Positions 1-64,000 of a stretch of 64,000 bases of DNA are shown one piece after another (position 1 is the first letter of the stretch; each line of letters opens with the position of its first letter). The notes below the pieces were generated by a model. That model worked only from the letters and a program-made list of their open reading frames with translations, had not been told where the DNA came from and made no database searches. Origin of the DNA: a virus; the IMG/VR virus record IMGVR_UViG_3300046001_006061, positions 2,928 to 66,927 of that record; one strand, given 5' to 3'. The position numbers and the translations under genes were made by a program.

Positions 1-29
1 TAGTGTATTGTAGTTTATCATAAACTACT

Positions 30-37
30 TATATTTG
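30..37 (+). promoter_or_regulatory. Bacteroidota -7 promoter element TATATTTG, 4 nt before ATG at 42
   Basis: Matches the TAnnTTTG consensus; followed by CATC-ATG. Confidence 0.7.
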
Positions 38-41
38 CATC

Positions 42-215
42 ATGGAACTAAAAAAATCATTACCAAAAAGAACCAACCTTTTTTCATGGCACTCTTATTT
101 TGCTGCCGACTTATCAAGTAAGGCTTGGAAGAAAATGAAAGACATGGGCTGTACTTCGCAAAGTCAATTTGTTGTTATGGCTGTTAAAAAATTTATTGAT
201 ACTGATGGAAAATAA
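42..215 (+). CDS. small 57-aa putative ribbon-helix-helix DNA-binding protein (not in ORF track)
   Basis: Manual translation MELKKSLPKR...GCTSQSQFVVMAVKKFIDTDGK; RHH-like C-terminal helix; promoter directly upstream. Confidence 0.55.
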   Translation: MELKKSLPKRTNLFSWHSYFAADLSSKAWKKMKDMGCTSQSQFVVMAVKKFIDTDGK

Positions 216-816
216 TACAGAAAATAACGAAGAAGAAGAATTATTTGACCCCGTTTTTGACCCTAAGAAGTGGGAAATAGCACATGGCATTTATGTTCGC
301 CTTATTCAAAACGGTATGGGAGTATGCGCTCAAATCAAATTAGATATGAGTGTATTGAACGAAATTGTTAAAGAAAAAGGCTATGATAGGAATACTTTAT
401 TTATTGCTGCGCTACCAAAACGAAAGATAAAACCTAATGCCGAAACACACCTTTGTATCTTTGATGCTTTTGATGCTCGAAGTAAATCAATTTATCTAAA
501 AGGGAATAACGGGTTTACTATGCGTGGAGATTACGGTAGAGGTGCTGTTGAAGTTGAGACTTTAAAAGACAAGATAAACGATTTTTTTGAAGAAGAAAAT
601 ACAAAGATTACAAAAGAATTATTTGAAGAAGCGATAAGTTTAGAAGATGCTTTACACGCTTTAGATTGTGGATATTATGATACACATGATTTAGATAGCA
701 TTGGAAAAAATAAAGAAGAATACAAGACTAGAATAAAAGAATTGAAAAATATATTCAATTTAAAAGAAAGTGAATCCTTTTGTAGTTTCACCTTTGATGA
801 TTTTAAACTTAACTGA
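205..816 (+). CDS. hypothetical protein (likely start ATG 205, MENNTENN)
   Basis: Long ORF overlapping the upstream stop; followed by a terminator. Confidence 0.7.
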   Translation: MENNTENNEEEELFDPVFDPKKWEIAHGIYVRLIQNGMGVCAQIKLDMSVLNEIVKEKGYDRNTLFIAALPKRKIKPNAETHLCIFDAFDARSKSIYLKGNNGFTMRGDYGRGAVEVETLKDKINDFFEEENTKITKELFEEAISLEDALHALDCGYYDTHDLDSIGKNKEEYKTRIKELKNIFNLKESESFCSFTFDDFKLN

Positions 817-827
817 TAAAGAAAAAG

Positions 828-862
828 AAAAGCCCTAGCTAAATTATAACTAGGGCTTTTTT
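828..862. terminator. bidirectional rho-independent terminator
   Basis: AAAAGCCCTAG...CTAGGGCTTTTT between convergent genes. Confidence 0.8.
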
Positions 863-2971
863 CTATTGAGTTGGTTGCGTATTGTCCGCTTGTATTTCCA
901 TTGCGGTTTTTTCTAAATCTATATCGCCTTTCATTTGCGTATTAGCTAGTTTTCCCGCATTTTGAGTTTGTGTCATTTGCTCCATTGCTTGTTGTTGCAT
1001 TTGTGCTTGTTGCATCTGTGCTTCTTGCTGTGCTTTGGCTGCTGCTGCTTGTTTTTCTTCCCAAACACGTTTCTTGTACCTTAGTATGTTTCGCATTTCA
1101 GTATTTGTTTGCGCTGCCATTGCTTCGGCTGCTACTTCGGCATCTACAAAACTATTAGGGATTGATGCTTCTCTTTCAAATATTATTAAATATTCAGCAC
1201 GTTGTTTTTCGGTAATAGCGTCTTTATTATCTAGGTAAACATTTAAATCTACCAATGCCATGTCCTTAGTTAACTCGAAAATGTCGTATTCACGCTTCGT
1301 AATTCGTAATGTTTCACGCATTTCGTCTGTGTCTTCGGCTATTAAAATTAGGTTTTTTCTAATCTCACAAGCTGCATGAATAATGGTGTTTAGGTATTGT
1401 CCAAATCCATCATAAAGAGGGGTTATTCCAAATGTTGATTGCGCTATCGAATTTTCTTGAACGCCTTGTCCAATTATTCCTTTTTGGCTTCCTAGTGCTA
1501 CTCTTGGAATACTGAAAATATCTCTGATTTCGTTTTTAAATAATTCTACTTCTGCTCGTAATGATTGGTACGAATTGTAGTCTATTCCAATCTGTTCTAC
1601 TTTAAAAGCGTAGGTTCTTTTGTCGTTTTCAGAATAATCATCTCCCGTAACACCTTCTAACACTACTACACCATTGTTAATATCTTGCGCTAAACTAATT
1701 GCATCCATTCCTTCGGGAATTTTATCAGCAAATAATGTTGTTACAGCACCTTTTATTCTGTGAACCATTAAGTCAATCTTGCCTTCGTAAGCCCTAATTT
1801 TATCCACTAAATCCATTGACCTATCTACTGGGCTTCTGCTTCTACCGTTAATCAAGTCGGGAATAAAGTCTATAAACGGTGTGCCTAAATATCCTTGCGC
1901 TGTTTTGGTCATGTTTTCACATGGCTTGCATCTTAAAGCAAATAGGTTAGCAATTAGGTCGCATTGATACCATGTACTTTCATTTTCTTTATCTAAACTA
2001 ATCCATCTTGCTTTTAAAACCGATACTGATTGTTGATTTTTGTCATACCATACAATATTATCTGTCGTTCCGTATGACTGATTGAATCCACTTGTATTTT
2101 CTTTCGATAAACTATCTAGTTGGTCTAGCTGTTCTTTTGTAAGTTCGGGATATGCTGTTTTTAAAGCGGGTATTGTAAATTCTTCGATAACGCCTTGAAA
2201 TCTTTGCTTTTTACCGTTCTCGTCATCGAAGCTATTGTCCCAAATACAATTCTGTGGTTTGTGAACCTTTACTTTTACATTCCAATTTTCTACATATAAT
2301 TCTACTCGGTTAAAGTAGGTAGGAACTAAGTATCTAAACAATTCTGCTACCCAATTAGTGTAGTCTGTTTTGTATAGCCAATCTTTAGCCCAAGCGGTAA
2401 AGAAACGCTCCATTTTATTTTGAACAGTTTCTTCTAGGTATTTTCTAAGTTCTTCTTCGTTCTTAAATTCTTTGTCGCCTAGTGGCAAAAACTCCATTCC
2501 TTGCTCTTGTGCTTTTTCAAAAACATAGTTGAAGTCAATTTTCATCTTAGATAAATTGAATAGAGTTTTCTTGTATGATATGTAATCACTATCTAACGAC
2601 CTAGCAAATATTGAATCGGGAAGAGTAGAAATATTACTCGCCATTGTTCCGTTAATATGCTTTACTAACGTGTAAATAATATTCGTGTTCAGTAGTTTTA
2701 TAGGTAATGGATTATTATTTTCATCCATTGACATATAATCATAAACACCATTATTTTGTTCCGCAAATAAATATGCTAGTAACTTCATTGTTCGTGAAGC
2801 CCATTGAGTAGGTCTATTTAAAGGGTCGGTTGGCACATTTCCAACACTATAAAAAAGAGGTATTGCGTGATTGTATTTTGTACCAACATATCTTGCGTAT
2901 TGCTCGTACCATGCTTTGTCTTTTTCAATTCCAAAGTCTTTTGGTTTTAAATTTGAAATATTACTTATCAC
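863..2971 (-). CDS. portal protein (crAss-like/podovirus type)
   Basis: 702 aa, Q/A-rich coiled C-terminus, portal-like IPRVALG and V..SI.QS segment, near the terminase. Confidence 0.75.
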   Translation of the reverse strand: MISNISNLKPKDFGIEKDKAWYEQYARYVGTKYNHAIPLFYSVGNVPTDPLNRPTQWASRTMKLLAYLFAEQNNGVYDYMSMDENNNPLPIKLLNTNIIYTLVKHINGTMASNISTLPDSIFARSLDSDYISYKKTLFNLSKMKIDFNYVFEKAQEQGMEFLPLGDKEFKNEEELRKYLEETVQNKMERFFTAWAKDWLYKTDYTNWVAELFRYLVPTYFNRVELYVENWNVKVKVHKPQNCIWDNSFDDENGKKQRFQGVIEEFTIPALKTAYPELTKEQLDQLDSLSKENTSGFNQSYGTTDNIVWYDKNQQSVSVLKARWISLDKENESTWYQCDLIANLFALRCKPCENMTKTAQGYLGTPFIDFIPDLINGRSRSPVDRSMDLVDKIRAYEGKIDLMVHRIKGAVTTLFADKIPEGMDAISLAQDINNGVVVLEGVTGDDYSENDKRTYAFKVEQIGIDYNSYQSLRAEVELFKNEIRDIFSIPRVALGSQKGIIGQGVQENSIAQSTFGITPLYDGFGQYLNTIIHAACEIRKNLILIAEDTDEMRETLRITKREYDIFELTKDMALVDLNVYLDNKDAITEKQRAEYLIIFEREASIPNSFVDAEVAAEAMAAQTNTEMRNILRYKKRVWEEKQAAAAKAQQEAQMQQAQMQQQAMEQMTQTQNAGKLANTQMKGDIDLEKTAMEIQADNTQPTQ

Positions 2972-3012
2972 AATTTAGTTTTTTATGTTACAAATATATA
3001 TAAACTTAAAAG

Positions 3013-3044
3013 AAAAACCCTCACTATTTTTAGCAAGGGTTTTT
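3013..3044 (-). terminator. putative terminator
   Basis: AAAAACCCT...AGGGTTTTT inverted repeat after ORF 3047-3427. Confidence 0.55.
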
Positions 3045-3046
3045 GG

Positions 3047-3427
3047 TTATTGCGGAGTAGCCCATTCGTTATCTATTTCTTTACTTCGTATATCTTTAAA
3101 GTTTTCTATGTTTGTTTCAGTAAAACTTCCCCACCCAAATACTTGTGTAAAGGATTTACCGCTTTCGTATAGTACGGTTTTAGGTATCATTTCAGTATTA
3201 AATATAGTTCCTATTGGGTATTTTTCTACTCTGCCAATATCAGATTTGCCGTTAAAACTAAGTATAACTTCAACTATTCTTCCGTAGGTTTCGTATGATA
3301 CAAATACCTCTAATGCTTGCCATTCTTTACCGTCTTTTTTTACTCCGTTTTTGAATGATAGTATTTTTTCAAGTTTTACTTTTGTGGTCATAGGTTTAAA
3401 AAGGATATTTAGAAAGCGAATGTTCAA
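3047..3427 (-). CDS. DUF3127-like OB-fold putative ssDNA-binding protein (likely start MTTKVKL)
   Basis: G.KKDGKEWQ...FTQVFGW pattern resembling 48565-48963. Confidence 0.45.
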   Translation of the reverse strand: MNIRFLNILFKPMTTKVKLEKILSFKNGVKKDGKEWQALEVFVSYETYGRIVEVILSFNGKSDIGRVEKYPIGTIFNTEMIPKTVLYESGKSFTQVFGWGSFTETNIENFKDIRSKEIDNEWATPQ

Positions 3428-3716
3428 CTTCTTTTATATCGTCATAAACATAATTGCAGTTGTTACATTTGCTTATTTCTATTTCTGTTGAAAATTGACT
3501 TATCGTTTTTGCCAATATAACTGTACCGTTTTTACACTTACCACAACAATAGTATTCTGTTGTTGTTTTAGCTGTTTTTAGTAGTTCTAACTCCTCTTCC
3601 ATTATTTCTTTTAGCCTATCGTAGTGGCTAATCGGAACTGCAAATGATAGCGATTTTGTTTTTTCTCCGTAAAGTTTAGGTTTTCCTCTACCTCTTTTTT
3701 CGTGTGTTATTTCCAT
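3396..3716 (-). CDS. putative DNA-binding protein with zinc ribbon
   Basis: RGRGKPKLYGEKTKSLSFAVP N-terminus; CxxC...CxxC. Confidence 0.55.
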   Translation of the reverse strand: MEITHEKRGRGKPKLYGEKTKSLSFAVPISHYDRLKEIMEEELELLKTAKTTTEYYCCGKCKNGTVILAKTISQFSTEIEISKCNNCNYVYDDIKEVEHSLSKYPF

Positions 3717-3718
3717 GA

Positions 3719-4432
3719 TTATTTTTCTAATAAAGTTTTATGAATAAATCCTAGTCCTTTTGAGGTTACATAAGTAGTTGATACAAGTTTTTTAAATTTA
3801 CCGCTATCAATAAGAGTTTCTACTACTTTAAAGTATTTACTATTTATATATTTTTGGTTTGGAGTATTTGAAGATTTTAAAAGTATTCCAAGTTCTTTTA
3901 GTTTTTTCATCATAGTATTTCTGCCATAACCAAGTTTTAAAATCTTGTTGGTTTCTTCCATTGAAAAAACACCATCTGTATCAAAACAAATATCTACGAA
4001 GTCTGAACGTAATTGAAGTTTTTCGTTTTTTGTTTCAAGTAAAATTATTTGTTCTTCTTTTGCTACTAATTCTTTTAATGCTTCCAAATAGGTTGTAGGT
4101 AATTTTGCTACTTGTTTGTTTTGAACGGTTTTTTCACACTCCAAAAAGTACAGCCTTGCTTGTTTTCCTTTTTCTTTTCCGTTCAACATTGATATTTCTT
4201 TTGCTGCACTAAGTTTCAACGCAATGTCTGTAATATCGTATGGTTGCCCATTAGCACCTATACTTTTTTGTATATATGGTACAAAATCCTCATTTTCAAT
4301 TAACATGGCTCTTTCCGTTTGTGTCGCTATCCATGTTGTAAACTGTGCTTTACTACCTAAAAAAGAATGTAGTTCACGAGCAGAAACGACTTGCTCATTT
4401 TTATCGTTTGTTTGTATTTTTATGATTTCCAT
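3719..4432 (-). CDS. AntA/AntB-family antirepressor with KilAC-like C-terminal domain
   Basis: VSARELHSFL...F..WI...AKEISM...GKQARLYF; LP.TYLEALKEL linker; PNQKYI..KYF...TTYVTSKG; start reassigned to ATG 4432. Confidence 0.85.
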   Translation of the reverse strand: MEIIKIQTNDKNEQVVSARELHSFLGSKAQFTTWIATQTERAMLIENEDFVPYIQKSIGANGQPYDITDIALKLSAAKEISMLNGKEKGKQARLYFLECEKTVQNKQVAKLPTTYLEALKELVAKEEQIILLETKNEKLQLRSDFVDICFDTDGVFSMEETNKILKLGYGRNTMMKKLKELGILLKSSNTPNQKYINSKYFKVVETLIDSGKFKKLVSTTYVTSKGLGFIHKTLLEK

Positions 4433-4477
4433 GCCACAAAGATAATTATTATTTTTAATAATACAAATATTATCCAC

Positions 4478-4508
4478 AAAAAAAGCCCACTATCTCTAGT
4501 AGGCTCTT
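4478..4508 (-). terminator. putative terminator
   Basis: Minus strand GAGCCTACTA...TAGTGGGC followed by T7. Confidence 0.6.
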
Positions 4509-4613
4509 CTTGATGAAAAATAACAAAACAGGAAACAAGTCGCTAAACTTATGAGGTAATCTGTATTGCAAATATAATTGTTATTTTATTCTTTACAAAT
4601 TTCTTTACAAATA

Positions 4614-5177
4614 TTATTTGTTTGAATTTGTTCTTGGCATTGCTCCCGCATCGGGGTCTTTTATTTTTAAAGGTGTCATATAGTAGCTGTAATGTAATCT
4701 CCCTTGCTTAATAAATGGATTTGAGCCTCGCTGAACTAACCAATCTATATGTGGCATCGGTTGTTCACACTCTGTTATTGGCGAATATCCCTCAAGTACA
4801 AATTTATATTTAATTAAACATTCTTCGGCATAATCTTTTGCTGCTGCGCCCATAATCTCTATCATAGGCACTTGCATCATGGTAAAAAATCTAAATATTC
4901 CTATTTCTGAAACCAAATAGTCTAATCTATTTTCCATTGCCATACTAAAAAAAGCTGCACTTGGTACTTTGTAGTTTGGAATATTTGAACCCGCTTGGGA
5001 AATTGCTTCTAAACTTTTATACCCTTTTACCTCTTTCAAATATTTAATAGCGTGGCGAACCACATACATAAACAGTCGGTTTTGGTCGATTTCTGTACGA
5101 ATTGATTTCTTTGCATTAATATTGCTTCTAGCGTGCCACTTATTTTCAAAGTAATTTGTTTGATATTCTTTTGCCAT
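4614..5177 (-). CDS. hypothetical protein
   Basis: 187-aa ORF coupled to the terminase. Confidence 0.65.
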   Translation of the reverse strand: MAKEYQTNYFENKWHARSNINAKKSIRTEIDQNRLFMYVVRHAIKYLKEVKGYKSLEAISQAGSNIPNYKVPSAAFFSMAMENRLDYLVSEIGIFRFFTMMQVPMIEIMGAAAKDYAEECLIKYKFVLEGYSPITECEQPMPHIDWLVQRGSNPFIKQGRLHYSYYMTPLKIKDPDAGAMPRTNSNK

Positions 5178-5180
5178 GAT

Positions 5181-7250
5181 TTATGCTGATTTTTTAACTT
5201 CTACCTTTTCCCATTGTCCTGTTTGTTGGTTGAAAATTCTATTCGCTCTCAACTGTCTGTATCTGTCGTTGTTTACTGCTTCTTTGTGTTCTATGTTTCC
5301 GAAATTTCCCCAACCCACTAAGGCTGCTTGGAACGCATCACTTAAATCGGTATTCTCTACGCCCGTTTTTATAATGTTCTCAATTAATCTTTTTGACCTA
5401 AAATGGTGTCCAAATAGTCTAATCTGAATATTTAATAGGTAAATTTGTGCTTCTTTCATTTTACCCGTTCTCACAAATCCATATCTTGACATTACTTCCT
5501 TGCTATCTGTTCCAACGTACTTAGGTTCTTGGATTAACGCTCTTTTTGCCCCTCTATTAGTGAAGTATGAGAATATTGGACTTATATTTCCCGCATTTGC
5601 TTCGGGGCTTACCTTGCAATTACCAAATACGTTATAATACTTGTAAAGAAGGAAAGATATTCTAAACATATCGTCTTTATTTACTGGTATTCGTGAAATA
5701 TAAGCTACTTCGCAATAACTTCTTCCACCTATTTTTAGTTTTTTGGTTACTACAATAGCAAAATCTGACTTTTTATTCTTAGGGTCTGTACCGCTACTTG
5801 CTTTATCGGTTGCTGTACCATCTATTCCTATTACATACTCTGTATTTTCTTCGGGTTCTTCAATAATATATAGACAATCTTTAGTAGGTTTGGAATTTCT
5901 TGTCCTTACTTCTCCATCTACTTCGTAAATTTCACATGGTCTTTCGGGAAATAAGCCATCGTTAGCCTTTTCTAACACGTCTTGAAGTATCATTTTACAA
6001 TCTTCTTCAATTCCAGTTCCTGTTTCTATATTAAAGGCATCATTTGAGTTTCTAGGAAATTGTCTTCTATATCTTACTGCTTCGTCAAGTTCTCCTTTAT
6101 CTAAAAATGATTGATATTCGTTTTCAACAAATTCTACCGCTTCTTCTTTTTTATCAAATCCGTAATCGTCTATAAATCCCTCTAATCCTTCCCAATAAGG
6201 CTTCAAATATCTAATTAGCCCACTACTTGTTCTGCCATTAAGGGTTAATTGATTTACGTTTGATTGCTTCCAAAGCGTATAATACCTTTCTCCCGATTTA
6301 GGGTTCATTTCCTCTAAAGTACAAGGCATCATTACCTTTCCTATAATTTTCTTTCCACCCCCTAAAGCTAGGGCTTGTTTTGATGTACTCCAAAACTTAG
6401 TTAAATCCATTTCGTCAATGGTAGCACCCTCGTCTAAGAATGTATAGAATGGTTTCTTTCCTTGTAAGGCAGCAATTTTTGTTGACCTTGTTCCAATTAC
6501 GTTATTTAAAAAGGTTTGCTCTTTTTGTTTTATTCTTTCCTTTTTTGAAGAGCGTGGTGGTCTTGAAAACACTAAACTTTCGGTAGGTCTTGTTGTTCCG
6601 CTGTGTTTGGGTTTAAAAAATTCAAACATTACATCCCAACTTCTTACTATCTTAGCGAATAAGTTCTCTTTTGCTTCGTCTTTTGTTAAAGACATTAGCG
6701 CAAATATCTTATTTTGGCTTGTTATTGCTTTACGGTAAACTCGGCATAACTCTTTTTCCGTCTTACCAAAACGCCTTCCTGTCACGAATAAACCACCGAA
6801 TACATCGGAATCTGTATCTACTATGTCTGCGAAATAAAAGTATTTACAGTCAGCATATCTAAAGTCAGGATAACCGTCTTCATTTTCTGCGCCAATCCAC
6901 CAATAGTTTAGATAGAAATAGTTATCGCCCGTAAAATATATTGGTTTTCCTTTAATTAAATACCAACAACCGTCTATTATTCTATCCCTTTCTTGAATAA
7001 CAAAATCTTGCTGTTCTTTGTTTAATAAAGCGTTTCCATCTTCGTCACGAATAATTTTAGTATTTCCTAAGTCGTTTAAATCTCCAAAACATTCGGGTAT
7101 TTCTGTACGCTTAAACTTTTGGTCTTTAGTGTCAAATCCAAAGTTAAGCATAGTAGAAAGCTGTGGCATTGGAGGTGTTTCGTAATAGTAAACCACACCT
7201 CCATCTACTTTTTCGTCGCCAATCTTTATTACAAGAGGCTCACCTATCAC
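5181..7250 (-). CDS. terL: terminase large subunit
   Basis: Walker A TGRRFGKT, Walker B TFLDEG, RNase H-fold nuclease VIGIDG...SDFAIVV...D..DA; YFYLNYW motif. Confidence 0.9.
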   Translation of the reverse strand: MIGEPLVIKIGDEKVDGGVVYYYETPPMPQLSTMLNFGFDTKDQKFKRTEIPECFGDLNDLGNTKIIRDEDGNALLNKEQQDFVIQERDRIIDGCWYLIKGKPIYFTGDNYFYLNYWWIGAENEDGYPDFRYADCKYFYFADIVDTDSDVFGGLFVTGRRFGKTEKELCRVYRKAITSQNKIFALMSLTKDEAKENLFAKIVRSWDVMFEFFKPKHSGTTRPTESLVFSRPPRSSKKERIKQKEQTFLNNVIGTRSTKIAALQGKKPFYTFLDEGATIDEMDLTKFWSTSKQALALGGGKKIIGKVMMPCTLEEMNPKSGERYYTLWKQSNVNQLTLNGRTSSGLIRYLKPYWEGLEGFIDDYGFDKKEEAVEFVENEYQSFLDKGELDEAVRYRRQFPRNSNDAFNIETGTGIEEDCKMILQDVLEKANDGLFPERPCEIYEVDGEVRTRNSKPTKDCLYIIEEPEENTEYVIGIDGTATDKASSGTDPKNKKSDFAIVVTKKLKIGGRSYCEVAYISRIPVNKDDMFRISFLLYKYYNVFGNCKVSPEANAGNISPIFSYFTNRGAKRALIQEPKYVGTDSKEVMSRYGFVRTGKMKEAQIYLLNIQIRLFGHHFRSKRLIENIIKTGVENTDLSDAFQAALVGWGNFGNIEHKEAVNNDRYRQLRANRIFNQQTGQWEKVEVKKSA

Positions 7251-7624
7251 GATTTTCTGCTCCCTAACATGATTTCTTCCATTGATTTAGGCTTGTGTTC
7301 TTCGGCTGCTATTAGTTCGCTAGGAAGTAAATGTTTCTTTATTTCTTCCATTGATTTGATTAGCTTTCCGATATCACCCATATAACTAGAAGGGTTTTTA
7401 AAGTTATCTACATAGGCAATCTTCTCGCCCATATCAACTACTTCAATAAAGATTGATGGCTTTTTGTCTTTGATTTCTTTGTTCCAAAACGCTATTGTTT
7501 CCTTTAGTGTAATGAATGTTTCTAAATAAGGATTCTCAAATACTTGTTTTAGTAATTCACCGCCTTCTTTTACTTTACTGTCCTTGTGGGAGGTCAAGTA
7601 GTTTATTGTATCTTGTAATGTCAT
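7247..7624 (-). CDS. hypothetical protein, candidate terminase small subunit
   Basis: Helical 125-aa ORF overlapping the terL start; position only. Confidence 0.35.
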   Translation of the reverse strand: MTLQDTINYLTSHKDSKVKEGGELLKQVFENPYLETFITLKETIAFWNKEIKDKKPSIFIEVVDMGEKIAYVDNFKNPSSYMGDIGKLIKSMEEIKKHLLPSELIAAEEHKPKSMEEIMLGSRKS

Positions 7625-7838
7625 TTTCCTTTAACTTTTGTTTTATTCGGTCTAAACCGACATAGTGTGTGAACTCCGAACTTTCATCGGTGTCTTTTAT
7701 TTGTCCTATTGTGATGTGTATTAAATCCTTTTCGTCAGCGTGAAGTTTATCAAACTTAGTTTTGTTTATGGATATGTTCATAAACTTCTTGTTATTCGAT
7801 ATCTTGCCTTTACCCAAAAAGTAGTCTTTATTTTCCAT
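7575..7838 (-). CDS. hypothetical protein
   Basis: 87-aa ORF in operon. Confidence 0.55.
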   Translation of the reverse strand: MENKDYFLGKGKISNNKKFMNISINKTKFDKLHADEKDLIHITIGQIKDTDESSEFTHYVGLDRIKQKLKENDITRYNKLLDLPQGQ

Positions 7839-7953
7839 TTTGTTTCACGACAATTCTCACTAAATCTTCTAGTATTGGCTCTAAGTTTTGAAGATTTTCA
7901 ACAAGTTTTATGGTTTTTAAGCTGCCTGTTTCCATTTCATTACTTTAATTGTA

Positions 7954-8331
7954 TTATCCTAAAATTGTAAAGATTACTTTTGGCACTGCTGGCGAACCTG
8001 TAAAACCATCATTTATGAGTATTGATATACTGCCCGTAGCACAAGTTACGCCAAGTTTTGAAGCGCATACGATAGGGTTATCACCTTGAACATTAACGCT
8101 AAGTAACGATTCCGCTGTTATTAAGGAGTTGTTTATTGTGTATTCCGACCATGAAGGTGCTAATGCACAAGTATCTGTAAAAATAGCTACTCCATTAATT
8201 GTATTTAAAGTAACCGAATTTGCTGCTGTTGCTGTGTTTGCTTTATTAAACTCTAACGCTGAAATTTTTGCATCGTAATAGTCTTTTAATTTCTGCGGAA
8301 ATGCTTGTGTAAATAATGTTTTTAGTCCCAT
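7954..8331 (-). CDS. putative structural/tail protein
   Basis: T/A/S-rich beta-type composition (SVTLNTINGV, TINNSLITA). Confidence 0.5.
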   Translation of the reverse strand: MGLKTLFTQAFPQKLKDYYDAKISALEFNKANTATAANSVTLNTINGVAIFTDTCALAPSWSEYTINNSLITAESLLSVNVQGDNPIVCASKLGVTCATGSISILINDGFTGSPAVPKVIFTILG

Positions 8332-8546
8332 ATTAATTTATCTAAAATTGTGTTTTTTTCTAAATCTGTTAAAAAATATCCTAGTTCATTGTCCTCTAAT
8401 ATTCCAATCAAATTGATTTTTACATTAAAAGGTACTTCTTTTATTTTGCCCTTTTTTCTTTTGTTGGCAATCAAGTAATATTCAGTAGTAAGTTTTTCCT
8501 TTACTATTAATAATTGTTCGTCAAATTCTGCTTGTTGGCGTATCAT
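8322..8546 (-). CDS. hypothetical protein (likely start MIRQQAEF)
   Basis: ORF in structural operon. Confidence 0.5.
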   Translation of the reverse strand: MIRQQAEFDEQLLIVKEKLTTEYYLIANKRKKGKIKEVPFNVKINLIGILEDNELGYFLTDLEKNTILDKLIWD

Positions 8547-8548
8547 TT

Positions 8549-9046
8549 TTATAAAATAATATAAGTTCCTGATATGTACCAATAATCATTAGTAGCCAAA
8601 GTATTAATAGGTGTATTGTATTTAAATGCTAGGTCATTTGTTGTTCCACCATACCATAAAAGCATCGCATCAGAAGAAGGAATCCCTTCTCCTAATATTC
8701 TGTAATGCTGTGTTGCAGAAGTATCGTATGCTTGTCCATCTCTAAACGCATAAGGTACAGAAGCAGCAAATGGAAGGGTTATTGAATACTGACCCGTTCC
8801 AAAATTAGTTACTGTTGTGCAATCTACATTTATAGTAAAATGTACCAAAGAGCCAATTTTCACATAAGAATCCGTTGTGGGGTTTCCCGTATATTCTAAT
8901 CCTGTTCCTGTCCAAATTGGAGTATAGGTTTGAATATCAGAAAATCCGTTTATTTCATCGTTTATAGATAACAAATCTTGCAATATAGGATTTAAGTTCT
9001 GTAAGTTCTTAATTAATTCTATTGTCTGTAATGAATCTCTTTCCAT
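8549..9046 (-). CDS. tail-fibre-associated beta-sandwich protein
   Basis: TYTPIW...YVKIGSLVHF...GTGQYSITLPF...ISGTY, typical of fibre C-terminal domains. Confidence 0.6.
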   Translation of the reverse strand: MERDSLQTIELIKNLQNLNPILQDLLSINDEINGFSDIQTYTPIWTGTGLEYTGNPTTDSYVKIGSLVHFTINVDCTTVTNFGTGQYSITLPFAASVPYAFRDGQAYDTSATQHYRILGEGIPSSDAMLLWYGGTTNDLAFKYNTPINTLATNDYWYISGTYIIL

Positions 9047-9071
9047 TTTATTTATATTTTATTATTGAATA

Positions 9072-9896
9072 TTATTCAGTTGAAATTTCTATTATTTGGT
9101 CAAGCATTGTTTGAGTTCCGCTATAATCTAAATTGATTACGTCTTGGAAATTATATCTTATTGCTTCTAAAAGATTATCTATCTTGAATAGCTTTAATTC
9201 TAGTTCGTTTCTACAAGTACAGCCTTGTCTTACATAGTCATTGGCTATGCCGTTTCTTGCTAATAGTGCGTTGTAGTAAAGGGGAAATACAAATTCTTGA
9301 CTTTCGTCTAGTAAATAGATAGTTCCACTTGTCAAAGTAAAGGTAGAAGTTTTAATTATAACTTCGCCCGCTCTATAAGTAGCACCCGATATTACTGCTG
9401 TTCCTGTTTTTACTATGTATGTTCCCGCTGCTTTCCCCGCACCCGAAGTAATCGCTGTATCAAATACTTCGTAAGTACACTTAAAACTGCTATCGTTAAA
9501 AGTTAAGTCGTTTATTCCAAACTCGCTAGGGCTAAATTCTTTGTAAAAATCTGTTGGCAAAAAGGTACTGTAACTTACTACTCTCCTTGTTTCGGCTAAT
9601 TTTAATCCACTTCCTATTACGGGTGTTGCGTCTATCATTAAGGTAAACACATCTCCTAAAACAAAAGTTTTGGTATCTACAACTACTGTATTTACTCCTG
9701 TTCCTGTTACTTCGTACTCTACGTTACTGATACATTCTGTAACATCGGTATCTACCAATAAGTCTTTGCTGTAATTTGAGAATAAGAATCTTGTAGCTGC
9801 TATAAGTGTTGTATAGTTAGTAGTGATGTCGTCAATTCTAACTAAATCTCCTGTTGAAAAATCTTGTGTTACTAATATCTCTAATTCAGTTGCCAT
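9072..9896 (-). CDS. putative structural protein, paralogue of 11353-12171
   Basis: Shared motifs TRF.F, LP...PS, Y...YE, Y...EV.I. Confidence 0.55.
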   Translation of the reverse strand: MATELEILVTQDFSTGDLVRIDDITTNYTTLIAATRFLFSNYSKDLLVDTDVTECISNVEYEVTGTGVNTVVVDTKTFVLGDVFTLMIDATPVIGSGLKLAETRRVVSYSTFLPTDFYKEFSPSEFGINDLTFNDSSFKCTYEVFDTAITSGAGKAAGTYIVKTGTAVISGATYRAGEVIIKTSTFTLTSGTIYLLDESQEFVFPLYYNALLARNGIANDYVRQGCTCRNELELKLFKIDNLLEAIRYNFQDVINLDYSGTQTMLDQIIEISTE

Positions 9897-9905
9897 GCTT
9901 CAAAG

Positions 9906-11021
9906 TTAATATTTAATAATGAAATTACAAACTTGACTTGGTTGAATTGTTGAAACTGCTAATGTTTCTGTATCAACTGTTATTTCTGCTGTGCCTTCGG
10001 GTGTTAAACTAACATTTGCTCCTGTAAAGGTTGCTGAATGTCCATGATTTAAACTAATCGCACTTGATGTTGAAGTTGCTGTATGCGAGTGTGCCAAATC
10101 ATCAGAAGTTCCTGTAAATGTTGCGGTGTGTCCATGATTCAAACTTACTGCGCTTGATGTTGCGGTGTGATTATGTGCCAAATCATCGGCATCTCCTGTA
10201 AATACCGAAGTTGTTGTTGCGTCTATTGCAGCTATTATATTGTCTGTGCTTATAGTAAGTTCTACGCAATCCATTACACTCTCGGTAGCTTCTGCTATAC
10301 TTACACTGACACACGTTTCTCCATCTACATCTATTGATACTGCTGTTGCTGTAAGGGTTGTTGTTGATTCTATTGAACCCGTAGGTGTTGTTGACAATAC
10401 TACGGAAGCAACTGTTATTGTTGGCGTTACACTACCACTATAATTATCAACTGCTACTGTTCCTATTGGAGTTGTTGATAATACTACTGGGGCTATTGTT
10501 GTAGTAATACTCGGTGTTGCATTCCCCGTATAGTTAGTAACCGCTACTATTCCCGTTGGAGTGTAGTTTAACCCATCCATGTTCAAAGTACCACTAGCAG
10601 TATGGTCGTGGTCTGCATTTGCTATTTCTGCTCCTACTATTGCACCGTCAGTTCTTGCTGATATTCCTACTTTTGTGGATAGTCCCATTGGATTTGAACC
10701 CATTGGACTTGCTCCCCTAAAATCGGGTAGATTAAAAGTTGTTGTTCCGTTCCCTACGCCAAATTTTGTCCCTGTAATTGCAAATAAACTAGCATAAGTT
10801 GTTCTACTTACTGCTGCACCATTACACCAAAGATGCCCCGTTGGAAGACTAGCCCCACTAAAAAGTTTTATCTCACCCCTAATGGCTGTCGGGATTGGAG
10901 TTTCCGATTCTTCTAGCAAGAAGTTTATAGCAGTTTTTAGCTTTCTAAAATTATCATCTAATTCTAGGTCGGTTAAAGGTTCTCCTTTGGCAATTCTGAA
11001 AAGTAGTTCTACTGCATCCAC
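9906..11021 (-). CDS. tail fibre/needle with phage tail-collar domain and HxH motifs
   Basis: KGEPLT..ELDDNF anchor; GEIKLFSG..LPTGHLWCNGAAVSRTTYASLF...FNLPDFRG collar; C-terminal QPS..CNFIIKY. Confidence 0.9.
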   Translation of the reverse strand: MDAVELLFRIAKGEPLTDLELDDNFRKLKTAINFLLEESETPIPTAIRGEIKLFSGASLPTGHLWCNGAAVSRTTYASLFAITGTKFGVGNGTTTFNLPDFRGASPMGSNPMGLSTKVGISARTDGAIVGAEIANADHDHTASGTLNMDGLNYTPTGIVAVTNYTGNATPSITTTIAPVVLSTTPIGTVAVDNYSGSVTPTITVASVVLSTTPTGSIESTTTLTATAVSIDVDGETCVSVSIAEATESVMDCVELTISTDNIIAAIDATTTSVFTGDADDLAHNHTATSSAVSLNHGHTATFTGTSDDLAHSHTATSTSSAISLNHGHSATFTGANVSLTPEGTAEITVDTETLAVSTIQPSQVCNFIIKY

Positions 11022-11038
11022 TTTACAAAAATAGTTAT

Positions 11039-11350
11039 TTATTGACTAAAAACAACATAATCATTTCCTATCGAATAATTATTTTCTACATAGCTTTTCC
11101 CTAATGACATATTTATTTCCCATTGCTGCTTTACAATATAGTCAGCCATTGTATTCTTTTGGGCTAGTGTCAAATATCCGTTCTCGATTGATTGGATTGC
11201 TACACTTAAAGATTGGAGTTCTTTTTCAGCCAACTGCTCACCCTCGTTCAGTAATCTAGTTTCTAAAATAGTCGCTATATTCTGAACCTCTTTGGTAAAA
11301 AACGCTTTAGCATTTAAGATTACGGTTAATATTTGTCCTTCATCTCTCAT
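11039..11350 (-). CDS. hypothetical structural protein
   Basis: 103-aa ORF in tail operon. Confidence 0.55.
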   Translation of the reverse strand: MRDEGQILTVILNAKAFFTKEVQNIATILETRLLNEGEQLAEKELQSLSVAIQSIENGYLTLAQKNTMADYIVKQQWEINMSLGKSYVENNYSIGNDYVVFSQ

Positions 11351-11352
11351 GG

Positions 11353-12171
11353 CTATAAATCTTGCAAATTAGTTATTTTCTCTTCTACCCAATTCATTGT
11401 TTGTAACGCCTTACTAATACTGATTTCTTGTGTATAGTTAGTCCATTCTAAAGCTAACAACTTAGATTGAATTTTATTCATCAATAACTCATTCTCTTCA
11501 CAGCATTTTCCGATATTCTCTAATACTAATTGATAAAAGTATTGAGTTAATAACCAATTAAAGGTAAAGAATTTGTTCCTACTCTCTGACAGTATCTTTA
11601 GATTAGCCGACCCAGTTAATGTTATCGAACCATTAGTAGTAGCGATAAACACCTCGTTCTCGTAATAAGTGTTTCCGTTATAAACACAAGTTCCCGTTCC
11701 TACTACCATATACTGACTTTCATCAACTACTGTGGTTAAGGTACTAGGTGTTGTATCTACATAAGTTTCGTATTGTAAAGCGTAAACATCATTTGGGAAT
11801 ATCGTTTCAGTCAGATATAAGTCGCTAGGAACTATTGTTAATGGTGTTAAACTTGGTAAGTACCCCAATGGTTTTACAGTTGCGTTCAAATACTCAAAGA
11901 TATCCCCACTCAATACAGCAATGTCGGCTCTAGGTATAAAGACACCCCCTACTCCGATTGTCTTACCGTCATAAACTTGTGCTGTCCCACTTGTCTTGAT
12001 ATATTTATAAAAGGCTTCTAAAGTTCCACCTACTATAACCTCTCCACCAATTGAGGTGATATCTTTCTGAAACACAAATCTCGTACCCTTAACACTTGCA
12101 TATATGCTCGTTTCGTCTAAGAATGATAGGCTTTCACCATTTGATTTGTTTAACTCTAAACTGAAATTCAT
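11353..12171 (-). CDS. putative structural protein, paralogue of 9072-9896
   Basis: Motif similarity; TATATTTG promoter at 12176-12183. Confidence 0.55.
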   Translation of the reverse strand: MNFSLELNKSNGESLSFLDETSIYASVKGTRFVFQKDITSIGGEVIVGGTLEAFYKYIKTSGTAQVYDGKTIGVGGVFIPRADIAVLSGDIFEYLNATVKPLGYLPSLTPLTIVPSDLYLTETIFPNDVYALQYETYVDTTPSTLTTVVDESQYMVVGTGTCVYNGNTYYENEVFIATTNGSITLTGSANLKILSESRNKFFTFNWLLTQYFYQLVLENIGKCCEENELLMNKIQSKLLALEWTNYTQEISISKALQTMNWVEEKITNLQDL

Positions 12172-12185
12172 AGTGCAAATATAAT

Positions 12186-12728
12186 TTATTTAGTTTTATC
12201 TACACGTTTTTTATATTGTTTCAAATCTGACATTCGATAACCCACATAATAAAATTTAGGATTCACCCAATACCAACCACCATGATTTTCTGTCTGATAA
12301 ATTATTCCAGCATCTATCAACTCTTTCTCAAACCCATACCATGTCTTTATACTTTTTATATTACGAAACTTCATGTAGGCATATTTATCTAAACAAATAT
12401 AACTTTTACCTTTTTTGGTGTTTCTCTTTATATAATCGTACAGCCTAAAAGCACCATCACTCAATACGTCTATTATTGTTCCCAAGTCCTCATTGTAGTA
12501 ACTACTGTACTCAATTACGAATTTCTCCAACTCAATATCTCTACTACTCGTTTTAGAAATACTATTACCTAATGACGTCACAATACTCTCTTTAGCTTTT
12601 ATTCCTTTAGTCTCAGTAAACTCTTCTTTAGTCACTACCGTATAACACTTGATACTAAAGTCAGATAAGAATACATTATCATTGTCTTTCAAGTCTTTAG
12701 GTGTTCTTTTAATTTTATTTTTCTCCAT
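12186..12728 (-). CDS. RepL-like winged-helix protein
   Basis: A.RLYDYI...ELIDAGII...YWVNPKFYYVG signature. Confidence 0.55.
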   Translation of the reverse strand: MEKNKIKRTPKDLKDNDNVFLSDFSIKCYTVVTKEEFTETKGIKAKESIVTSLGNSISKTSSRDIELEKFVIEYSSYYNEDLGTIIDVLSDGAFRLYDYIKRNTKKGKSYICLDKYAYMKFRNIKSIKTWYGFEKELIDAGIIYQTENHGGWYWVNPKFYYVGYRMSDLKQYKKRVDKTK

Positions 12729-12729
12729 A

Positions 12730-13568
12730 TATCTATTGTGATTAAAGCAAAGTAGGTAAAACTACTCAACTAAACTATCTGTAATACAAAGATATAACTA
12801 TCCTTATTTGCTTTTTACTATATAACTAACTTAATAGCTGATTTAATTGATTGTCAGATAATTAAAATTTGTTAGATTGGAATAGTAGTAGAATTGGTAC
12901 TGATAATGAAAACATATATGGAGTAGGTATCAATAAATATTTTTTACGAATAATGTACTTCTGAATGGCTACCACTACCTCACAGCGCAAACCGATACAA
13001 ATAAAAAGATAGCCCCCCCTTAACCTCTTTGCTACGGGGTTAAATTTATTCTTCTGACTGCTTTGCTTTGCATCTAATAAATAATATTTGTAAAGTGAAT
13101 GCAAGGCAAGCAAACAGTTTAAGCCTTTGTTAGCTGCTATGTATGTATGTTTTTACCTGTGTGTTACGTTCGTTTCACAAATGTAAAAGGATTAATATAG
13201 TTAGTTAGGTATAATTTATTTGTTTTAGCAGCCTAAATTATTTGTTTTGATAGTAAAATATAAATGTTAGATGCGTCTAAGTTTATTTGTTAGATTTAAC
13301 TAACAACCAACAGCACATTCGTATAACTGTCTAATTTATTATACACTATAATAATACTGGTAATTTTGCGCGGCAAACTTTCACCTTTATAGCGCACTCG
13401 TAAAACCAATGTTTTATATAATCGTGTTTTATTCACTATCATTTGCCGTTTATCATTTCAATTTACCTTTTATGTTACAAATTAAACCGTTTATGTATTG
13501 TTGTTTTGAGTGAATAGTGTTTTAGTTGTACGTTTGTAAGGTCAAATAAAGCAATTGACATTTATATT
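12730..13568. other. long non-coding divergence region, candidate genome terminus/packaging region
   Basis: About 840 bp with no credible ORF; C7 run at 13013-13019; strand switch; TACGTTTG promoter near 13529. Confidence 0.4.
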
Positions 13569-14379
13569 ATGAATAACATAAAAAATACAATATCGTTTCA
13601 ATTGATTAATGAAGAGGCAAGGGAGCTAAGTTGGAAAATACAAAATACTATTTATGTAATAAAAAAAGGTGATAGTTTATTTAATTGCCTAAGTATTGAA
13701 GATGGTGAAATTTTAGCTATATGGAAGCAAGGGAGTAGTCAGCAAATAGAGCAAAACACATTTAAAAAATAAAATTATGAAAAATCAAAAACAGCATTTT
13801 GAAAGTATGGCAAATAATTACCTTAATGACAATATTTCAGATTTTCGCACCGATTTAAAGAAACTAAACAGAAGCGACTTGTTGAGATTCGTTTTACATT
13901 GTGAGCTGTATTGGAATGACTTATTAAACATTTACGAAATAGAAAAACTGTTTAATAGCTAACAAACCACACAAACCAATTTTAAACCATTTAAGTAAAT
14001 TAGCTATTTTAGTAAATTTATAAAAATAATATTCGCACATCAATTAATCAAATAAAAAACACAAAAATTATGAAAGCAGTAAAATTTTTAGCACCAAACC
14101 AATGTTATTTTTTTCAAGATAACAAAATAGTATTTCAAAGCTACGAAACTATTATTTGCACTATTGAAAACTACGAAAATGGAAACGAACCGATAATAAA
14201 AATAACCGATTCGCAGCCACAAAGTAAAACCACAGCAAAATATTTAAATCAATTTTTGCAATTACACACAAGCTTTAAAAGCTATAAAGATATAAAATAG
14301 TGTTAAGGTTTCAAGTCCTTTAAATTGTGAGAACAGCCTTAAAACGGCTGTAAACAAACAACACAAAATAAAAATAATT

Positions 14380-15294
14380 ATGGAAACATTAACAGAAGTA
14401 TTGAAAAAAAATGATTTGCGTTTTACTATCAATTTGAATGATGATAAAACAAACTGTAAAATTGAAATTAATCTAAATGATGAATGTAAAAATGGTCATC
14501 AAGATTTTAGTATTACTGCTACATTTTGGCAAGTTGGCGAAGTAAGAAGCGACAGAAATATGATTGCGGGCGGTTGTTGTCATGATGATATTTTAAATAT
14601 TCGCCCTGACTTACAAATATTTGTTAATTTACATTTATGTGATTGGCAAGGCGTTCCAATGTATGCAGTTGAAAATGGATTTTATCATTTAAAAGAAGGC
14701 TTTAACAATACCAAGCCAAGCGAAGAAAGTTTTAAAACTAAATTTTGCGAATATTACAGATTGACTTTAAAACAGTTTGAAATATTAAGCAAGTCAGAAA
14801 ATAAAACGCATTACGCTATTTTATTAATGGATTTAGGTATTTTAGACCAATGGAAAGAAGAAGCAGACAAGGCAATTAAAATACTAGAAAATTTATGTAA
14901 TTGTGTTTTTATCTGTGATAGTGTAAAAAGCCAATTTAATGCACCCGCAGAGGCAGAAATTTACCAATTTAGAAAGAACTGTGAAGAAGGTTATTATTTG
15001 CCACAGAACCAAGAAAAAAGGCGAATAATGAAAATTCGTGCGGCTCGTAGTGCTGAAAAATTTAAAATTAAGCAAGAAATGGACAAAGCAATTTTAAAAG
15101 CTAAAATTGAACACTATGTTAAAAGCGCAGTTTTAAAAGGCGGTTTGTCACTTGATAATTTTATTTATTATTCTCATAGTTGCGAAGGCGTTTTTAATTG
15201 GAAAAATTATGGCAAACAAGTTACCGAAGCCGAATTTAACAAGTTTATGGAAGTTACAAAAATTGAAGGTATTACCTTTAAACTAGGCAAATAA
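14380..15294 (+). CDS. hypothetical early protein
   Basis: 304 aa; DECKNGH.DFSITA, GGCCHD, LHLCD..G.PMY Cys/His motifs. Confidence 0.75.
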   Translation: METLTEVLKKNDLRFTINLNDDKTNCKIEINLNDECKNGHQDFSITATFWQVGEVRSDRNMIAGGCCHDDILNIRPDLQIFVNLHLCDWQGVPMYAVENGFYHLKEGFNNTKPSEESFKTKFCEYYRLTLKQFEILSKSENKTHYAILLMDLGILDQWKEEADKAIKILENLCNCVFICDSVKSQFNAPAEAEIYQFRKNCEEGYYLPQNQEKRRIMKIRAARSAEKFKIKQEMDKAILKAKIEHYVKSAVLKGGLSLDNFIYYSHSCEGVFNWKNYGKQVTEAEFNKFMEVTKIEGITFKLGK

Positions 15295-15374
15295 AAAACT
15301 ATTTTGTGTTTACTCCGAACCTTTTACGCTAAGGAGTAAGCACTTTTACACAAACAATTTAAACACAAACAAAA

Positions 15375-15794
15375 ATGAACTTAACACCAATCGAATTTAT
15401 CGAAGCAATTAAAAAAGGCAAAACAGAGTTTCAACTTAATAGAAACGAATCAGATTATTATGATGAATCGGAGTTTAGAAAACTTGTTAAAAAATACGGA
15501 CATACAGCCGAAGAGGCAAAAACGCACTTACAAACCGACTACACAAACGGATTTACTATTTGTAAAAATTGCGGCTCTTATTATCATTTAGGAAAGGGAT
15601 TTACAAAACATATTTCAAATGGTTGTTTGCATTGCGAAGGAAAAGAAAAGCACAATGTTTATTTTGTTAATGCAAGTCCAAAAGATGAAGGCGGTTTTCA
15701 TGCTCGTTATATGTCTGTAATGTTTGACGATAAAATGTCATATTGTTATGATAAATTAATAGTTGAAAAATTTAGAAAACTGTTTAACGATTAG
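15375..15794 (+). CDS. hypothetical zinc-binding protein
   Basis: CKNC...CLHC. Confidence 0.6.
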   Translation: MNLTPIEFIEAIKKGKTEFQLNRNESDYYDESEFRKLVKKYGHTAEEAKTHLQTDYTNGFTICKNCGSYYHLGKGFTKHISNGCLHCEGKEKHNVYFVNASPKDEGGFHARYMSVMFDDKMSYCYDKLIVEKFRKLFND

Positions 15795-18700
15795 ATTATG
15801 AACTACACAGACACCGATTTATATTATTTGCTACTTACTTTTTTAAATAGCAAATTAGGGCTTTTAACTATCATTTTAGCTTACTTGTTGCTTATTGCCT
15901 TATTAGGAGTAATGATAAGCGCAATTATTACTTGTAATAAGATAATAAAAGACTGTAATAACATTTTAAACAAAAAAGAAAAACCAACTTTTAAATAAAA
16001 AACACAATGAAAAAAATAATTGTAGATAGTTGGACAAAAGTCCCTTTTATTGGTTTGCAAATATCAAACTGTAATAACTCAAACGATGCTTTTAAATATG
16101 CAGAAAAAGAATATTTGCCTTTTGGTTATAATTTAGGATATTGGGCAGAAGATTTAAAAACACTTTTTATAAAACAAAACTAACCATGAAAACAAAAAGA
16201 TTAACTATACAAGAGGGAGAAGCATTGAAAATTGACCAATTCCCAAATTTCCACAAAAGCGGAAGCATTAAAGGAATGAAAAAACTTTACTATGGTAAAG
16301 ATGCAATGTTAGTAAGATGCGGAAATTATATTTACAATGTAAACGAAAATATTTACAATAATTGGGCAAGATAAAAGACTAAACAAATGAACATACTTAC
16401 ACCAACAGACACAATTTTAATTGTAGCAACTATTATTGTATGTTGCTTAATGTACTCAAACGACATAAAAACAAAATAAGAACATGAAAAATACAAAATA
16501 TTTCAATGCAGTTAATGAAGCTATTGATAACGATATTATTGATATAGAATATTTAAAAAGTAAGTTTATTGACTATTTGTATAACAAAGATTACGATTTT
16601 GATTTAATACTTAGTTATACAGATGAACATTTTGAAAACTTATTGACCTTTAAACAAAACTTTGAAAACTTCAAAAAATTTATAAAATTATAACCATGAA
16701 CACATATTACACAAAATTTCAAAAAGAAAAGAAAATAAACGCCACAACAACACGACTTGCAAATGTAACCGTTTACAATACTAAATGGAAACAAATAGGA
16801 AACGCCACAGTTTCTAAATGGCAAGATGTAAACGATGTTGCAAACATGATTATTAGAGATTATGAAATAAGCAAAGTTTGGAACAGTAAACAATTTTCAT
16901 TTAACCAATAAAAAGCACATGAAAACAATAAAAGTAAACTGCGATTTTGGATTGACAGAAGTCAAAACAATAGGCAAAGCAAGAGAAATTTTAGGGCAAA
17001 AATGGATTTTAGTACACTATCCATGCAAATATATGAACGCCACAGAACCGCTATTAATGAGAAAAATAGTACATTATAACACTGGTGGAGTTTTGCCTAT
17101 TTTCAATATGCCAAGCAAAGCACCGCAAAAAGATTTTTTCACAGAAGCAGAAACCTTTTTAAATAAAATAGGAGAAGCAGAAATAAAAGCAGTAGTAAAC
17201 AAGCAAGCAATTTTAAATAACTAAACACATGAAAAACACAGCAGACAAAGAACATTTATTAAATGTAGCAATAGGCGAAAAGATAAGCCTACTTTTAAAC
17301 CTTAAAATTAACAAACAAGGCAAAGTAAAAACAAGCTATGGAGATAAAACATGGATTGGCTTAGGCGCAACAGTTTTACAAATTATAAAAGAGGAAACAG
17401 AAAAACATAAATAGTTATGAAAAACACAGAAAATTGGCACATTCAAGATTTGCCCGAGCATAAAAGATTTGGAATTTACAAAGACGAAGAATTTATTGGA
17501 GTAGCATTTTACGCCACAGCCTACAAAAAAACACTTGACCAAGCAAGAAAAGAAGCCGAAGCAAACGCTAAAATTATGGCAGCATCAAGCGAATTATTAA
17601 ATGCACTACAATTATGTAGAAATTGGTTTGATGAACATGGCAAAGATTACGAAATAGGCACACCAAATTGTTTTATTCAAGCAAAGGCAGCCATTAATAA
17701 AGCGAAAGGAGAATAATTATGTACCCTTATAAAAGCAAATACGACCAAACAAAAGAACTTGTAGAAGATTTTATATATGCCACAAAACAAAAGCCTATAA
17801 TTAGAACAAATAAACAAAAAAAGGCACGACAAAAAAGTAAAAACGCTAAACAAGCTAGGAGGAAATAATTATGAGAACAATAGAAAAATGCACATACCAA
17901 AACACCGATTTAATGGTATTGATTGAAGAAATTGAAGACGGAAAAGCACAAGCAAGCTATTTTGTAAATGGCAAAGAAGTACACCGATGGCTTGATATTT
18001 TACCATGTTACCAAGTTTTATTAATGGCTATGCTTGACCAACATTGTAAAGACTATAATTTAATAAAATGGAGTTACTAACAATTAATCCAATGACTATT
18101 CCAATTTACGCACTTTTCGCTATTTGGATATGCTTAAAAGTTTACCAACTTTTTAAAAACACAAACAAATAAAACAATGAAAATACTACTAATACCATGC
18201 GACCTTTGCAATATTCAGATTGTAAACGCAATTAATCCAACCGAGCCTTTAGAGCCGAAATACAAAAGATACCTTATTGAAGTTGAGGAGTTTGAAAAAA
18301 TGTTTAACGAGGGCAGTTTAGATATTGACCGAAAATATATTAAGTTTGTTAATCCTAATCAATTGTAATTATGAGCGAAGCAAGCATAACAATCAGCAAA
18401 CATATTAAGGAGCAAGCGACACTGCTTCCAATAGGACACAAGTTTCAACTTAAAATGCACGACAAAATAAAGCCTTTCAAAGATTTACTAGAAGCTATCC
18501 GATTTTGCAATGTAATGGAAATCGAAGTAACTAATAAGGCAAGTTTATCAGAGTTTTTTCAAAATCAATTAATGCACTAAAATTATGTACGATTACAAAA
18601 TGTTAGCAAAGGCAAGCCAAATTTTAAGAGCAACCGACCCAAAGCCATTAATAGGCAGAACAGTTGATGCTTACGAAAACGCTACTTCAATTGAGCGACA

Positions 18701-19042
18701 AATAATGGCGTTTAACGAGAAGAAATATAGTAACGAAATGAAGTTACAAGAAATAAACAAACAAAAGAAAGTCACATTGTTTTTAATGCAGCAAAATCCC
18801 AAATAATGAAAGACCTCGAAAAATTGGTGAAAGAATACCCGCTTCTTACAAGCAATGAGCGCAAATTGCTTAAAAACATTCTCAACTATCATGGCATTAA
18901 CAAATCCGATGCTTCAAAAAGAATAGCGCAAGTTTTGAAAATACCACTTCAAGAAAACAAAATACTTTCAATTTTAACCGCTTAAAAATCACATCAATAC
19001 AACTATTTTATTATTTATTGGTGTCAATTAATAGGGAAAAGT

Positions 19043-19050
19043 TATATTTG
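19043..19050 (+). promoter_or_regulatory. TATATTTG promoter directly upstream of the cassette array
   Basis: TAnnTTTG, 10 nt before the first TAAC. Confidence 0.7.
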
Positions 19051-19060
19051 TAGGAGAAAA

Positions 19061-19145
19061 TAACGGGCGGACGGTTTGGGCAGGCTGCAAACCTGACCAA
19101 CTTTCCACCCTAACCAACATCGCAGCTTGCTTAAACCGTATGTTA
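19061..19145 (-). repeat. attC-like site 1
   Basis: TAAC GGGCGG ACGGTTTGGGCAGGCTGC...GCAGCTTGCTTAAACCGT AT GTTA. Confidence 0.75.
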
Positions 19146-19204
19146 GAAGCAGTTAATTAAACCTTGTGCGTGGGGTTCACGCAAGTAAATTAGAAAATAA
19201 AATT

Positions 19205-19531
19205 ATGACATTTATTCATCAGCCAACAGAATTTGAAAAACAAAAAAATGATAAAGATTTTATAGAAAGATTGAAATCATTTTGTAAAAACCAATTAGAA
19301 GAAAAACCAAAAAAAATGAGTAATAAAGATAGAATTGATTATATCTCATTCCTTCATAAGCAAAATTTGAATGGAAGAGAAGATGAGGATACGCTTTTTG
19401 AAGCTGGTATAGAAGCTGGCATAACAGAAACAGAAGAGTTTATGTTAGAATTTATTGTTAGTTTAAATCTTCCATTTACTGAAGATGAAATTACGGAAAT
19501 GTTTAATAAATTTAAAGCAAATGCAGAATAA
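19205..19531 (+). CDS. cassette 1 ORF a, hypothetical
   Basis: ATG 19205 after the leader shared with cassette 8. Confidence 0.65.
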   Translation: MTFIHQPTEFEKQKNDKDFIERLKSFCKNQLEEKPKKMSNKDRIDYISFLHKQNLNGREDEDTLFEAGIEAGITETEEFMLEFIVSLNLPFTEDEITEMFNKFKANAE

Positions 19532-19802
19532 AACATACAGTGGGATACTAATTAAATATGTTAGAGATAACAATATGATTATTTGGAAAATAGAAGAATC
19601 ACTAGCTGCTTTAAATATTTATGTCGATTGTAAAGATGAAGATAAACTAACCGATTTAGATAATGAACGAAAAGTATATTTCAAACTCAAAAAAGTATTT
19701 ATGGGTAGAGAATATGGCGAAGATATGAATATGAATTTAGCATATAACCTAAGTTTTGAAATAAATGTCCAAGCGCAAAAGGCGGAAGCAAGCAAGGTTT
19801 AA
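19521..19802 (+). CDS. cassette 1 ORF b, hypothetical
   Basis: Overlaps the ORF a stop; ends in the shared 3' flank. Confidence 0.6.
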   Translation: MQNKTYSGILIKYVRDNNMIIWKIEESLAALNIYVDCKDEDKLTDLDNERKVYFKLKKVFMGREYGEDMNMNLAYNLSFEINVQAQKAEASKV

Positions 19803-19814
19803 TTTATTGCTTTC

Positions 19815-19941
19815 TAACGGTATCGGGGCTTGTAGCAGTAGGGGATTTTGAAAAACTACTGCTCAATTAACCACCACAGCCCAATAGAAGTAAAAGGCTC
19901 AAAACTTGCACTTCTGCCCCTATTGCTACAGACCCTTGTTA
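19815..19941 (-). repeat. attC-like site 2
   Basis: TAAC GGTATC GGGGCTTGTAGCAGTAGGGG...CCCCTATTGCTACAGACCCTT GTTA; near-copy of site 11. Confidence 0.8.
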
Positions 19942-19988
19942 GCGGTAGGTTTTTTCAAATCAAGGGTTAATTTTAAAAGTTACATAAA

Positions 19989-20234
19989 ATGTTCAAAAAG
20001 AAAATAACATATTTTGTACTATATTTTTTAGAAGGAAATTCAAATAATAAATATAGTGTTTATATGACATCTAATGTAGAAAGTACAAACTCCTCCGAAT
20101 TTAATTTGCATTTTAATAATCAATGCAAATTAAATTACGAAGAAAATACGGGTTTAAAAACTGATGAAGTGGTTATCGAAAGCATTCAAATGATTTCTAT
20201 TCAAGTTTCTTTGTTTGGGTGGCGTATTTTTTAA
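19989..20234 (+). CDS. cassette 2 ORF, hypothetical
   Basis: 81 aa between sites 2 and 3. Confidence 0.6.
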   Translation: MFKKKITYFVLYFLEGNSNNKYSVYMTSNVESTNSSEFNLHFNNQCKLNYEENTGLKTDEVVIESIQMISIQVSLFGWRIF

Positions 20235-20243
20235 ACTTACCGC

Positions 20244-20370
20244 TAACGTTTTCGGGCTTTGTGTCCGTTGGCGACTTAAACTACAAATGTTAAATTGAAA
20301 AACAAATATTGATATGAGTACAAAAATTAAATCGAAGAACGAAACCGCCAATGGCACAAAACCCGTGTTA
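20244..20370 (-). repeat. attC-like site 3
   Basis: TAAC GTTTT CGGGCTTTGTGTCCGTTGGCG...CGCCAATGGCACAAAACCCG T GTTA. Confidence 0.8.
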
Positions 20371-20607
20371 GGCGAAGTTATTGATAGCAAGGTTAATCAA
20401 TTGCTGTCTTTAAGTGATGAATTTATATTCCCTGCTTACTATTCACATTCAGGTAAAACAATGTGGAAGATTTCAAATGTTTATACAAAATACGGTTCTG
20501 AAACATTGGTTTTGTGTGGCGTTGATGAAGGTATTGAAACAGCAATTGATTTGGCAATAGAACACATTTCAAAAGCTAAAGATAAGTTCTATGGTGTCGG
20601 TGTATAA
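20314..20607 (+). CDS. cassette 3 ORF, hypothetical (starts inside site 3, stops on the TAA of the next TAAC)
   Basis: ORF track plus site coordinates. Confidence 0.65.
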   Translation: MSTKIKSKNETANGTKPVLGEVIDSKVNQLLSLSDEFIFPAYYSHSGKTMWKISNVYTKYGSETLVLCGVDEGIETAIDLAIEHISKAKDKFYGVGV

Positions 20608-20730
20608 CGTTTTGCGGCTTTATGCAGTAGCGGACTTAAACCAAAAAATTTGATATGGAAAACGAAATTATAAATACAGATAAAAGTTCATTAGAACCAC
20701 GAAATCCGCTATTGCTTAAAGCTGATGTTA
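20605..20730 (-). repeat. attC-like site 4
   Basis: TAAC GTTTTG CGGCTTTATGCAGTAGCGGA...TCCGCTATTGCTTAAAGCTG AT GTTA. Confidence 0.8.
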
Positions 20731-20966
20731 TAAGCCGTTTTGGTGAATGTAAGTACAGTTGTCAATTAACACACGAGCCAAGTTGGTTTCATACAATATT
20801 GATTAAAGACTTTAGCATTTATATCGAGGAATGGATGGATGATGAAGATAATGAAATTTGTGCAACAGTTTTTACAGGCGAGAAAAAAAATGCTAATGGC
20901 TTTGCAAATACCAACTTGGCTTTATTGTTGAATGATATTGAGGAGTTCGTTAAAAATGGCTTATAA
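20655..20966 (+). CDS. cassette 4 ORF, hypothetical (starts inside site 4)
   Basis: 103 aa; stop is the TAA of TAAC at 20964. Confidence 0.65.
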   Translation: MENEIINTDKSSLEPRNPLLLKADVISRFGECKYSCQLTHEPSWFHTILIKDFSIYIEEWMDDEDNEICATVFTGEKKNANGFANTNLALLLNDIEEFVKNGL

Positions 20967-21057
20967 CGTTTGGTGGCTTTGTGTCTGTTTGCCCCTTGCG
21001 CAAAGTTTCAAGTTTACCACAAATGTTGATGGGGCAAATAGCACAAAACCGCTGTTA
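20964..21057 (-). repeat. attC-like site 5
   Basis: TAAC GTTT...GGCTTTGTGTCTGTTTGCCCC...GGGGCAAATAGCACAAAACCGCT GTTA; near-copy of site 7. Confidence 0.8.
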
Positions 21058-21095
21058 TGCGTAGTAGCGGATTATTAACGATAAATTTAATTAAA

Positions 21096-21563
21096 ATGAT
21101 GAAACATAAACAAAAACAACCTTACGGATGCGGTTTATATGCCGTTGCAAACGCCTGTAATTTAGACAACTTTATTACAGATGAAAGACTTGAAAAAAGT
21201 AAAACAGGAAATGTAATAGGGCAACTTTCAAAGTGGATGCAAGAAGATGGACACCCATTTTACATTGATACGCTTTACTATAACCACGTTGGAAAAAAGT
21301 TACCTAAAACGGCATTGGACTATAAACCAAGTGGAGAAGGAATACATTTTTTGCCTGTGCTTATAAATGTAAGATTTTCTGATGAAGGGAAAAATCATTT
21401 AGTAGGTGGGAAAATTGACAAAGAAGGCAAATTATATTTATACGATAGCCTTAAAGAAGAAATGATTGAAACAACGATGAGGCAGGTAAACAGAATGTAT
21501 CATCACGTTTACGGGTTGTTTTTGTTTATGGGTGTTGATAATGGAGAATATGTCTTTATATAG
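21096..21563 (+). CDS. cassette 5 ORF, papain-like cysteine peptidase
   Basis: Q..PYGCGLYAVAN nucleophile helix, NHLVG, LYLYDSL (Cys-His-Asp). Confidence 0.6.
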   Translation: MMKHKQKQPYGCGLYAVANACNLDNFITDERLEKSKTGNVIGQLSKWMQEDGHPFYIDTLYYNHVGKKLPKTALDYKPSGEGIHFLPVLINVRFSDEGKNHLVGGKIDKEGKLYLYDSLKEEMIETTMRQVNRMYHHVYGLFLFMGVDNGEYVFI

Positions 21564-21584
21564 CAGTAACGTAGCTATTACGCA

Positions 21585-21672
21585 TAACGTTTTGCGTATA
21601 TGAGAAGTGGCACTTGCAGAATGTTGAAAGTTAGCACGAATGTTTCTGTGCCATTTCTTATATACGCTGTTA
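21585..21672 (-). repeat. attC-like site 6
   Basis: TAAC GTTTT GCGTATATGAGAAGTGGCAC...GTGCCATTTCTTATATACGC T GTTA; near-copy of site 10. Confidence 0.85.
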
Positions 21673-21708
21673 TAAGCAGCCTTTTTATTAACTTAAATTA
21701 AAAACAAA

Positions 21709-21981
21709 ATGAGAAACTTTAAAACAAAAATTGAAGGACACGAAGAAGAGTTTGACTTTGAATGTTACGAAAATACAGAATCAATAGAAATTGGAGATAA
21801 ATATATTTTCTTTTTTGGTGGTATTGCAGACGTTCAAGTATGCGACTCTGAAAATGTAAAAGAAGAAGTAAACAAACACAATAGACCTTATCAGTACGAT
21901 AAAATTGATTTAACACACAATTTTTGGACTAAGTGTTTTAAAATTAAAGAAACAAATTTTGACCTTAGTACGGTTTTATAA
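21709..21981 (+). CDS. cassette 6 ORF, hypothetical
   Basis: 90 aa. Confidence 0.65.
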   Translation: MRNFKTKIEGHEEEFDFECYENTESIEIGDKYIFFFGGIADVQVCDSENVKEEVNKHNRPYQYDKIDLTHNFWTKCFKIKETNFDLSTVL

Positions 21982-21990
21982 GGTTGCTTA

Positions 21991-22084
21991 TAACGTTTTG
22001 CGGCTTTGTGTCTGTTTGCCCCTTGCACAAAAGTTTCAAGTTACCACAAATGTTGATGGGGCAAATAGCACAAAACCGCTGTTA
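21991..22084 (-). repeat. attC-like site 7
   Basis: Same family as site 5. Confidence 0.85.
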
Positions 22085-22136
22085 TATGCCGTTGTGGGTT
22101 GTCAAAAGGAATTTTAAAACTTAATAATTAAAAAAT

Positions 22137-22742
22137 ATGTATAAATGTAATATTTGTCCTGCTGAATTTAAAACAGAAAAGGGATTATCAAACCACAAAT
22201 GTAGGTGGATATGTAAAATATGTGGAACTAAACTTACCACACCAAAAGGTTATGATAGGCACTTGCAAAATCATAGTAACTCTGAAACAAGAAAAAAAGA
22301 ACAACAGATAAAGCAGGTTGAAGCACAAAAACAAAAAGATGAAGAATTTGCAATAAAATATCAAAAATTGATTGATATGGGTTTATTTAATCCATTACAT
22401 AATTCTGGCGATAGTGTTATTGTTTCTACATATATTGTAACAAAGCCAACTCACGAACAAAGGTTTAATAGAATGGTAAGAGTTCGGTATGAAGAGGAAA
22501 GAAGGTATGATGTATTTGATTGGATAATAGACAAAGCAATAGAACCAACAATTAACGATTTGTATAGGATTAATAATTGTATTGAGTTGAATAAACAATA
22601 TCCAATTCAATATTTAACAAAGAATTTTAAAGTAATTTCTGAATCCAATATTTTTCAAGATAGAACCAAAGCTATTGATGAGGCAACTAATAAAGGTAAA
22701 CAATATAAAGAGGCTTGTGACTTTGCTTCTATGTGTCGCTAA
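22137..22742 (+). CDS. cassette 7 ORF, tandem C2H2-type zinc-finger protein
   Basis: YKCNICPAEFKTEKGLSNH and CKICGTKLTTPKGYDRHLQNH. Confidence 0.7.
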   Translation: MYKCNICPAEFKTEKGLSNHKCRWICKICGTKLTTPKGYDRHLQNHSNSETRKKEQQIKQVEAQKQKDEEFAIKYQKLIDMGLFNPLHNSGDSVIVSTYIVTKPTHEQRFNRMVRVRYEEERRYDVFDWIIDKAIEPTINDLYRINNCIELNKQYPIQYLTKNFKVISESNIFQDRTKAIDEATNKGKQYKEACDFASMCR

Positions 22743-22752
22743 CAATGGCATA

Positions 22753-22840
22753 TAACGGGCGGACGCTTGCATTGCAGGTTGCAAAAACAATAATTATTCC
22801 TTACAGTAACTTGTCAGCAACTTGCTGCAAGCGTATGTTA
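22753..22840 (-). repeat. attC-like site 8
   Basis: TAAC GGGCGG ACGCTTGCA..GCAGGTTGC...GCAACTTGCTGCAAGCGT AT GTTA; family of site 1. Confidence 0.75.
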
Positions 22841-22899
22841 GAAGCAGTAAATTAAACCTTGTGCGTGGGGTTCACGCAAGCAAATTAGAAAATAAAATT

Positions 22900-23307
22900 A
22901 TGAAATCAACAGAAGAAGAAAAGAAAAAAGAAAAAATAGTTCAATCCGCTTACGGTAATCTTTATGAAAAATATAAAATAAACATAAATAAATACAGCGG
23001 ATTCACAGATACAAAAGAGGAAAAATTAGGATTCTCGCCATTGTCTGATGAAATTGAATATTTGGATTTTACTTGTAGTAATTTATGGAGACCAATTTCG
23101 TTAAAAGGAATAGAAAATAATAATGGGTGGATACGTATTGATAATAAACAATCAATTGAAAAAATAAATTATGTTGGATGGGCGTTCATACGTGTTTGTC
23201 GTGAAAATATTGAAGATATTTATTGTGAATATGTAGCAAATTCAATAGGCTATTTCTATGCTACTCATTACCAACCAATAATAAAACCTAAATCACCTCA
23301 TTTTTAG
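22900..23307 (+). CDS. cassette 8 ORF, phage hypothetical with DUF551-like C-terminus
   Basis: NNNGWIRI...ATHYQPIIKP. Confidence 0.6.
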   Translation: MKSTEEEKKKEKIVQSAYGNLYEKYKININKYSGFTDTKEEKLGFSPLSDEIEYLDFTCSNLWRPISLKGIENNNGWIRIDNKQSIEKINYVGWAFIRVCRENIEDIYCEYVANSIGYFYATHYQPIIKPKSPHF

Positions 23308-23348
23308 CGCAAAAGGCGGAAGCAAGCAAGGTTTAATTTATTGCTTTC

Positions 23349-23426
23349 TAACGTTTTCGGGCTTGGCGAAGTGGCTTTTGTGCGTTGGCTTGTGTGTCGG
23401 GAAGCCATTTTGCCAAACCCGTGTTA
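23349..23426 (-). repeat. attC-like site 9
   Basis: TAAC GTTTT CGGGCTTGGCGAAGTGGCT...AGCCATTTTGCCAAACCCG T GTTA; arms shared with site 12. Confidence 0.85.
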
Positions 23427-23486
23427 TACGCTGGCACGGGTAATTTAGTAGGAACTTAATTTGAAACACAAATAAAAATCAAAGCA

Positions 23487-23792
23487 ATGGCAACAGCAAT
23501 TTATGAAATACCGAACTCCGTAAAGGAAATGTTTGAACAAGGCGAAAATAGTTATCGCATAATTGACTATTCAATACAGGAAATGGACAATATCCAAAGT
23601 ATGCAACATTTCCTTGACTGCATAGGTGCAACAAGCGATAATATTGAAACAGACGATGGAACGCAAGTGGTAATTATTCATCCTGACTTTGACCACAAAC
23701 TTGTAATTGATAGTGGTGGGTTGGGCGATTTTTATTCTCACGGTTATGACGTAACTCTCTATTCGGAGACGGTCAGTAGTGCTTGCGTATAA
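23487..23792 (+). CDS. cassette 9 ORF, acidic hypothetical protein
   Basis: 101 aa; stop is the TAA of TAAC at 23790. Confidence 0.65.
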   Translation: MATAIYEIPNSVKEMFEQGENSYRIIDYSIQEMDNIQSMQHFLDCIGATSDNIETDDGTQVVIIHPDFDHKLVIDSGGLGDFYSHGYDVTLYSETVSSACV

Positions 23793-23877
23793 CGTTTTGC
23801 GTATATGAGAAGTGGCACTTGTAGAATGTTGAAATTTAGCACAAATGTTTCTGTGCCATTTCTTATATACGCTGTTA
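23790..23877 (-). repeat. attC-like site 10
   Basis: Near-copy of site 6. Confidence 0.85.
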
Positions 23878-23946
23878 CCTGCTGGTGCGGTTAATTTAGT
23901 AGAATTTTGATTTGAAAACGAATAGAAAATTTAAAAAGTTTTAGAG

Positions 23947-24192
23947 ATGGAAACACAAAAAATGTATGGAGTAGAATATAAAACAGATAGCAGTTCTACT
24001 TATGAAATATTTGAAAATTACGATGATGCGTTAGCTTTTGCTAATAGTAATGAAAATGCTATGTTTTTATTTACAGCAGACTTTAATAAGGACAGAGTTT
24101 ATTTAGATAGTGAAACTTGGAATTACGATGATTTTACCGACACTTTTATTAACCAAGAAATAATTGAAACTTATGAAATATATGGGAAGTAA
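23947..24192 (+). CDS. cassette 10 ORF a, acidic hypothetical protein
   Basis: 81 aa, D/E-rich. Confidence 0.6.
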   Translation: METQKMYGVEYKTDSSSTYEIFENYDDALAFANSNENAMFLFTADFNKDRVYLDSETWNYDDFTDTFINQEIIETYEIYGK

Positions 24193-24940
24193 GGCGAGAT
24201 TTAGTAAAGAGATTTTGCCGATAATATTAAAAGACAGAACAGCCGACCAATGGTATGTTGAGCCATTTGCAGGTGGAATGAACGCAATTTGTGATGTAGA
24301 TGGCAATAGACTTGCTAATGATAAAAACTACCACTTAATTGAAATGTGGAAAGGATTAACAAATGGCGTTAAATACCCAACAGACATACCAAAAGATTTG
24401 TATGACCTTGCAAGAGATGTTTATAATGGTAGAGAAACAAGGTTTGAACACAAAATGAATATGGCTGATGATATGGTGGGTTGGATTGGTTGGATGGGTT
24501 CTGCAAATGGTAGATTTTTTGATGGTGGATATTCTGGTAAATCAAATACCAAAATTGGAACGGTAAGAAATTACATTAAGGAAGCAATAAGTAATATTGA
24601 AAAGCAATTACCAAAGATGGTAGGTGTTAAATTTGAGAACAAAGATTATACTGAATTGCTATTACCCAATAACAGTATTATTTATTGCGACATTCCATAT
24701 CAAGGAACAAAACAATATTCAACATCAAAAGATTTTAACCATTCAAATTTTTGGAAATGGTGCAGAGAAAAGGCAAAGCAAGGACATACAATTTTTGTAA
24801 GTGAATACGAAGCACCTGCCGACTTTGAATGTGTTTGGCAAAAAGAGGCTAAATCTTCTTTATCGGCAAATGGTGTAATAGGTGGTAATAAGGTGAGTGT
24901 GGAAAAACTTTTTAAATTTTCTCCCACAAATGCTAATTAG
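24173..24940 (+). CDS. cassette 10 ORF b, Dam/D12-class DNA adenine methyltransferase
   Basis: KYMGSK, YVEPFAGG, AND.N, IYCDIPY, FVSEY. Confidence 0.9.
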   Translation: MKYMGSKARFSKEILPIILKDRTADQWYVEPFAGGMNAICDVDGNRLANDKNYHLIEMWKGLTNGVKYPTDIPKDLYDLARDVYNGRETRFEHKMNMADDMVGWIGWMGSANGRFFDGGYSGKSNTKIGTVRNYIKEAISNIEKQLPKMVGVKFENKDYTELLLPNNSIIYCDIPYQGTKQYSTSKDFNHSNFWKWCREKAKQGHTIFVSEYEAPADFECVWQKEAKSSLSANGVIGGNKVSVEKLFKFSPTNAN

Positions 24941-24964
24941 AAGCACGAATGTAGCACTTGCAGG

Positions 24965-25091
24965 TAACGGTCTGGGGCTTGTAGCAGAAGGGGAATTTGA
25001 AAAACTACTGCGCAATTAACCACCACAGCCTAATAGAAGTAATAAGGCTCAAAACTTCCACTTCTGCCCCTATTGCTACAAACCCTTGTTA
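24965..25091 (-). repeat. attC-like site 11
   Basis: Near-copy of site 2. Confidence 0.8.
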
Positions 25092-25139
25092 GCGGTTCGG
25101 GCTTGTTTTCACAAGGGTATAAATTTTAAATAAATAAAA

Positions 25140-25376
25140 ATGTCAGAGAAAAAAGTATCAGTTACCATTAAGTGTAAACAAGTAATGCACTTTGCTCAAA
25201 GTGTTGAAATGTCCGAAAGTGATTATGAGAAAATCAAAGATTTGGATTTTGAAGATGTCCACGAAATAAGAGAAAGAGAGCAGTATTCAGTTATTGAAGG
25301 ATATCTGAATTTTATGGATATTCTTGAAAGCGATGATGAATTTTTAGATGTCCAAATTACCAAAGATGAAGATTAG
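25140..25376 (+). CDS. cassette 11 ORF, acidic hypothetical protein
   Basis: 78 aa. Confidence 0.6.
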   Translation: MSEKKVSVTIKCKQVMHFAQSVEMSESDYEKIKDLDFEDVHEIREREQYSVIEGYLNFMDILESDDEFLDVQITKDED

Positions 25377-25400
25377 TAGGGTGTTTTTTAGCCTGACCGC

Positions 25401-25520
25401 TAACGTTTTCGGGCTTGGCGAAGTGGCTGAACGCGAAGCTAAATAGAATTACAAAACTTTAAAATTAAAAACGAATGATTGATAGAATTACTGAACAGCC
25501 ATTTTGCCAAACCCGTGTTA
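25401..25520 (-). repeat. attC-like site 12
   Basis: Arms as in site 9, longer loop containing the ATG of the next ORF. Confidence 0.85.
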
Positions 25521-26248
25521 GTGGCAGTACTTTTGTGAACGCAGACTGCTTTGATGTTTTTCCTTTTATTGAGGATAAATCAATTGATGCGATTATTTGC
25601 GATTTGCCTTATGGAACTACTGCTTGTAAGTGGGATAGTATCCTGCCATTAGACAAACTTTGGAATGAATACAAGCGTGTTTTAAAGCCAAACGGTGTTA
25701 TTTTACTTACTGCTTCGCAACCATTTACAACTGTTTTGATTGGAAATGATTTGAAAATGTTTAAGTATAATTTAGTTTGGGATAAAGTAGCTGTTACAAA
25801 TCCGATGTTGGCTAAAAAACAACCTATGAGATGCCACGAAGATGTATTGATTTTTTACGATAAGCAACCAACTTACAACCCACAAATGAGAGTAGGCGTA
25901 AAATGGAGTAGAGCAGGAAAAAAACAACATACAACAGATACTTTAGGGCAAAGCACGTTGTTTAATAATGGAAGCGATGAAAGTGAAATGAAATACCCTA
26001 AAAGTATTATCACATTTTCAAATGCTGACAAAACAAAAAACGAACATCCAACTCAAAAACCGATTGACTTAATGGAATGGTTGATTAAAACATATACAAA
26101 CGAAGGCGATATGGTATTAGACAATACAATGGGTTCAGGAACAACAAACTTGGCTTGTATTAAATTAAATCGCAAATCAATTGGAATAGAAAAGGAAAAA
26201 CAATATTACGATGTTGCTGTTCGGAGGGCTTCGGAGTATTGCCACTAA
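25475..26248 (+). CDS. cassette 12 ORF, N4/N6 (beta-class) DNA methyltransferase
   Basis: SIDAIICDLPYG, HPTQKP, VLDNTMGSGTT, GIEK. Confidence 0.92.
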   Translation: MIDRITEQPFCQTRVSGSTFVNADCFDVFPFIEDKSIDAIICDLPYGTTACKWDSILPLDKLWNEYKRVLKPNGVILLTASQPFTTVLIGNDLKMFKYNLVWDKVAVTNPMLAKKQPMRCHEDVLIFYDKQPTYNPQMRVGVKWSRAGKKQHTTDTLGQSTLFNNGSDESEMKYPKSIITFSNADKTKNEHPTQKPIDLMEWLIKTYTNEGDMVLDNTMGSGTTNLACIKLNRKSIGIEKEKQYYDVAVRRASEYCH

Positions 26249-26269
26249 CTATGTGATTGGCGCAACAAC

Positions 26270-27943
26270 ATGGTAATACAATCAATGATAACTAACATTT
26301 CAGCTATACCAACAGAAAGAATAATGAGTTGTGATTTTGTAATTATAACTCATTATTTACCGAACACAGATTATGTTTTTAGTGGCAATGAGGTTTACAA
26401 GAAAATAAACAGTAACCTAAAACCAGTATCAACTTATATGAGTGGTAGATGTAAGGTCGCTAAGATAAATACTAAGCCAAAAAGTTTAACATGGCTAAAA
26501 GCAAATAGAAAAAGCAAAATAGAAACTTTTATAAAAAACGTACAAATATTACCTTTTTAAACATGAAAAATAAACCAATCCCCAAATCCAAACTAGGGCG
26601 CAACAAAAACGAACTGCCAACAAAGCGTATTTCACGAAGAGTTGACCCTCGTATTTACGACAACTGTATTGACTACATAGCTAGTCAAGTTAAATTAATA
26701 AAGTCACAAAAAACACCAATCGAACAATGAAAAGAGCATTGCAAATTTTAGGAAACTTAGCTATATTAGCTGTGTTTATGTTTTATGTTTGGCAAACTTT
26801 AGTTAGATAGAATTATGACATTTAGCATATTCGAAGAAGACTTTACTCAACCGCAAAGACGAGGAGAACTAATAGCAACATTTACAATATCAAGTAAATT
26901 AACCAAACTCCAAAAGCGAGAAACAAGAGATTACTTTTGGCAAATAAAAGACTATCTTCAAAAAATAGAAAACAAAAATTTAATAATTAAAATAGGAGAA
27001 TAACATGGATAAATTAGCATTTTACATCATAATAGCAGTAATAGGAAGCGTTGTAGCTTGGTTTAGCTACATTGTTTACACTTTACTTCGTAGCCGCAAC
27101 ACACCGCAGCAAAAGGACAAAGACTTAGTTTTAATAAAATCTATTCGTTTTGAAATAGACGGCTTAAAGGATAGAGTTATTGAATTATACAAGCGTACCG
27201 AAGTTTACGAGATACACGATACCGATTCACCTATAATAGTGGTAACAATTGGTGAAGCAGTGGCGAGAATGAAGCATAAGCAAATATTTCTAAATTATAG
27301 ACAAGCGTGTTTAGATATGGATAGAATTTTTAAAGTAGTAGTAATAACAGTATAAATTATGGAACAGAAAATAAAAGAAGTACAAGAATACTTCAAACAA
27401 AAAATGCTTAAAGGCGAGTTTGTATTGGGCGAAAAAGTTGAACCAACATTTTCAGATATTATAATCGAGGATAGGTATAAATTTATAATTTGGATAAGTA
27501 CAACACATGATACCGCTAAAGTTTGGGAAAGTGTTGATAACCATTTTATCAAAGGAATTAAGTTTACAGATGAAGAGCAAATAGAGTTCCGTAAAATTAT
27601 AGAGCCAAAACTTGCATCATGGTATATAAAAATTGGACTACAACAAGATAAAGACGCTTTCAATAAATTAGCAGTTAAACTAGGTAAAGAACAAATAACC
27701 GAATAAATGAAACCACAAAGAGAAGCAGAATTTGCAATAGTTAGAGCAGCAGTACAAGCTACTAACGACCAAAAGCTAGTGTACGACCATTATAAACGTA
27801 TTACAGCAACAGACGAAGCCACCGAAGAAGATTATATCAAACTTGGTGAAGCAAAAGAAGCATGGAAACAAGCGGGTTTAAATTCGCAGCAAATGTTTTC
27901 ACTATACAATATTTCAGAATTAACAGCAATAAATCACAAATAA
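26270..27943 (+). other. run of small hypothetical genes (26270-26560, 26563-26730, 26815-27003, 27005-27355, 27359-27706, 27707-27943)
   Basis: Co-oriented, tightly packed ORFs. Confidence 0.6.
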
Positions 27944-27968
27944 ACAAAAATAAACAAAAAAAAATCAA

Positions 27969-28880
27969 ATGGAAAACGAAGAAATTCAAATTATTGATGC
28001 TGGAATTTACGAACAGCAAGACAGAGCAATCTTTGATGTGCAAATTGTTACGGCTAAAAAATATCCCCGTAATATTATGAGAGCAACCTCAAATGCTATT
28101 GCAATTGTTACTATGGACATGGAAACAGCAAAAGTATGTACCTATTCAGTTCCTAGAGGTGGAAAGTCAATTACAGGACCTTCTGTGCATTTAGCTAAAA
28201 TCTTATTGCAGCAATGGGGAAACTTGCGAGTAGAAGCAAAAGTTGTAGAAACAACCGATAGACAGTTGACAAGCGAAGCAGTTTGCTTTGACCTAGAAAC
28301 TAACATTGCAGTTAAGGTTCAAGTTAAGCGTTCTATTATGACTAGAAGTGGTAGAATGACAGACGACATGATTACTGTTACGGGTAATGCTGCAAATTCA
28401 ATAGCTTTAAGAAATGCTGTTTATAATGTAATCCCTAGAGGTGTTGTTGATAAAGTTTACGATTCAGCAAAGAAAATGATTACGGGAGATTTATCAAGTG
28501 AAACAAAATTAATTGCCAAGCGTAAGCAAGTTGTAGATGCCCTAAGAGATACTTACAACATAACCGAAGAAGAAGTATTAAAAGCAGTTGGGAAGGCAGC
28601 ACAATCGCAATTAACAACAGACGATATTATTACCTTAATCGGTATCGGGACAGCAATTAAAGACGGTGATACAACAGTAGATTTTGCTTTTAGAAACTTG
28701 AAAGGAAGTGTTATCGAAAACCCAACACCAACTAATCACGAAGAAGACCGAGTAAAATTGATGTTAAGTGACTGCAAAACCGCTAAAGAAGTTGACGAAT
28801 TAGCTAAGAACAACCCCGAAATTAGCCAAGAACTTGTAATTGCAAGAAAAGACGAATTAAAACAAGGGAAACTATTGTAA
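27969..28880 (+). CDS. putative single-strand annealing/recombination protein
   Basis: 303 aa, translationally coupled to an exonuclease; YSVPRGGK.ITGPSVHLA...WGN motif; family assignment is inference. Confidence 0.45.
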   Translation: MENEEIQIIDAGIYEQQDRAIFDVQIVTAKKYPRNIMRATSNAIAIVTMDMETAKVCTYSVPRGGKSITGPSVHLAKILLQQWGNLRVEAKVVETTDRQLTSEAVCFDLETNIAVKVQVKRSIMTRSGRMTDDMITVTGNAANSIALRNAVYNVIPRGVVDKVYDSAKKMITGDLSSETKLIAKRKQVVDALRDTYNITEEEVLKAVGKAAQSQLTTDDIITLIGIGTAIKDGDTTVDFAFRNLKGSVIENPTPTNHEEDRVKLMLSDCKTAKEVDELAKNNPEISQELVIARKDELKQGKLL

Positions 28881-29812
28881 TGGAAAATGCTGATGATTTA
28901 TTATTTAGGTGTTCCGCATTGGGACACCTAATGAAAGAGCCGAAGGGTTCAAGTGCTTATTTTATACATGGAGTTGAACTTACAACAGCTAAAGCAAATA
29001 AACTAATTGACGAAGCTATTAAAACTAAAAGTATTGGAAACCTATTAGGTCTTGAAAAAAGAACTTTAAAGCCAAGCAATGACGATTTAGCAGAAGGAGT
29101 AAAAACACATTTAGTTGATGTGTATGTAGCTGCAATGTATGAAAGACATGAAGAAATATCTAGTAAATACTTGGACAAGGGAAACGAAACGGAAGAAAAT
29201 TCTATTACAATTGTTTCTCGAATGACTAAAGAGTTCTATAAGAAAAATGAAACTACTTTAAGGAATAATTTTATTTGCGGTACTCCCGATTTGTTTAAAG
29301 GAAAAGATATTCATAACGCTACTCACATTCGAGATACAAAGAGCAGCTATTCAGTTTACACTTTCCACCGTTCAATTTCAAAAGAATTATTAGACCTTTA
29401 CTATTGGCAAGTTCAAGGATACATGGCATTGAGTGGCGCACAAGTAGCAAATGTTGATTACTGCTTAAACAATACTCCTTTTAACATGATAGAAGCAGAA
29501 CTAAGACGTGAAAGTTATAAATATTTAGAAGGAAATACTCCTAATTGGATTGATTTACAAATTGCTGCCAATCATATATTTGACCGTAACAGTTTTGAAG
29601 AATTTATTCAGCGTATAGGAATTAACCCTACTGATGAAAACTCAAAAGCAATCGTTCAAGGATTTGTAGAAATACCTTTAGAAAAGCGTTGGTTTACTTT
29701 TGAAGTAAAACGCAATGATGAAGATATTCAACGCTTGTACGATAGAATAAGACAATGTAGAAACTGGATAAATGAAAGGTATTTCAATGACACAATTAGC
29801 ACCAACATTTAA
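28880..29812 (+). CDS. YqaJ/lambda-exonuclease-like PD-(D/E)XK nuclease
   Basis: FRCS..G.LM, KG...E, GTPD, D.KSS, YYWQVQGYM. Confidence 0.85.
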   Translation: MENADDLLFRCSALGHLMKEPKGSSAYFIHGVELTTAKANKLIDEAIKTKSIGNLLGLEKRTLKPSNDDLAEGVKTHLVDVYVAAMYERHEEISSKYLDKGNETEENSITIVSRMTKEFYKKNETTLRNNFICGTPDLFKGKDIHNATHIRDTKSSYSVYTFHRSISKELLDLYYWQVQGYMALSGAQVANVDYCLNNTPFNMIEAELRRESYKYLEGNTPNWIDLQIAANHIFDRNSFEEFIQRIGINPTDENSKAIVQGFVEIPLEKRWFTFEVKRNDEDIQRLYDRIRQCRNWINERYFNDTISTNI

Positions 29813-30239
29813 ATTTTACAGAGCCTACGTTAAGCCTTATAAAAAAAGACCTTTAACAATTAAGCAGCAGAACGAATTGGCTGTAAAAAACGCTAAAGAA
29901 GCTGTTTTTAGGGCAACTGATATTCCTTTTGAAATTCTTAATAAAAATATTAGACAAAGAACCATTACTTATCCTAGATATATGTTTTTTGCTTTATTGA
30001 ACAGAAATACCAAAATGACTCTAAAAGAAATTGGTGGATTATTTTGGAGAATGGCTTGGAATCCTATTTTAAAAAAGAACATTATGTGTGGGTATAATCA
30101 TGCAAGTATCATCTCTGGACTTGAAAACATTCGCAACATAGAATACGTTGGAATACGAGAAGAGTGGTATGATGTGTGGGTAAACTGCCAAAAAATATTT
30201 AAAGAATTACAGAATAAATCTAAATACGAAGGAGAGTAA
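29787..30239 (+). CDS. DnaA domain IV-like helix-turn-helix protein
   Basis: RQRTITYPRYMFFALL...MTLKEIGGLF...NHASIISGL. Confidence 0.7.
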   Translation: MTQLAPTFKFYRAYVKPYKKRPLTIKQQNELAVKNAKEAVFRATDIPFEILNKNIRQRTITYPRYMFFALLNRNTKMTLKEIGGLFWRMAWNPILKKNIMCGYNHASIISGLENIRNIEYVGIREEWYDVWVNCQKIFKELQNKSKYEGE

Positions 30240-30241
30240 TC

Positions 30242-30649
30242 ATGGCAAAGAAAGTAAAAACAATAATCCTTGACGAAAATAAAGTTAAAGAGTTTTTTGA
30301 AACAATAGAAGATGCTGCACTAAGAAACTCTATTATTGACGTACTTAAAATCTGTACCGTTACCAATACTAAAATACCACCTTTAGAAGAATTTATTGAA
30401 TACGGATATTTTATTTATCGACAGCAAAAACGAAATCCAAATGATTACGACTATGCTTTACGTGCAAAATACTTTCAATGGGTTGAAGATGGTTGGGTTG
30501 ATGGATATGGAACACCAATAAGAAATTGGAAAACAAAACTAGCTAATACAATTCCAAAACTTAGCCCAATGTTTCAAACTACACATAGAAACACCTCACA
30601 GAACCTTGTGGAAAACTTAATCAAAAATGGATTACCCGAATTTAAATAG
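30242..30649 (+). CDS. replication-initiator C-terminal-like protein
   Basis: PPLEEF..Y...GWVDGYG.PIRNWK. Confidence 0.5.
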   Translation: MAKKVKTIILDENKVKEFFETIEDAALRNSIIDVLKICTVTNTKIPPLEEFIEYGYFIYRQQKRNPNDYDYALRAKYFQWVEDGWVDGYGTPIRNWKTKLANTIPKLSPMFQTTHRNTSQNLVENLIKNGLPEFK

Positions 30650-31430
30650 CATGACCTATCCTTTAGAAAAAACAGAAAGCAAAGAAGAGTTAGCGCAAAA
30701 GAAACTTGTAGCCAAACTTACCGAAGAATGGGTTGAAAAGTATGATTTGCTAAAGGTAAATACATTTGTTGAATGTTTCCCTAGCGACACCAATTTAACG
30801 CTTAAAACCATAGCTAGAAAAGGATTTGATAAAGTTGCGAAAGGAACTGTTTATGTGGCAATAGCTAAACTAGCAACATCGTTTAATATAACTAATAATT
30901 TTACTCCCTTACAAATCGAAAACTTAGTAAATGATATTTTTGAGTTTTATTCACAACTTACTATTCGAGATTTAAAACTATTTTTTCAGCAAATAAGTTT
31001 AGGGCAGTTTGATAAAAATTACAACCGACTTGACGCTCCTTTAATATTTGGCTATTTAGAAATCTATTGCAATAATAGGCTTGCGGAAATTGAAAGAGAT
31101 AATGAGAAATATAAATCACAAAACAACGCTTTGGACAACCAAACTCTTTTAAAATACATTGCTCCATTTTTTAAAGACAAAGAAAAAAGAGTAATGAGAA
31201 CCGAAGCAAACGAAAGGTCAAAAGAAAAAATTAGACTAGAGCAAGAAGTCATTGATGGCTTTGTAGCAAAAGTTAGAAAAGACTTTGAGGAACTTCATCA
31301 TTTACAAGGTAGGCAAGGCGCAATAATGACCGTTAAATATCTGAAAAAAGATATGGACTTTAAACAATTTTACGAAACAATTTGTGCTGAAAAATTAGCG
31401 CATAGAGACAAACGCACACCTAAAAACTAA
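30627..31430 (+). CDS. putative helicase-loader/replication protein
   Basis: LT..DLKLFF....GQF...YNRLD...I; follows the replication-like gene. Confidence 0.45.
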   Translation: MDYPNLNSMTYPLEKTESKEELAQKKLVAKLTEEWVEKYDLLKVNTFVECFPSDTNLTLKTIARKGFDKVAKGTVYVAIAKLATSFNITNNFTPLQIENLVNDIFEFYSQLTIRDLKLFFQQISLGQFDKNYNRLDAPLIFGYLEIYCNNRLAEIERDNEKYKSQNNALDNQTLLKYIAPFFKDKEKRVMRTEANERSKEKIRLEQEVIDGFVAKVRKDFEELHHLQGRQGAIMTVKYLKKDMDFKQFYETICAEKLAHRDKRTPKN

Positions 31431-31614
31431 ACAACTTTTAAAATGGAAAACAAAGACCTAATCACAAAAGAGCAAGCTATTGTTTACGAAGCGGGCAGAT
31501 GTAATTTATTTATGTCGCTATTTTATCGGATTTTCACAAAGTATTTTCTTTGGATATGCGAGAAACGATACGACAGTTATCTTTATTTTATAATTAATAG
31601 ACCCAAATAGCAAT

Positions 31615-31650
31615 AAAAAAGCCCTCGCAAATCAATGTGAGGGCTGCTTT
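31615..31650. terminator. terminator between convergent modules
   Basis: AAAAAAGCCCTCGCA...TGTGAGGGCT. Confidence 0.7.
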
Positions 31651-31742
31651 AAAAAGTTTTTCATTGCAACTTATAAGTGTTACCTTTTATTTCAGATACC
31701 AATCACCGTTTATGTTTTTTATTCGCTTTACGGTAACGAAAT

Positions 31743-32114
31743 TTATTTTAAAAGCAATATCACTAAAACAATAAACTCGGTTGTAGTCACATAAGCCAAA
31801 CCTTTTATCCATTTGTTTTTAGTTTCTATTACTGATTTATTATCGTTGTTTATTTTTGTCAGATTTTTATTTGAGGTAAATAAGGTATCTGATAAAAATT
31901 CTAGGTTCTTTATTTTCTTCTTTAACTCTAGGTTTATGCTGTCGGTTTTATTTATTCTACTGCCTAATACCTTAACTTCTTCAAAGCATTTGATTGAGTT
32001 GTTAATTAGCGTATGCTTTGTACTGTCTGGCGGATTGTTGCCATAGCTTGTAACTGCTATCATAACTAAGAGAATCAATAGCGTAAAATTTTTCAATAAG
32101 TTTTCCTTTTTCAT
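31743..32114 (-). CDS. membrane coiled-coil protein, candidate spanin
   Basis: Signal peptide, coiled coil and C-terminal TM; in lysis cassette. Confidence 0.4.
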   Translation of the reverse strand: MKKENLLKNFTLLILLVMIAVTSYGNNPPDSTKHTLINNSIKCFEEVKVLGSRINKTDSINLELKKKIKNLEFLSDTLFTSNKNLTKINNDNKSVIETKNKWIKGLAYVTTTEFIVLVILLLK

Positions 32115-32310
32115 ATTTTATTTCTCCTTCTAATTCTATTATTACTGTATCAATTGTTTTGTTCGCCTTTAAAATACTATCAGTTAAATATTCTAGGTCG
32201 TATATTATTGGTACTTCTGTTTTGTGATTGTATCTACAAAGCTGTATTCCAATAATAAAGGAAAGTACCGCTACTATTGCTATTGTTATCCAAAAATCTT
32301 TTATCGTCAT
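32002..32310 (-). CDS. membrane-anchored protein, candidate i-spanin
   Basis: N-terminal TM; overlaps the next gene; follows the endolysin. Confidence 0.4.
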   Translation of the reverse strand: MTIKDFWITIAIVAVLSFIIGIQLCRYNHKTEVPIIYDLEYLTDSILKANKTIDTVIIELEGEIKYEKGKLIEKFYAIDSLSYDSSYKLWQQSARQYKAYAN

Positions 32311-32370
32311 GTTCTTGTTAGTTAAATAGTAAGCAATATCCAACCGAAATCAGTATTGCTGTAATGTCTT

Positions 32371-32832
32371 TTAGCATGGTTTACTATAAAGTTTATACTC
32401 CGCAGCCCTACGTCTTGTCAAGCCCGCTAATACCTTATTCCCTCCACGATTCCACCTCGCAAATTCGGCTGCAATAGTAGGTTCGTTTGGATTAGCATTT
32501 ACTTTCTTTAAAAGTGTGCTAGACTTTAAATTGCCATTACCGCAGTTATATGCGAAGTCAACAAGTGCGTCAAATTGATTTTGGTTAATATCATCTCTAC
32601 AATAAGCATCTACCGCTAATTCGTATTGAGTTAAAGTTTGTTTCAATAACTGTACTCCCGCTTCAACTGTTATCCTATTATCAGTCATTGATACTTTGCG
32701 ACCATCACTATATCTTGTACTTCCATACGCAATTGTACATACCCCCGCAGGACAAATATAAGGTACTGCACTAAATCCTTCAAACTCTTTTATAAGTTCA
32801 ATTAAATTGTTGCTAGATTTCGTTATTTTCAT
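32371..32832 (-). CDS. endolysin, GH24 lysozyme
   Basis: IKEFEG...PY.CPAGV.TI.YG.T, QFDALVDFAYN.G, GLTRRR.AE. Confidence 0.95.
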   Translation of the reverse strand: MKITKSSNNLIELIKEFEGFSAVPYICPAGVCTIAYGSTRYSDGRKVSMTDNRITVEAGVQLLKQTLTQYELAVDAYCRDDINQNQFDALVDFAYNCGNGNLKSSTLLKKVNANPNEPTIAAEFARWNRGGNKVLAGLTRRRAAEYKLYSKPC

Positions 32833-33052
32833 CTTCTTCCCCTCCCATTAACTTAGTTAAAAATTTAAATGCTACCGCAGTAACAGAAACAATACTACTT
32901 ATCGCCCAAGATTGAGTTGATGTAAATGTGCCTTCGGGCGCACCGCCTAAAACCAATTGAACTGTTGGTATCATTAATAGCCCAAAATCAGCTATGTACT
33001 TCCAAAATTTTGGTGTTGGTTTTTCATAGTTTTTTATTGATAGTTTTTTCAT
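32813..33052 (-). CDS. holin
   Basis: PTPKFWK motif, two TM helices, adjacent to lysozyme. Confidence 0.65.
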   Translation of the reverse strand: MKKLSIKNYEKPTPKFWKYIADFGLLMIPTVQLVLGGAPEGTFTSTQSWAISSIVSVTAVAFKFLTKLMGGEEDENNEI

Positions 33053-33053
33053 T

Positions 33054-33638
33054 TTATAGTTTTTCAATTTTAATATCCTTTGGTGCTTTTTGATTTCCTC
33101 CGAAAAAGAAACCTAAATAGTAACCATAAGGTTTTGTTTTTTGCTTTGCTTCTTCTACCTTGTCATATATTTTTAAATTACCCCTTATAGCTGTAAAGTA
33201 GTAATTGTTAAAAGTTTTAGTTATCTTAAAATCGGTTATACTATTTAAGGGTATATTGAAAACATCATAATAATAAGTCCTAACACCTTTTACATAGCAA
33301 TAGCTTGTACTTTCAAACACTTGCTTTTCTGTACTCCACCTCCAAACAAATCTAGCGGATTGCCAATGAACAGGTCTAAAGAAAGCCACCACTCTATTTA
33401 GTATCTTAACCTTAAAGTCGCAAGTATTAACTCTTGTGTCCTCTGTATTTAAAACTCTAAATCTTGGTAACAAACAATCAGTAAAACCAAACAATTTATT
33501 CCAATCATATTGGTCAGAATTGTTTAAATCATAGATTGTTTCTTCTATAAATTTATACGATGCTCTAATGTTTTTACCAAACTTAAACCCTACTTCGTCA
33601 TTAAAACAAATATGTTGCCCTTTTTTAATTATTAACAT
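33054..33638 (-). CDS. hypothetical protein
   Basis: DWNKLFG...SARFVWRW...FFGGNQKAP. Confidence 0.65.
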   Translation of the reverse strand: MLIIKKGQHICFNDEVGFKFGKNIRASYKFIEETIYDLNNSDQYDWNKLFGFTDCLLPRFRVLNTEDTRVNTCDFKVKILNRVVAFFRPVHWQSARFVWRWSTEKQVFESTSYCYVKGVRTYYYDVFNIPLNSITDFKITKTFNNYYFTAIRGNLKIYDKVEEAKQKTKPYGYYLGFFFGGNQKAPKDIKIEKL

Positions 33639-34294
33639 TGCTCTGTAATTAGTTTTAGTTTATTCTTTACCTGTCCAACGTAGCTATGTATCATCGTTTT
33701 GCCTATTTTACAAAAATCTTCTTCTCCATGTGTAGCAACCGAGCAGTAAAATAACCTATCGTTATTTCCGTCAATTTTGTTTCTGCTTAAAAAGTGTACG
33801 CTCGAAAACTTTACTTGCTCGCTTTTGTAGATATTTTTCAAATCGCAATCTTCCATTGTATTTACATCGAAGAAAACTCCATCACGCTCAATTTCACATT
33901 GTTTTAAAGTTCTTAAATAATGTTGGTCAAATACATAATTTTGATATTTGTTTGTTGCCCCTAAACTTAACATAACCTTACTTTCTCCATCTAGGCAATG
34001 CTGTTCATACAATACAGTTGCTTGCCTTAGTTCTGATTTCCCGTTGGTAGCTGCTAAAATAAGAAATCTGTCGCTGTGAGTATTCTTGAACATCTTAGAA
34101 ACAATGTGATTTATCTCGTTAAATGTTGATAAATCAAACACTAATTCTTGTGAAAGGTCTTTATTCTTTCTTTTTAGTACATTGTTTTCACGTTTTAGTG
34201 TAGTTATATAAGCAGCAGAAATAACACCAATACAACCAAGTAGTGCTGTGCCTAAAGTATTTAACGTGGTGTATGCTTCGGTGCTTAACATCAT
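33632..34294 (-). CDS. membrane-anchored protein with GAF-like soluble domain (possible holin/antiholin)
   Basis: N-terminal TM, coiled coil, located at lysis module. Confidence 0.35.
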   Translation of the reverse strand: MMLSTEAYTTLNTLGTALLGCIGVISAAYITTLKRENNVLKRKNKDLSQELVFDLSTFNEINHIVSKMFKNTHSDRFLILAATNGKSELRQATVLYEQHCLDGESKVMLSLGATNKYQNYVFDQHYLRTLKQCEIERDGVFFDVNTMEDCDLKNIYKSEQVKFSSVHFLSRNKIDGNNDRLFYCSVATHGEEDFCKIGKTMIHSYVGQVKNKLKLITEQC

Positions 34295-34301
34295 TTATTT
34301 T

Positions 34302-34541
34302 CTATGCTTGTAAAGTTATTAATTCGTAATTTACACAAGAATTTAACTGTACTTCCGAAAGCAAATCTTCTGCTTCGGGGTTTACAATGAAATAGTGTTT
34401 GCCTTCTGTGTCTATTATTGGCTCTGAATAGGTATCAGCACCGTTTGACTTATAGCCTAGTTTATTATTAGCTAAGTTGTTTAATCCTACCCACTCTGCT
34501 TTGCTTTTGCATTTAAAATATATAGGGAATGTTCTTTCCAT
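34302..34541 (-). CDS. small hypothetical protein (fibre chaperone-like position)
   Basis: Coupled to 34541-36052. Confidence 0.5.
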   Translation of the reverse strand: MERTFPIYFKCKSKAEWVGLNNLANNKLGYKSNGADTYSEPIIDTEGKHYFIVNPEAEDLLSEVQLNSCVNYELITLQA

Positions 34542-36052
34542 TAGAATCCTCCTTGATTAAATTGCGAAATCATCGAATAAATTGCTGTGTTCTGTGCTGA
34601 ACTATTATTTATAGAACTTACTACAACTGTGCTTATTTGGCTATTAGCAAAGTGAACGCTTGGAGAGCCAAATAATATATGACCCGCACCACCCACATAA
34701 GCACCTGTTATAGCACTACTAAAAGTACCGTTATTTACTTTGTTTCTTGTTGCGTTTGTTCCGAATACAGTAGTTGTCATTCCTAGTGTTTGAAATACTT
34801 TTGCTCCTTGTACTGCAAATAAAGCAGAAGTTAAACTTACGAATACATTGTTTGTTGAAAATGAAGCTATGACATTATTGAAATTGGTAGTACCATTAGA
34901 ATAAATTATTCTGTTGCCACTACCGTCTTGAACCAATGCTTTATACGCTGTATAGTTGGTATGGTTGTTTGCTAATGTTATTGTAGTTTCTAGTTTATCA
35001 TTTACTCCATCGCTTTGCATAAGGGTTCTTGAAACAATACAACCTTTATAGCCCGTACTTGCACTACCCGTATTTATTGTCCAAACTTCACTCGTTGTAC
35101 TTGTCCATTGTGTTTGACTTGTAGCTATATTATAGCTATTAGGATTAAAAGTAGATACTAAAGTTGTTGAAGTAGCGTCAGAATAAAAATTAGCACTAAT
35201 AATATTACAGCCAATTCCTAAATAGTTTGTATTAAATCCATTTCCTACTTGTATTGTTGATGTTATAGCTACTAATGGTGTTGCGTCTATTACTGTCGCT
35301 CCTACTTGTGTATAAGTTCCACCATCAGCCTTTTCCCAAAATGAATAATTATTTCCACTTCTTACAACCTTAATCCATCTATTGCCAGTTACACTTATTC
35401 CAACGGTTGATTCAATAGTTAAAACATTTACACTAGCAACTCTACCATAAAATCTTAAAATATTTGTTCCTGCTTGTATTTGTAAACTCCATCCATCAAC
35501 AGCCAAAGAAGGACAACCACCTAATACACCTCTTGATGTAAAGCCACTAAAATTAAATTCAAATGTAAAATCTGTATTTATTTGTGGACTTACATTTGTT
35601 GAAGTTTGACAAAAAGCACCAACTACATCATTTCCCGCACCCGTATAAAAATAGTTTCCAACTGTGCTGTCCCAACTTAATAATAACGGTTGGCTTGTTG
35701 CTGTGGTCTTTGTGTAGTCTGAACTAGGATTAATCGAATAAAGATTTTTAATTGCTTGCCCTAGTGTTTCTCCACTTCCCGCACCCATTAAGTAACCCGT
35801 AATATGTGGGTCTGCAAATATTGGGTAGAATGTGTTAAATTCAGCAGTTGTTGTAATTACTGTTGGCGTTCCTCCCGTTGCTGCTGCGTCTATTGCTGTT
35901 TGGATATATGCTGCTAATGTACTTACTCCAATAGGTAATACGGAGTTAGCGTCAACAGCTAATATTCGCAATTGGTGAGCAACTGCAATGTTAGTAGAAA
36001 GCAAACTTCGCTTTATTCCTCCTCTATTAAGTCCTAATCCTAGCCCTAGCAT
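34541..36052 (-). CDS. tail fibre/spike with LamG-like lectin domains
   Basis: MLGLGLGL N-terminus, T/S/G/N-rich beta composition, SDGVNDKL motif. Confidence 0.65.
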   Translation of the reverse strand: MLGLGLGLNRGGIKRSLLSTNIAVAHQLRILAVDANSVLPIGVSTLAAYIQTAIDAAATGGTPTVITTTAEFNTFYPIFADPHITGYLMGAGSGETLGQAIKNLYSINPSSDYTKTTATSQPLLLSWDSTVGNYFYTGAGNDVVGAFCQTSTNVSPQINTDFTFEFNFSGFTSRGVLGGCPSLAVDGWSLQIQAGTNILRFYGRVASVNVLTIESTVGISVTGNRWIKVVRSGNNYSFWEKADGGTYTQVGATVIDATPLVAITSTIQVGNGFNTNYLGIGCNIISANFYSDATSTTLVSTFNPNSYNIATSQTQWTSTTSEVWTINTGSASTGYKGCIVSRTLMQSDGVNDKLETTITLANNHTNYTAYKALVQDGSGNRIIYSNGTTNFNNVIASFSTNNVFVSLTSALFAVQGAKVFQTLGMTTTVFGTNATRNKVNNGTFSSAITGAYVGGAGHILFGSPSVHFANSQISTVVVSSINNSSAQNTAIYSMISQFNQGGF

Positions 36053-36054
36053 AA

Positions 36055-36378
36055 TTATAAACTTTTTGAGCGTAAGTAAGCTATGTATTTTCCGCTAACT
36101 ATTACAAATGTGCTGCAAGGAATGTAAAATACATCTCCCGCTAGGATTGTAATATTTCCGCCCGTAAGCGTATATGCGTCAGCATTAGGGTCAGAAATCC
36201 CACTTAAAACTAAGTTTGCAGCACCGTCAGCTTTAATCGCATAGATATAAGAACCTTTTGGTACTGTTGCCGAAGTTGGTGCAACATTGCTTATTATAGG
36301 GTTTATTTCGCCACCCATGTTTATACTATTTTGTTGGTTTATAAAGTAGTTTACTTGATTTGGGTCATCTATTTTCAT
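36055..36378 (-). CDS. putative structural protein
   Basis: Beta-rich, upstream of the fibre gene. Confidence 0.5.
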   Translation of the reverse strand: MKIDDPNQVNYFINQQNSINMGGEINPIISNVAPTSATVPKGSYIYAIKADGAANLVLSGISDPNADAYTLTGGNITILAGDVFYIPCSTFVIVSGKYIAYLRSKSL

Positions 36379-39300
36379 GGCTTCCTAAATTTTAAAATTA
36401 TTGTGCTTACGAAATTATGTATTTTTTGATTAAATAAAAAATATAATTTTAGTTTGATTTTATTCCCACCCACTCTTTTTCCCGTTCCGTAAAAATCTTT
36501 TAGAATATTAAATAAAACTCTATCTCGTCTTTCAGTGAAACTTGTAATGTTTGCAGCAGTTCCATTGTCGGTTGTTGTAATAACTCTATTTGGCACTCCG
36601 TCTTCAATATTTATCCAACTCTTTAAAAATCTTTTAAATATATTCGGTTCTTTTGCAATTGAAACCTCTACCATAGGATATTTTGTAATCCCTTGAATAT
36701 AGGTTTCTGAATTTCCGTTGTCGTATTCTAGCAGTCTAGTTCCCGTTGCTCCGCCTTGTGTGAAAGGGAAAAACCCAATCATTTTATTCAAATAAGTTGC
36801 AGTAATTCTAGGTTTAAAAGTATAGAATGTTGAAAACATATTCCACTTTTCGTTAAAGGCTAACATAAAATTTGAGTTTCTGTACTCTTTCCAAGTATTG
36901 AAAGTTGAACCCGTATAGTTTAAAGGAACATTCGTATTGTTAATTAACGCTTGGAAATAATATTTACTGTCATCATAATCAAAGTTACTTGTATTATCTC
37001 TAGCTTTTTGCCAAGCTATTTGACCCTCAGTATAATTACTTGCACTATTATAAACCGAACCTAAGTCAGCTTTTGCTATAAATAATACTTCGTCTGTATA
37101 AGAATTATAGCCTACATACATCGAATATTCGCCATCTAAATATTTGGTATTATTCAGTAAAAAGTTTGCCACAAAGTTAGTTTCTGAAATCTGTTTAATC
37201 CCATCAACTCCGTAACGAATAATCTTTTTGTTATCACTATCGTAAAAGGCTATGTATTCTGTACCACTTTTTGATAGATACCAAGTGCTTGATGTTTTAT
37301 ACTTTGCACCGTTACGAGAAATAGACATTTCCTTAGTACCCATAACCGTTCCTGTTCCTAAAATTAAGTCAGCAACGTCTTGTCCTTGTATTGCTATATT
37401 TGGGCTAATTGGTTGTACTTTAAAACCTCTTTCTTGTATAATTGCTAATACTTCTCTTATTCTATACATTCCCGTTAAAATGCCGTCTGACATTTCAAAC
37501 GCTTTTTGGTTTGAGAATTTAAATACTCGGTAAGGGTCTGATAAATCTCCTTCTAGTTTTTGCTCACTCCAAAATACTGTTGAAAAGTAATCTGTTACTT
37601 CGGGAATACTTGGGTTAAACGCTTGTGAAGTTCGTAAAGTATTTAGGTTTGTAAAACTTCCGTCATAAAGTCTTTCTTCTTGTGCTGTTGGTAAAGTATT
37701 AAACCAATCTCCTATAAAATTAGTATTCAAAGGATATACAAACTGTGATGAAGTTGGTGTAATATATTCAAGCTGTGAGTTTACTCTGTTTTGAGAATAA
37801 TATGATACTGCATAAGGACTACTAAGAACAGTAAATGGAAAAATAGGCATTACATCATATTCCTTGTAAACTACCTTTTGGAAACTTCTTTGTGTATATG
37901 TATCGCCACCAAATACTAATTGATTTGTTGTTGACGCAATTGAAACATTAATAAAGCAGCCTGTACTAAAATATTTACCTGTGTATTTGTTCCCATACCT
38001 ATCATCGCTAATCCCTATATATATTTGAGCATAATACCCGTAAACATCGGTATTAGAACTTGTATTAACTATTCCTGTTGCCGATGCTAAACCAAAACAT
38101 TTTGAATTGTTAATATAAAAAGTTGTTGAATCGGTACAGTCTATATACTGATTAGCAGCAGTCAATAGCCTACCATTAAATCCTATTGTTCCTGCGCTTT
38201 CAATTAAAGAAGTTGAAAATGTTGGAACTGTCTTGAAAAAACCATTATAGTTTTCTAATCCTCCGTTAAAGGAAAGCTGTAATATACTATCAGGACTTCC
38301 AAAACTTCTAATATTTTGATTAGGTGAAATACTTTGATTGTCTAATAAAATTCCTTGCGAAACAAATGTCATTTTTTGGTTATCTATAAGTATAGTACCC
38401 GCATAAGCATTATTAGCAAACAGCGTTCCTGTCTTTATGTACGAAGAGCCACTTACGATTTCATCTTCCACTCCAACTAAGATATATCCAGTATCTACAA
38501 TATCTCGTACACATTCTTGTCTTACTACTTCGACTGTTTCGATAGCATCAATAAAAGAAATGCCATCTATACTAGGGGCAGTTGCAAAATTTATGGAATT
38601 TATTCTTGGTGAATAAACATAAGTTTTTGTACCCGCAGCATTTGTCAAGTTCCCTAATTTACTTGTAATATCTGCTTCTATTTTTATGTCTGCACCAAAA
38701 TAAGTTTGAACTACTCCGCTTTTAAAGTAAACTTTTAACCCAAATCTGTATAGTTCATTATACATATAGCCAACAGTGTTTAAACAATTTTGGACATCGT
38801 AATATTCTTTACTTGGCAATGCTGCGGGTAGCGAAGTAGAAACAAAAACTGAATCAATTTCATTCGCTACTATACTAATATTTCCACTTGCAAAAACTGT
38901 ATTTTCAACCCAATCGGCTACGTCAGGATAATAACTACTAGCAGTTTCAACTCTACCTAAGAAATATTTGTTTTCCATTATTTCGTTTAAGTGCGCTGTT
39001 TTTAAAGCGGGCGAAACCGCTAATAATTCATTTATGTCAATAGATTGCTTGTTCTCGTTTCCTGAAATAGTAATTTCAAAAGTTTCGCCTAATATTGGGA
39101 AATCCCCTAATACATAAGCACTTTTAGTTAATCCAACTTGTTGAATTACTCCTATCTGAAATAACTCGTATAAGCTATCTTTTGCCTTGTCAATAGTAAT
39201 AGTTAAAGATTTTGTTGTGTCAATATTTGGTACTCCACCACCTCCTATTGCATCGGTTTGAGAACGAAAAAATACAGGAAATTGGTTTGTAAGTAAACTA

Positions 39301-40316
39301 AACTCCGTATAAGTTCCGCCTATTTTATATCTTATTGCTAATTGCGTATTCGCACTTTTAAAAAATCCCGCAGTATCATTTACTACTACATCAGTTATTC
39401 TAGTTTGGTTGTTAAATACTTGTAATGAAGTTTGCTGTTCTACTGTTCCGTATTGGTATAAAGCGTCTAAATTTCCTGTTACAAAATTACTTGTTGTGTA
39501 TCTTAATGCGCTATCTGTAACCCAAGTGTCTTGTTTTAAAATACTAAAAACTCTAGGTTTATCAGCACCGTCAACCCAATATAAATTTATGTAACTGTTG
39601 TTTTGTTCTAGTTTTAAAAAGGTTACGTTGTTTTTATCAAATGATAGTTTAGTGGTTTGAAGTAGTCTTGTAGTAGCCCAAGTATTATTTGCTTCGTCTT
39701 TTTTAGCCACAGCAATCATTCCTGTTCCATTTATGTTTACAAGCATAAATAAATCATCGCCTATTGCTTTAGCGCATACTACATCAGCATAACTAGCACC
39801 TATATAATTGTAGTTTTCTTGTAATACAACCATTGTTTTGGTTGCACCACTTCCAATTTTTAAAGTTAAAACTAAGGTTTGAAATTCCCCTGCTACATAC
39901 ATTAAACAATTTGCCATACCGTCTGAAATACTTACTATATCAACAGTAAAAGTAGTCGCAGATTCTATTTGTGTTTGCAAATCAACCGCCCTTAGTCCTT
40001 GTGTCGCTCCCATGCTTGAAAACGCCCCATAAGTTAGTCCATAAGCAGTAAAAGTATGGTCTATGTTTATTGCAGATACATCTAGTCTTGCAGAAAAAAT
40101 TTGGTTTGTATTATTTGTTTTACTACTAGGTAATGCAAATGTTAGCATAGAATTAGCCCCACCAATACGAACTATATTGTTTTCTTCGTCTGATGTAACT
40201 TTTATATCATTAGCATCAAGATATTGTTCGTTTGGAATATTCTCTTGCGCTAAGTCTTTATTCATACCTCCTTTAAAGGTATTTATATTTTGTACTATGT
40301 CGTTATCTTGTGCCAT
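36375..40316 (-). CDS. tail stabilization/nozzle protein (crAss-like)
   Basis: 1313 aa; NTFKGGMNKD...YLDA.DI, LYWVDG...PR, YRFG, FNE....F.TFYTF.P. Confidence 0.8.
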   Translation of the reverse strand: MAQDNDIVQNINTFKGGMNKDLAQENIPNEQYLDANDIKVTSDEENNIVRIGGANSMLTFALPSSKTNNTNQIFSARLDVSAINIDHTFTAYGLTYGAFSSMGATQGLRAVDLQTQIESATTFTVDIVSISDGMANCLMYVAGEFQTLVLTLKIGSGATKTMVVLQENYNYIGASYADVVCAKAIGDDLFMLVNINGTGMIAVAKKDEANNTWATTRLLQTTKLSFDKNNVTFLKLEQNNSYINLYWVDGADKPRVFSILKQDTWVTDSALRYTTSNFVTGNLDALYQYGTVEQQTSLQVFNNQTRITDVVVNDTAGFFKSANTQLAIRYKIGGTYTEFSLLTNQFPVFFRSQTDAIGGGGVPNIDTTKSLTITIDKAKDSLYELFQIGVIQQVGLTKSAYVLGDFPILGETFEITISGNENKQSIDINELLAVSPALKTAHLNEIMENKYFLGRVETASSYYPDVADWVENTVFASGNISIVANEIDSVFVSTSLPAALPSKEYYDVQNCLNTVGYMYNELYRFGLKVYFKSGVVQTYFGADIKIEADITSKLGNLTNAAGTKTYVYSPRINSINFATAPSIDGISFIDAIETVEVVRQECVRDIVDTGYILVGVEDEIVSGSSYIKTGTLFANNAYAGTILIDNQKMTFVSQGILLDNQSISPNQNIRSFGSPDSILQLSFNGGLENYNGFFKTVPTFSTSLIESAGTIGFNGRLLTAANQYIDCTDSTTFYINNSKCFGLASATGIVNTSSNTDVYGYYAQIYIGISDDRYGNKYTGKYFSTGCFINVSIASTTNQLVFGGDTYTQRSFQKVVYKEYDVMPIFPFTVLSSPYAVSYYSQNRVNSQLEYITPTSSQFVYPLNTNFIGDWFNTLPTAQEERLYDGSFTNLNTLRTSQAFNPSIPEVTDYFSTVFWSEQKLEGDLSDPYRVFKFSNQKAFEMSDGILTGMYRIREVLAIIQERGFKVQPISPNIAIQGQDVADLILGTGTVMGTKEMSISRNGAKYKTSSTWYLSKSGTEYIAFYDSDNKKIIRYGVDGIKQISETNFVANFLLNNTKYLDGEYSMYVGYNSYTDEVLFIAKADLGSVYNSASNYTEGQIAWQKARDNTSNFDYDDSKYYFQALINNTNVPLNYTGSTFNTWKEYRNSNFMLAFNEKWNMFSTFYTFKPRITATYLNKMIGFFPFTQGGATGTRLLEYDNGNSETYIQGITKYPMVEVSIAKEPNIFKRFLKSWINIEDGVPNRVITTTDNGTAANITSFTERRDRVLFNILKDFYGTGKRVGGNKIKLKLYFLFNQKIHNFVSTIILKFRKP

Positions 40317-41001
40317 TCGGTAGTAATTGGTTCCAAACTTGTGCTAATATTTGTTTTTGATTTGCGTCAGGCATTTTACTTTTTGCGGTTGCTGCTTTTA
40401 TTCCCCAACTTGATGCTCTTTTATAGTCTTCCATTTGTGCAAGTAAAAACCCAAATTGCTTGTTGTTTATTCTTGAACGTATAAATTTATAGCAAGTAGT
40501 ATCAATCAAGGCTCTTTCGTGTAACATTGGGATATACATTCCGCCTAAATCATTCTTTCTTAAAAATAAACCACCTACTTCTACTTTATTACTAGGTAGT
40601 GAATTATCAACACCATTGTAATATCCGTCAAAATATAAACATTGTTTGTTTTGTTGAACTGTACTCCAACCGTAACCGCTATTATTTGTAAAAAATGGTC
40701 TTCTAATATTTGTTGGGTAAATCCAAAATCCAACTGGCATATTATCAACTCCTATAAATCTAATTCCACCCGTTATATTGAACATTACAAAATCACATGG
40801 TAATTTTGCCATATTATTTTCAATGTCTAATATTTCACTACTTTGAATAGTTTGGTCTAATGAAAATATATTACGTTCAGTTTCTTTAATTAGTCTGCGT
40901 AAATAAAAATCTTCGTTAGTAGTATTTTTTAAATCAAGTTCTTCCTTAACACTTGTAAGCACCGATTCTATTGATGTTTCTTCTCCAATTGCTATACTCA
41001 T
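40303..41001 (-). CDS. tail tubular/ring protein
   Basis: I.N..AKLPCD motif; position before the stabilization protein. Confidence 0.65.
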   Translation of the reverse strand: MSIAIGEETSIESVLTSVKEELDLKNTTNEDFYLRRLIKETERNIFSLDQTIQSSEILDIENNMAKLPCDFVMFNITGGIRFIGVDNMPVGFWIYPTNIRRPFFTNNSGYGWSTVQQNKQCLYFDGYYNGVDNSLPSNKVEVGGLFLRKNDLGGMYIPMLHERALIDTTCYKFIRSRINNKQFGFLLAQMEDYKRASSWGIKAATAKSKMPDANQKQILAQVWNQLLPNGTR

Positions 41002-41666
41002 ACTGTGTTTGCTTTATTTATTCGTCTGTCTTTTGTATCAACACCATCGTTAATTAAATCTTCGGGTGTACTACCTTCTTGTAATAATTCTTGCATTGCA
41101 ATTCTTTCAATTACTGAAATTACGTCTTCACTTACGGGGTAAGGGTCAGTATCAATATTGAAGTTTGTATCGTCTAATGGATTAGACAGTATTCCTTGAA
41201 TAGTAAATGTTTCAAGTTGTTTGTTTCCGTAAAATCTAATGTCATTTGCTAGTATTACGAATCCAATTACGTCTTCATTCAAATCACCTCTACTCATTAA
41301 ATCACTAGCGTAACTTGGTGAACTTATTCTTATAAAAGCTACTGTATCATCATCATCTCCCACAAAAACAAATCCGTCTGTATTATTATTTATTCTAATA
41401 ACACTTGGAACTGTTGCTGAAATGTATGATTTATTGTTATTGCTTTGTCCACTAGGTATTGAAACTGTTACTGTTTGATACCAATCGGGCGAAATAAAGC
41501 TGTTTGCTGCTTGTTCTCTACTTCCATTATATAGGATAGACATTGCAGCTTGTCGCCATTTTTGGACTTTACTTTCAACGTATTCAAAATCTATTTCGGT
41601 TTCGTCTTTGGCTTTTCCGCCTTGACAAGCCCTTACTATTCTTTCTGTGATTTCTGATAATAACAT
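40998..41666 (-). CDS. tail tubular/ring protein
   Basis: GILSNP...DPYPV...P.D..ND..D motif. Confidence 0.65.
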   Translation of the reverse strand: MLLSEITERIVRACQGGKAKDETEIDFEYVESKVQKWRQAAMSILYNGSREQAANSFISPDWYQTVTVSIPSGQSNNNKSYISATVPSVIRINNNTDGFVFVGDDDDTVAFIRISSPSYASDLMSRGDLNEDVIGFVILANDIRFYGNKQLETFTIQGILSNPLDDTNFNIDTDPYPVSEDVISVIERIAMQELLQEGSTPEDLINDGVDTKDRRINKANTV

Positions 41667-42283
41667 TACATTTCTCTAATTAATGATTGTTGTTCAATAC
41701 CTGTCATAGAAAACTCCCTCGTACTCTTAGTAGCTTCTATAATTGCTGCTTTAATAATTAATTCTACCATTTCATCTGTGTAAGGAATAACTGTTGAGTT
41801 GTCTGCTACATCAATATAAATAGGTTCGCTTACATACCAAACAGTACAAGTTGTAATAGCGGGTGTTTTTGGGTAAATATCAATACCGTCAGCACTTAAA
41901 ATATATTTTGGGTAACGAACTGTTCCTTGACTATAAATAGCACCGAAATCAGCGTAAGAAACGGGTGTTGTTCTTATTGTTTGTTGTGTTGAGTTGAATG
42001 TAGGGTCAACTATTAATACTTGCTTTAAGTTAGGAATAACTGAACTTGCTTTTGAAATATCAATTACGTTTGAAGCGGGTGAAGCTATTGGTGTGCTTTT
42101 TTGAAGCAATGGCATTAGCCTTGTTAAGTCAACATTATTTGACTGAAACTTCTTGATTAAGTCAGTCGTAACAGTATTGATTGCAGTTGCAAAAAATATG
42201 TTCTTATCGGACGAATCCCAATATCCACTATAATTCTCGTCTAATAGTGTTTCAAATTTAAGGTTTATATCACTTCCGTACAT
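41666..42283 (-). CDS. tail ring/adaptor protein
   Basis: LDE..S.Y....K..F, Y...P, ELII.A. Confidence 0.6.
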   Translation of the reverse strand: MYGSDINLKFETLLDENYSGYWDSSDKNIFFATAINTVTTDLIKKFQSNNVDLTRLMPLLQKSTPIASPASNVIDISKASSVIPNLKQVLIVDPTFNSTQQTIRTTPVSYADFGAIYSQGTVRYPKYILSADGIDIYPKTPAITTCTVWYVSEPIYIDVADNSTVIPYTDEMVELIIKAAIIEATKSTREFSMTGIEQQSLIREM

Positions 42284-42319
42284 GAGCGCAAGATAAAATT
42301 TTTTATCCTAAATGCAAAG

Positions 42320-42937
42320 TTATGTATAAATTGCAATAATTTGATTAAAATGTTTTCGCATTTCAATTCTTTCTGTTGCAGTGTAATCTTTATCTGCTTT
42401 TATAAGCTGTTTTACTATTTCACTTGCTTTTTTTGTAGCTTCAACTATTTCGTCTTGATTTAATTTCACTGCCTTATATTCGCTCACTATCGTAAATTCG
42501 CAGTATTCTTTTATTTCGTTCCCGTAAATATTTCTCAAGCCCTTACCGTAATCTAAAAGCATACCACCCTTAAATCCATTACAAGAGAAGCATTGTAGAA
42601 AAATATTAAATAGGTTGAACCTTAGAGATTCGTTGCTGCCTACTGAATGATAGTGTCCTGCAAATGGTTTATTGGCAACTCTACCACAACTAATACATGG
42701 TTGATTTAAGTCAATTAGCCTTACTATTAAATTTATTTTTTGCTCTAGTTCTTTACGATAGTCAGATAGTGTTTTTAGTGGTTCTCTTTGTGCTGTTTTG
42801 CTTATTTTGGTTGGCTTAGTCCTCCCGTATTCAATTGCACAATCCACTCCGCAAACCTTATCTGTTGAACGATACTGCTTAAATTCTTTTTCGCATACAG
42901 CGCAAAGTTTTGGTTTCTTAGGTTTGACTTTTATCAT
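42320..42937 (-). CDS. ninG: NinG/Rap-family HNH-like endonuclease
   Basis: CAVC...F...VC..DCA; VRLID...PCISCG..AGHY.SVG....LRF...N...QC..CN. Confidence 0.85.
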   Translation of the reverse strand: MIKVKPKKPKLCAVCEKEFKQYRSTDKVCGVDCAIEYGRTKPTKISKTAQREPLKTLSDYRKELEQKINLIVRLIDLNQPCISCGRVANKPFAGHYHSVGSNESLRFNLFNIFLQCFSCNGFKGGMLLDYGKGLRNIYGNEIKEYCEFTIVSEYKAVKLNQDEIVEATKKASEIVKQLIKADKDYTATERIEMRKHFNQIIAIYT

Positions 42938-42947
42938 TTATACAGTT

Positions 42948-45303
42948 TTATATTTCTAATCCCCAACTCCATTTTTTTGTATTCGCTGTTTTTGTGATTT
43001 GTAATAATTGCTTTTGCTCTTTACTTATTTTTCTATAAAAAGTCGTTCTGTTAAAACTTAGTTTAATTAAGGCTTCGTTTATACCTAAACCTTCTTCAAC
43101 TAATTTAATTACGTTTTTAAAAACTATATCTATGTCTTCCATAATTTAAAATAATTCTGTTTGTATTTTAGTCTTTTCTATTTTCGGATTTTTTTTGCCT
43201 TTTTCGGATTTTTCTACTTTAATATCGCTATCGTCTAATTTTTCCTTAGTCCAAGTCTTAACTACTACTACTGGCTTTTCTACCTTAGTGTTGTATTTAG
43301 CGTTGATAAGGTCAACTATTCTTTTTCTATCGGCTTCTACTTTGTCAAGTGGTCTTTCGCTTTCCATTCTTTAAATTCTCTCCTTATTGCAGCTTGTAAA
43401 GTTCTACATGATTCACATTTTTCGTTAGTGCAAAAGTTTAAAGTTAAGTTATTTTCTTTTATAAATCCTTTATCTAAACAAGTTCTGTAAAACTCTGTTT
43501 CCTTTTCTGTTTGCTTTTTAAGTTTGTTGGTAATTTCATCAAAAGTTTTTTCAAGGTCTTTGAGTGTAAGTCCTTTTGGATTATCTTTAATAATTGGATT
43601 TCCTTCTGTTTTTATAAAGTTATTTTCCATTTTTTTATTAAATATTTAAGTAAATCGTAAATAGCAATCCCGCATAGTGTAAGAAACTGCCAAATAGCTA
43701 AATAGTATAAAATATCAATTAGTTCAGACGATTGTATATACTTTATGCTCATTATGAAAAGTTTTATTAGAAGTATTTAACGAAGTTTCATACTTTTTAT
43801 CTATCTTTATAATATTCTTATTTATAAGAGGCTGTAAGTTTTTCATGTCAAGATGAAAATATTTATCCTCTTTTATTAGTTTTACATAATAACCCGATTC
43901 AGTAAATCTTTCTGATGTTTCTATTTTATACCCATCTTTTAGGTATTTAATTATTTCTTTCTGTGTCATATTAAATCGTATTTATATCAATTGCCAATCC
44001 TTTAGGTATCATGCCAAAAACGTCAAAATGATTTGATAGTAAATGTTCTACATAAGAATAACAGCATTTCTGTAATTCTTCGGGTGTAACTTCTTCATCA
44101 CTTTCTACTTCTGATAGTGGGCGTAAAACTAATTTATGACCGCATTCAATAACGTCCATCATACCTACTGTATCGTTTTCGTCTTCAATAGTTAACGTGT
44201 AATCTATTCCGTGAATATACACCTTTACATCGTAAGGCAAATATGCTGCTAAGTATTTTATGTTTCCCATAATTTTATTTAAAAAGGGGTATCAATTAAT
44301 AATTGTTTTAGCTTTTTTGTTTCTTCGTTGTCGTTCTTAGTAATTATTACAACTCTATTAGTTTCTTTTAGCCATCTTTTATAAGCAGCTATAATTTTTT
44401 CTTCGCTCATTCCCGAATACCATTTTATAAATTCTAAATCTCTCATTTTAGTTTCTCCTTTAATTCGTTAAAATCTTCGTCACTTATTTTACTATCTACT
44501 AATATCCAATGCCCTTTGTACGCTAGTTTTTTTGAAACTTTTGTGTGTACATTCATTGAAGTTGAAATTACTCCGTTTGTCCTATCCATTGCTTCTTTAA
44601 AGTTGTTTTGTAAGGCTTTTATCTTATCTGCAAAGGTTATCATTTCAGTAAATGTTTCTTGCTCAACTTTACGCTTTAAGTTATCTAATAGTTCAAATGT
44701 AGGTTGTTTTGGCAATTCGTTTTGTTTATTTTCTAGCATTTTATGTGCTAAGAATGGGTCTATTCCGTTCATAATTATAATTTTTTAAATTCAAGTTCTA
44801 TTTTTTCGAGCATATCTGTAACTAATTCCTCAATCTTAGATATGTCTAAGTTAGCTTTTTTTAGTGATTTATCGGTTTTAGTAACAAAATCTTGATTAGC
44901 TATTCTAAGTCTATTCATCACCGAAAATTCCTTGCTAATCATTAGTTTTCTCATTCCGTAAATACTGTCTAGGTACTCTTGATTATGCTTGCTAATAATA
45001 TAGCACATTACGCCCATTTCACTTAGCGATTTTTCTAACTTTGCTTTTACTTCTAACTCGTCTATTGGTGCTGCTTGTGTTTCCATGTTACTTTGCTGTG
45101 AAAAATTCGTCTATACTTTTTATTTCAAAAAAATGGTTTTCATCTAATTCTGATTCAATTAATATTTGATTTCTGGTTACTTCTTTAACTACATATTCTT
45201 TTCCTATAATTAAAGCTGGTTTTCCTGCATTTTCAAACGAACTCTCATTCATTATACATTCGTTTATGGCTATTAATATTGTGCCTTCTTTTATCTTTTT
45301 CAT
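42948..45303 (-). other. run of small hypothetical genes (including HTH-like 42948-43142)
   Basis: Co-oriented ORFs of 60-110 aa. Confidence 0.6.
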
Positions 45304-45308
45304 GTTAT

Positions 45309-46061
45309 TTAATCTGTTATTTCTATTCCTAATTTATTCAATTCTTTAAATGCGGGCAAAAATGCTTTGTCAAGTTCTCGTAATTGCTCTAAATCTACAT
45401 GATGATTAATTACCAAATGGTCATTCAAACTCATTACTGCTGCCATTTCGGGTTTATGTTCTCTAAATAATTCTTTTGCCGATGTGCCTTTTTTGGCATT
45501 AAACATTTCTTTTACTTGCTTTGGTTCAAGTCCGCTAACTTGCTTGCAGTTTGCTTTATTGTAATCAATAATTGCTTTAACGCCTTTCTTTTTAAAGTTT
45601 TCAGTATTTACTAGCTTACTATTATTTAATTGTGTTATTCTATCTGTTTGAGCGTTTAGTTCTGCTTTAGTAATTTTTAAATTATAGCTACCAAATTTTC
45701 TTATACTTGGTAAAACTTCTTTTGTTACCCAATCTTTAAATGGTTGTGCTGCTTCTAAACTTGAAGCAAGTGCTAATTTATACATTCCACTTTCCGATAA
45801 TAATGTAACAGAAGACGCTCTCCCACCGACTAATTTTGAGTTAGTCAGTTGTTTTTTAAAATCCTTAAAGTTTTTAAGATTAATTACTTTGTATTCATTA
45901 TTATCCAAACTTGCTGCTTTTATTGCTTGAGTTAAATTTGTATGCCCCCAAATATTTGCAATTTCAGTTCCTAAAAACATTGTTACCCCACTTTCATTAT
46001 TTGTAAATGTAGTTAGCGAACCAAAACTTTCCTTATTGAATTTTTCTATACTTATCTTCAT
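45309..46061 (-). CDS. BRO-N domain antirepressor-like protein
   Basis: FG.L...F...EIA...LLSESGMYKLAL.S....A..FKDWVT.EVLPSIRK.GSY. Confidence 0.88.
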   Translation of the reverse strand: MKISIEKFNKESFGSLTTFTNNESGVTMFLGTEIANIWGHTNLTQAIKAASLDNNEYKVINLKNFKDFKKQLTNSKLVGGRASSVTLLSESGMYKLALASSLEAAQPFKDWVTKEVLPSIRKFGSYNLKITKAELNAQTDRITQLNNSKLVNTENFKKKGVKAIIDYNKANCKQVSGLEPKQVKEMFNAKKGTSAKELFREHKPEMAAVMSLNDHLVINHHVDLEQLRELDKAFLPAFKELNKLGIEITD

Positions 46062-46592
46062 GCCACAAAGATAATAAATCAAACCAATTACGCAAATATA
46101 TTTAGTTAAAAGTTATCCACAATTATATAAAAACCAATATCGTGGGTTTTATAAATCGGAATATTATCTGTTTTATAAAGTTCAACTTATCGAAGTTTAT
46201 GAACCGTTTGATTTGTTTTCAAGTAATTCCAATATTTATTTTTATTTGTTGTAATTTAGAATCAAACTAAATAACTAAACTATTTTTTAAACTTTAAACA
46301 TAGCAGTAGCCTTATGCGTGGAGGGAGGGGCTGCTCCAACTAGCATTTGATTAAGACTTATTTAGTGATTGCCTTAAACTATATCGGTAAAATAAAGAAT
46401 GATGTACTGCTAGACATCTTGGGTATGCGAAACCCCCTAGTTTTGGTTATCTCTTTCACTCCACGCCCAAGTTGTCGGCTAAACATTGCTTGGATTGGTT
46501 TAAAACTAGGATTATTTTACATGGTTGTTTTTGATTGTGGCGTTAAAATCACTTAGCCAATAGATATACAATTCATACAATACCTATTGTTG

Positions 46593-46715
46593 AGTAGGCA
46601 TAAAAAAAGCCCTAAGACGGGGGTTTTAAGGCTTTTAAGTCCATAAGATACGAACTTGTTTTATATAAAATGTCTTGTGTTAATTAAACCCCCGTCTAAC
46701 AACCTTGCAAATATG
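46593..46715 (-). ncRNA. putative structured RNA leader/sRNA, copy A
   Basis: Promoter-like CATATTTG; 5' AGACGGGGGTTT complementary to terminator-loop AAACCCCCGTCT; T7 tail. Confidence 0.55.
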
Positions 46716-46756
46716 AACAAAATATTTTTGTTTTGCAAGAAGTTTTTTAAAAAAGT

Positions 46757-47203
46757 TTATAGTTCTTTGTTAGTTTGTGAAAAGTAAAAGTTTTGTATTT
46801 GATGCACATAGCTTATATCTGTTAAGAAGACAAACGAATCATCTTCTTCATCATCTATTTGTGAAACACATACTGAATAAGCAGTACACATATCGTCTTG
46901 TGGAATTAAAGTAAGCCAAACTACTCCACACTCTGAAATAGGTATCTTGTAATCAAATTGTTCTACTATAAAACCATGCTCTAGTAACCATTCTTCTTTT
47001 AACGGTATTGGATATAATTCCTTTGATTTTATTATTTTTTCAGAATTTAGATATTTAAAATAAAATGTATATTTAAAAATACCAACTACCTCAACTACTT
47101 CATAAGCCCAATCAGGATTTTTTGGGTCAGGATTCCAATATTTGTAATAGGCTAAATTTCCTATTTTTATTTGATTTGCGTTTATCATATTATTTGTTTT
47201 CAA
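46757..47203 (-). CDS. phage hypothetical protein
   Basis: IKIGN...PIPL.EEWL..HGF...YVHQIQN.YF. Confidence 0.7.
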   Translation of the reverse strand: MKTNNMINANQIKIGNLAYYKYWNPDPKNPDWAYEVVEVVGIFKYTFYFKYLNSEKIIKSKELYPIPLKEEWLLEHGFIVEQFDYKIPISECGVVWLTLIPQDDMCTAYSVCVSQIDDEEDDSFVFLTDISYVHQIQNFYFSQTNKEL

Positions 47204-47522
47204 AAATGTTTTTAAATTCTTCTGCTACTACATATTTTCTACTAAATTCACTATCGGTAAATTCTTTTAGTTTTAAAAATGAATTACTTTTCCTTAGTGG
47301 CGAAAGTTCGTTTTGGTATAAATCTATTTCCATTATTAATTGACAAATGTGGGAATGAAAATTTTCAATTAAATCAACTTGAGTAGGTATTGCTGCGTTT
47401 CTAATACTATCAATAACACATTGCGGGGCAAAATCTTCTTTACTCCCCGCATAATAAGATTCGTACTCTTTAACACAGTTTTCTCTCTGCTCTTTTAATA
47501 ATTCTAAATAATCTATTTTCAT
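47190..47522 (-). CDS. hypothetical protein
   Basis: 110-aa ORF. Confidence 0.6.
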   Translation of the reverse strand: MKIDYLELLKEQRENCVKEYESYYAGSKEDFAPQCVIDSIRNAAIPTQVDLIENFHSHICQLIMEIDLYQNELSPLRKSNSFLKLKEFTDSEFSRKYVVAEEFKNIFENK

Positions 47523-47697
47523 TGTTCTATTTTATCTAATGTTTTAAATAAATTTCTAAAAAACTTTTTTCTACCAACTCTTTTCCAATCACCTTTTTTA
47601 AAAAAACATAAATGTATTCCTTTTCGGTCTATCGGATTTCCGCAATCTCCTTCGGCAAAGTTATGGTAGCGTTCTGTTTTAGGTCTTGCTATTTTCA

Positions 47698-48462
47698 TTA
47701 GTTTAAAAGGTTGTTTTCTATTGGTGGTAATTCTTGATATTTTTGGAATAATGTTTCTTCATTGTTTCGGTGCATTTCAATATTTTCTGTTTTAGCCATT
47801 GCTTTTACTAAGTTAGCTACATTATCAGCCCATCTTGATTGCTTTGCTTTAAGGAAATCCCAAACACCATTTCTAAGTACATCATACTTATCTAGTAATA
47901 GTATCTTATCATTTTTAGTCATATTGCTTTTAGTTGAAGCCTTGTTATTTAATATGCACCATTCTTTTATTCTTTGGTCAATTGTATTTGGGTGAATATT
48001 TAAAGCATTATTTCTCATACTATGAAATTCAGCATAAACATTTTTTAAATCAGGGTTGTTTTCTACAAATACTCCCATGTGATTTTTGGTTTGCTTTTCG
48101 CACTCGTCAATGTATTTGAAAACTTCTTTTAGCTTTGTAATGTAAATGATTTGTTCAGCCGAAAATAATTCGCCATTCTCTACTTTGTTTGAAAGTCCAA
48201 TTAACCATCTGCGAAGTTCTTTTGCTTTTGGTGTTGCTGAAACAATACATATTTCTTTTGCAGCGTCAATTGTAAATGTGTGGTGCATAGCGGGTGAACC
48301 GCCTTTTTCCCCAGTGGTCAGTTTTGAACAGTAGTCTTTTCCTTCTACTAAATCAGCGTAATCTATACACCTTCTAACCCAATGTCTATATCTTGTTTTT
48401 ACTTCTACAAACTCATGTAAAGCCCTTCCGTCAACTTGATTATTGCTATCTACTTGTATCAT
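47698..48462 (-). CDS. AntA/AntB-family antirepressor-like protein
   Basis: VDGRALHEF.EVKTRY..W....I......EG.DY...H.FTIDAAKEI. Confidence 0.85.
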   Translation of the reverse strand: MIQVDSNNQVDGRALHEFVEVKTRYRHWVRRCIDYADLVEGKDYCSKLTTGEKGGSPAMHHTFTIDAAKEICIVSATPKAKELRRWLIGLSNKVENGELFSAEQIIYITKLKEVFKYIDECEKQTKNHMGVFVENNPDLKNVYAEFHSMRNNALNIHPNTIDQRIKEWCILNNKASTKSNMTKNDKILLLDKYDVLRNGVWDFLKAKQSRWADNVANLVKAMAKTENIEMHRNNEETLFQKYQELPPIENNLLN

Positions 48463-48564
48463 GCAACAAATATAATGAAATGTTTATAAATTGCAACATT
48501 TTTTTTGAAATAAATTTGTTTAAGTAAATTATTGTGTTATTTTTGTGCTATAAATATTTAAATA

Positions 48565-48963
48565 ATGGCAGAAGACAAAAAAGAAGGTTTATCCTTAAAA
48601 GGGCGTGTGGTTTTGATACTACCCGAAGAAACTATCAATAAAAAAGATGGTGGACAAATGATTAAAAAACAGTTCGTGATTGAAACCGAAGAGCAGTACG
48701 CTAAAAAAGTATGCTTCCAAATAATGAGCGAAAAGTTAAACGTACCTAAGATTGGTACTTTATGCGATGTTAAATTCAACATAGAAAGTCGTGAATATAA
48801 TGGTCGTTGGTATAACCAAAACACAGCTTGGAATATATGGGAACAGAAAAATTCAGCACCTACGCAAAGCAATACGCCTAGTGCGCCATTAGAAAGACCA
48901 TTAGTGAAAGGTGAGCCTAGTTTTAGTGAAGTAGAAGATGATGGAAATCCGTTGCCTTTTTGA
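48565..48963 (+). CDS. DUF3127-family putative ssDNA-binding protein
   Basis: KKQFVIET.EQY.KKVCF...FNIESREYNGRWY....AW; acidic DDGNPLPF tail. Confidence 0.85.
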   Translation: MAEDKKEGLSLKGRVVLILPEETINKKDGGQMIKKQFVIETEEQYAKKVCFQIMSEKLNVPKIGTLCDVKFNIESREYNGRWYNQNTAWNIWEQKNSAPTQSNTPSAPLERPLVKGEPSFSEVEDDGNPLPF

Positions 48964-48993
48964 TAACTAACTTATAATCAGCAATATATACTA

Positions 48994-49212
48994 ATGAGCA
49001 ACAATTACGACCTTAAAACCCTAAAAGCAGTAAAGCATATTTTCGACACAAATTTGGTCGTTAAGGCTTCGTTAATGCTTACACAAATGATAGCGGAAGA
49101 AGAAACTAGATTAGAGAAACTTCATCACATAAGCGATGGAACTGGTCACTCAAAAGCAGTCCCAACAAATCCCGATGTTTTTGATTATTGGAGAGAAAAC
49201 GATATGAACTAA
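48994..49212 (+). CDS. hypothetical protein
   Basis: 72 aa before terminator. Confidence 0.55.
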   Translation: MSNNYDLKTLKAVKHIFDTNLVVKASLMLTQMIAEEETRLEKLHHISDGTGHSKAVPTNPDVFDYWRENDMN

Positions 49213-49214
49213 AC

Positions 49215-49251
49215 AAAAAGCCCCGCTAATTAGTTTTAGTAGGGCTTTTTT
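49215..49251. terminator. bidirectional terminator
   Basis: AAAAAGCCC...GGGCTTTTTT. Confidence 0.75.
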
Positions 49252-49253
49252 GG

Positions 49254-49925
49254 TTAAAAAATTGATAGCTTTCTTTTTACTTCTAAGTAATCTAAGTCGG
49301 CTACAATAAATTCATTTCCGTTAGTGTGTATTTCTACATATTCTTTGTCGTTATCGTTTCGGTCAAAGTGAGTTCCAATAGCGTTTATGTGGTAGAATGT
49401 TATTGGTCTTACATCGCAATCTGATAAAGGATAATCAATATCTAGTTTATTTAGTTCTCTAGTTTTTTCAGTAGAGTGTAGTATGTTAAATTCAATTACC
49501 ATATTTAGCTGTATTTTAGAATAATTAGTTTAGCAAGTTCAAGAGCGTCTTTTCGCTCAATTTCTGATTGCATTAGGATTACTTCTTCTCCTAAGCCTTT
49601 TGTACTCATAAAGTTTATAATCATGCACTTATCGCTTAATACAAAACAATTTTCGCTGTTGTCTTTATTTGGGAGGATTGCATACTCCGTTACTTCGCAA
49701 TCAAATTGTATGTTACTCATTATTGTTTTCTTTTAGCTTTTGAAAAATATCTTTAATTGCTTCTATATCGGTTTTATCATAAGTAATCCACTCTCCACCG
49801 TATCTGATAAACATAACGAACATTTTAATAGTGTTCACTAAGTAGGTAACTAGCATTAGTGCTAGGATAATAGGGCTTGTTATTAGCCTTAGTAATAATT
49901 TGTATTTGCTTGAGTATTGTATCAT
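49254..49925 (-). other. three small hypothetical genes (49254-49502, 49505-49720, 49713-49925)
   Basis: Coupled ORFs. Confidence 0.55.
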
Positions 49926-49927
49926 AG

Positions 49928-50233
49928 TTATTTGTCCTTTATGAAAAATCCGTTCTCCATTTTCCCCGTTCTTTTGGCTATTACGTTATAAGCACTTTCT
50001 AGGCAGTTTTCTAGTTTTAAACCTTGTAATTCTGCTTGAATAATAATAGTAACTAAAATATCTCCTAAAGCATCAATGATTTCTTCTTTATCATTATTGT
50101 AAATAGCTTCAATTAATTCTTCAAGTTCTTCCGAAGTTTTGTTTGCTTGTGCTATTGGAGTTGCTTTGTCTAAAATTCCTTTGTCTGCTGCCCATTGTAT
50201 TACTAATGGTTCTAATTCTTTGTATGTTTTCAT
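49928..50233 (-). CDS. MazG-like NTP pyrophosphohydrolase
   Basis: WA.DKGI...Q..K..EE..EL...IIDALGDILVT...CL..AY..I..R.G. Confidence 0.9.
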   Translation of the reverse strand: MKTYKELEPLVIQWAADKGILDKATPIAQANKTSEELEELIEAIYNNDKEEIIDALGDILVTIIIQAELQGLKLENCLESAYNVIAKRTGKMENGFFIKDK

Positions 50234-50330
50234 TTTCTTTTGTTTTTATGTTCTCTACGCTCTGAAAAATATTCTATTTCTCTTTTCCAAAGTATTTTTT
50301 GGATGCTTGCTAAATTACTCATATATTTCC

Positions 50331-50585
50331 CTAGTTATGTTTACTTAAAAAATAATCATCCACGATAAAATCTTCTGTAAGCACCATTTTATTAGGCATC
50401 TTAAAGTGTTTCTTTATTGCTGTTAAATAACAAGGCTGTGTTAATAATCTACTGTCTTGTTTGATGTTTTTTATCATGCTTACAGCTTTTATCCCAAACT
50501 CTTTTGCTAGTTCAGCTAGTTTCTCTTGGTTGTCATCGTGCAACAAGATTGCTTTCGTTTCTTCGGTTAATTTTGATTGTTTCAT
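50331..50585 (-). CDS. hypothetical HTH-like protein
   Basis: LAELAKEFGIK. Confidence 0.45.
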   Translation of the reverse strand: MKQSKLTEETKAILLHDDNQEKLAELAKEFGIKAVSMIKNIKQDSRLLTQPCYLTAIKKHFKMPNKMVLTEDFIVDDYFLSKHN

Positions 50586-50752
50586 TTTATTTATTTCTTT
50601 TTGGTCAAGCAAAAATAATATTACCAACCGTAATTGCTAGTAGTATCACTAAAATATATTTAAATATATTTTATTTATCTGAATACCAATGCGTTTTTCT
50701 TTTGTGAGAATAATTTATTATGAAATACAAAGTAAGAATTTAACTTTGAACC

Positions 50753-51436
50753 ATGCAAAACGATGAAAAATATGTGGCTTATAAAAGAGTTTCTACCAAA
50801 GAACAAGGTCAAAGCGGTCTTGGTTTAGAAGCGCAAGAGAAGGCTGTGAAGCAAATAACTGATAGTGGTATTGTGATTAAGTCTTTTACCGAAATAGAAT
50901 CAGGCAAAAAGAACAATAGACCTATGCTTTTGGAAGCAATAAATATGTGTAAGCTACATAACGCTACTTTAGTTGTGGCTAAACTTGATAGGCTTTCGAG
51001 AAATGTTTACTTTATTAGTTCGCTAATGGAAAGCAAAGTTAAGTTTATATGTGCGGATTTTAAAGAGGTTGATAATTTCACTTTGCATATATTTGCTTCT
51101 CTCGCAGAACGTGAGCGCAAAATGATTTCCGAGAGAACCGTTAATGGCTTGAACTCTATAAAAAACAGACTTAAAAAAGACAAGGTTTACGTTACCAAAA
51201 AAGGGAATACAATTACTTCTCTTGGAAACCCTCTTATGCAATGTAAAGAATACGCTAAAAAACAAATGAGTATCGTTGCTTCTAATAGGGTTTACAATAA
51301 ACGCAATCCTGTTGGAGTAGAACTAATCAAAGCCTATGCTAAAAATGGAATGGCTGCAAAAGATATTAAGGTGAAGCTGAACGAAAACAGCATTAATTAT
51401 ACGCTTAAAACTATTTACCAACACATAAAAGCATGA
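50753..51436 (+). CDS. small serine recombinase (resolvase/invertase family)
   Basis: VAYKRVSTKEQ, E.ESG...RP.L..A, LVVAKLDRLSR, AE.ER..I.ERT. Confidence 0.92.
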   Translation: MQNDEKYVAYKRVSTKEQGQSGLGLEAQEKAVKQITDSGIVIKSFTEIESGKKNNRPMLLEAINMCKLHNATLVVAKLDRLSRNVYFISSLMESKVKFICADFKEVDNFTLHIFASLAERERKMISERTVNGLNSIKNRLKKDKVYVTKKGNTITSLGNPLMQCKEYAKKQMSIVASNRVYNKRNPVGVELIKAYAKNGMAAKDIKVKLNENSINYTLKTIYQHIKA

Positions 51437-51730
51437 TAATAAACATAGCACTTGGCATAATAGCCTACGAGATACTTAGAAATTTAATAATTAAAACATG
51501 GTACAGAATACAGAACAAAGGATAATAATGGAATACTTAAACCCGAAAGACAAAGCAGAAAAATTAGTTTAGACTTATTTGCCAATGCTAGAAGGTTGGA
51601 CAGACGATAAGAAATCACTCATAGCTAAGAAATGTGCTTTAAGCGCAGTAGCTTTTGCTAGAGAAAACCCGCTTAATTCAGATGGCTATAATAATTATCT
51701 TGACCAAATACGAAACGAAATAGAGGTACT

Positions 51731-52234
51731 TTAAACTAATTCGTGAATATAATTGTAATTCTCAATATTCGCAGTTCTTGTTATAAAGTTCAGTCTTAAA
51801 TTGTAAAACTCAACCATTTTGTCTTGAATTTCCCAAGCTAAATCAGCGCAGTAGGCTTTTGGATTTATTCTTACATTCCCCGCCATTTGGTCAAATACTA
51901 ATGGACTTTCGGAAAATAAATTAATCTTCGCTTCTACTAAATCGTTTGAAATAAAATAATCAAATATTCTGCTAATTGCTGTATAGGTAAGCGAAAACTC
52001 ACTAATTCCTTCGTGATAATGTACTTGGCTTCTATCTTGTTTAATAATTTCATTCTTTGATTTTATTGTGTAAGCCCAAGCAAAAAACTCTTCATTTTTT
52101 CTTTGGTAGTATCTGAATGAAATAAAACAATTGTAGTCTGCATCTTCTAAAGGGCAAAACGAGAATAGATTGAAGATTATATTTAGCTTCTTCTTCCTTT
52201 TAGGTCGTTGTGGTTTTACGAATAATTTCGACAT
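51731..52234 (-). CDS. RNase HI-fold protein with degenerate active site
   Basis: INLFSESPLVFDQMAG and FITRTAN resemble the D-S.LV..Q..G and W..R..N motifs. Confidence 0.5.
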   Translation of the reverse strand: MSKLFVKPQRPKRKKKLNIIFNLFSFCPLEDADYNCFISFRYYQRKNEEFFAWAYTIKSKNEIIKQDRSQVHYHEGISEFSLTYTAISRIFDYFISNDLVEAKINLFSESPLVFDQMAGNVRINPKAYCADLAWEIQDKMVEFYNLRLNFITRTANIENYNYIHELV

Positions 52235-52270
52235 AGTGTATTTTTTATTTGCATTGTTTAAAATAAATAT

Positions 52271-52388
52271 TATATTTGCTGTGTTGTTAAGGGTAGGACT
52301 AAAACACAAGATATTACATTACAAGGTTTGAGCAATTAAACCGAAAGCCTCAAAGTCCTACCCTTTAAGGCTTTTTTTACGCCTACTT
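52271..52388 (+). ncRNA. putative structured RNA leader/sRNA, copy B
   Basis: TATATTTG promoter; AAGGGTAGGACT complementary to terminator-loop AGTCCTACCCTT; T7 tail. Confidence 0.55.
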
Positions 52389-52640
52389 CAAAAACGCTTC
52401 CATTGGTCTGTGGCGAGGTTATATACCATTCGCTAATTACGATTACCAAATTATTTCTTTTAAATTTAAAGCATGGATGTAACATTTTCCTTTTAAAGCC
52501 AAAACCGATTCCTATTGAGTTCATTATACGATAGACATTTTGAGTAAGAGTGTTACTTCTTTAGGGGTAGGGGTAACATTTTTACTTACCTACCTCAAAC
52601 CTTTAAATTATTACCGATATACTTGGATTATAAATGTTTT

Positions 52641-52673
52641 AAAAAAGCCCTAAATAGTTAAATCTAGGGCTTT
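52641..52673 (-). terminator. terminator
   Basis: AAAAAAGCCCTA...TAGGGCTTT. Confidence 0.7.
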
Positions 52674-52684
52674 CTGTGTGAGTG

Positions 52685-53842
52685 TTATAAAGAAAACTCT
52701 ATATTTTTGAGTTTAGTTTTAGCGTTAAAAACATCAATGAACATTATTTTTTCAGTTTCATTGTAAGCGTTTGCTTCAACTTTTATCTTGTCTTTAAGGT
52801 TATCGAAAGTCGCCTTTCCTTTATGTTTTTCTAAGCGTTCAATACATTTGTCAACTGCTTGAGTAATTTCCTCTACAATATCTGTATTGGTTTCAATTAC
52901 AGCTTCTTCTTCAACGTGTCCACTTTCTTGTGCGCCTAATTCAATGTCTATTTTATCGGACACTTCTTCGCTTGTAAGTTTCCCCTGTGTTGCTGCTAAA
53001 AGATAATCGAACACCTTAGTATTGGTTTTAAAGAAGTAAATTACTTCTGTTTCGTCTTTACCAATTATTTGTTCTCCAAAATAGTAGTTACCGTTTTTAA
53101 AAGTGATAATTGGATTACTGCCTTTTTTAAGTTCTGTAATTGCTTTCCTAAACACAATTAGATATTGGCTTTCGTTTTTCTTTGAAACAAAGTCAACAAA
53201 TCTTTTTGGTGAATGATTGATAAATTCTTTGGCTTTATTGTAGTTCACCATTGGTTCGTTTAGCTGTGGTTTAATGGCTAAGTTTAGTCCGAAACAAATA
53301 TCTACAAGTTCTGTAAAGTCTTTTGATTCTATGCAAGTATCGTAGATTTCGTCTAATAATAAAATTGCTTTTGTTTGCTCACGATTGGTATTAAACGCTT
53401 TTTCTTCAATTGCTGTTTCATCAACCAATACAAAGTTAATTCCTCTTGTAAGTCCTACGCTAAAGTTTATGTTTAACTGCTCTTTTGTTACTGAATGATA
53501 CTCTGCAACTAATGGGTGTAATTTAACAAACTTAACTAAGTTCTGCATTTTTACAGCTTGGTTTCTTTCCATTTCATTATCCATTTTGGCAATGTCGTGG
53601 GCTTCGGGAACGTGAATTAAACCCCAAGAGAATTTATCCACTTTGTCTAGTAAAGGGATTTGCAAAAATGTTGAAAGTTTAAAGTTCCAAATTTCGCCTA
53701 CTTTTCGAGTATGTTCTACTCCTTTTTTAATTTCTCCTGTTGTAAGGATAGTGTAATACTGTCCATCTTTTCTTTGGCAACTTCCATCTAAAATTGCACC
53801 TTTACGGTTTCTCTGTGTGTAATACAGTCGGTATGTTCTCAT
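52685..53842 (-). CDS. hypothetical protein, probable virion/assembly protein (likely start MRTYRLY)
   Basis: About 385 aa; TATATTTG promoter at 53873-53880. Confidence 0.6.
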   Translation of the reverse strand: MRTYRLYYTQRNRKGAILDGSCQRKDGQYYTILTTGEIKKGVEHTRKVGEIWNFKLSTFLQIPLLDKVDKFSWGLIHVPEAHDIAKMDNEMERNQAVKMQNLVKFVKLHPLVAEYHSVTKEQLNINFSVGLTRGINFVLVDETAIEEKAFNTNREQTKAILLLDEIYDTCIESKDFTELVDICFGLNLAIKPQLNEPMVNYNKAKEFINHSPKRFVDFVSKKNESQYLIVFRKAITELKKGSNPIITFKNGNYYFGEQIIGKDETEVIYFFKTNTKVFDYLLAATQGKLTSEEVSDKIDIELGAQESGHVEEEAVIETNTDIVEEITQAVDKCIERLEKHKGKATFDNLKDKIKVEANAYNETEKIMFIDVFNAKTKLKNIEFSL

Positions 53843-53957
53843 TGTTTTTTTATGTCGTTTTTCTTGACGTTTCAAATATATAAATAAAAAATGCTATATG
53901 CAATTTTTTTCAAAAACTTCACATAGCTTCTGTTAGCTGCCACCTTTAGGACAGAGT

Positions 53958-54563
53958 ATGAGAGACAATAAAGGACAATTAGAATTATTAGGTTTCTTAA
54001 AAGACAACTACCATAACGGAGATGTTAATATTGCGCCTATTCTGAAAAAAATAAGCGAATTACATAATTTTGACTACAACGACATAAAAACGTATTGTCT
54101 AAATCCATTAAGAGATAAGGGTTATATGAAAGACTGTAATTATAGCGACTTGGGTGGTTTAAATAAAAGTATTCGGGCTACTTATGACAATACAAGAATA
54201 CTTACTTGTTTGACGGAAAAGGGATATAATTATTTATTTAATTTAGACAATCATGAATTATCTAAACAGCTATCACTATCCACGTTAGAAACGAACAAGG
54301 CTATAAAGACTGCAAGTATAATTCAATGGGTTGCTGCGGTTTCCACTGTTTTAATTATTTCCGCTAATTGTATAATTGATTTTTTAAATTACGACTTTAA
54401 CAAAGCAACACATCATACATCATATATGCAACAGCAGAAAGACTCGACAGACAAAGAAGCTCAAAAAAGACTACTCGACACACTGCATATTTATCGCCAT
54501 CAAATTGACAGTCTTGTGTTATTGGGTAAGACAAAAAAGCAAGTATTTTCCAAACCAAAATAG
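53958..54563 (+). CDS. cassette ORF, winged-helix-like N-terminus plus TM helix
   Basis: L..KGY...LTEKGY; hydrophobic IIQWVAAVSTVLIISANCII. Confidence 0.6.
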   Translation: MRDNKGQLELLGFLKDNYHNGDVNIAPILKKISELHNFDYNDIKTYCLNPLRDKGYMKDCNYSDLGGLNKSIRATYDNTRILTCLTEKGYNYLFNLDNHELSKQLSLSTLETNKAIKTASIIQWVAAVSTVLIISANCIIDFLNYDFNKATHHTSYMQQQKDSTDKEAQKRLLDTLHIYRHQIDSLVLLGKTKKQVFSKPK

Positions 54564-54624
54564 TGTGTGCCGACAACGTAAAACGACACTCATTAACTAA
54601 ACTCACACTTAAACAAAAAACAAT

Positions 54625-54831
54625 ATGACAACAAAATTTAAAATTGGCGACACTGTTAAACTAAAATCAGGCAGCCCAGTAATGACAATTACCAATACAA
54701 AGGTTTGGAAAAGAGTTGAAAAGAAACTTGATTGGGACGAAACTTATGCTGAATGCACTTGGTTTGACATCGACAACAAATCACATACAAAAGAGTTTCC
54801 AAAAGACGCTTTAGAAAAAATTAACGACTAA
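54625..54831 (+). CDS. cassette ORF, YodC/DUF2158-family protein
   Basis: FKIGDTVKLKSGSPVMTI...CTWFD...F...AL. Confidence 0.85.
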   Translation: MTTKFKIGDTVKLKSGSPVMTITNTKVWKRVEKKLDWDETYAECTWFDIDNKSHTKEFPKDALEKIND

Positions 54832-54964
54832 GGTAATATACCCTAATTCCTAAGAAATAAACGTGCAATTCTTTTTTGTCTGAATCTCTAATCACTCTAA
54901 CAATGCTTGACAAAGTACCGTATTTAAATTTTGACATTATGTTTTTATACATAAGGCGAGCAGC

Positions 54965-55082
54965 TAACAGCACCCTTGCGAAAATTTGCTACCTCTCGGA
55001 ACTACTGCTCCTATTGGCTTTTTTCTGCGTTGACAACTTCGTGTTCCAATACCGCAAACTATCGCAAGGCTGCGAAACGTTA
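54965..55082 (+). repeat. attC-like site 13
   Basis: TAAC A GCACCCTTGCGAAAATTTGC...GCAAACTATCGCAAGGCTGC GAAAC GTTA; reverse-complement architecture of array sites. Confidence 0.8.
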
Positions 55083-55136
55083 TTGCAAATGTAATATAAA
55101 ATACCATACAAACAAGTAAAAAGAATGATATTTTCG

Positions 55137-58100
55137 TTATTTTGACAATTTAATAATTTCGTCTTTTTCTGTGTCGTCTTTAATAATTCCCGCTTCTTTC
55201 CATTGTTTTAAAGTGGTAGTTTTGTTTACTATTGAGCGAAGCATTTTAGCCAAAAATATTTGTTTATCGTATTTATCTTTAGGCAATTTATCTCGCAATG
55301 CTTTAGTTTCTTCGCTAACATTATTAGCAATATCATCGGCTGCTCTTTTGATTTCAGTTTCTTTACCTTCGTCTTTTTTCAACCAATCAAATTTATCTTC
55401 TAAATACTTATCTTCATTTTTGCTGCCTTTAAATATTTTTCTAAACGCTGCTTTTTTAGTTTCGTTATGTCTTTCGCTTAAATCTTTCGCAACTTGCTCT
55501 TGGCTTATTTTTGTAATAGGACTGTTCTTTTCGTGGTTATAGTAGTCAACCAATAATCCGTTAAATATTCTTGCTGCTTCTGCTGAAACATCATAGGTTT
55601 CTTCATCGGTCATTGGGCGTGAAGTTCCGTCACCATTATCTACTAAATAAAATTTATCACTATCTTTTTTGATGTCGCTAATTCCTAAGTTATTATTTGC
55701 AGCTTTTAAAACCCAAACGTCAATTGGGTCTTTATTTACCTTACTTCCAAATAAATTCATTGCGCCACTAGCACTACTTGTATAAAGTTCTCCCGTATCA
55801 TAAGTCCTTCCTCTATAATCTAGGTTCGGTTTATTTAATAACCAACCACCAACTCCCGCTTGTTTAATTATATTTTCTTTTAAACCAATTGCTTTTTTAG
55901 CTTCGGGTTCTGCTACTTGTCCCGCTTGGCGAACAAAACTTGTAAAAGGTAATATAATTCTAGTAGTTAGTTCGGCTGCTTTTTTCTCAAAATAAGTAGC
56001 TAATTTACCCGTTTGGGCTGTGCTTGAAGCTGCGGTTGCAATATCAGAAAGCCCTTTTGTGAATGATGAACTTATAATCTGTGATAATACCATACCCATA
56101 TATTGAGTATTCGTAATTTCTTTATCAGCGTATCTTTTTAAATCCTTTGCAATTGACCTAATTTTCATTTCAGTTGCTAATGTTCCAAAGAAATCGAATG
56201 AAATATCACGCCCACCTATTCTTATAGTGTTTTGAGGGCGAACAGTTTCTATAACTTTATTTCTGTTAAAGTTCTTGTCGCCTTGTCCATAAATTGCTTT
56301 TTCATCGTCTGCACCATCATCGTCTGCTAGTGATTGCAAAAGTGCCATTAACACCATTCCGACTGCTACTCTATAAATAACTTCACCGCTTTTCGCTGAA
56401 AGTTCTCTTGCTTTTGCGGTGTCTTTTTTGTTATTAGCATTTAAAGCTAGTCCTAGATAGGTTGCTGATTTTATTCCACCGTAAATCGGATTAAACTCTA
56501 ATCCTTTTTCAAGAATATTTGCTACACCATTTATAAAAGGCATTGTACTTGTAAATAATAGTTCCCCACTTACCTCAATACCATTAGCTATTTTGTTGGC
56601 TTGTTTTGAGTATGGTGTTCCTTTGGCATTTTTTCTAATCCTTGCTGCCATTAAAGGAAATACATCTTTTACATATTTAATTAAGTTGGCTACTAAAGGA
56701 AACACACCAGCATCAGATTGTTTATAAGTATATCTCGAAGCAAATTCAGTAGCAATATTTAAAACCGCTATATCTCTTTGTTGTTGAGTAATCTCATTTA
56801 TTCTTCTGTTTAATTTCAGTTTTCCGCTTTTTGAAGTATATTCAATATTTGATTTAGTAAACTCTTGTATAGCTTGTTCTCTTGCTGCTTGCATAGTAGA
56901 ATCTTGCGCTAATTTATAAACTAATTTATTGAACGCTCTTTTATTGTTCTCTATGTCTAATCCTTTTTCTTGAAATATTTTAGATGCTTCGGCTGTTGCT
57001 TCTGTAATATCTAGGTTATACATAATCTCATAAGCCACTTTCGCAGCTTCTTTAGAACTCATGTTAGGGTTGTTTCTCATAACTACTCTCTTTGTGAAAG
57101 TGTATGATTTCATTTCTTGCAAAATAGTATGGTTCACACTATCAGTTGCACCTAAAACTCTTTGAACGTATTTTTCGTTTTTCTTTAAAGCGTTTATTGG
57201 GTTTAGGTTAAATGTTACGCCTTTTATAGTTACATGTAAGTCGGGTGTCCAATAGTTGTGATATTTTTGAAACTCTAAAAACCTTACGCTTGGTGTTCCT
57301 TCTTTCTGCCCCGTTTGTTCAGCAAAAGCACTTCCATTATCAACACTTCCGTTTACCAAACTTTCTAAGGCTAATGTTCCACCAATTCTATTTGCTTGCT
57401 TGATTACCTTTAAAATATTTAATTCAACATTACCTTTTAATAAATCCATGTTCATATTGGAATCTATTAATTGGTGTCCAATCATAAATCCCGTATCAAA
57501 AAAGCCCGTTAAGTTTTTGCCCGTTGTAATGAAACCCGAAAGTAATCTTGCTCTCCAACGCTCAAACATTTCTTTCATGGCGAAAGTACCGCCTATATGT
57601 TCAAAGTATGCTTGTAGTTCTTCTTCTAAACCCGCACTAACAAAACCTATTCCCGCATTGTCAATACGTTGTAACAAGTCTTCAATAATCTTTTGGTCGT
57701 TATCTGTAAAGGCTATAATACCTAAATCACGAGCCATTTTTTCTAAAATCTTATCGTTTGTTAAACCACCCGCATTATAAAGTTCAATTAGTGAACGTAT
57801 TTTATCTTTCCTTGCTTTGTTTGAAAACTGTGTAGCTGCTTTGTATCTATCATTTGCTTTTACTACTGCGTTTATTTTGGCTTCTTTTTTAGCTTGAACA
57901 AGTTCGTTAAATCTTGTTTCTAAAGCAGCTAGTAAGTCGTCAATTTCGCTAGGGTCTAAACCCAACTCATTACTTATCGCTTCTTTAACTTTTTCAATTG
58001 CTTCTTTAGGAGTGTTTTTGCTCAATGCAATTTTTCCTAAATCAGCTACTATATTTCCTTTACTATCTTGTGTTGCGTAACCCAATTTTACTAAGGCTTC

Positions 58101-60989
58101 TTTTATAATTAAGTCTTTGTTTTTATTAGTTAGCAAAGCATCAAATATTGACTTTTGATAGTTTTCTAAAAACTGTTTTAAATCAGCTTTCTCGTTTTCT
58201 GTCAGTTTATTGTCATTTTCAATAATATTATTTACTTCTTTTTGAGCAGCATCAAACAATTCCTTCCCTTCTTTTTTGTTCTCAATAGCAAATAGTAGTA
58301 AATCAGTAGGGCTTGTTTTTCCTAATGTCTTACTTTTGTATTTATCCTTTGCCATTGCTGAAACTTTAGCAATTAACTTATTAATCAATTCACCTTCTTT
58401 TTTAGTCGTTTCACCGTTCAAAAAGGTTTTAGCATCATTGACTACTCGCTTTGCAACTGTTTGTGGTGCATTGCCTTGTGCTTTGGCTAATCTTTCACTT
58501 GCTTTTGCTAGTTTAGCAACATCACTTGTTTTGCGTTGCTTATCTAAAATGTTATTTACTTGCTCGGTTGAGGTAAATTCAGTTTCTTTTACTCCTTTAC
58601 TTACTGCTTTTTCTTTTGATTTCTCGTATGCTTCTGCGTAATATTCAGAGTGTAAACCACCTAAATCTTTTTTAAGTTTTTTCTGAATATCCTCAAAATC
58701 ACTAAGTCCTTCTTGCATATAGTCAGTAGTCAAGTCAGTTAGCGTTTCCATTAGTTTAGGAGGTGCAACAGGAATTATATTTTGTCTATTAGCATTATAC
58801 TTAGTTTCTTTAAGTCTTTTAATAGTTTCTTTTCTATCAATACTTACTCCTAAATCTCTTTTTTTACTTGTAGGTCTTGGAGGTGTTGGATTAGTAATTT
58901 GTTTTTTAAGTTTTTCGTAAGCAGCTTCTAATTCTTTTACTTTTTCCTTTTCGTTGTTTAAAAGGTCTTGTAAGGCTTCGTTTGCTGAATCTGTATTGTC
59001 GTCTTCAAATATTGCTGCTTCTATTTTATCGGCTGCTTGTTCGGCTTTAATTTGGTTTGCACCGTTTCTGTCAGCTATAATCTTTTTAGCTTTCCTAGTT
59101 ACCGCTAATGCGCTTTTGTTATAAAGTTTATTTAAGTATTGAATTGCTCTACCAAAATCCCTTGAAAGATTGTCTAGTTTATCAAACAAATCTATTTGAA
59201 TGTCAGCAAATTTATTTTTGGCTTCTTGGGTTGCAGCGTTTTGTTCTAATTTCTTATTTTCAAGTATTGCTTGACCTAGAATAAAGGTTTTCATGTAAGG
59301 CAATAAATCAGATTTAGCGTTTTGCGCTTCTAATAGTGCCTTGTCTAATCCACCTAATTCTTCAATAATAGTCTTACCAATTAGTTCAAGTTTCTCGTTT
59401 GATAACACTTCGTAGTTCCTACCTAAACGCTCATTCATTGCGTCTTTTTCTTCTTGAGTAAGTCCTTTTGCTCTATTCATGGAATCTATAAAGCCTTTTA
59501 CGCCTTGTATAGTTTCTTCGTCATTTTCAGCAATGGTAATATCGTCAACTAACATTTTTTGGTCAGCGTCTAATATTTCAACTTTTGCAGTTGCTTTCTC
59601 CTTATCAGTCATAACCGCTTCTTTGGCTTTATCAAAAATTTCGGTTTCGTCAAAGCCTTCTAAATCGCCTTCTTCTTTTAAAAATTGAATAGCTTGTTTT
59701 ATCGCTTCGTTTATTTCTATTCCTGTTTTTGCTATTTGTATTGCAGTATCAGCTATTACATCAATTAGTTCATTCATTGTAAATCCTTTGGTTTGTGTTC
59801 CTTCGGGTAAGTTTACTTTGAACTTTTCTTTTAGTTTGTTACGAATGTCGTTAATGCTTTTTTCGGCACTAGCTATTTTTTCATCTGTTGTTTTGCCTTT
59901 TTCGCTTCCTTTTACTTTATTATAGAAATCGGCAAACGCTTCTTTCTGTGATTTATTTCCACTTGGGTTGTAAGTTTTTGAAAATTCGTCTGCTGTTTCT
60001 TGCTGAACATCTTTTATTTTACTTACTTTTTCAAACGCTTCGTCAACTGTTTTTGAATTGTTGATTACCTCTACAAAAGGCGCAAGTAATTTTTCTGAAT
60101 CTACTTCATTTGTCTTGTTTTTATCATCAAAAACTGGACTTTCGTCTGTCTTAGTTTCTTTTTTAGTAACGGTTTCGGCTGTTTCGCCTTTTATGTTTTC
60201 TGTGGTAGGTGAATCGGAATCTAAAAAATTTTTGTTTAAAAAATTTCCGCCTTGTTCTTTTGCGAAATTAAACGCATCTTCCATTGAATTGAATACTGGC
60301 AATCCAAAACCATCTGCTGTATATCCCCAATCTTCATCTATAATACCGTTATATTTTTTAAGCAGTTCTTTGTTTTTTTTGGTAGTCTTTACTAATAAGT
60401 CTAATATTTGGGTACTATAAGAAGGTTTGAATACGTTTCGTGGCATAACATTTTGTTCTATAACCGTTATATTATTAGGTAAAACATAAATAGACCTATC
60501 TCTTTCCATGTCAACTTCTATGTTCTCTATACTAACTGCGTTTGATTCCCATTCTCTAAAAGTAGTTGTGGGGCTAATTTTTTCTAATTCTATTTTTCGT
60601 GTAGAATCTAATTCTTTTTCTTTCGGCAATACCTTATCGGGTATAGTTTTTTCTGTTTCGGCTGTTTCGGTTGGTTTTATACCCGATTGGGGCTTTTCTT
60701 CTTTCGGTTTTGCTTCAACCTTATCTTCACTCTCTTTATTAACGGGTTCTGTAACTTGTGTTCCGCTATTGCTTGGAGGAAGTTGCTTTTCTGTGTTGGT
60801 GTCATTGGTTATCTCTTCAACTTTTTCTGTAAATTCTTGATTTGTTCCATCTTGTTTTGCAACATTATAAGCCATTGCTATTGTTTTGGTATTTATTGGC
60901 TCAATTAAATTTGCTTCCAATAATTCATTTATAGCGTTTTTATTTATTTCGCTAAATTCTTTTCCGTTTATTATGTATATACAAGCCAT
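55137..60989 (-). CDS. very large helical virion (DNA-ejection/internal core-like) protein
   Basis: 1950 aa, K/E/A-rich coiled coils, C-terminal LPD-like segment. Confidence 0.6.
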   Translation of the reverse strand: MACIYIINGKEFSEINKNAINELLEANLIEPINTKTIAMAYNVAKQDGTNQEFTEKVEEITNDTNTEKQLPPSNSGTQVTEPVNKESEDKVEAKPKEEKPQSGIKPTETAETEKTIPDKVLPKEKELDSTRKIELEKISPTTTFREWESNAVSIENIEVDMERDRSIYVLPNNITVIEQNVMPRNVFKPSYSTQILDLLVKTTKKNKELLKKYNGIIDEDWGYTADGFGLPVFNSMEDAFNFAKEQGGNFLNKNFLDSDSPTTENIKGETAETVTKKETKTDESPVFDDKNKTNEVDSEKLLAPFVEVINNSKTVDEAFEKVSKIKDVQQETADEFSKTYNPSGNKSQKEAFADFYNKVKGSEKGKTTDEKIASAEKSINDIRNKLKEKFKVNLPEGTQTKGFTMNELIDVIADTAIQIAKTGIEINEAIKQAIQFLKEEGDLEGFDETEIFDKAKEAVMTDKEKATAKVEILDADQKMLVDDITIAENDEETIQGVKGFIDSMNRAKGLTQEEKDAMNERLGRNYEVLSNEKLELIGKTIIEELGGLDKALLEAQNAKSDLLPYMKTFILGQAILENKKLEQNAATQEAKNKFADIQIDLFDKLDNLSRDFGRAIQYLNKLYNKSALAVTRKAKKIIADRNGANQIKAEQAADKIEAAIFEDDNTDSANEALQDLLNNEKEKVKELEAAYEKLKKQITNPTPPRPTSKKRDLGVSIDRKETIKRLKETKYNANRQNIIPVAPPKLMETLTDLTTDYMQEGLSDFEDIQKKLKKDLGGLHSEYYAEAYEKSKEKAVSKGVKETEFTSTEQVNNILDKQRKTSDVAKLAKASERLAKAQGNAPQTVAKRVVNDAKTFLNGETTKKEGELINKLIAKVSAMAKDKYKSKTLGKTSPTDLLLFAIENKKEGKELFDAAQKEVNNIIENDNKLTENEKADLKQFLENYQKSIFDALLTNKNKDLIIKEALVKLGYATQDSKGNIVADLGKIALSKNTPKEAIEKVKEAISNELGLDPSEIDDLLAALETRFNELVQAKKEAKINAVVKANDRYKAATQFSNKARKDKIRSLIELYNAGGLTNDKILEKMARDLGIIAFTDNDQKIIEDLLQRIDNAGIGFVSAGLEEELQAYFEHIGGTFAMKEMFERWRARLLSGFITTGKNLTGFFDTGFMIGHQLIDSNMNMDLLKGNVELNILKVIKQANRIGGTLALESLVNGSVDNGSAFAEQTGQKEGTPSVRFLEFQKYHNYWTPDLHVTIKGVTFNLNPINALKKNEKYVQRVLGATDSVNHTILQEMKSYTFTKRVVMRNNPNMSSKEAAKVAYEIMYNLDITEATAEASKIFQEKGLDIENNKRAFNKLVYKLAQDSTMQAAREQAIQEFTKSNIEYTSKSGKLKLNRRINEITQQQRDIAVLNIATEFASRYTYKQSDAGVFPLVANLIKYVKDVFPLMAARIRKNAKGTPYSKQANKIANGIEVSGELLFTSTMPFINGVANILEKGLEFNPIYGGIKSATYLGLALNANNKKDTAKARELSAKSGEVIYRVAVGMVLMALLQSLADDDGADDEKAIYGQGDKNFNRNKVIETVRPQNTIRIGGRDISFDFFGTLATEMKIRSIAKDLKRYADKEITNTQYMGMVLSQIISSSFTKGLSDIATAASSTAQTGKLATYFEKKAAELTTRIILPFTSFVRQAGQVAEPEAKKAIGLKENIIKQAGVGGWLLNKPNLDYRGRTYDTGELYTSSASGAMNLFGSKVNKDPIDVWVLKAANNNLGISDIKKDSDKFYLVDNGDGTSRPMTDEETYDVSAEAARIFNGLLVDYYNHEKNSPITKISQEQVAKDLSERHNETKKAAFRKIFKGSKNEDKYLEDKFDWLKKDEGKETEIKRAADDIANNVSEETKALRDKLPKDKYDKQIFLAKMLRSIVNKTTTLKQWKEAGIIKDDTEKDEIIKLSK

Positions 60990-60998
60990 ATTTTAATT

Positions 60999-62177
60999 TT
61001 AATATAATTTTCTAGTGTGTCCTCCGCCTAATTGCCATACAGCACCACCAGTTGGAATTTTTCTGACACTAAGAAATGATGGTTCGATTTCTTTTTTATA
61101 TTCGTCTGATTCTTTGTACGATTTAATTTTGTCAGCAATTTCTTTCACTTGCTTATATCTATTAATTAATTCTTCGTTATTTGCCTTGTTAGTTAAAGAT
61201 TCTTCTGTTTGTGCATTTTTGGGGTCTAAATAAGCATCAACATAAACCTTGTTAAATTCGGGTGTCATCCCCTCTGTGAAGTATCTTCCTTGTGAGTAAT
61301 CCGCTTCTTCTTGCGGGGTAGGTATTCTGTTTGAAAAAGTTGGAGGAACTGTCATATTGTAGTGATTTACAATGTCATTTCCTTTTGTATATGGGGTATT
61401 CATATACTTTGCTTGAGGGTGAATTATCCTTGTTTTGGCAAAAGATTTATCTGTATCGGTAAAAGTGTTTTCGTCATCCATTATTGAGAATGTACCATCT
61501 TTATTTGCAACTATCGGAACTTTTTTTGCTTTTGCCATATCTAAAATATGCTGTCCTGTCATTTCAGATGATTTTAGCCCCGCCCCATTTGGAGTATATT
61601 GGTTTTGTTCTAAGAATGTTTTTAGTTCGTTAAAAGTAGGGTCTGCTTTTAGTCTTCCCGTTGTTTCGTTGTATTTTCTGTAATCTAAAATTTGCTGTTC
61701 GGTAATAGGTGAAACATAGTCTTTGTTCGGAACTTCTTTTACCCATTCTTTTTCATTACCCATTTTAAATCCTTGCTTTACACTTTCTGACACAAATTTA
61801 TGCAAATCTTTCCCTTTTAGGTCATTTAATTTTATGTATCTCACAGCGTCTTCATAACCAACCCTATGCCCTAGTTTTTTCTTTGCTTTAACAATTTCTA
61901 ACAACTCTTTATCGCTCTTAAAAGCTGTTTCTTTTTTCCCTTCTTTTTTACCAAATAAAGGGTTATCTCCTTCGTCTGAATAAACACTGCCAAATTCTGC
62001 ATATTGACTTGCTATTGGAAGAGTTTCAACTAAAGAATCTATACAAGTATGGCAGTTTTGCTTTAGTTTCGCTGTAACCCAACTCCTTTTGTTGGCGGGA
62101 ATAATTACATAATCGCCTTTTTTATTTTTCAAAATAAGTTCATTTTGTTCCGCCTCAACGGTTATATTTTTAAACAT
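60999..62177 (-). CDS. putative virion protein
   Basis: VEAEQNELILKNKKGDYVIIP N-terminus. Confidence 0.55.
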   Translation of the reverse strand: MFKNITVEAEQNELILKNKKGDYVIIPANKRSWVTAKLKQNCHTCIDSLVETLPIASQYAEFGSVYSDEGDNPLFGKKEGKKETAFKSDKELLEIVKAKKKLGHRVGYEDAVRYIKLNDLKGKDLHKFVSESVKQGFKMGNEKEWVKEVPNKDYVSPITEQQILDYRKYNETTGRLKADPTFNELKTFLEQNQYTPNGAGLKSSEMTGQHILDMAKAKKVPIVANKDGTFSIMDDENTFTDTDKSFAKTRIIHPQAKYMNTPYTKGNDIVNHYNMTVPPTFSNRIPTPQEEADYSQGRYFTEGMTPEFNKVYVDAYLDPKNAQTEESLTNKANNEELINRYKQVKEIADKIKSYKESDEYKKEIEPSFLSVRKIPTGGAVWQLGGGHTRKLY

Positions 62178-63984
62178 TGTAATCTTCTCCTTTGTTTTCG
62201 TTTTTGACTAGATTGTTTAGCATCCACATTATCTTATTGTCGTTTTCTTGTTTCTGGTCTTTAAAAATAGTATCGTTCATATAATGAAGACCCGCATCAA
62301 TATCTATGATTTTTGTAAACTCTTTTCGCTCGTCTTCTGTCATTTTTCTTGTTGGAATATTATTCAATATATCAAATCTGTTTTTTAAAGATTTTTTAAA
62401 TGCAGTATACTTTTCTGCGTCTATATTTTCCGTATTTGGATTGTAAACCCCATTATCTGATAATACTTTTCTAAAAGAATTTAGTCTAGCTAAAACCTCT
62501 GTTGGTTGTTGCCAATAGCTTTCGTTTTTTATATTTTTAGCACCTAGTCCAGTAGGGTCGCTATCGGGATTAACGCCTTTTTTGTTTCCCATGTCATCAG
62601 CAAGTTTATAAGTACCCGCCATAATATTTTTTATTTTTTCTTTAGCATAAGGAGTTATGTTTTCATCATTAACTCCTAATGTTCTATGGGTCATTTCGTG
62701 TGCGGGTACATTTGCGTTTAACGGATATCCCCCTAAATTGGTTGGGTCGTTTTTTTGTGCTTCGTAGTCATACATTGAAGTAAATGCGCTTGACGGTAAA
62801 TAGACATCTCCTTTTGTTGCTTTCTTATCTTCTTCCGACATTGCGGTAAATGCGGTCAAGTGGTTGCCACTATCAGTATATGGAACAAACCTATCTTTCT
62901 CATATTCTCCTGTTTTTTTATTTAAAAGAGTGTTGTCGTATTTGGTAAGTTCTAGCTGTTCCAATCTTTTCTTTATGTTTTCATCTGCCGCTTTTCCATC
63001 TCCATCGTATTGCTTTAAAAGCATTTCTTTATACTTAGGGCTTTGAATAAAATCTGAAAGGAATTTCTCATGCTCTTTTATTTTTGATGCTTCTGCTTCT
63101 GAATATGTAGTAGCAATACGTTTTTCTATTGGGTCGCCATCGCTAAATAACAATCCATTCTTAGCATAAAACTTAGATTCACCGCTTCTTACTTCTACTC
63201 CATTTTTGCCAATACTTAAATCTACCCCACCTTTTTCGTGTGGTTTATATCCTTTTAAATCTTTTACTATTTCCCATTTACTTCCTCTGTTAAAACTATT
63301 TCCTCTTCCTCCGTATCTTAGGCATGGTACTTTTGTTACACTGTCAATATATTTTATTTTACCTTCTTTTATTAAGCTCGTAATTTCTTCTTTATGCAGG
63401 GCGTTTGCAATTTCCTCAATCTTATCTTTTGGCAATGATTTTATTGCATTTTCAATTACATCTACACTACCAAGTGCTGCCACTTCACTACCATTATCGC
63501 TGCTTGGTGTATTTATTTTTATTACTTCGCCTTCTATCTCTTTAAATGTCATATCCTTTGTATTTGGATATATATTACTAGCATTTTCTTTGGCTTTATT
63601 TATAAGTAATTCATTTATGTTACTAGGTAAATTTCCGTTATCTTCTATTGTTGCAAAAGTATATCCATCTCTCCCTGCTGTATTGCCTCTAATACCATTT
63701 ATTTTTAGCCCTACAACAATATATTCTTTCCCATCACGTTCCATTTTTGATATAAATGATTTATCCTTCATAGTGTTGACCACAATATCATAGTCTGACC
63801 TAACGTCAAAAGAATTTGGAGTTGTTGCCTTATATCCTCCGTTCAAACCGCTTAATTGAATATTTTGCTCTACGTTACTAGGTGTTGGTATTTTGTTATT
63901 AGTATCGCTGCTTGGTGTAGGAGTGGTTTTAGTTTCTTTAGGTGTTTCAATCTTCTGTTCTTGGTTAGTCGGGATTTCCGACAT
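62170..63984 (-). CDS. putative virion protein with zincin (HExxH) metallopeptidase domain; may extend beyond window
   Basis: PAHEMTH, YW..PTEVLARL..FR, G.KPHEKGGVDL. Confidence 0.65.
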   Translation of the reverse strand: MSEIPTNQEQKIETPKETKTTPTPSSDTNNKIPTPSNVEQNIQLSGLNGGYKATTPNSFDVRSDYDIVVNTMKDKSFISKMERDGKEYIVVGLKINGIRGNTAGRDGYTFATIEDNGNLPSNINELLINKAKENASNIYPNTKDMTFKEIEGEVIKINTPSSDNGSEVAALGSVDVIENAIKSLPKDKIEEIANALHKEEITSLIKEGKIKYIDSVTKVPCLRYGGRGNSFNRGSKWEIVKDLKGYKPHEKGGVDLSIGKNGVEVRSGESKFYAKNGLLFSDGDPIEKRIATTYSEAEASKIKEHEKFLSDFIQSPKYKEMLLKQYDGDGKAADENIKKRLEQLELTKYDNTLLNKKTGEYEKDRFVPYTDSGNHLTAFTAMSEEDKKATKGDVYLPSSAFTSMYDYEAQKNDPTNLGGYPLNANVPAHEMTHRTLGVNDENITPYAKEKIKNIMAGTYKLADDMGNKKGVNPDSDPTGLGAKNIKNESYWQQPTEVLARLNSFRKVLSDNGVYNPNTENIDAEKYTAFKKSLKNRFDILNNIPTRKMTEDERKEFTKIIDIDAGLHYMNDTIFKDQKQENDNKIMWMLNNLVKNENKGEDYNV

Positions 63985-64000
63985 ACTTGTTTCTGCTTCA

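Follow-up and report, generated by a model that had tools for sequence, protein, structure and literature searches.

Cassette array and paired cassette ends

The window, the whole 64,000-nucleotide stretch of viral DNA analyzed here, holds 12 cassettes with attC-like hairpins (TAAC...GTTA) between them at 19058-26249, together with one isolated cassette. Phage sequence lies directly to the left of hairpin A0, the first array element, and the array opens with a hairpin body. At the other end, cassette 12 terminates in TAAC with no hairpin beyond. Features are listed below; end positions are numbered from the G of GTT (5′ end) and the C of AAC (3′ end).

19058..19148, +, hairpin site A0 (TAAC...GTTA); model R1, 46.7 bits, and fold
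19142..19818, +, cassette 1; two small ORFs; ends aligned by hand
19812..19944, +, hairpin site A1, 133 nt, same subfamily as A10; model match and fold
19938..20247, +, cassette 2; 15-nt ends whose sole difference is position 11 (G/T)
20241..20373, +, hairpin site A2; ATG of the next ORF (20314) inside the loop
20367..20608, +, cassette 3; the exception, end pairing stops after GTTA
20602..20733, +, hairpin site A3; ATG of the next ORF (20655) inside the loop
20727..20967, +, cassette 4; 15-nt ends, position 11 G/T; stop codon is the TAA of TAAC
20961..21060, +, hairpin site A4, 100 nt, subfamily with A6
21054..21588, +, cassette 5; 15-nt ends, position 11 G/T
21582..21675, +, hairpin site A5, 94 nt, subfamily with A9
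21669..21994, +, cassette 6; 15-nt ends, position 11 G/T
21988..22087, +, hairpin site A6; type matched in at least 37 cultured Flavobacterium phage records
22081..22756, +, cassette 7; C2H2 zinc-finger protein at 22137-22742; 15-nt ends, position 11 G/T
22750..22843, +, hairpin site A7, subfamily with A0
22837..23352, +, cassette 8; end family and upstream hairpin family as cassette 1, downstream hairpin differs
23346..23429, +, hairpin site A8, 84 nt, subfamily with A11
23423..23793, +, cassette 9; position 10 T/T, position 11 G/T
23787..23880, +, hairpin site A9
23874..24968, +, cassette 10; D12-class adenine DNA methyltransferase at 24164-24940; position 10 T/T, position 11 G/T
24962..25094, +, hairpin site A10
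25088..25404, +, cassette 11; G/T once a one-base bulge is allowed, aligned by hand
25398..25523, +, hairpin site A11; ATG of the methyltransferase ORF (25475) inside the loop
25517..26249, +, cassette 12; N6_N4 DNA methyltransferase at 25475-26248; 15-nt ends, position 11 G/T
26250..26266, +, flank adjoining the terminal TAAC; matches a motif that unrelated phages keep at the ends of their arrays
54962..55085, −, isolated hairpin site downstream of a 1950-aa ORF; model R1, 36.6 bits, E 2e-6
53932..54968, −, isolated cassette; ends cognate, with G facing T past a one-base bulge

Cognate inverted ends were found in 11 of the 12 array cassettes, with G at position 11 of the 5′ end and T at position 11 of the 3′ end. 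The sequence-only reading had described six stems as perfect except for this G.T, and these are present as quoted, identical over 15 nt apart from position 11, in cassettes 2, 4, 5, 6, 7 and 12; the extra T10.T that it listed for cassettes 9 and 10 is also present. For cassettes 1, 8 and 11, the G/T it had proposed is recovered in a hand alignment once a one-base bulge is allowed, and the stems of cassettes 1 and 8 then extend to 25 nt. Cassette 3 (20367-20608), which it did not mention, has ends that are unpaired past GTTA. The arms vary at positions 5-7 and 13-15 yet stay matched, in keeping with its view of the stems as cassette-specific and covarying. The isolated cassette, for which it had reported the G.T on the minus strand, was located; aligned by hand, C-G stands opposite C-A past the bulge. 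Its two ORFs are both encoded on the + strand, in antisense orientation relative to the site, and the cassette ends in TAAC without a hairpin after it.

A fixed odd pair at position 11

Wider loci were retrieved by a hairpin-arm motif, with the cassette ends not used for retrieval. The viral set (80 other loci plus the window) contained 138 cassettes lying between two successive detected sites. Their unique end pairs numbered 136: 111 passed a pairing filter (at least 8/9 identical at positions 1-9), and 25 failed and were excluded. The same filter removed 11 of 64 bacterial end pairs, leaving 53. Together with 12 cassettes of the cultured phage filifjonk9-1, the filtered total is 176, a count whose members may share descent and are not all independent events. 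Paired cassette ends are confirmed as real throughout a large integron-like cassette family of Bacteroidota phages and bacteria. The family was seen in 80 viral loci and 67 bacterial stretches, and also in at least 37 records of cultured Flavobacterium phages.

Across the three filtered sets, the ends were identical in 91-100% of cassettes at positions 1-9 and in 66-100% at positions 12-15. The viral set (n = 111) gave 94-100% at positions 1-9, 62% at position 10 (T/T in 27/111), a single identical case at position 11, 89, 87, 90 and 72% at positions 12 to 15, and 18-35% at positions 16-30. Aligning many cassette ends, as the sequence-only reading had suggested, placed the position-11 mispair far above that at the other positions of the arm (1/176 identical). 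The viral cassettes carried G/T in 93, C/T in 10, T/T in 7 and A/T in 1; none of the 53 from bacterial contigs was identical (G/T 40, C/T 10, T/T 3), and neither was any of the 12 from filifjonk9-1. The 3′-end base was T in 176/176, with G as its partner in 145 and a Watson-Crick pair in one. T at −11 of the 3′ end is the invariant element, and its partner is a non-A base, preferably G. The rule still holds in the 26 cassettes with the ORF on the other strand (G 20, C 4, T 2). The earlier suggestion of a structural or strand-selection determinant therefore survives in part: the asymmetry tracks site polarity and not gene direction, but what is invariant is T at −11 and not the G.T pair. Because a Watson-Crick pair occurs in only 1/176 filtered cassettes, the odd pair is under strong selection, and because its asymmetry follows site polarity, it fits a DNA-level role in strand or arm selection.

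The two ends that flank one hairpin in an array pair over a median of 4 consecutive nucleotides (n = 216; G.T counted), as opposed to a median of 10 for cognate ends, 56/144 of which reach 15 nt (G.T counted). The full stem therefore exists only in the excised circle, as had been proposed. The array context leaves only 4 bp of the R box for excision of units.

The stems had also been presented as reaching well beyond the R box of classical attC. Pairing of 9-11 consecutive nucleotides, beyond the 7-nt boxes, has already been reported for classical cassettes (Bouvier 2009, PMC2727003), so what is new is the pairing at positions 12-15 and the obligatory non-pair. Phage attC clusters have likewise been published: Qi et al. 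2023 (PMC9892861) describe CALIN in phages, which resemble the present loci in their attC-like arrays with methyltransferase cassettes in virulent phages and which include a Bacteroidota phage, Polaribacter phage P12002L. Section 3.4 of that paper contains no extended end pairing, position-11 rule, unit polarity or cognate recombinase. In the P12002L genome, two weak model matches lie on either side of a methylase cassette. The ends of this cassette form a 24-nt pairing in which a T.T is followed, at the homologous place, by G facing T. The position-11 rule itself turned up in no earlier report and is apparently new.

Mobile unit, recombined strand and candidate recombinase

Comparisons between genomes show that units move as a single imperfect hairpin (G...T) together with the cassette downstream of it (GTTA...TAAC), with the crossover inside the TAAC 5′ of the hairpin. 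The cultured Flavobacterium phages mumin6-1 and mumin6-4 differ by one hairpin plus cassette, with a junction ambiguity of TAACGTT, and two more indels, bounded alike, separate filifjonk from mumin6-1. Within this phage's own population, runs X1 and X2 each contain one contig in which 24964-24968 is connected to 26246-26250, the junction being ambiguous by 4 nt; this 24968-26250 joined variant has a depth of ∼21 vs ∼50. The four independent indels share only 4-8 nt at their junctions, each at TAAC. One filifjonk/mumin6-1 indel falls exactly between the terminal TAAC and the flank, showing that an array can take up new units at the boundary of its last TAAC and the conserved flank. Away from contig edges, arrays start with a hairpin in 26 cases and not in 9, and end in a cognate TAAC without a hairpin in 39, with no partner found in 11. 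Where the same cassette has new neighbors (window cassettes 1 and 8; 2/2 cross-locus pairs), the upstream hairpin is retained.

Given this unit and crossover, the strand bearing the G.T is the recombined strand. The exchanged strand, which is the + strand in this array, reads T.G at position 11 together with the conserved hairpin G.T pairs, which are kept at alignment columns 8/145 (12/12 hairpins) and 28/131 (10/12). The hairpin alignment has 22 predicted pairs, 14 of them with compensatory changes, and matched no Rfam family; hairpin subfamilies recur inside arrays. The active strand gives the more stable fold in 164/219 sites, and one of the four conserved non-Watson-Crick hairpin places (C opposite an invariant A, 7 nt before GTT) would favor the other strand. 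Phage ORFs lie on the G.T strand in 115/138 cassettes, and the first ATG of the main ORF is inside the upstream hairpin in 46/127 phage units; ORFs of bacterial contigs occur on either strand (33 vs 26). Compared with a canonical integron, the phage genes therefore run in the opposite orientation.

Five bacterial replicons and three phage loci have XerA-like recombinases without the integron-integrase insert next to arrays of this kind, and the link to the recombinase is gene adjacency in these 8 loci. The best integron-integrase-like gene lies within ∼2 kb of the sites in 4/4 bacterial genomes tested and in one Chryseobacterium plasmid, and the recombinase ATG is 41-53 nt from the terminal TAAC in 3/3 phage loci with mapped arrays. 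The IntI insert is missing from all array-adjacent recombinases. Against TIGR02249 (cut-off 265) they reach 94-204 bits, as compared to 402 bits in one continuous stretch for the canonical control, and their best family match is NF040815 (XerA-type; 160-224 bits). The IntI insert contacts attC sites by reading their extrahelical bases. Its interaction with attC sites has been reported (Escudero 2016). The recombinase gene is absent from the examined stretch in 115/120 viral loci, and no tyrosine recombinase was found in the window's record (CheckV 51% complete) or in 3 complete Muminvirus genomes.

The system shares with classical integrons its imperfect hairpins, which run from AAC to GTT and leave a spacer by the triplet unpaired, the cassette-specific complementarity between both ends of one cassette, the crossover at a conserved triplet, the entry of new cassettes at the array end beside the recombinase gene, and methyltransferase genes among the cassettes. 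It departs from them in the arm of up to 15 nt with its obligatory non-pair, in recombinases below the IntI cut-off, in true bulges on the cleaved 5′ arm, and in phage genes on the recombined strand with start codons often within the hairpin. Folded single-strand substrates of Xer recombinases are known, and Xer/dif-type sites resemble those described here in having an arm of ∼11 bp beside a short central region, a XerA-type enzyme match, and a terminal flank resembling a degenerate second arm. Unlike Xer/dif, however, these sites form gene-cassette arrays with many variants, have covarying arms separated by a hairpin body, and lack a chromosome-dimer-resolution context.

Proposed roles of the odd pair and the terminal flank

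On balance, we lean toward the reading, drawn from sequence patterns, that the recombinase uses the fixed odd pair to choose which arm to cut in the folded site. In an attC-like recombination site folded from a single strand, the 15-nt stems would form the outer (R-box) arms; the site would be part of an integron-like system of Bacteroidota and their phages. The enzyme would probably be a XerA-like tyrosine recombinase without the canonical integron integrase insert and, because none is present in the window's record, may be supplied by the host or another phage. It is predicted to bind an arm of ∼11 bp with an outer consensus of T-K-R-C (positions −11 to −8) on the cleaved strand. T-11 of every 3′ end would mark the cleavable arm and keep it recognizable in the folded circle, and after each insertion would also keep the new duplex arm recognizable at the integration site. 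With a non-A base at position 11 of the 5′ end, the complementary strand would never present T at −11 in its mirror arm, which should therefore be uncuttable. The preference for G may reflect a wobble that leaves the helix intact on the active strand. Both the recombining strand and the side would then be set by the odd pair, the full stem being confined to the excised circle, and it is plausible that this pair favors integration over excision. Points that weigh against this reading are the missing recombinase gene in the window's record and the Muminvirus genomes, the 4-bp R box left in arrays, the hairpin C opposite A, the bulges on the cleaved arm, the unpaired ends of cassette 3 and the end pairs that the filter excluded.

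A possible but rather doubtful alternative, not exclusive of arm choice, is that the odd pair is a structural mark certifying the folded circle junction as opposed to duplex DNA, with a flipped or kinked T-11 read by the recombinase in the manner of extrahelical bases. An invariant T facing G, C or T would suit such a mark, as would the frequent lack of pairing at position 10 (T/T as above, bulges in window cassettes 1, 8 and 11), the restriction of the stem to the circle, and the use of extrahelical T and G by canonical sites (Bouvier 2009, PMC2727003). However, G, the preferred partner, distorts the helix least of all mismatches, the recombinases beside the arrays are missing the insert with which extrahelical bases are contacted, and the duplex arm beside the terminal flank has the same T Watson-Crick paired, yet units still enter there. 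It is unlikely that the pairs instead reflect RNA structure in phage transcripts (processing, stability or translation), with the hairpins being regulatory. The predominance of phage ORFs on the G.T strand, the start codons frequent in hairpin loops and several conserved G.U-type pairs would agree with this, but the asymmetry follows site polarity in 26/26 cassettes with the ORF on the other strand, bacterial-contig ORFs take either strand, indel bounds fall exactly at TAAC, and Rfam offers no match.

We give very little weight to the mismatch being a functionless by-product of cassette making or of biased mutation (a trace of genesis, or deamination). Nothing beyond its constancy speaks for this, whereas the arms vary at positions 5-7 and 13-15 yet covary, so that many lineages have kept the same exception at one place, and a single mutational path cannot explain the C and T partners that also occur. 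Homologous or microhomology-mediated shuffling of accessory genes has been proposed for the promoter-stem-loop cassettes of T4-type phages. That hairpin repeats drive such shuffling of phage accessory genes here, without any site-specific system, is the least credible reading. It could draw on the recurrence of hairpin subfamilies within arrays and on the many viral loci without a recombinase gene in the examined stretch, but it gives cassette-specific inverted ends no role, and it must contend with junctions of only 4-8 nt, each at TAAC, with recombinase genes at a fixed distance from the termini, and with recombination of the sites of the related Polaribacter phage P12002L by IntI1 (Qi 2023, PMC9892861).

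With moderate support from its sequence, the flank at 26250..26266 may be an attI-like second arm. The motif is kept in 39 distinct termini, 22 of which have A where position 11 would fall; by PWM, the expected register was best in 12/39, and 23% scored above the shuffled 95th percentile.

Cassette array and mobile unit

The window derives from a linear viral record of 66.9 kb, estimated by CheckV to be 51% complete, and its genes include a large terminase and tail-fibre proteins. A cassette array and one outlying site were located in it:

19058-26249, plus strand: cassette array, 12 imperfect hairpins of 84-133 nt alternating with 12 short gene cassettes
55085-54962, minus strand: isolated hairpin site beside an isolated cassette, an additional match to R1, the covariance model built from the window hairpins

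Hairpins of the array start with TAAC-G and end with T-GTTA, and among the window sites compensatory changes were found in 14 of 22 consensus pairs. All 12 sites are imperfect inverted repeats with AAC/GTT boxes and a hairpin fold, as attC sites are. R1 was used in place of an ungapped hairpin detector, which missed every site because of the bulges. Viral relatives were retrieved with a 16-nt motif derived from the hairpin arm rather than the ends of cassettes; it matched at least 119 viral-contig stretches, 80 of them listed as loci. Across the window and those 80 loci R1 returned 213 non-redundant sites, with TAAC and GTTA both present in 201, a count that refers to our own model and not to that of IntegronFinder. 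A cluster of attC sites lacking an integrase is known as a CALIN, and the 12 sites called by R1 (19058-25523) form such a cluster of two or more sites, with no integron integrase nearby.

Among virulent Flavobacterium phages in culture, near-identical isolates were found to differ by entire units. Phage mumin6-1 carries an extra hairpin and cassette of ∼500 nt as compared to mumin6-4, with a junction ambiguity of TAACGTT, and filifjonk9-1 contains two further blocks with the same bounds, one of which is inserted precisely where the terminal TAAC meets the flank. A unit-11/12-deleted variant also coexists in the population of the window's phage. In two lake-water sequencing runs (X1 and X2), where sampled words of the array were present at shares of 0.94 and 0.92, a variant contig joins the TAAC of cassette 10 (24968) straight to the flank (26250) with a 4-nt ambiguity, skipping the 1281 nt of units 11 and 12, N6_N4 methyltransferase cassette included; the depth of the variant was ∼21 vs ∼50. 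Two other runs (X3 and X4) were left out, as they held only parts of the array (shares of 0.20 and 0.17) and short joints from related hairpins in other organisms.

Away from contig ends, arrays start with a hairpin in 26 cases vs 9 without, several of the 9 having borderline hairpin energies, and finish with a cognate TAAC without a hairpin in 39 cases vs 11 in which no partner was found. The indels, together with the way arrays start and finish, therefore identify the unit as a hairpin plus its downstream cassette. In an integron, crossover falls at a conserved triplet and the unit comprises cassette and site; here, the limits of four natural indels fall within TAAC, and crossover takes place within the TAAC of the 5′ arm on the plus strand as drawn. 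The isolates lillamy9-1 to 9-7 (MN812212-MN812218), with genomes of 38268, 38007 or 37531 bp, carry the same hairpin at 3069 or 3508, which suggests further unit gains or losses among near-identical phages.

In integron cassettes the ORF occupies the top strand and its attC site comes after it. Phage arrays depart from this order; among 138 cassettes the ORF lies on the recombined strand after its hairpin in 115, with 8 on the opposite strand and 15 unclear. On bacterial contigs the ORF strand is split 33 vs 26 with 7 unclear, and two integrase-adjacent arrays (bacterial loci L201 and L204) have ORFs in the canonical sense. In 46 of 127 phage units, counted by a first-ATG heuristic, the main ORF has its first ATG within the upstream hairpin, and in 28 of the 127 the TAA of TAAC serves as stop codon; both counts fit a unit of hairpin plus downstream cassette. 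Three window ORFs show the former arrangement, their frame crossing the 3′ arm of the hairpin and the GTTA box:

20314, 20655 and 25475: cassette ORF starts in the loop of the upstream hairpin

A motif past the terminal TAAC is common to 39 distinct array termini of unrelated phages (T+1 in 30, A+7 in 24, T+8 in 34, A+9 in 25, C+12 in 24, G+13 in 25, A+15 in 27 and A+16 in 22), and two integrase-adjacent bacterial arrays finish with the same motif, ∼100 nt from the recombinase gene. The window copy is as follows:

26250-26266, directly after the terminal TAAC: flank motif

Support is moderate for a reading in which the motif, taken in register, resembles the arm in inverted, degenerate form and has A where position 11 (counted as defined below) would fall; in a position weight matrix test of the flank as a second arm, the expected register was best in 12 of 39 flanks. 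Possible identities of the motif, which frequently makes up the left half of a small palindrome, are an attI-like second arm, a terminator and a control region of the recombinase gene.

Position 11 of the cassette ends

Counting runs inward, position 1 being the G of GTT at the 5′ end of a cassette and the C of AAC at the 3′ end. The sequence-only reading had quoted six stems as pairing perfectly except for a G opposite T at position 11, and these proved exact, with 15 nt identical save position 11, where the 5′ end has G and the 3′ end T. Its finer details are likewise present, namely an extra T/T at position 10 in cassettes 9 and 10 and, by hand alignment, the same G/T pair after a one-base bulge in cassettes 1, 8 and 11 and in the isolated minus-strand cassette. 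Cassette 3 (20367-20608), absent from that reading, is the only array cassette with ends unpaired beyond GTTA, and may be a fusion product or may have lost an internal site. Cognate ends of one cassette pair over a median of 10 consecutive nt and reach 15 in 56 of 144 cases; ends flanking one hairpin in the array pair over a median of 4 (n = 216).

The earlier claim that the mispair is specific to this position was to fall if larger sets showed it no more often there than elsewhere. It clearly survives, since viral, bacterial and cultured-phage sets all keep the mispair. In the viral set, 138 cassettes between consecutive sites gave 136 unique end pairs, of which 111 cleared a filter requiring identity at 8 or more of the 9 positions 1-9; among the 25 dropped pairs are missed sites, variants with bulges and ends that truly do not pair. 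Identity among the 111 was 94-100% at positions 1-9, 62% at position 10, 89, 87, 90 and 72% at positions 12-15, and 18-35% at positions 16-30. At position 11 a single cassette was identical (G/T 93, C/T 10, T/T 7, A/T 1). Bacterial contigs yielded 66 cassettes, 64 unique and 53 past the filter, with position 11 identical in none of the 53, and in filifjonk9-1 all 12 cassettes past the filter, from a total of 13, have G/T. Polaribacter phage P12002L is reported to carry an attC cluster (PMC9892861); the ends of its methylase cassette pair over 24 nt with a one-base bulge and a T.T, followed by G opposite T at the homologous place. An energy scan of a canonical plasmid integron (L205) for attC hairpins, aimed at a possible odd pair near position 11 in classical cassettes, returned one weak candidate.

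The plus strand as drawn carries T.G at position 11 and, in the window hairpins, G.T beside GTT (12/12) and a further G.T (10/12); in 164 of 219 sites it is the strand with the more stable fold. The recombined, T.G-bearing strand here is the 'bottom' strand in the terms of classical integrons. In integrons, the extrahelical bases that direct strand choice are on the arm opposite the cleaved one. In the present sites, conserved non-Watson-Crick bases occur on the 3′ arm before GTT (T at -1 in 217, A at -7 in 216 and T at -15 in 213 of 219), and true bulges are located on the cleaved 5′ arm. The same cassette was found in different loci as two pairs only, too few for statistics.

Recombinases beside related arrays

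No tyrosine recombinase was found in the window's record (66.9 kb; PF00589, TIGR02249) or in three complete Muminvirus genomes, and the window is also free of phage-type recombinase remnants, the best tblastn E-value being 0.11. A recombinase homologue is present in 5 of 120 viral stretches, and at three viral loci with mapped arrays its ATG lies 41, 53 and 53 nt past the terminal TAAC. A gapped two-arm motif retrieved 67 stretches of bacterial genome contigs, nearly all labelled Bacteroidota, that carry arrays. In each of four bacterial genomes examined, the integron-integrase model has its best match no more than ∼2 kb away from sites; this also applies to a finished Chryseobacterium plasmid (L204), where the match is 65.9% identical to the L201 recombinase.

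The array-adjacent recombinases are 266-347 aa long and match NF040815 (XerA type) best, with 160-224 bits. Their TIGR02249 scores are 94-204 bits, below the cut-off of 265, and come from two stretches with model positions ∼180-235 skipped; a canonical integron integrase used as control reaches 402 bits in one stretch and contains ∼40 residues that they lack. The skipped region is the IntI-specific insert, which is reported to interact with attC sites (PMC4792948). The system works like an integron, yet an adjacent integrase with the IntI-specific additional domain was not found beside these arrays, and by that membership test it falls outside the class. Arrays of this kind are now annotated as hypothetical proteins, and tools requiring the IntI-specific domain would label them integrase-less clusters.

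Two platform layouts were seen. At L200 (bacterial) and phage loci L030, L035 and L043, a recombinase of 266-305 aa is divergent from the array, in the canonical orientation; at L201-L204 a recombinase of 344-347 aa with an N-terminal extension of ∼70 aa is co-directional, its 3′ end toward the array. Other mobile elements lie within one integrase-adjacent array, and the intron among them brings to mind the group II introns that target attC sites:

15762-17078 of L204 (NZ_CP041688.1): group II intron reverse transcriptase/maturase and IS110 transposase, inside the array

Strand choice

For integrons, a central question is the way in which a recombinase selects one of the strands of a folded site. 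Integrons exchange a single, folded strand, and replication resolves the product; in classical systems, the strand is chosen through extrahelical bases together with a dedicated protein insert. The present comparisons establish that the arms exist and covary and that T is invariant and A excluded opposite it (one A/T in 111 viral cassettes); they also establish the mobile unit, the region of crossover, the bias between strands and the presence of recombinase genes next to related arrays. A mechanism can be built on these, in which the recombinase would bind an arm of ∼11 bp whose outer part includes the T at -11. That T would be obligatory in the 3′ end of each cassette, and would have to stay because the 3′ end becomes the duplex arm of the integration site after insertion. 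Avoidance of A at position 11 of the 5′ end would keep the mirror arm of the opposite strand from ever being a substrate, and G would be preferred opposite T because a wobble keeps the helix. The asymmetric pair would take the role of the classical extrahelical bases, for an enzyme without the part that interacts with them. We tentatively propose, giving the full scenario somewhat less than an even chance, that Bacteroidota and their phages run a parallel integron-like system whose Xer-like recombinase never gained the IntI insert that reads extrahelical bases; that strand and side are chosen by the asymmetric position-11 pair in an arm of 11-15 bp, with T on the cleavable arm and never A opposite; and that virulent phages possess the integration site, in some cases the recombinase as well, and exchange anti-restriction methyltransferases and further early genes through this system.

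The main rival holds that the T is a flipped base that reports structure, and it overlaps with the reading of the T as a determinant of arm choice. An explanation at the level of RNA is argued against by the cassettes whose ORF is on the other strand, since in 26 of 26 the asymmetry tracks the polarity of the site and not the ORF strand. Elements of the IS200/IS605 type have a Y1 (HUH) transposase and subterminal hairpins and insert 3′ of a fixed tetranucleotide. The units here resemble them in inserting 3′ of TAAC; they differ in having one large hairpin and cassette-specific inverted ends, and the linked enzymes are tyrosine recombinases. An IS200/IS605-like element was rejected, as the window's record has no PF01797 match and hence no Y1 transposase, and both this and a MITE-like reading were set aside given cassette-specific inverted ends and the absence of target duplications.

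Parts of this picture have precedents. Clusters of attC sites in phages, methyltransferase cassettes included, were published before (PMC9892861), R-box pairing extends to 9-11 nt in classical cassettes (PMC2727003), and Bacteroidota are among the groups listed with integrons (PMC8618304). In the literature searched, with supplementary tables (Qi 2023 S1, S2, S4; Nilsson 2020 S13) outside its scope, no description was found of the position-11 rule, of Flavobacterium-phage arrays of this type, of a 15-nt arm with an obligatory non-pair, of the unit's polarity, of insert-less recombinases beside arrays, or of cassette polymorphism among cultured virulent phages. Within the available text of the Flavobacterium-phage paper (PMC7077304), the words integron, hairpin and palindrome occur 0 times; the same text links methyltransferase content to plating efficiency on alternative hosts. 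A large natural family seems to solve strand choice differently, with one invariant asymmetric pair and linked recombinases without the insert, and virulent phages of abundant aquatic Bacteroidota gain from it a mechanism of cassette exchange. The rule is simple enough for testing by point mutation, and cassette exchange in phages can be addressed directly with the phage-host pairs already in culture.

The window hairpins correspond to no Rfam family, and the sole Rfam match in the window is a ribozyme located elsewhere:

14298-14366, plus strand: type-P3 twister ribozyme, 55.1 bits vs a gathering score of 39.9

It sits 14 nt upstream of ORF 14380-15294, whose sole match is phrog_17696, a PHROG of unknown function. 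Within the array, the protein of cassette 7 (22137-22742) contains C2H2-type zinc fingers (PF13894, E-value 5e-8), which are unusual in phage genes.

What the first reader, a model, noticed from the sequence alone, without database searches (positions are those of the whole stretch)
19137..23352. Same cassette chassis, different cargo (cassettes 1 and 8)
Seen: 19142-19207 and 22837-22902 (GTTA through ATG) match at 64/66 nt and include a TGCGTG/CACGCA hairpin. The 47-nt 3' ends 19772-19818 and 23306-23352 are identical. The enclosed ORFs are unrelated (two genes versus one DUF551-like gene), and divergence begins just after the ATG. Cassettes 2/11 and 9/10 show weaker shared leaders. Inference: genes are swapped into a pre-made frame exactly at the start codon, a clue to how gene cassettes are created. 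The cargo looks like ordinary phage genes.
Basis: partly seen in the sequence, partly recalled or inferred. Interest (0 to 1): 0.85.

Follow-up and report, generated by a model that had tools for sequence, protein, structure and literature searches.

The report
Reusable cassette ends, swapped phage genes
Two gene cassettes in a Flavobacterium-type phage, and a third in an unrelated phage, carry unrelated genes between near-identical ends, and these ends look like the two halves of one integron-like recombination hairpin, which could help test how gene cassettes are made.

Summary
The leaders match at 64 of 66 nt and the tails at 47 of 47, and the cargos are unrelated. Neither refutation test is met. 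A third unrelated cargo (phrog_10841) sits on the same leader and tail in a phage that shares almost nothing else with this one.

The frame needs redrawing. Cassettes here run from TAA|C to TAA|C, with the hairpin upstream of its gene. Leader and tail are inverted repeats. In an excised circle they would flank the hairpin and extend it into one long rod. So the "chassis" is one extended attC-like end module, not two separate flanks.

The pattern is general:
- 411 gene units in 140 loci show gene-flanking inverted repeats.
- 23 of 61 unit pairs that share both ends have unrelated interiors. They include five other end-module families.

A Xer/IntI-like recombinase lies just downstream of such arrays in 52 of 55 loci. 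This contig encodes none.

How cargo is exchanged at ORF boundaries is not shown. I rate this a new variant of the integron kind. The first-stage scan had already noted the array, the inverted polarity and the end repeats on this same stretch.

The parts
19061..26249 (+). Whole array. It holds 12 imperfect hairpins (TAAC...GTTA), each followed by its gene or genes. It ends at CACTAAC|TATGTGAT.
   Evidence: The end junction is shared with the G001 phage. Homology with phage filifjonk9-1 stops exactly at 26249.
19061..19145 (+). Hairpin E0. It lies upstream of the leader of cassette 1 and belongs to that cassette (unit 19064-19817).
   Evidence: Fold. Aligned with E7 and the G001 hairpin, 17 pairs are predicted and 8 carry changes on both sides.
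19142..19207 (+). Leader of cassette 1. It consists of GTTA, a 20-25 nt inverted-repeat arm (19147-19166), a small hairpin (19167-19183) and an A-rich stretch ending in ATG.
19205..19531 (+). Cargo 1a, a 108-aa ORF with no family match.
   Evidence: One search found 6 relatives, one of which is the window's own sequence.
19575..19802 (+). Cargo 1b, an ORF of 75 aa (105 aa if counted from 19485). Its last 10 codons lie inside the shared tail.
   Evidence: Its C-terminal 13 aa match the end of the G001 cargo.
19772..19818 (+). Tail of cassette 1. Its 3' arm (19793-19812) is complementary to the leader arm, and it ends in TCTAAC.
22753..22840 (+). Hairpin E7. It lies upstream of the leader of cassette 8 (unit 22756-23351).
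22837..22902 (+). Leader of cassette 8.
22900..23307 (+). Cargo 8, a 135-aa ORF (phrog_27445). It is a complete member of a family of 120-140-aa phage proteins.
23306..23352 (+). Tail of cassette 8, identical to the tail of cassette 1.
26246..26257 (+). Array-terminal junction TAAC|TATGTGAT. It looks like a remnant of an attI-like site.
   Evidence: The same 12-mer stands at the array end in G001 and L002. Related arrays end in TAAC|TAT(T/A)ATATATA about 45-55 nt before a recombinase gene.

Best explanation
**What it is.** The region is an integron-like cassette array carried by a phage of a Flavobacterium-type host. Each cassette runs from TAA|C to the next TAA|C. It consists of an imperfect hairpin, a leader, one or two genes, and a tail. 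The genes lie on the strand that folds.

**The chassis.** The 66-nt leader and the 47-nt tail are the two outer halves of one palindromic end module. When a cassette is excised as a circle, tail, hairpin and leader become contiguous and extend the hairpin into one long rod. That rod is the extended attC-like recombination site plus the 5' untranslated region of the gene.

**Why it is conserved.** The module is what a tyrosine recombinase, and probably the expression machinery, needs. It therefore stays conserved while the gene inside turns over. This module now carries three unrelated cargos in two unrelated phages.

**Shown.** The repeats, the three cargos, the unit limits, the gene-flanking complementarity, the recurrence of the pattern elsewhere, and the linkage of such arrays to a Xer/IntI-like recombinase.

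**Inferred.**
- Circles form.
- That recombinase cuts at TAA|C.
- Cargo is replaced by recombination at the junction between the stem and the looped-out ORF. I favour illegitimate or template-switch events followed by selection for compact, working cassettes.
- This contig encodes no recombinase, so one must act in trans, or the array is no longer active.
For: 1. **Repeats and unrelated cargos.**
2. **Third cargo.** L001 ORF 222-677 matches phrog_10841 over residues 1-140 of 151. It sits between a leader that BLAST puts at 92-93% identity over 76-77 nt and an identical 47-nt tail. L002 is a near-identical copy of that locus with one tail mismatch.
3. **The two phages are otherwise unrelated.** blastn finds only the leader, the tail and one hairpin. 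tblastx finds four short segments.
4. **Unit limits.** Window and phage filifjonk9-1 share hairpin E11 plus the methyltransferase from GCTAAC (25399) to CACTAAC (26249). They differ on both sides.
5. **Complementarity is gene-flanking.** Over positions 5-24, a unit's own leader and own tail match at a mean of 10.7 of 20 (n = 411). Tail and leader flanking the same hairpin give 7.05 (n = 260). Random pairs give 7.65 (n = 2000).
6. **Circle-junction folds.** Predicted energies are -44.6 and -38.4 kcal/mol, against -28.9 and -23.4 for the same hairpins in their array context.
7. **The upstream hairpins keep pairing.** Eight of 17 pairs change on both sides, although the hairpins are only 41-54 of 88-90 identical.
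8. **Recurrence.** Of 61 unit pairs sharing both ends, 38 have related interiors and 23 have none. One of the 23 is too short to judge.
9. **Recombinase linkage.** 52 of 55 loci have a hairpin within 2 kb upstream of the recombinase gene, and 4 of 73 have one within 2 kb downstream.
10. **Polarity.** 244 of 268 hairpins fold better on the recombinase-sense strand. Unit ORFs lie on the same strand in 178 cases and on the opposite strand in 19. In the window, 10 of 12 hairpins fold better on the + strand.
11. **Array end.** A conserved TAAC|TAT... junction stands before the recombinase gene. The window has TAAC|TATGTGAT.
12. **Published precedent.** Qi et al. 2023 (PMC9892861; abstract, section 3.4 and passages read) report attC clusters without an integrase in virulent phages. 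One attC site of Polaribacter phage P12002L recombined with attI1 under IntI1. The P12002L intergenic hairpins that I read are short TAACG...GTTA elements. I could not see which of them the authors tested.
Against: - No recombinase gene was found in this contig (CheckV completeness 51%), in G001 (81%), or in the complete genomes of filifjonk9-1 and P12002L.
- The linked recombinases score below the curated cut-offs of every NCBIfam model. They lack a match to the IntI-specific insertion region.
- No canonical IntI was found in 5 host genomes that carry such hairpins.
- The sense strand folds better. Canonical integrons fold the strand antisense to the cassette genes. Sense-strand folding would also fit an RNA-level role.
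- The hairpins upstream of the three chassis copies have diverged far more than the leader and tail. A simple model of common descent plus cargo swap does not predict this.
- Hairpin similarity also breaks at GTTA. E5/E9 and E4/E6 are followed by unrelated leaders. So modules recombine at both ends of the hairpin, which a single crossover point does not explain.
- The 80 recombinase loci may be related phages, so part of the linkage may be inherited gene order.
- No circle, cleavage or excision was observed.
Confidence: 0.6

Rival explanations
1. The elements act on RNA, like the PeSL cassettes of T4-type phages. Hairpins, leader and tail would be mRNA processing, stability or translation signals. 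Genes would be shuffled by ordinary homologous recombination between these repeated intergenic signals. The shared ends would then be shared regulatory sequence.
For: - The sense strand folds better: 10 of 12 hairpins in the window and 244 of 268 elsewhere. G.U pairs are tolerated in RNA.
- Start codons lie in some hairpin loops, and the leader runs to the ATG.
- Leader-tail pairing would close each ORF in a panhandle.
- There is a precedent. Arbiol et al. 2010 (PMC2839356, abstract read) describe promoter-plus-stem-loop cassettes that mediate modular shuffling and form mini-circles.
Against: - The TAAC/GTTA core is invariant in 12 of 12 hairpins. Junctions between phages fall exactly at TAAC. 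Homologous exchange should break anywhere within a repeat.
- A tyrosine recombinase lies directly downstream of such arrays in 52 of 55 loci, with a conserved terminal junction.
- Sigma-70-type promoter-like sites number 23 against 34.0 +/- 5.0 in shuffles. Terminator-like sites number 3 against 3.3 +/- 1.9. Bacteroidota promoters are not covered by that scan.
- An RNA role may coexist with recombination.
Confidence: 0.15
2. A dedicated cassette-building process loads ORFs precisely between the halves of a pre-made empty frame. It might act at short motifs that bracket the cargo, such as ...GCGATGG at the start and GTGCGGTGGGC after the stop in other families.
For: - In families A-D and in this one, the shared leader runs up to and includes the start codon. 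The shared tail resumes at or within a few bases of the stop (by eye; estimates).
- Similar short motifs bracket the cargo in families A-D, whose arms otherwise differ.
- Two cargos of this chassis and the family A cargos lack their own stop codon and use the tail's.
- The C8 cargo equals exactly one full ORF of a mostly non-cassette family.
Against: - No empty frame was found among the 53 units of 230 nt or less. All those that I saw printed enclose coding-length inserts, and the output was cut.
- The bracket motifs are absent from the cargo junctions of this chassis.
- The automated boundary estimate overshoots by up to about 40 nt in A-rich N-termini, so precision is not established.
- In L239 the same gene family sits in another frame, possibly with some native upstream sequence.
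- Selection for compact, functional cassettes could sharpen random junctions.
Confidence: 0.15
3. The two cassettes are a diverged duplication, or the similarity is chance.
For: None beyond the shared ends themselves.
Against: - The cargos show no similarity. They match different PHROG families or none.
- The ends are 97-100% identical while the interiors are unalignable.
- A third cargo sits on the same ends in another phage.
Confidence: 0.01

Closest known systems
Integron gene cassettes and CALINs (clusters of attC sites lacking an integrase), including those reported in virulent phages (Qi et al. 2023, PMC9892861)
   Same: - The array holds small genes on one strand, separated by imperfect hairpins 78-127 nt long with conserved AAC...GTT cores.
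- Each cassette's first bases are complementary to the far side of its own site, which is the signature of a circular intermediate.
- Cargos include orphan DNA methyltransferases.
- No integrase lies nearby.
- Many cassettes with different genes share one site family. I recall this as the hallmark of Vibrio chromosomal integrons; no call tested it.
   Different: - Genes lie on the strand that folds, so each hairpin sits upstream of its gene.
- End complementarity extends to 14-25 nt or more, against 6-7 nt in the canonical rule as I recall it. A recurrent G.T mispair stands at position 11.
- The conserved module reaches 66 nt to the ATG and 47 nt from the stop.
- The linked recombinase is a 265-280-aa Xer-like protein without the IntI insertion match.
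- According to IntegronFinder 2.0 (PMC9024848, passage read), complete integrons are rare in Bacteroidetes.
PeSL regulatory cassettes of T4-type phages (Arbiol et al. 2010, PMC2839356; Comeau et al. 2014, PMC4122927, search listing only)
   Same: Repeated stem-loop elements flank non-essential ORFs in plastic regions of phage genomes. They are associated with gene replacement and with one-ORF mini-circles.
   Different: PeSLs are a sigma-70 promoter plus a terminator, and they shuffle by homologous recombination. Here no promoter or terminator enrichment was found. Junctions fall at a fixed TAAC, and a tyrosine recombinase is linked to the arrays.
Vibrio cholerae repeats and other species-specific attC families of sedentary chromosomal integrons (Ghaly et al. 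2021, PMC8352920, passages read)
   Same: One conserved recombination-site family is attached to many unrelated genes. This is read as evidence that cassettes are built locally by an unknown genesis mechanism.
   Different: There the conserved part is the attC itself. Here the central hairpin varies, with compensatory changes, while the parts outside the core are conserved. The module also crosses between unrelated phages.

Membership tests
Canonical integron attC site / gene cassette | Conserved AAC...GTT triplets at the base of an imperfect hairpin (R'' RYYYAAC, R' GTTRRRY; consensus recalled) | tested here: met
   TAAC and GTTA are present in 12 of 12 hairpins. By inspection, only some sites fit the full 7-mer consensus: GTTAGGC fits, GTTATAA does not.
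Canonical integron attC site / gene cassette | Site length about 57-141 nt, with extrahelical bases on the recombined strand (recalled) | tested here: inconclusive
   Lengths of 78-127 nt fit. Bulges and a 5-nt versus 1-nt asymmetric spacer exist. They could not be equated with the canonical extrahelical G and T.
Canonical integron attC site / gene cassette | The cassette start is complementary to the R'' box of the cassette's own site (circular-intermediate signature) | tested here: met
   Own leader versus own tail gives 10.7 of 20 matches, against 7.05 for hairpin-flanking pairs and 7.65 for random pairs.
Canonical integron attC site / gene cassette | The folded, recombined strand is antisense to the cassette genes, and attC lies downstream of the gene | tested here: not met
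   The sense strand folds better in 10 of 12 and in 244 of 268 hairpins. The hairpin travels upstream of its gene.
Canonical integron attC site / gene cassette | Recognition by the IntegronFinder or HattCI attC models | not testable with these tools
   Neither model is available here. Rfam holds no attC family, and the array gave one chance-level miRNA hit.
Complete integron | An adjacent integron integrase that passes the IntI model and carries the IntI-specific insertion | tested here: not met
   PF00589 finds nothing in the contig. Array-linked recombinases elsewhere score 150-204 bits on TIGR02249 (cut-off 265), in two stretches that skip about positions 180-240 of the profile.
CALIN (attC cluster lacking an integrase) | At least two attC sites and no integrase nearby | tested here: met
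   There are 12 hairpins and no tyrosine recombinase in 66.9 kb. This holds only if the hairpins are accepted as attC-type sites.
PeSL cassettes of T4-type phages | A strong sigma-70-like early promoter joined to a terminator stem-loop | tested here: not met
   Promoter-like sites number 23 against 34.0 +/- 5.0 expected. Terminator-like sites number 3 against 3.3 +/- 1.9. The scan does not model Bacteroidota promoters.

The most novel reading that the evidence does not exclude
These arrays belong to an undescribed integron-like system of Bacteroidota phages and hosts. It would have its own Xer-like recombinase, an attI-like site (TAAC|TATTATATATA) and hairpin-first cassettes expressed on the folding strand. 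Its cassettes would be built, and rebuilt, by loading whole ORFs between the two halves of reusable palindromic end modules. The chassis families would then be snapshots of cassette genesis in progress.
Probability: 0.3. Interest if true: 0.9.

Novelty: new variant of a known kind. Interest (0 to 1): 0.74.

Why it matters
How integron cassettes are made is an open question: how does a gene become joined to a recombination site with almost no spare sequence? Ghaly et al. 2021 (PMC8352920, passages read) speak of a native mechanism of cassette genesis without naming one.

Here one end module is joined to three unrelated genes, with junctions at the ORF limits. Five further families behave the same way. 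That yields sets of recent sister cassettes in which junctions can be compared and donors sought.

The hosts (Flavobacterium) and some of the phages (Muminvirus) are culturable. Nilsson et al. 2020 (PMC7077304, passages read) link differences in methyltransferase gene content among Muminvirus phages to plating efficiency. Cassette turnover may therefore have a measurable phenotype.

The linked Xer-like recombinase and the terminal junction give a concrete enzyme and site to test.

Tried and rejected
**Searches that found nothing.**
- The leader 27-mer found nothing in viral contigs. The G001 copy has one mismatch in it; the 23-mer then found L001 and L002.
- The leader 23-mer and the tail 25-mer found nothing in metagenome contigs. 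The tail 25-mer found nothing in genome contigs.
- BLAST of leader and tail against GenBank phages found nothing. The chassis is therefore rare in what is held.
- Close relatives of C1 ORF1 were not found in viral contigs.
- Rfam gave nothing useful.

**Recombinase searches.**
- The canonical IntI model (TIGR02249) found only Xer-like hits below cut-off in 5 host genomes with hairpins.
- PF00589 found nothing in G000, G001, filifjonk9-1 or P12002L.

**Methods that failed or needed correction.**
- The detector misses the short (about 50-60 nt) hairpins of P12002L.
- The first count of shared-end pairs double-counted opposite-strand alignments. One search corrected it, and the 164/97 figures are withdrawn.
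- The automated breakpoint estimator overshoots in A-rich sequence. I use it only as a rough guide.
- A search for empty frames among 53 short units found none in the part of the output I could see.

**Ideas considered and dropped.**
- IS200/IS605-type or REP/RAYT-type single-strand transposition. No such gene was seen, and the TAAC/GTTA bases pair with each other.
- Cruciform resolution, which stayed pure speculation.
- Intrinsic terminators, because no T-run follows the hairpins.

**Not seen.** Supplementary files of Qi et al. 2023 and Nilsson et al. 2020 were closed. I do not know which P12002L hairpins were assayed, or which methyltransferases vary.

**Literature searches for an existing description.** Searches found none beyond the phage CALIN report.

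Full report
**Setting.** The window is 64 kb of a 66.9-kb IMG/VR phage contig, classed linear, with CheckV completeness 51%. G+C is about 32%, and a tail-collar domain protein and other phage genes are present. Between 19061 and 26249, twelve imperfect hairpins separate small genes that all lie on the + strand. Each hairpin begins with TAAC and ends with GTTA. My detector requires TAAC...GTTA and a local arm alignment score of at least 26. It finds these twelve and one more at 54965-55082, and nothing else in the 64 kb.

The leader 19142-19207 matches 22837-22902 at 64 of 66 positions. The tail 19772-19818 equals 23306-23352 at 47 of 47. The enclosed proteins are unrelated: BLASTP E = 0.52 and 11. 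The C8 ORF matches phrog_27445, and the two C1 ORFs match nothing.

Two details change the picture.
- The tail is not simply non-coding. C1 ORF2 reads ten codons into it, while the C8 stop codon overlaps its first two bases. The two reading frames differ.
- The 5' 20-25 nt of the leader and the 3' 20-25 nt of the tail are inverted repeats of each other, 90-95% complementary (I4, I7, I13, I14).

**A third cargo in another phage.** The tail 30-mer and a leader 23-mer each hit one IMG/VR contig, L001, which lies in the 33-kb record G001. The leader 23-mer also hit a near-identical copy of that locus, L002. There a hairpin is followed by the same leader (92-93% identity over 76-77 nt by BLAST), a 151-aa ORF, and the same tail.

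- The ORF matches phrog_10841 over residues 1-140. It is unrelated to both window cargos apart from its last 13 residues, which are encoded by the tail and the 9 nt before it.
- Like C1 ORF2, it lacks its own stop codon and ends in ...KAEASKV*.
- The two phages share nothing else at the DNA level except one hairpin. tblastx finds only four short protein-level segments.

The cargos are not homologous, and the flanks occur with other genes. The chassis is rare. It is absent from GenBank phages, and the exact patterns tried found nothing in metagenome or genome contigs.

**Where a cassette begins and ends.** The cultured Flavobacterium phage filifjonk9-1 shares hairpin E11 plus the methyltransferase gene with the window. 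Homology starts at GCTAAC (25399) and stops at CACTAAC (26249). Beyond that point filifjonk continues with another hairpin, while the window continues with TATGTGAT.... G001 ends its array with the chassis tail followed by the same TATGTGAT. So the unit is hairpin + leader + gene + tail, bounded at TAA|C on both sides. The array is (hairpin-gene)n with no terminal hairpin. Cassettes 1 and 8 are then 19064-19817 and 22756-23351.

Their upstream hairpins E0 and E7, and the one in G001, share the same architecture. They are only 41-54 of 88-90 identical, and 8 of 17 predicted pairs carry changes on both sides. Pairing is therefore preserved while the sequence drifts or is exchanged.

**What the chassis is.** If such a unit is excised as a circle, tail, hairpin and leader become contiguous. 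On the + strand the joined stretch folds into one long rod at -44.6 (C8) and -38.4 (C1) kcal/mol. The same hairpins with their actual array neighbours give -28.9 and -23.4. The chassis is therefore best read as the two outer halves of one extended palindromic site, plus a small hairpin and an A-rich run before the ATG.

The general rule holds well beyond this window. A degenerate pattern for the commonest hairpin arms hit 68 loci in bacterial genome contigs. Most are Bacteroidota, many of them MAG contigs that may be phage, but two Pedobacter isolates are included.

In these loci plus the window, G001 and filifjonk, I defined 411 gene units between consecutive hairpins in 140 loci. Matches over positions 5-24 were as follows:

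| Comparison | Mean matches of 20 | n |
|---|---|---|
| A unit's own leader vs its own tail | 10.7 | 411 |
| Tail and leader flanking the same hairpin | 7.05 | 260 |
| Random pairs | 7.65 | 2000 |

Complementarity that flanks the gene rather than the hairpin is what a circular intermediate opened at a fixed point leaves behind. I recall this as the integron cassette rule. In 9 of the 15 window and G001 units listed, position 11 shows leader G opposite tail T.

**Same ends with different cargo is recurrent.** Among all pairs of the 411 units, 61 share at least 30 nt at 85% identity or more at both ends. Of these, 38 have related interiors. The other 23 show no interior similarity by blastn or tblastx at 1e-3, and one of the 23 is too short to test (which corrects). 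Besides this chassis they fall into five families:

| Family | Loci | Distinct cargos |
|---|---|---|
| A | L051, the L124 type, L068 | three |
| B | L067, L129, L165, L162, L104 | five |
| C | L074 against methyltransferase cargos | at least two |
| D | L105, L192, L110 | three |
| E | L015, L120 | two |

Shared ends reach 45-107 nt. By eye, the common leader in families A-D runs up to and includes the start codon (...GCGATGG, GCGTGGG, GGGATGG). The common tail resumes at or next to the stop with AAGTGCGGTGGGC followed by a T-run that pairs with the A-run of the leader. Family A cargos read through into the tail. An automated estimate of these limits overshoots in A-rich sequence and is only a rough check.

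**The cargo is an ordinary phage gene taken whole.**
- The C8 protein aligns from first to last residue with 15 relatives of 120-138 aa.
- Of 75 viral loci encoding relatives, 70 gave a full ORF. Of those, 68 have no hairpin within 150 nt on either side.
- One locus (L239) holds the family in a cassette with a different leader and tail, possibly keeping a little native upstream sequence.

**Which enzyme.** The contig has no tyrosine recombinase. Neither do G001, filifjonk9-1 or P12002L. Clustering the ORFs of the hairpin loci brought out a family of 265-280-aa recombinases next to arrays in 11 loci.

- They carry PF13495 plus PF00589.
- Their best NCBIfam model is NF040815 (site-specific tyrosine recombinase/integron integrase) at 167-216 bits, under its cut-off of 220.
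- They score 150-204 bits on the integron-integrase model TIGR02249 (cut-off 265), in two stretches that leave out the region around profile positions 180-240.

I then ran the reverse test by fetching 80 viral loci with this recombinase, of 310 found.
- Of 55 loci with at least 2 kb held upstream, 52 have a hairpin within 2 kb upstream of the gene. Of 73 with at least 2 kb held downstream, 4 have one within 2 kb downstream.
- Of 268 distinct hairpins there, 244 fold better on the recombinase-sense strand. The mean difference is -2.24 kcal/mol (Wilcoxon p = 2e-40).
- The longest ORF of the inter-hairpin units lies on that strand in 178 cases against 19.
- The last cassette could be resolved in 30 of the 37 loci examined. 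In 24 of those 30 the array ends in TAAC followed by TAT(T/A)ATATATA-like sequence, about 45-55 nt before the recombinase start. The window's TAAC|TATGTGATTGG and G001's TAAC|TATGTGATATAAG resemble it.

So there is a platform: promoter, (hairpin-gene)n, an attI-like junction, then the recombinase. The window carries the array without the enzyme. One caveat applies. The 80 loci are relatives of one recombinase at 55-100% identity, and several are near-duplicates, so part of the linkage may be inherited gene order.

**How it compares with what is known.** Qi et al. 2023 (PMC9892861; abstract, section 3.4 and passages read) reported attC clusters without an integrase in virulent phages. One is in Polaribacter phage P12002L, with methyltransferase cassettes, and one of its sites recombined with attI1 under IntI1. 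The P12002L intergenic hairpins that I read are short TAACG...GTTA elements upstream of genes.

The kind is thus known in outline. My searches and the passages I read found no description of these features:
- the hairpin-first polarity;
- the long end modules;
- their reuse with different cargos;
- the linked Xer-like recombinase and its terminal junction.

IntegronFinder 2.0 (PMC9024848, passage read) notes that complete integrons are rare in Bacteroidetes. The Muminvirus paper (PMC7077304, passages read) mentions neither hairpins nor an integrase, but it links differing methyltransferase content to plating efficiency. PeSL cassettes of T4-type phages (PMC2839356, abstract read) are the nearest phage analogue in effect. 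Their defining promoter-terminator make-up is not seen here.

**What remains open.**
- No circle or cleavage has been seen.
- Sense-strand folding fits an RNA role as well as a DNA one.
- Hairpins also recombine away from their leaders at GTTA. E5/E9 and E4/E6 are followed by unrelated leaders.
- The central hairpins of the chassis have diverged far more than its arms.
- The process that replaces a gene between fixed ends is unknown. I favour recombination at the stem-loop junction followed by selection for compact working cassettes. A targeted loading process is not excluded.

**Verdict.** I rate it a new variant of a known kind and score its interest at 0.74.

Noticed in passing
L280-L359 (for example L281, L287, L289, L300); also L109, L143, L158, L173: A 265-280-aa Xer/IntI-like tyrosine recombinase sits directly downstream of hairpin arrays, on the same strand. 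This holds in 52 of 55 loci with upstream sequence held. The arrays end in a conserved TAAC|TAT(T/A)ATATATA junction about 50 nt before the recombinase start codon.
   Followed up: partly
window 26246-26257; G001 (L001 minus strand, about 213-202): Two otherwise unrelated phages end their arrays with the same 12-mer, TAACTATGTGAT. It looks like a remnant of the attI-like junction, without a recombinase gene behind it.
   Followed up: partly
Loci L045, L067, L074, L104, L105, L110, L124, L129, L155, L162, L165, L192 (unit ends shown): The motif GTGCGGTGGG(C) stands right after the cargo stop codon in four end-module families whose arms otherwise differ. A similar GTGCGTGGGG lies inside the window's leader (19166-19175). 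Its function is unknown.
   Followed up: no
window 54965-55082: A thirteenth hairpin of the same type stands alone in the minus-strand structural region.
   Followed up: no
window 19043-19050: TATATTTG lies just upstream of the first hairpin. It fits the Bacteroidota -7 promoter motif TAnnTTTG as I recall it. The array may be read from this promoter.
   Followed up: no
window 20314, 20655, 25475: The start codons of three array ORFs lie inside hairpin loops, so the 3' arm of the hairpin is coding. The beta-class methyltransferase gene at 25475-26248 is one of them.
   Followed up: no
window 22137-22742: One cassette gene encodes a 201-aa protein with two C2H2-type zinc fingers at its N-terminus (PF13894, E = 5e-8). 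This is unusual for a phage.
   Followed up: no
L001 845-1294 and 1831-2217 (+ strand of the locus, opposite to the array): Two cassettes of the G001 array carry predicted membrane proteins on the strand opposite to the other cargos. Orientation inside a frame is therefore not fixed.
   Followed up: no

What the first reader, a model, noticed from the sequence alone, without database searches (positions are those of the whole stretch)
53932..55082. Solo cassette in canonical orientation inside the structural region, probably captured from a host array
Seen: GTTAGCTGCCACCTT - two + strand genes (TM protein, YodC/DUF2158) - AAGGCGAGCAGCTAAC - 118-bp hairpin - GTTA. It interrupts a minus-strand region and has the same G.T/bulge signature as cassette 11. 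A degenerate hairpin (GCTATATGCAA...TTCACATAGC, 53893-53927) precedes it. Established: integron integrases can insert cassettes at secondary GTT sites. Inference: the system exchanges cassettes between host and phage and can seed new arrays.
Basis: partly seen in the sequence, partly recalled or inferred. Interest (0 to 1): 0.75.

Follow-up and report, generated by a model that had tools for sequence, protein, structure and literature searches.

The report
Lone host-style gene cassette in phage
A lake-water crAss-like phage carries, apart from its main row of swappable genes, one extra two-gene unit that is built like the cassettes stored in Bacteroidota chromosomes and is missing from its closest relatives, which hints that phage and host trade genes through one shared recombination-site system.

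Summary
The described sequences are there. The 118-nt hairpin (54965-55082) belongs to the same structured family as the 12 sites of the phage's main array: a covariance model built from those 12 hits it at 34.1 bits, E 3.7e-5, on the minus strand only. The unit's ends are complementary (GTTAGCTGC / GCAGCTAAC), as in the array units.

The same site family fills Bacteroidota chromosomes beside Xer/IntI-like tyrosine recombinases. There genes precede their site, as in this solo unit. In phage arrays, including this phage's own, the polarity is the reverse (130 of 132 decided segments). So "canonical orientation" holds.

Two close relatives lack 53882-55136 (1,255 bp). The unit is therefore accessory. 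However, the gap extends 50 and 57 nt beyond the two G|TTA cores, so insertion at a bare secondary GTT site is not shown.

No donor was found. The 201-aa protein matched only itself, and no recombinase lies in the contig, which is about half a genome.

Verdict: a real, single, host-polarity cassette of an integron-like system. Capture from a host is plausible but unproven. This scan has noted the system before on other DNA (231 notes matched my word search), including a similar docked host-type cassette.

The parts
53882..55136 (.). Accessory module of 1,255 bp, absent from two close relatives, which have 'TAC' (minus-strand reading) in its place
   Evidence: In blastn of L001/L002 against the window, homology jumps from 55137 to 53881. 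The junctions were read.
53882..53931 (-). Left flank: a short weak hairpin (53893-53927) followed on the minus strand by a T-run. It is a candidate docking site, a decayed site or a terminator.
   Evidence: ssDNA fold on the minus strand -6.3 kcal/mol, z -1.76. Model R1 gives 12.8 bits, E 1.4 at 53879-53941 (-). The sigma-70/terminator scan did not call it.
53932..53946 (+). Left cassette end GTTAGCTGCCACCTT; inferred crossover G|TTA between 53932 and 53933
   Evidence: It is the reverse complement of the 9 nt that end at 54968.
53958..54563 (+). ORF of 201 aa with no family. It has an N-terminal winged-helix-like fold (a lead only) and one hydrophobic helix.
   Evidence: no Pfam, PHROG or PADLOC family. 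(only itself found). (Atlas structure neighbours ArsR/PadR/MarR, TM 0.31-0.44 by query; feature neighbours are Bacteroidota hypothetical proteins, 0.92).
54625..54831 (+). ORF of 68 aa, DUF2158 (YodC-like) small protein
   Evidence: Pfam PF09926 E 9.8e-10; phrog_3261 E 1.9e-15.
54953..54968 (+). Right cassette end AAGGCGAGCAGCTAAC (the R''-like box), complementary to the left end
   Evidence: (pair I1).
54959..55088 (-). attC-like recombination site S1 (hairpin from core to core 54965-55082). The folding strand is the minus strand.
   Evidence: cmsearch with R1: 34.1 bits, E 3.7e-5, minus strand only. Alignment to the array sites. ssDNA folds.
55079..55082 (+). GTTA core at the far side of S1; inferred crossover G|TTA between 55079 and 55080
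   Evidence: The role of the core is inferred from the main array's borders in three phages.
55083..55136 (-). Right flank (tail) with a Bacteroidota-type -7 box, TAnnTTTG, at 55093-55086 on the minus strand. The box points through S1 and is antisense to the two genes.
   Evidence: Regex scan. This flank is absent from the relatives.
19058..26252 (+). Context: the main array of 12 sites and 12 units, of opposite gene polarity. Its outer borders fall exactly at TAAC in three phages.

Best explanation
Bases 53933-55079 (1,147 bp) form one mobile gene cassette of the integron-like system of Bacteroidota and their phages. It consists of two + strand genes without a recognisable promoter, followed by the cassette's own attC-like site (S1). 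It is delimited by G|TTA cores.

If excised as a circle, its ends would rebuild a fully paired outer stem (GCAGCTAAC / GTTAGCTGC) around the hairpin.

Its polarity (gene first, then site) is that of chromosomal arrays beside a Xer/IntI-like tyrosine recombinase. It is not the hairpin-first polarity of phage arrays.

The cassette sits in a 1,255-bp accessory module between the stop codon of a 1,950-aa gene and the promoter of the next gene. I infer three things:
- A tyrosine recombinase supplied in trans (by the host, or by the unsequenced half of the phage) joined the folded site to a GTTA core next to the short hairpin at 53893-53927.
- The cargo is carried rather than driven by a cassette promoter.
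- The cassette pool it came from is the host-type pool.

Shown: family membership, end complementarity, polarity, absence from relatives. Inferred: the enzyme, the single-strand mechanism, the place and direction of transfer.
For: - The model built from the 12 array sites has covariation in 8 of the 10 pairs of helix 2 and an invariant G.U pair. It hits S1 at 34.1 bits, E 3.7e-5.
- End complementarity is the rule in the array. Of 11 units with a preceding site, 8 match it over at least 9 contiguous nt. Two match over 7 nt plus a 1-nt indel. One shares only GTTA. The solo unit matches over 9 nt, then 4 more.
- In three phages the main array holds different cassettes, yet homology to the flanks stops exactly at TAAC on both sides. 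The core is therefore where exchange happens.
- A consensus pattern found 69 stretches in genome contigs, mostly Bacteroidota, and at least 120 viral contigs. R1 gave 178 hits at E<=1e-3 in the 69 bacterial loci and 9-25 hits per genome in 5 of 5 whole genomes.
- Tyrosine recombinases lie beside arrays in G004, G005 and G006. They score 203-215 bits on NF040815 and 191-198 bits on TIGR02249.
- Bacterial units read G|TTAxxx-gene-xxxTAAC-A-stem...stem-NAAAC-G|TTA, the same layout as the solo unit on its + strand.
- In three long chromosomal arrays, 56 of 63 ORFs lie opposite to the model strand.
- In 120 viral loci, 130 segments have the gene on the model strand, 2 the opposite, and 15 are ambiguous.
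- Both relatives lack the module. A second sequencing run (X3) holds a contig identical over 53561-54004, which bridges the left junction.
- There is no TAnnTTTG box on the + strand upstream of 53958.
Against: - The indel against the relatives ends at 53881 and 55137, not at the cassette cores. No empty site joined at G|TTA was seen, in relatives or in the four runs laid (no joints).
- Only two relatives could be read, and they are nearly the same phage. Gain here and loss there cannot be told apart.
- No recombinase was found: PF00589 gave no match in the contig or in either relative's record. tblastn with three array-side recombinases gave no hit better than E 0.93 in the window and the fetched parts of the relatives.
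- No donor or homologue of the cargo was found.
- The one DUF2158 gene in five array-bearing genomes is not in an array.
- Polarity in 'genome contigs' loci is mixed: 42 same, 19 opposite, 4 ambiguous. On contigs of at least 100 kb it is 7 against 8. Host polarity is therefore a majority rule in long arrays, not an absolute one, and my ORF-based count is crude.
- GC content of 54001-55000 is 0.330, the same as the rest of the phage, so there is no compositional sign of recent import.
- S1's arms are no closer to bacterial than to viral sites.
Confidence: 0.55

Rival explanations
1. Block import. The whole 1,255-bp module (short hairpin, cassette, S1, tail with promoter-like box) came from another phage or array by ordinary mosaic or illegitimate recombination at gene boundaries, in the way morons are gained. 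In this reading the cassette cores are relics of an earlier life in an array, and no site-specific event took place at this position.
For: The indel boundaries sit exactly after the stop codon of the 1,950-aa gene and just before the -7 box of the next gene. They are 57 and 50 nt outside the cores. The relative G001 has another two-site mini-array in a different variable region (L018:1653-1791 and 2636-2715), so such modules are scattered among these phages. No recombinase is present in the contig.
Against: No source of the block was found in viral, genome or metagenome collections. On the + strand the right indel boundary itself reads G|TTA (55136|55137), overlapping the stop codon, so a core-site event is not excluded there. 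The polarity is the rare one for phage arrays (2 of 132 decided segments), which argues against a phage-array source.
Confidence: 0.28
2. Ancestral module lost in the relatives. The intergenic module with its cassette is old in this lineage, and L001/L002 deleted it. Nothing was recently captured.
For: Only one independent comparison exists (L001 and L002 give the same junction). The cassette's GC content equals the phage's. A second run holds the same filled left junction.
Against: The relatives show a compact, functional-looking junction (stop codon, 3 nt, -7 box) with no remnant of the module. The cargo has no homologue in any relative.
Confidence: 0.12
3. Not a mobile unit. S1 is only a structured terminator or regulatory hairpin between convergent genes, and the complementary ends are chance.
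For: S1 lies 49 nt after the stop of the minus-strand giant gene and between convergent transcription units. The real-sequence control for 9-mer complementarity gave 10 of 211.
Against: S1 matches a model of recombination sites whose neighbours in the array show cassette-end complementarity and core-exact borders. The GC-rich 9-mer match appeared in only 83 of 20,000 shuffles. No T-run follows S1 on either strand.
Confidence: 0.05

Closest known systems
Integron gene cassettes and attC sites (class 1 integrons, Vibrio chromosomal integrons)
   Same: An imperfect palindrome is bounded by ...TAAC and GTTA... cores. The first bases of a cassette complement the box before its own site. Arrays lie beside a tyrosine recombinase in bacteria. 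The gene-then-site polarity of the solo unit is the classical one.
   Different: The array-side recombinases score below the curated cut-off of the integron-integrase model and match it in two stretches, so the IntI hallmark was not shown. The spacers are asymmetric (1 against 5 nt) with an invariant G.T pair, rather than the classical extrahelical bases. No integrase and no attI were identified in this phage. That classical attC uses the bottom strand is from the literature (abstracts listed), not tested here.
Clusters of attC sites lacking an integrase (CALIN) in virulent phages (Qi et al. 2023, PMC9892861; outline, section 3.4 and passages read)
   Same: These are phage-borne attC sites without an integrase, with methyltransferase cargo. 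One case is a phage of a Bacteroidota host (Polaribacter phage P12002L) with sites in divergent directions. The authors suggest illegitimate recombination at GTTRRRY-like motifs as the entry route.
   Different: That paper reports 17 CALINs of at least two sites, found with the standard attC tools. Here there is a single good site at a second locus. The site family is shared with large Bacteroidota arrays, and the phage/host polarity contrast is not described in the parts I read. Its supplementary tables, which I could not see, may list more.
Cassette insertion at secondary sites by integron integrases (Recchia, Stokes and Hall 1994; seen only as an entry in the reference list of PMC9892861; its content is recalled)
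   Same: A cassette with its site sits outside the main array, next to a GTT-containing core.
   Different: No empty site joined at GTT was found. The flanks are also absent from the relatives. The enzyme is unknown.
Phage morons
   Same: A small accessory block of the opposite strand lies between two conserved genes. It is absent from close relatives and has a hairpin plus T-run at one end.
   Different: The block is bounded internally by recombination cores and carries a site of a recombination-site family.
   Same: A two-gene cassette of chromosomal-array polarity sits in a phage, next to a hairpin of inverted sense.
   Different: It is in another genome and inside a phage cassette rather than between two large genes. 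I did not examine that locus.

Membership tests
Bacteroidota/phage integron-like cassette system (sites of model R1) | The site matches the structured model of the array sites | tested here: met
   34.1 bits, E 3.7e-5, full length 1-131, minus strand. It aligns with the array consensus.
Bacteroidota/phage integron-like cassette system (sites of model R1) | The cassette's ends are complementary beyond the GTTA/TAAC cores | tested here: met
   GTTAGCTGC against GCAGCTAAC, then CCTT/AAGG. This is seen in 10 of 11 array units in some form.
Bacteroidota/phage integron-like cassette system (sites of model R1) | Gain or loss boundaries fall at the cores when relatives are compared | tested here: not met
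   This is met for the main array. For the solo unit the indel ends at 53881/55137, which is 50 and 57 nt outside the cores.
Classical integron (IntI, attI, attC) | An integron integrase with its specific extra domain lies next to the cassettes | tested here: not met
   PF00589 gave no match in the 66.9-kb record or in either relative's record. The record is about 51% complete by CheckV. In bacteria the array-side enzymes reach 191-198 bits on TIGR02249 (cut-off 265), in two stretches.
Classical integron (IntI, attI, attC) | attC with RYYYAAC and GTTRRRY cores and paired R and L boxes | tested here: inconclusive
   The AAC and GTT cores and two paired stems are present. AGCTAAC and the rebuilt GTTAGCT each depart from the consensus at one position. 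The consensus itself is recalled and agrees with the 5'-G|TTRRRY-3' quoted in PMC9892861.
Classical integron (IntI, attI, attC) | Recombination of the folded bottom strand by the integrase | not testable with these tools
   Only strand-biased folding was measured.
CALIN (at least 2 attC sites without an integrase) | At least two attC sites in a cluster | tested here: not met
   There is one significant site. The second hairpin scores 12.8 bits, E 1.4. The threshold of two is from IntegronFinder 2.0 (PMC9024848, passage read).
Intrinsic terminator | A GC-rich hairpin followed by a T-run | tested here: not met
   No T-run follows S1 on either strand, and the scan calls nothing at S1 or S2. S2 has a T-run on the minus strand by eye, but its stem is weak.
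Rfam families | A match at the gathering score | tested here: not met
   No family matched the sites.

The most novel reading that the evidence does not exclude
Bacteroidota hosts and their phages keep two mirror-image cassette pools on one hairpin-site family. In hosts the gene precedes the site. In phages the site precedes the gene, which reads through it. This solo unit would then be a direct trace of a host-polarity cassette docking in a phage at a minimal landing site (a short hairpin plus GTTA), outside any array. That would mean the recombinase can plant host cargo almost anywhere in a phage genome. Phages would then ferry host cassettes that they do not themselves express.
Probability: 0.3. 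Interest if true: 0.8.

Novelty: new variant of a known kind. Interest (0 to 1): 0.55.

Why it matters
Integrons are known as bacterial gene-capture platforms. Phage-borne attC clusters have been reported only recently and in few genomes.

Here a lone cassette with chromosomal polarity sits in a crAss-like phage whose own array has the reverse polarity. If it arrived by site-specific recombination, it is physical evidence that host and phage cassette pools mix. It would also show that single sites can appear outside arrays, the first step towards a new array.

It also offers a small, well-defined substrate for testing the unknown recombinase: one site, one candidate landing site, and known flanks with relatives that lack the module.

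Tried and rejected
Searches that found nothing useful:
- The predicted junction: the exact 19-mer across 53917-53935 in viral contigs gave 0 hits.
- A 20-mer from an arm of S1 in viral contigs gave 8 loci. They share only 21-25 nt and have no model hit, so this was a dead end.
- Relatives of the 201-aa protein: none in viral contigs, and only itself among 5.8 billion proteins.
- Relatives of the DUF2158 protein: three distant or partial hits.
- GenBank phages: no match to 52600-56600, and none to P0004 by tblastn.
- More relatives of the flanking 385-aa gene: metagenome scans gave none. The viral scan with an alignment returned the same two records.
- Proteins P0003-P0006 (84-86% identical) show that further relatives exist, but their DNA could not be fetched.

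Reads: no joint across the cassette was seen. Runs X4 and X5 hold short contigs that stop inside the flanks (at 53904, 53894 and 55103) and do not cover the cassette. Contigs without cover prove nothing, so I draw no conclusion. The 'letters between' entry at 54244/54630 rests on 18-nt matches and is spurious.

Readings I considered and set aside:
- I first read the minus-strand hit as contradicting 'canonical orientation'. Comparison with bacterial arrays reversed that view.
- The octamer CTATGTGA, shared by the far flanks of the array and the solo unit, is not conserved in the relatives' array flank (TCGTAGA), so I treat it as chance.
- The serine recombinase at 50753-51436 is conserved in the relatives and has no link to the sites. 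I rejected it as the enzyme, on inference only.
- PADLOC gave nothing for the cargo.
- The DUF2158 gene of G007 is not in an array.
- Ranking sites by arm similarity did not separate bacterial from viral sites.
- The sigma-70/terminator scan was uninformative.

Supplementary tables of PMC9892861 were not seen and may list more phage sites.
Full report
**What is there.** The window is 64 kb of a 66.9-kb viral record that CheckV rates about 51% complete. It is AT-rich (about 32% GC). It is crAss-like, since the 1,313-aa ORF at 36375-40316 matches the Crassvirus muzzle protein at E 9e-38. Runs that hold it are lake-water metagenomes.

The finding's elements are all present:
- GTTAGCTGCCACCTT at 53932-53946.
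- Two + strand ORFs: 53958-54563 (201 aa, no family) and 54625-54831 (DUF2158).
- AAGGCGAGCAGCTAAC at 54953-54968.
- A hairpin running from TAAC (54965) to GTTA (55082), 118 nt.
- A weak hairpin at 53893-53927.

**The reference system in the same phage.** Twelve hairpins lie at 19058-25523 on the + strand. They share the form TAAC-G-(about 4 nt)-stem...stem-T-GTTA. On an alignment of the 12, my 15-pair structure is paired in 97.2% of cells. Eight of the 10 pairs of the inner helix show changes on both sides. The G.U pair next to the core is invariant. No shuffle of 500 reached the observed covariation score.

The bases before each site's TAAC complement the bases after the previous site's GTTA. 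Of 11 units, 8 match over at least 9 contiguous nt. Two match over 7 nt with a 1-nt indel. One shares only GTTA. The last unit, a methyltransferase gene, ends in GCCACTAAC, which complements the GTTAGTGGC after site 12. No hairpin follows it.

Two relatives carry different cassettes at the same place. Their homology to the window stops exactly at TAAC on both sides...GAGAAAATAAC| on the left and xxxTAAC|T..GATTGGCG on the right. The TAAC/GTTA core is therefore where exchange happens. In this phage each unit begins with its hairpin and ends in TAAC.

**The solo site belongs to the family, on the other strand.** I built a covariance model (R1) from the 12 array sites only and searched the whole window without filters. 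It returns the 12 training sites and one further significant hit: 54959-55088 on the minus strand, 34.1 bits, E 3.7e-5. The + strand gives nothing at E<=10.

As single-stranded DNA the minus strand folds at -21.9 kcal/mol (z -2.79). The plus strand folds at -13.5 (z -0.18). The solo unit's ends complement each other over 9 nt and then 4 more. That match appeared in 83 of 20,000 shuffles of the 3 kb upstream. A harsher control, using real 9-mers ending in TAAC elsewhere in this AT-rich window, gave 10 of 211.

So the two + strand genes lie on the strand opposite to the site's folding strand. This is the reverse of all 12 units of the main array.

**What 'canonical' means here.** A consensus pattern from the array sites found 69 stretches in one-genome-per-species bacterial contigs. 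Most are Flavobacteriales, Chitinophagales, Cytophagales and Sphingobacteriales, including two Pedobacter isolates.

R1 gave 178 hits at E<=1e-3 in the 69 bacterial loci. It gave 9 to 25 hits in each of five whole genomes, several in long co-oriented arrays. Tyrosine recombinase genes lie at the edge of arrays in G004, G005 and G006. Three of them score 203-215 bits on NCBIfam's 'site-specific tyrosine recombinase/integron integrase' model (cut-off 220). They score 191-198 bits, in two stretches, on the integron-integrase model (cut-off 265). They are Xer/IntI-like, and the integron hallmark was not shown.

Read on the gene strand, bacterial units are G|TTAxxx-gene-xxxTAAC-A-stem...stem-NAAAC-G|TTA. 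This is the layout of the solo unit on its + strand: GCAGCTAAC-A-stem...stem-GAAAC-GTTA.

Polarity counts:
- In three long chromosomal arrays, 56 of 63 ORFs lie opposite to the model strand.
- In 120 viral loci, of 147 inter-site segments, 130 have the gene on the model strand, 2 the opposite, and 15 are ambiguous.
- The 69 'genome' loci are mixed: 42, 19 and 4. On contigs of at least 100 kb the split is 7 against 8.

Many of the genome loci are short MAG contigs that may be phage DNA, and my longest-ORF rule is crude. The contrast is therefore a strong tendency, not a law.

**Is it an insertion, and where are its edges?** Two IMG/VR records encode the neighbouring 385-aa protein at 98% identity. 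In both, homology runs from window 55137 (the last base of the giant gene's stop codon) straight to 53881, with three bases (TAC on the minus strand) between. The relatives therefore lack 53882-55136, which is 1,255 bp.

The missing stretch comprises the cassette, S1, the 50-nt left flank with the weak hairpin and T-run, and the 57-nt right flank. The right flank carries a Bacteroidota-type TAnnTTTG box at 55093-55086 on the minus strand, just before S1. The meaning of that motif is recalled, not tested.

The unit is therefore accessory. On the + strand the right edge of the gap itself reads G|TTA (55136|55137), overlapping the stop codon. I note this without building on it.

The two relatives are almost the same phage at this locus, so gain and loss cannot be told apart. 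Other scans returned nothing new.

Contigs of a second run (X3) match 53561-54004 without a difference and so bridge the left junction. No joint across the cassette appeared in the four runs laid.

**Origin and enzyme.** No donor was found. The 201-aa protein matched only itself among 5.8 billion proteins. The cargo and the site have no relative in the 212 loci fetched up to that call. The arms of S1 are no closer to bacterial than to viral sites. The cassette's GC content equals the phage's. The one DUF2158 gene in five array-bearing genomes is not in an array.

The Atlas gives a winged-helix-like N-terminal fold for the 201-aa protein and Bacteroidota hypothetical proteins as its feature neighbours. 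These are leads only.

No tyrosine recombinase was found. PF00589 gave no match in the contig or in either relative's record. tblastn with three array-side recombinases gave no hit better than E 0.93 in the window and the fetched parts of the relatives. The serine recombinase at 50753-51436 is a conserved neighbour with no visible link to the sites.

No TAnnTTTG box lies on the + strand upstream of 53958. The cargo may therefore be promoterless here, as integron cassettes usually are. The only nearby box would drive antisense RNA.

**Other solo sites in the group.** The relative G001 has a two-site mini-array in another variable region (L018:1653-1791 at 49.4 bits; 2636-2715 at 28.4 bits). It encloses a 246-aa ORF with complementary ends, GTTAGCAGTAGTGCC and GGCATTACTGCTAAC, in phage polarity. 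Small satellite loci of the system are thus a feature of these phages. The window's locus is the one with host polarity.

**Comparison with what is known.** Phage-borne attC clusters without an integrase have been published. One is in a Polaribacter phage with methyltransferase cargo and divergently oriented sites, and class 1 integrase can recombine such sites (PMC9892861; outline, section 3.4 and passages read). IntegronFinder 2.0 reported only In0 earlier, and one complete integron (Salinibacter), in Bacteroidetes (PMC9024848, passage read).

My four literature searches listed no paper describing this site family, its Xer-like recombinase or the polarity contrast. That is no proof of absence. 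Rfam has no family for the sites.

This scan has met the system often: 231 notes held all the words of my search, in at least 164 genomes. They include the hairpin-first polarity and one 'host-type cassette docked in a phage'. I saw those notes after my own tests, except the notes on this window.

**Verdict.** This is a genuine single cassette of an integron-like system, in chromosomal polarity, within an accessory module. Capture from a host by insertion at a secondary GTT site is a reasonable reading. It lacks its two decisive pieces, an empty site joined at the cores and a donor. Import of the whole block by ordinary phage mosaicism is the main rival.

Noticed in passing
window 14298-14366 (+): A type-P3 twister ribozyme match lies above Rfam's gathering score (55.1 bits against 39.9, E 3.1e-9). 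It sits in the gap between two early + strand ORFs.
   Followed up: no
window 19065 and 26252; L016, L017: In three related phages the main array holds unrelated cassettes, yet homology to the flanks ends exactly at TAAC on both sides. The relatives' contigs break inside their arrays.
   Followed up: yes
L213 (G004:C21), L214 (G006:C10), L215 (G007:C12); L209-L211: Large co-oriented arrays of the same site family lie in Bacteroidota chromosomes, several beside Xer/IntI-like tyrosine recombinases that score just under the curated cut-offs. IntegronFinder 2.0 reported almost no integrons in this phylum.
   Followed up: partly
120 viral loci (L089-L208) against the bacterial arrays: Gene polarity relative to the site is reversed between phage arrays (130 of 132 decided segments on the folding strand) and long chromosomal arrays (56 of 63 ORFs on the other strand).
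   Followed up: partly
L018:1653-2715 (relative G001): A second, two-site mini-array lies in a variable region that differs among the three phages. It encloses a 246-aa ORF with no Pfam family.
   Followed up: partly
window 20314, 20655, 25475: Three array ORFs start inside the hairpin loop and read through the 3' arm and the core into the cassette.
   Followed up: no
L078 (contig labelled as a cyanobacterial MAG), L035, L047, L044: A few hits of the site pattern lie in contigs labelled as non-Bacteroidota MAGs. These could be mis-binned phage contigs or a wider host range.
   Followed up: no
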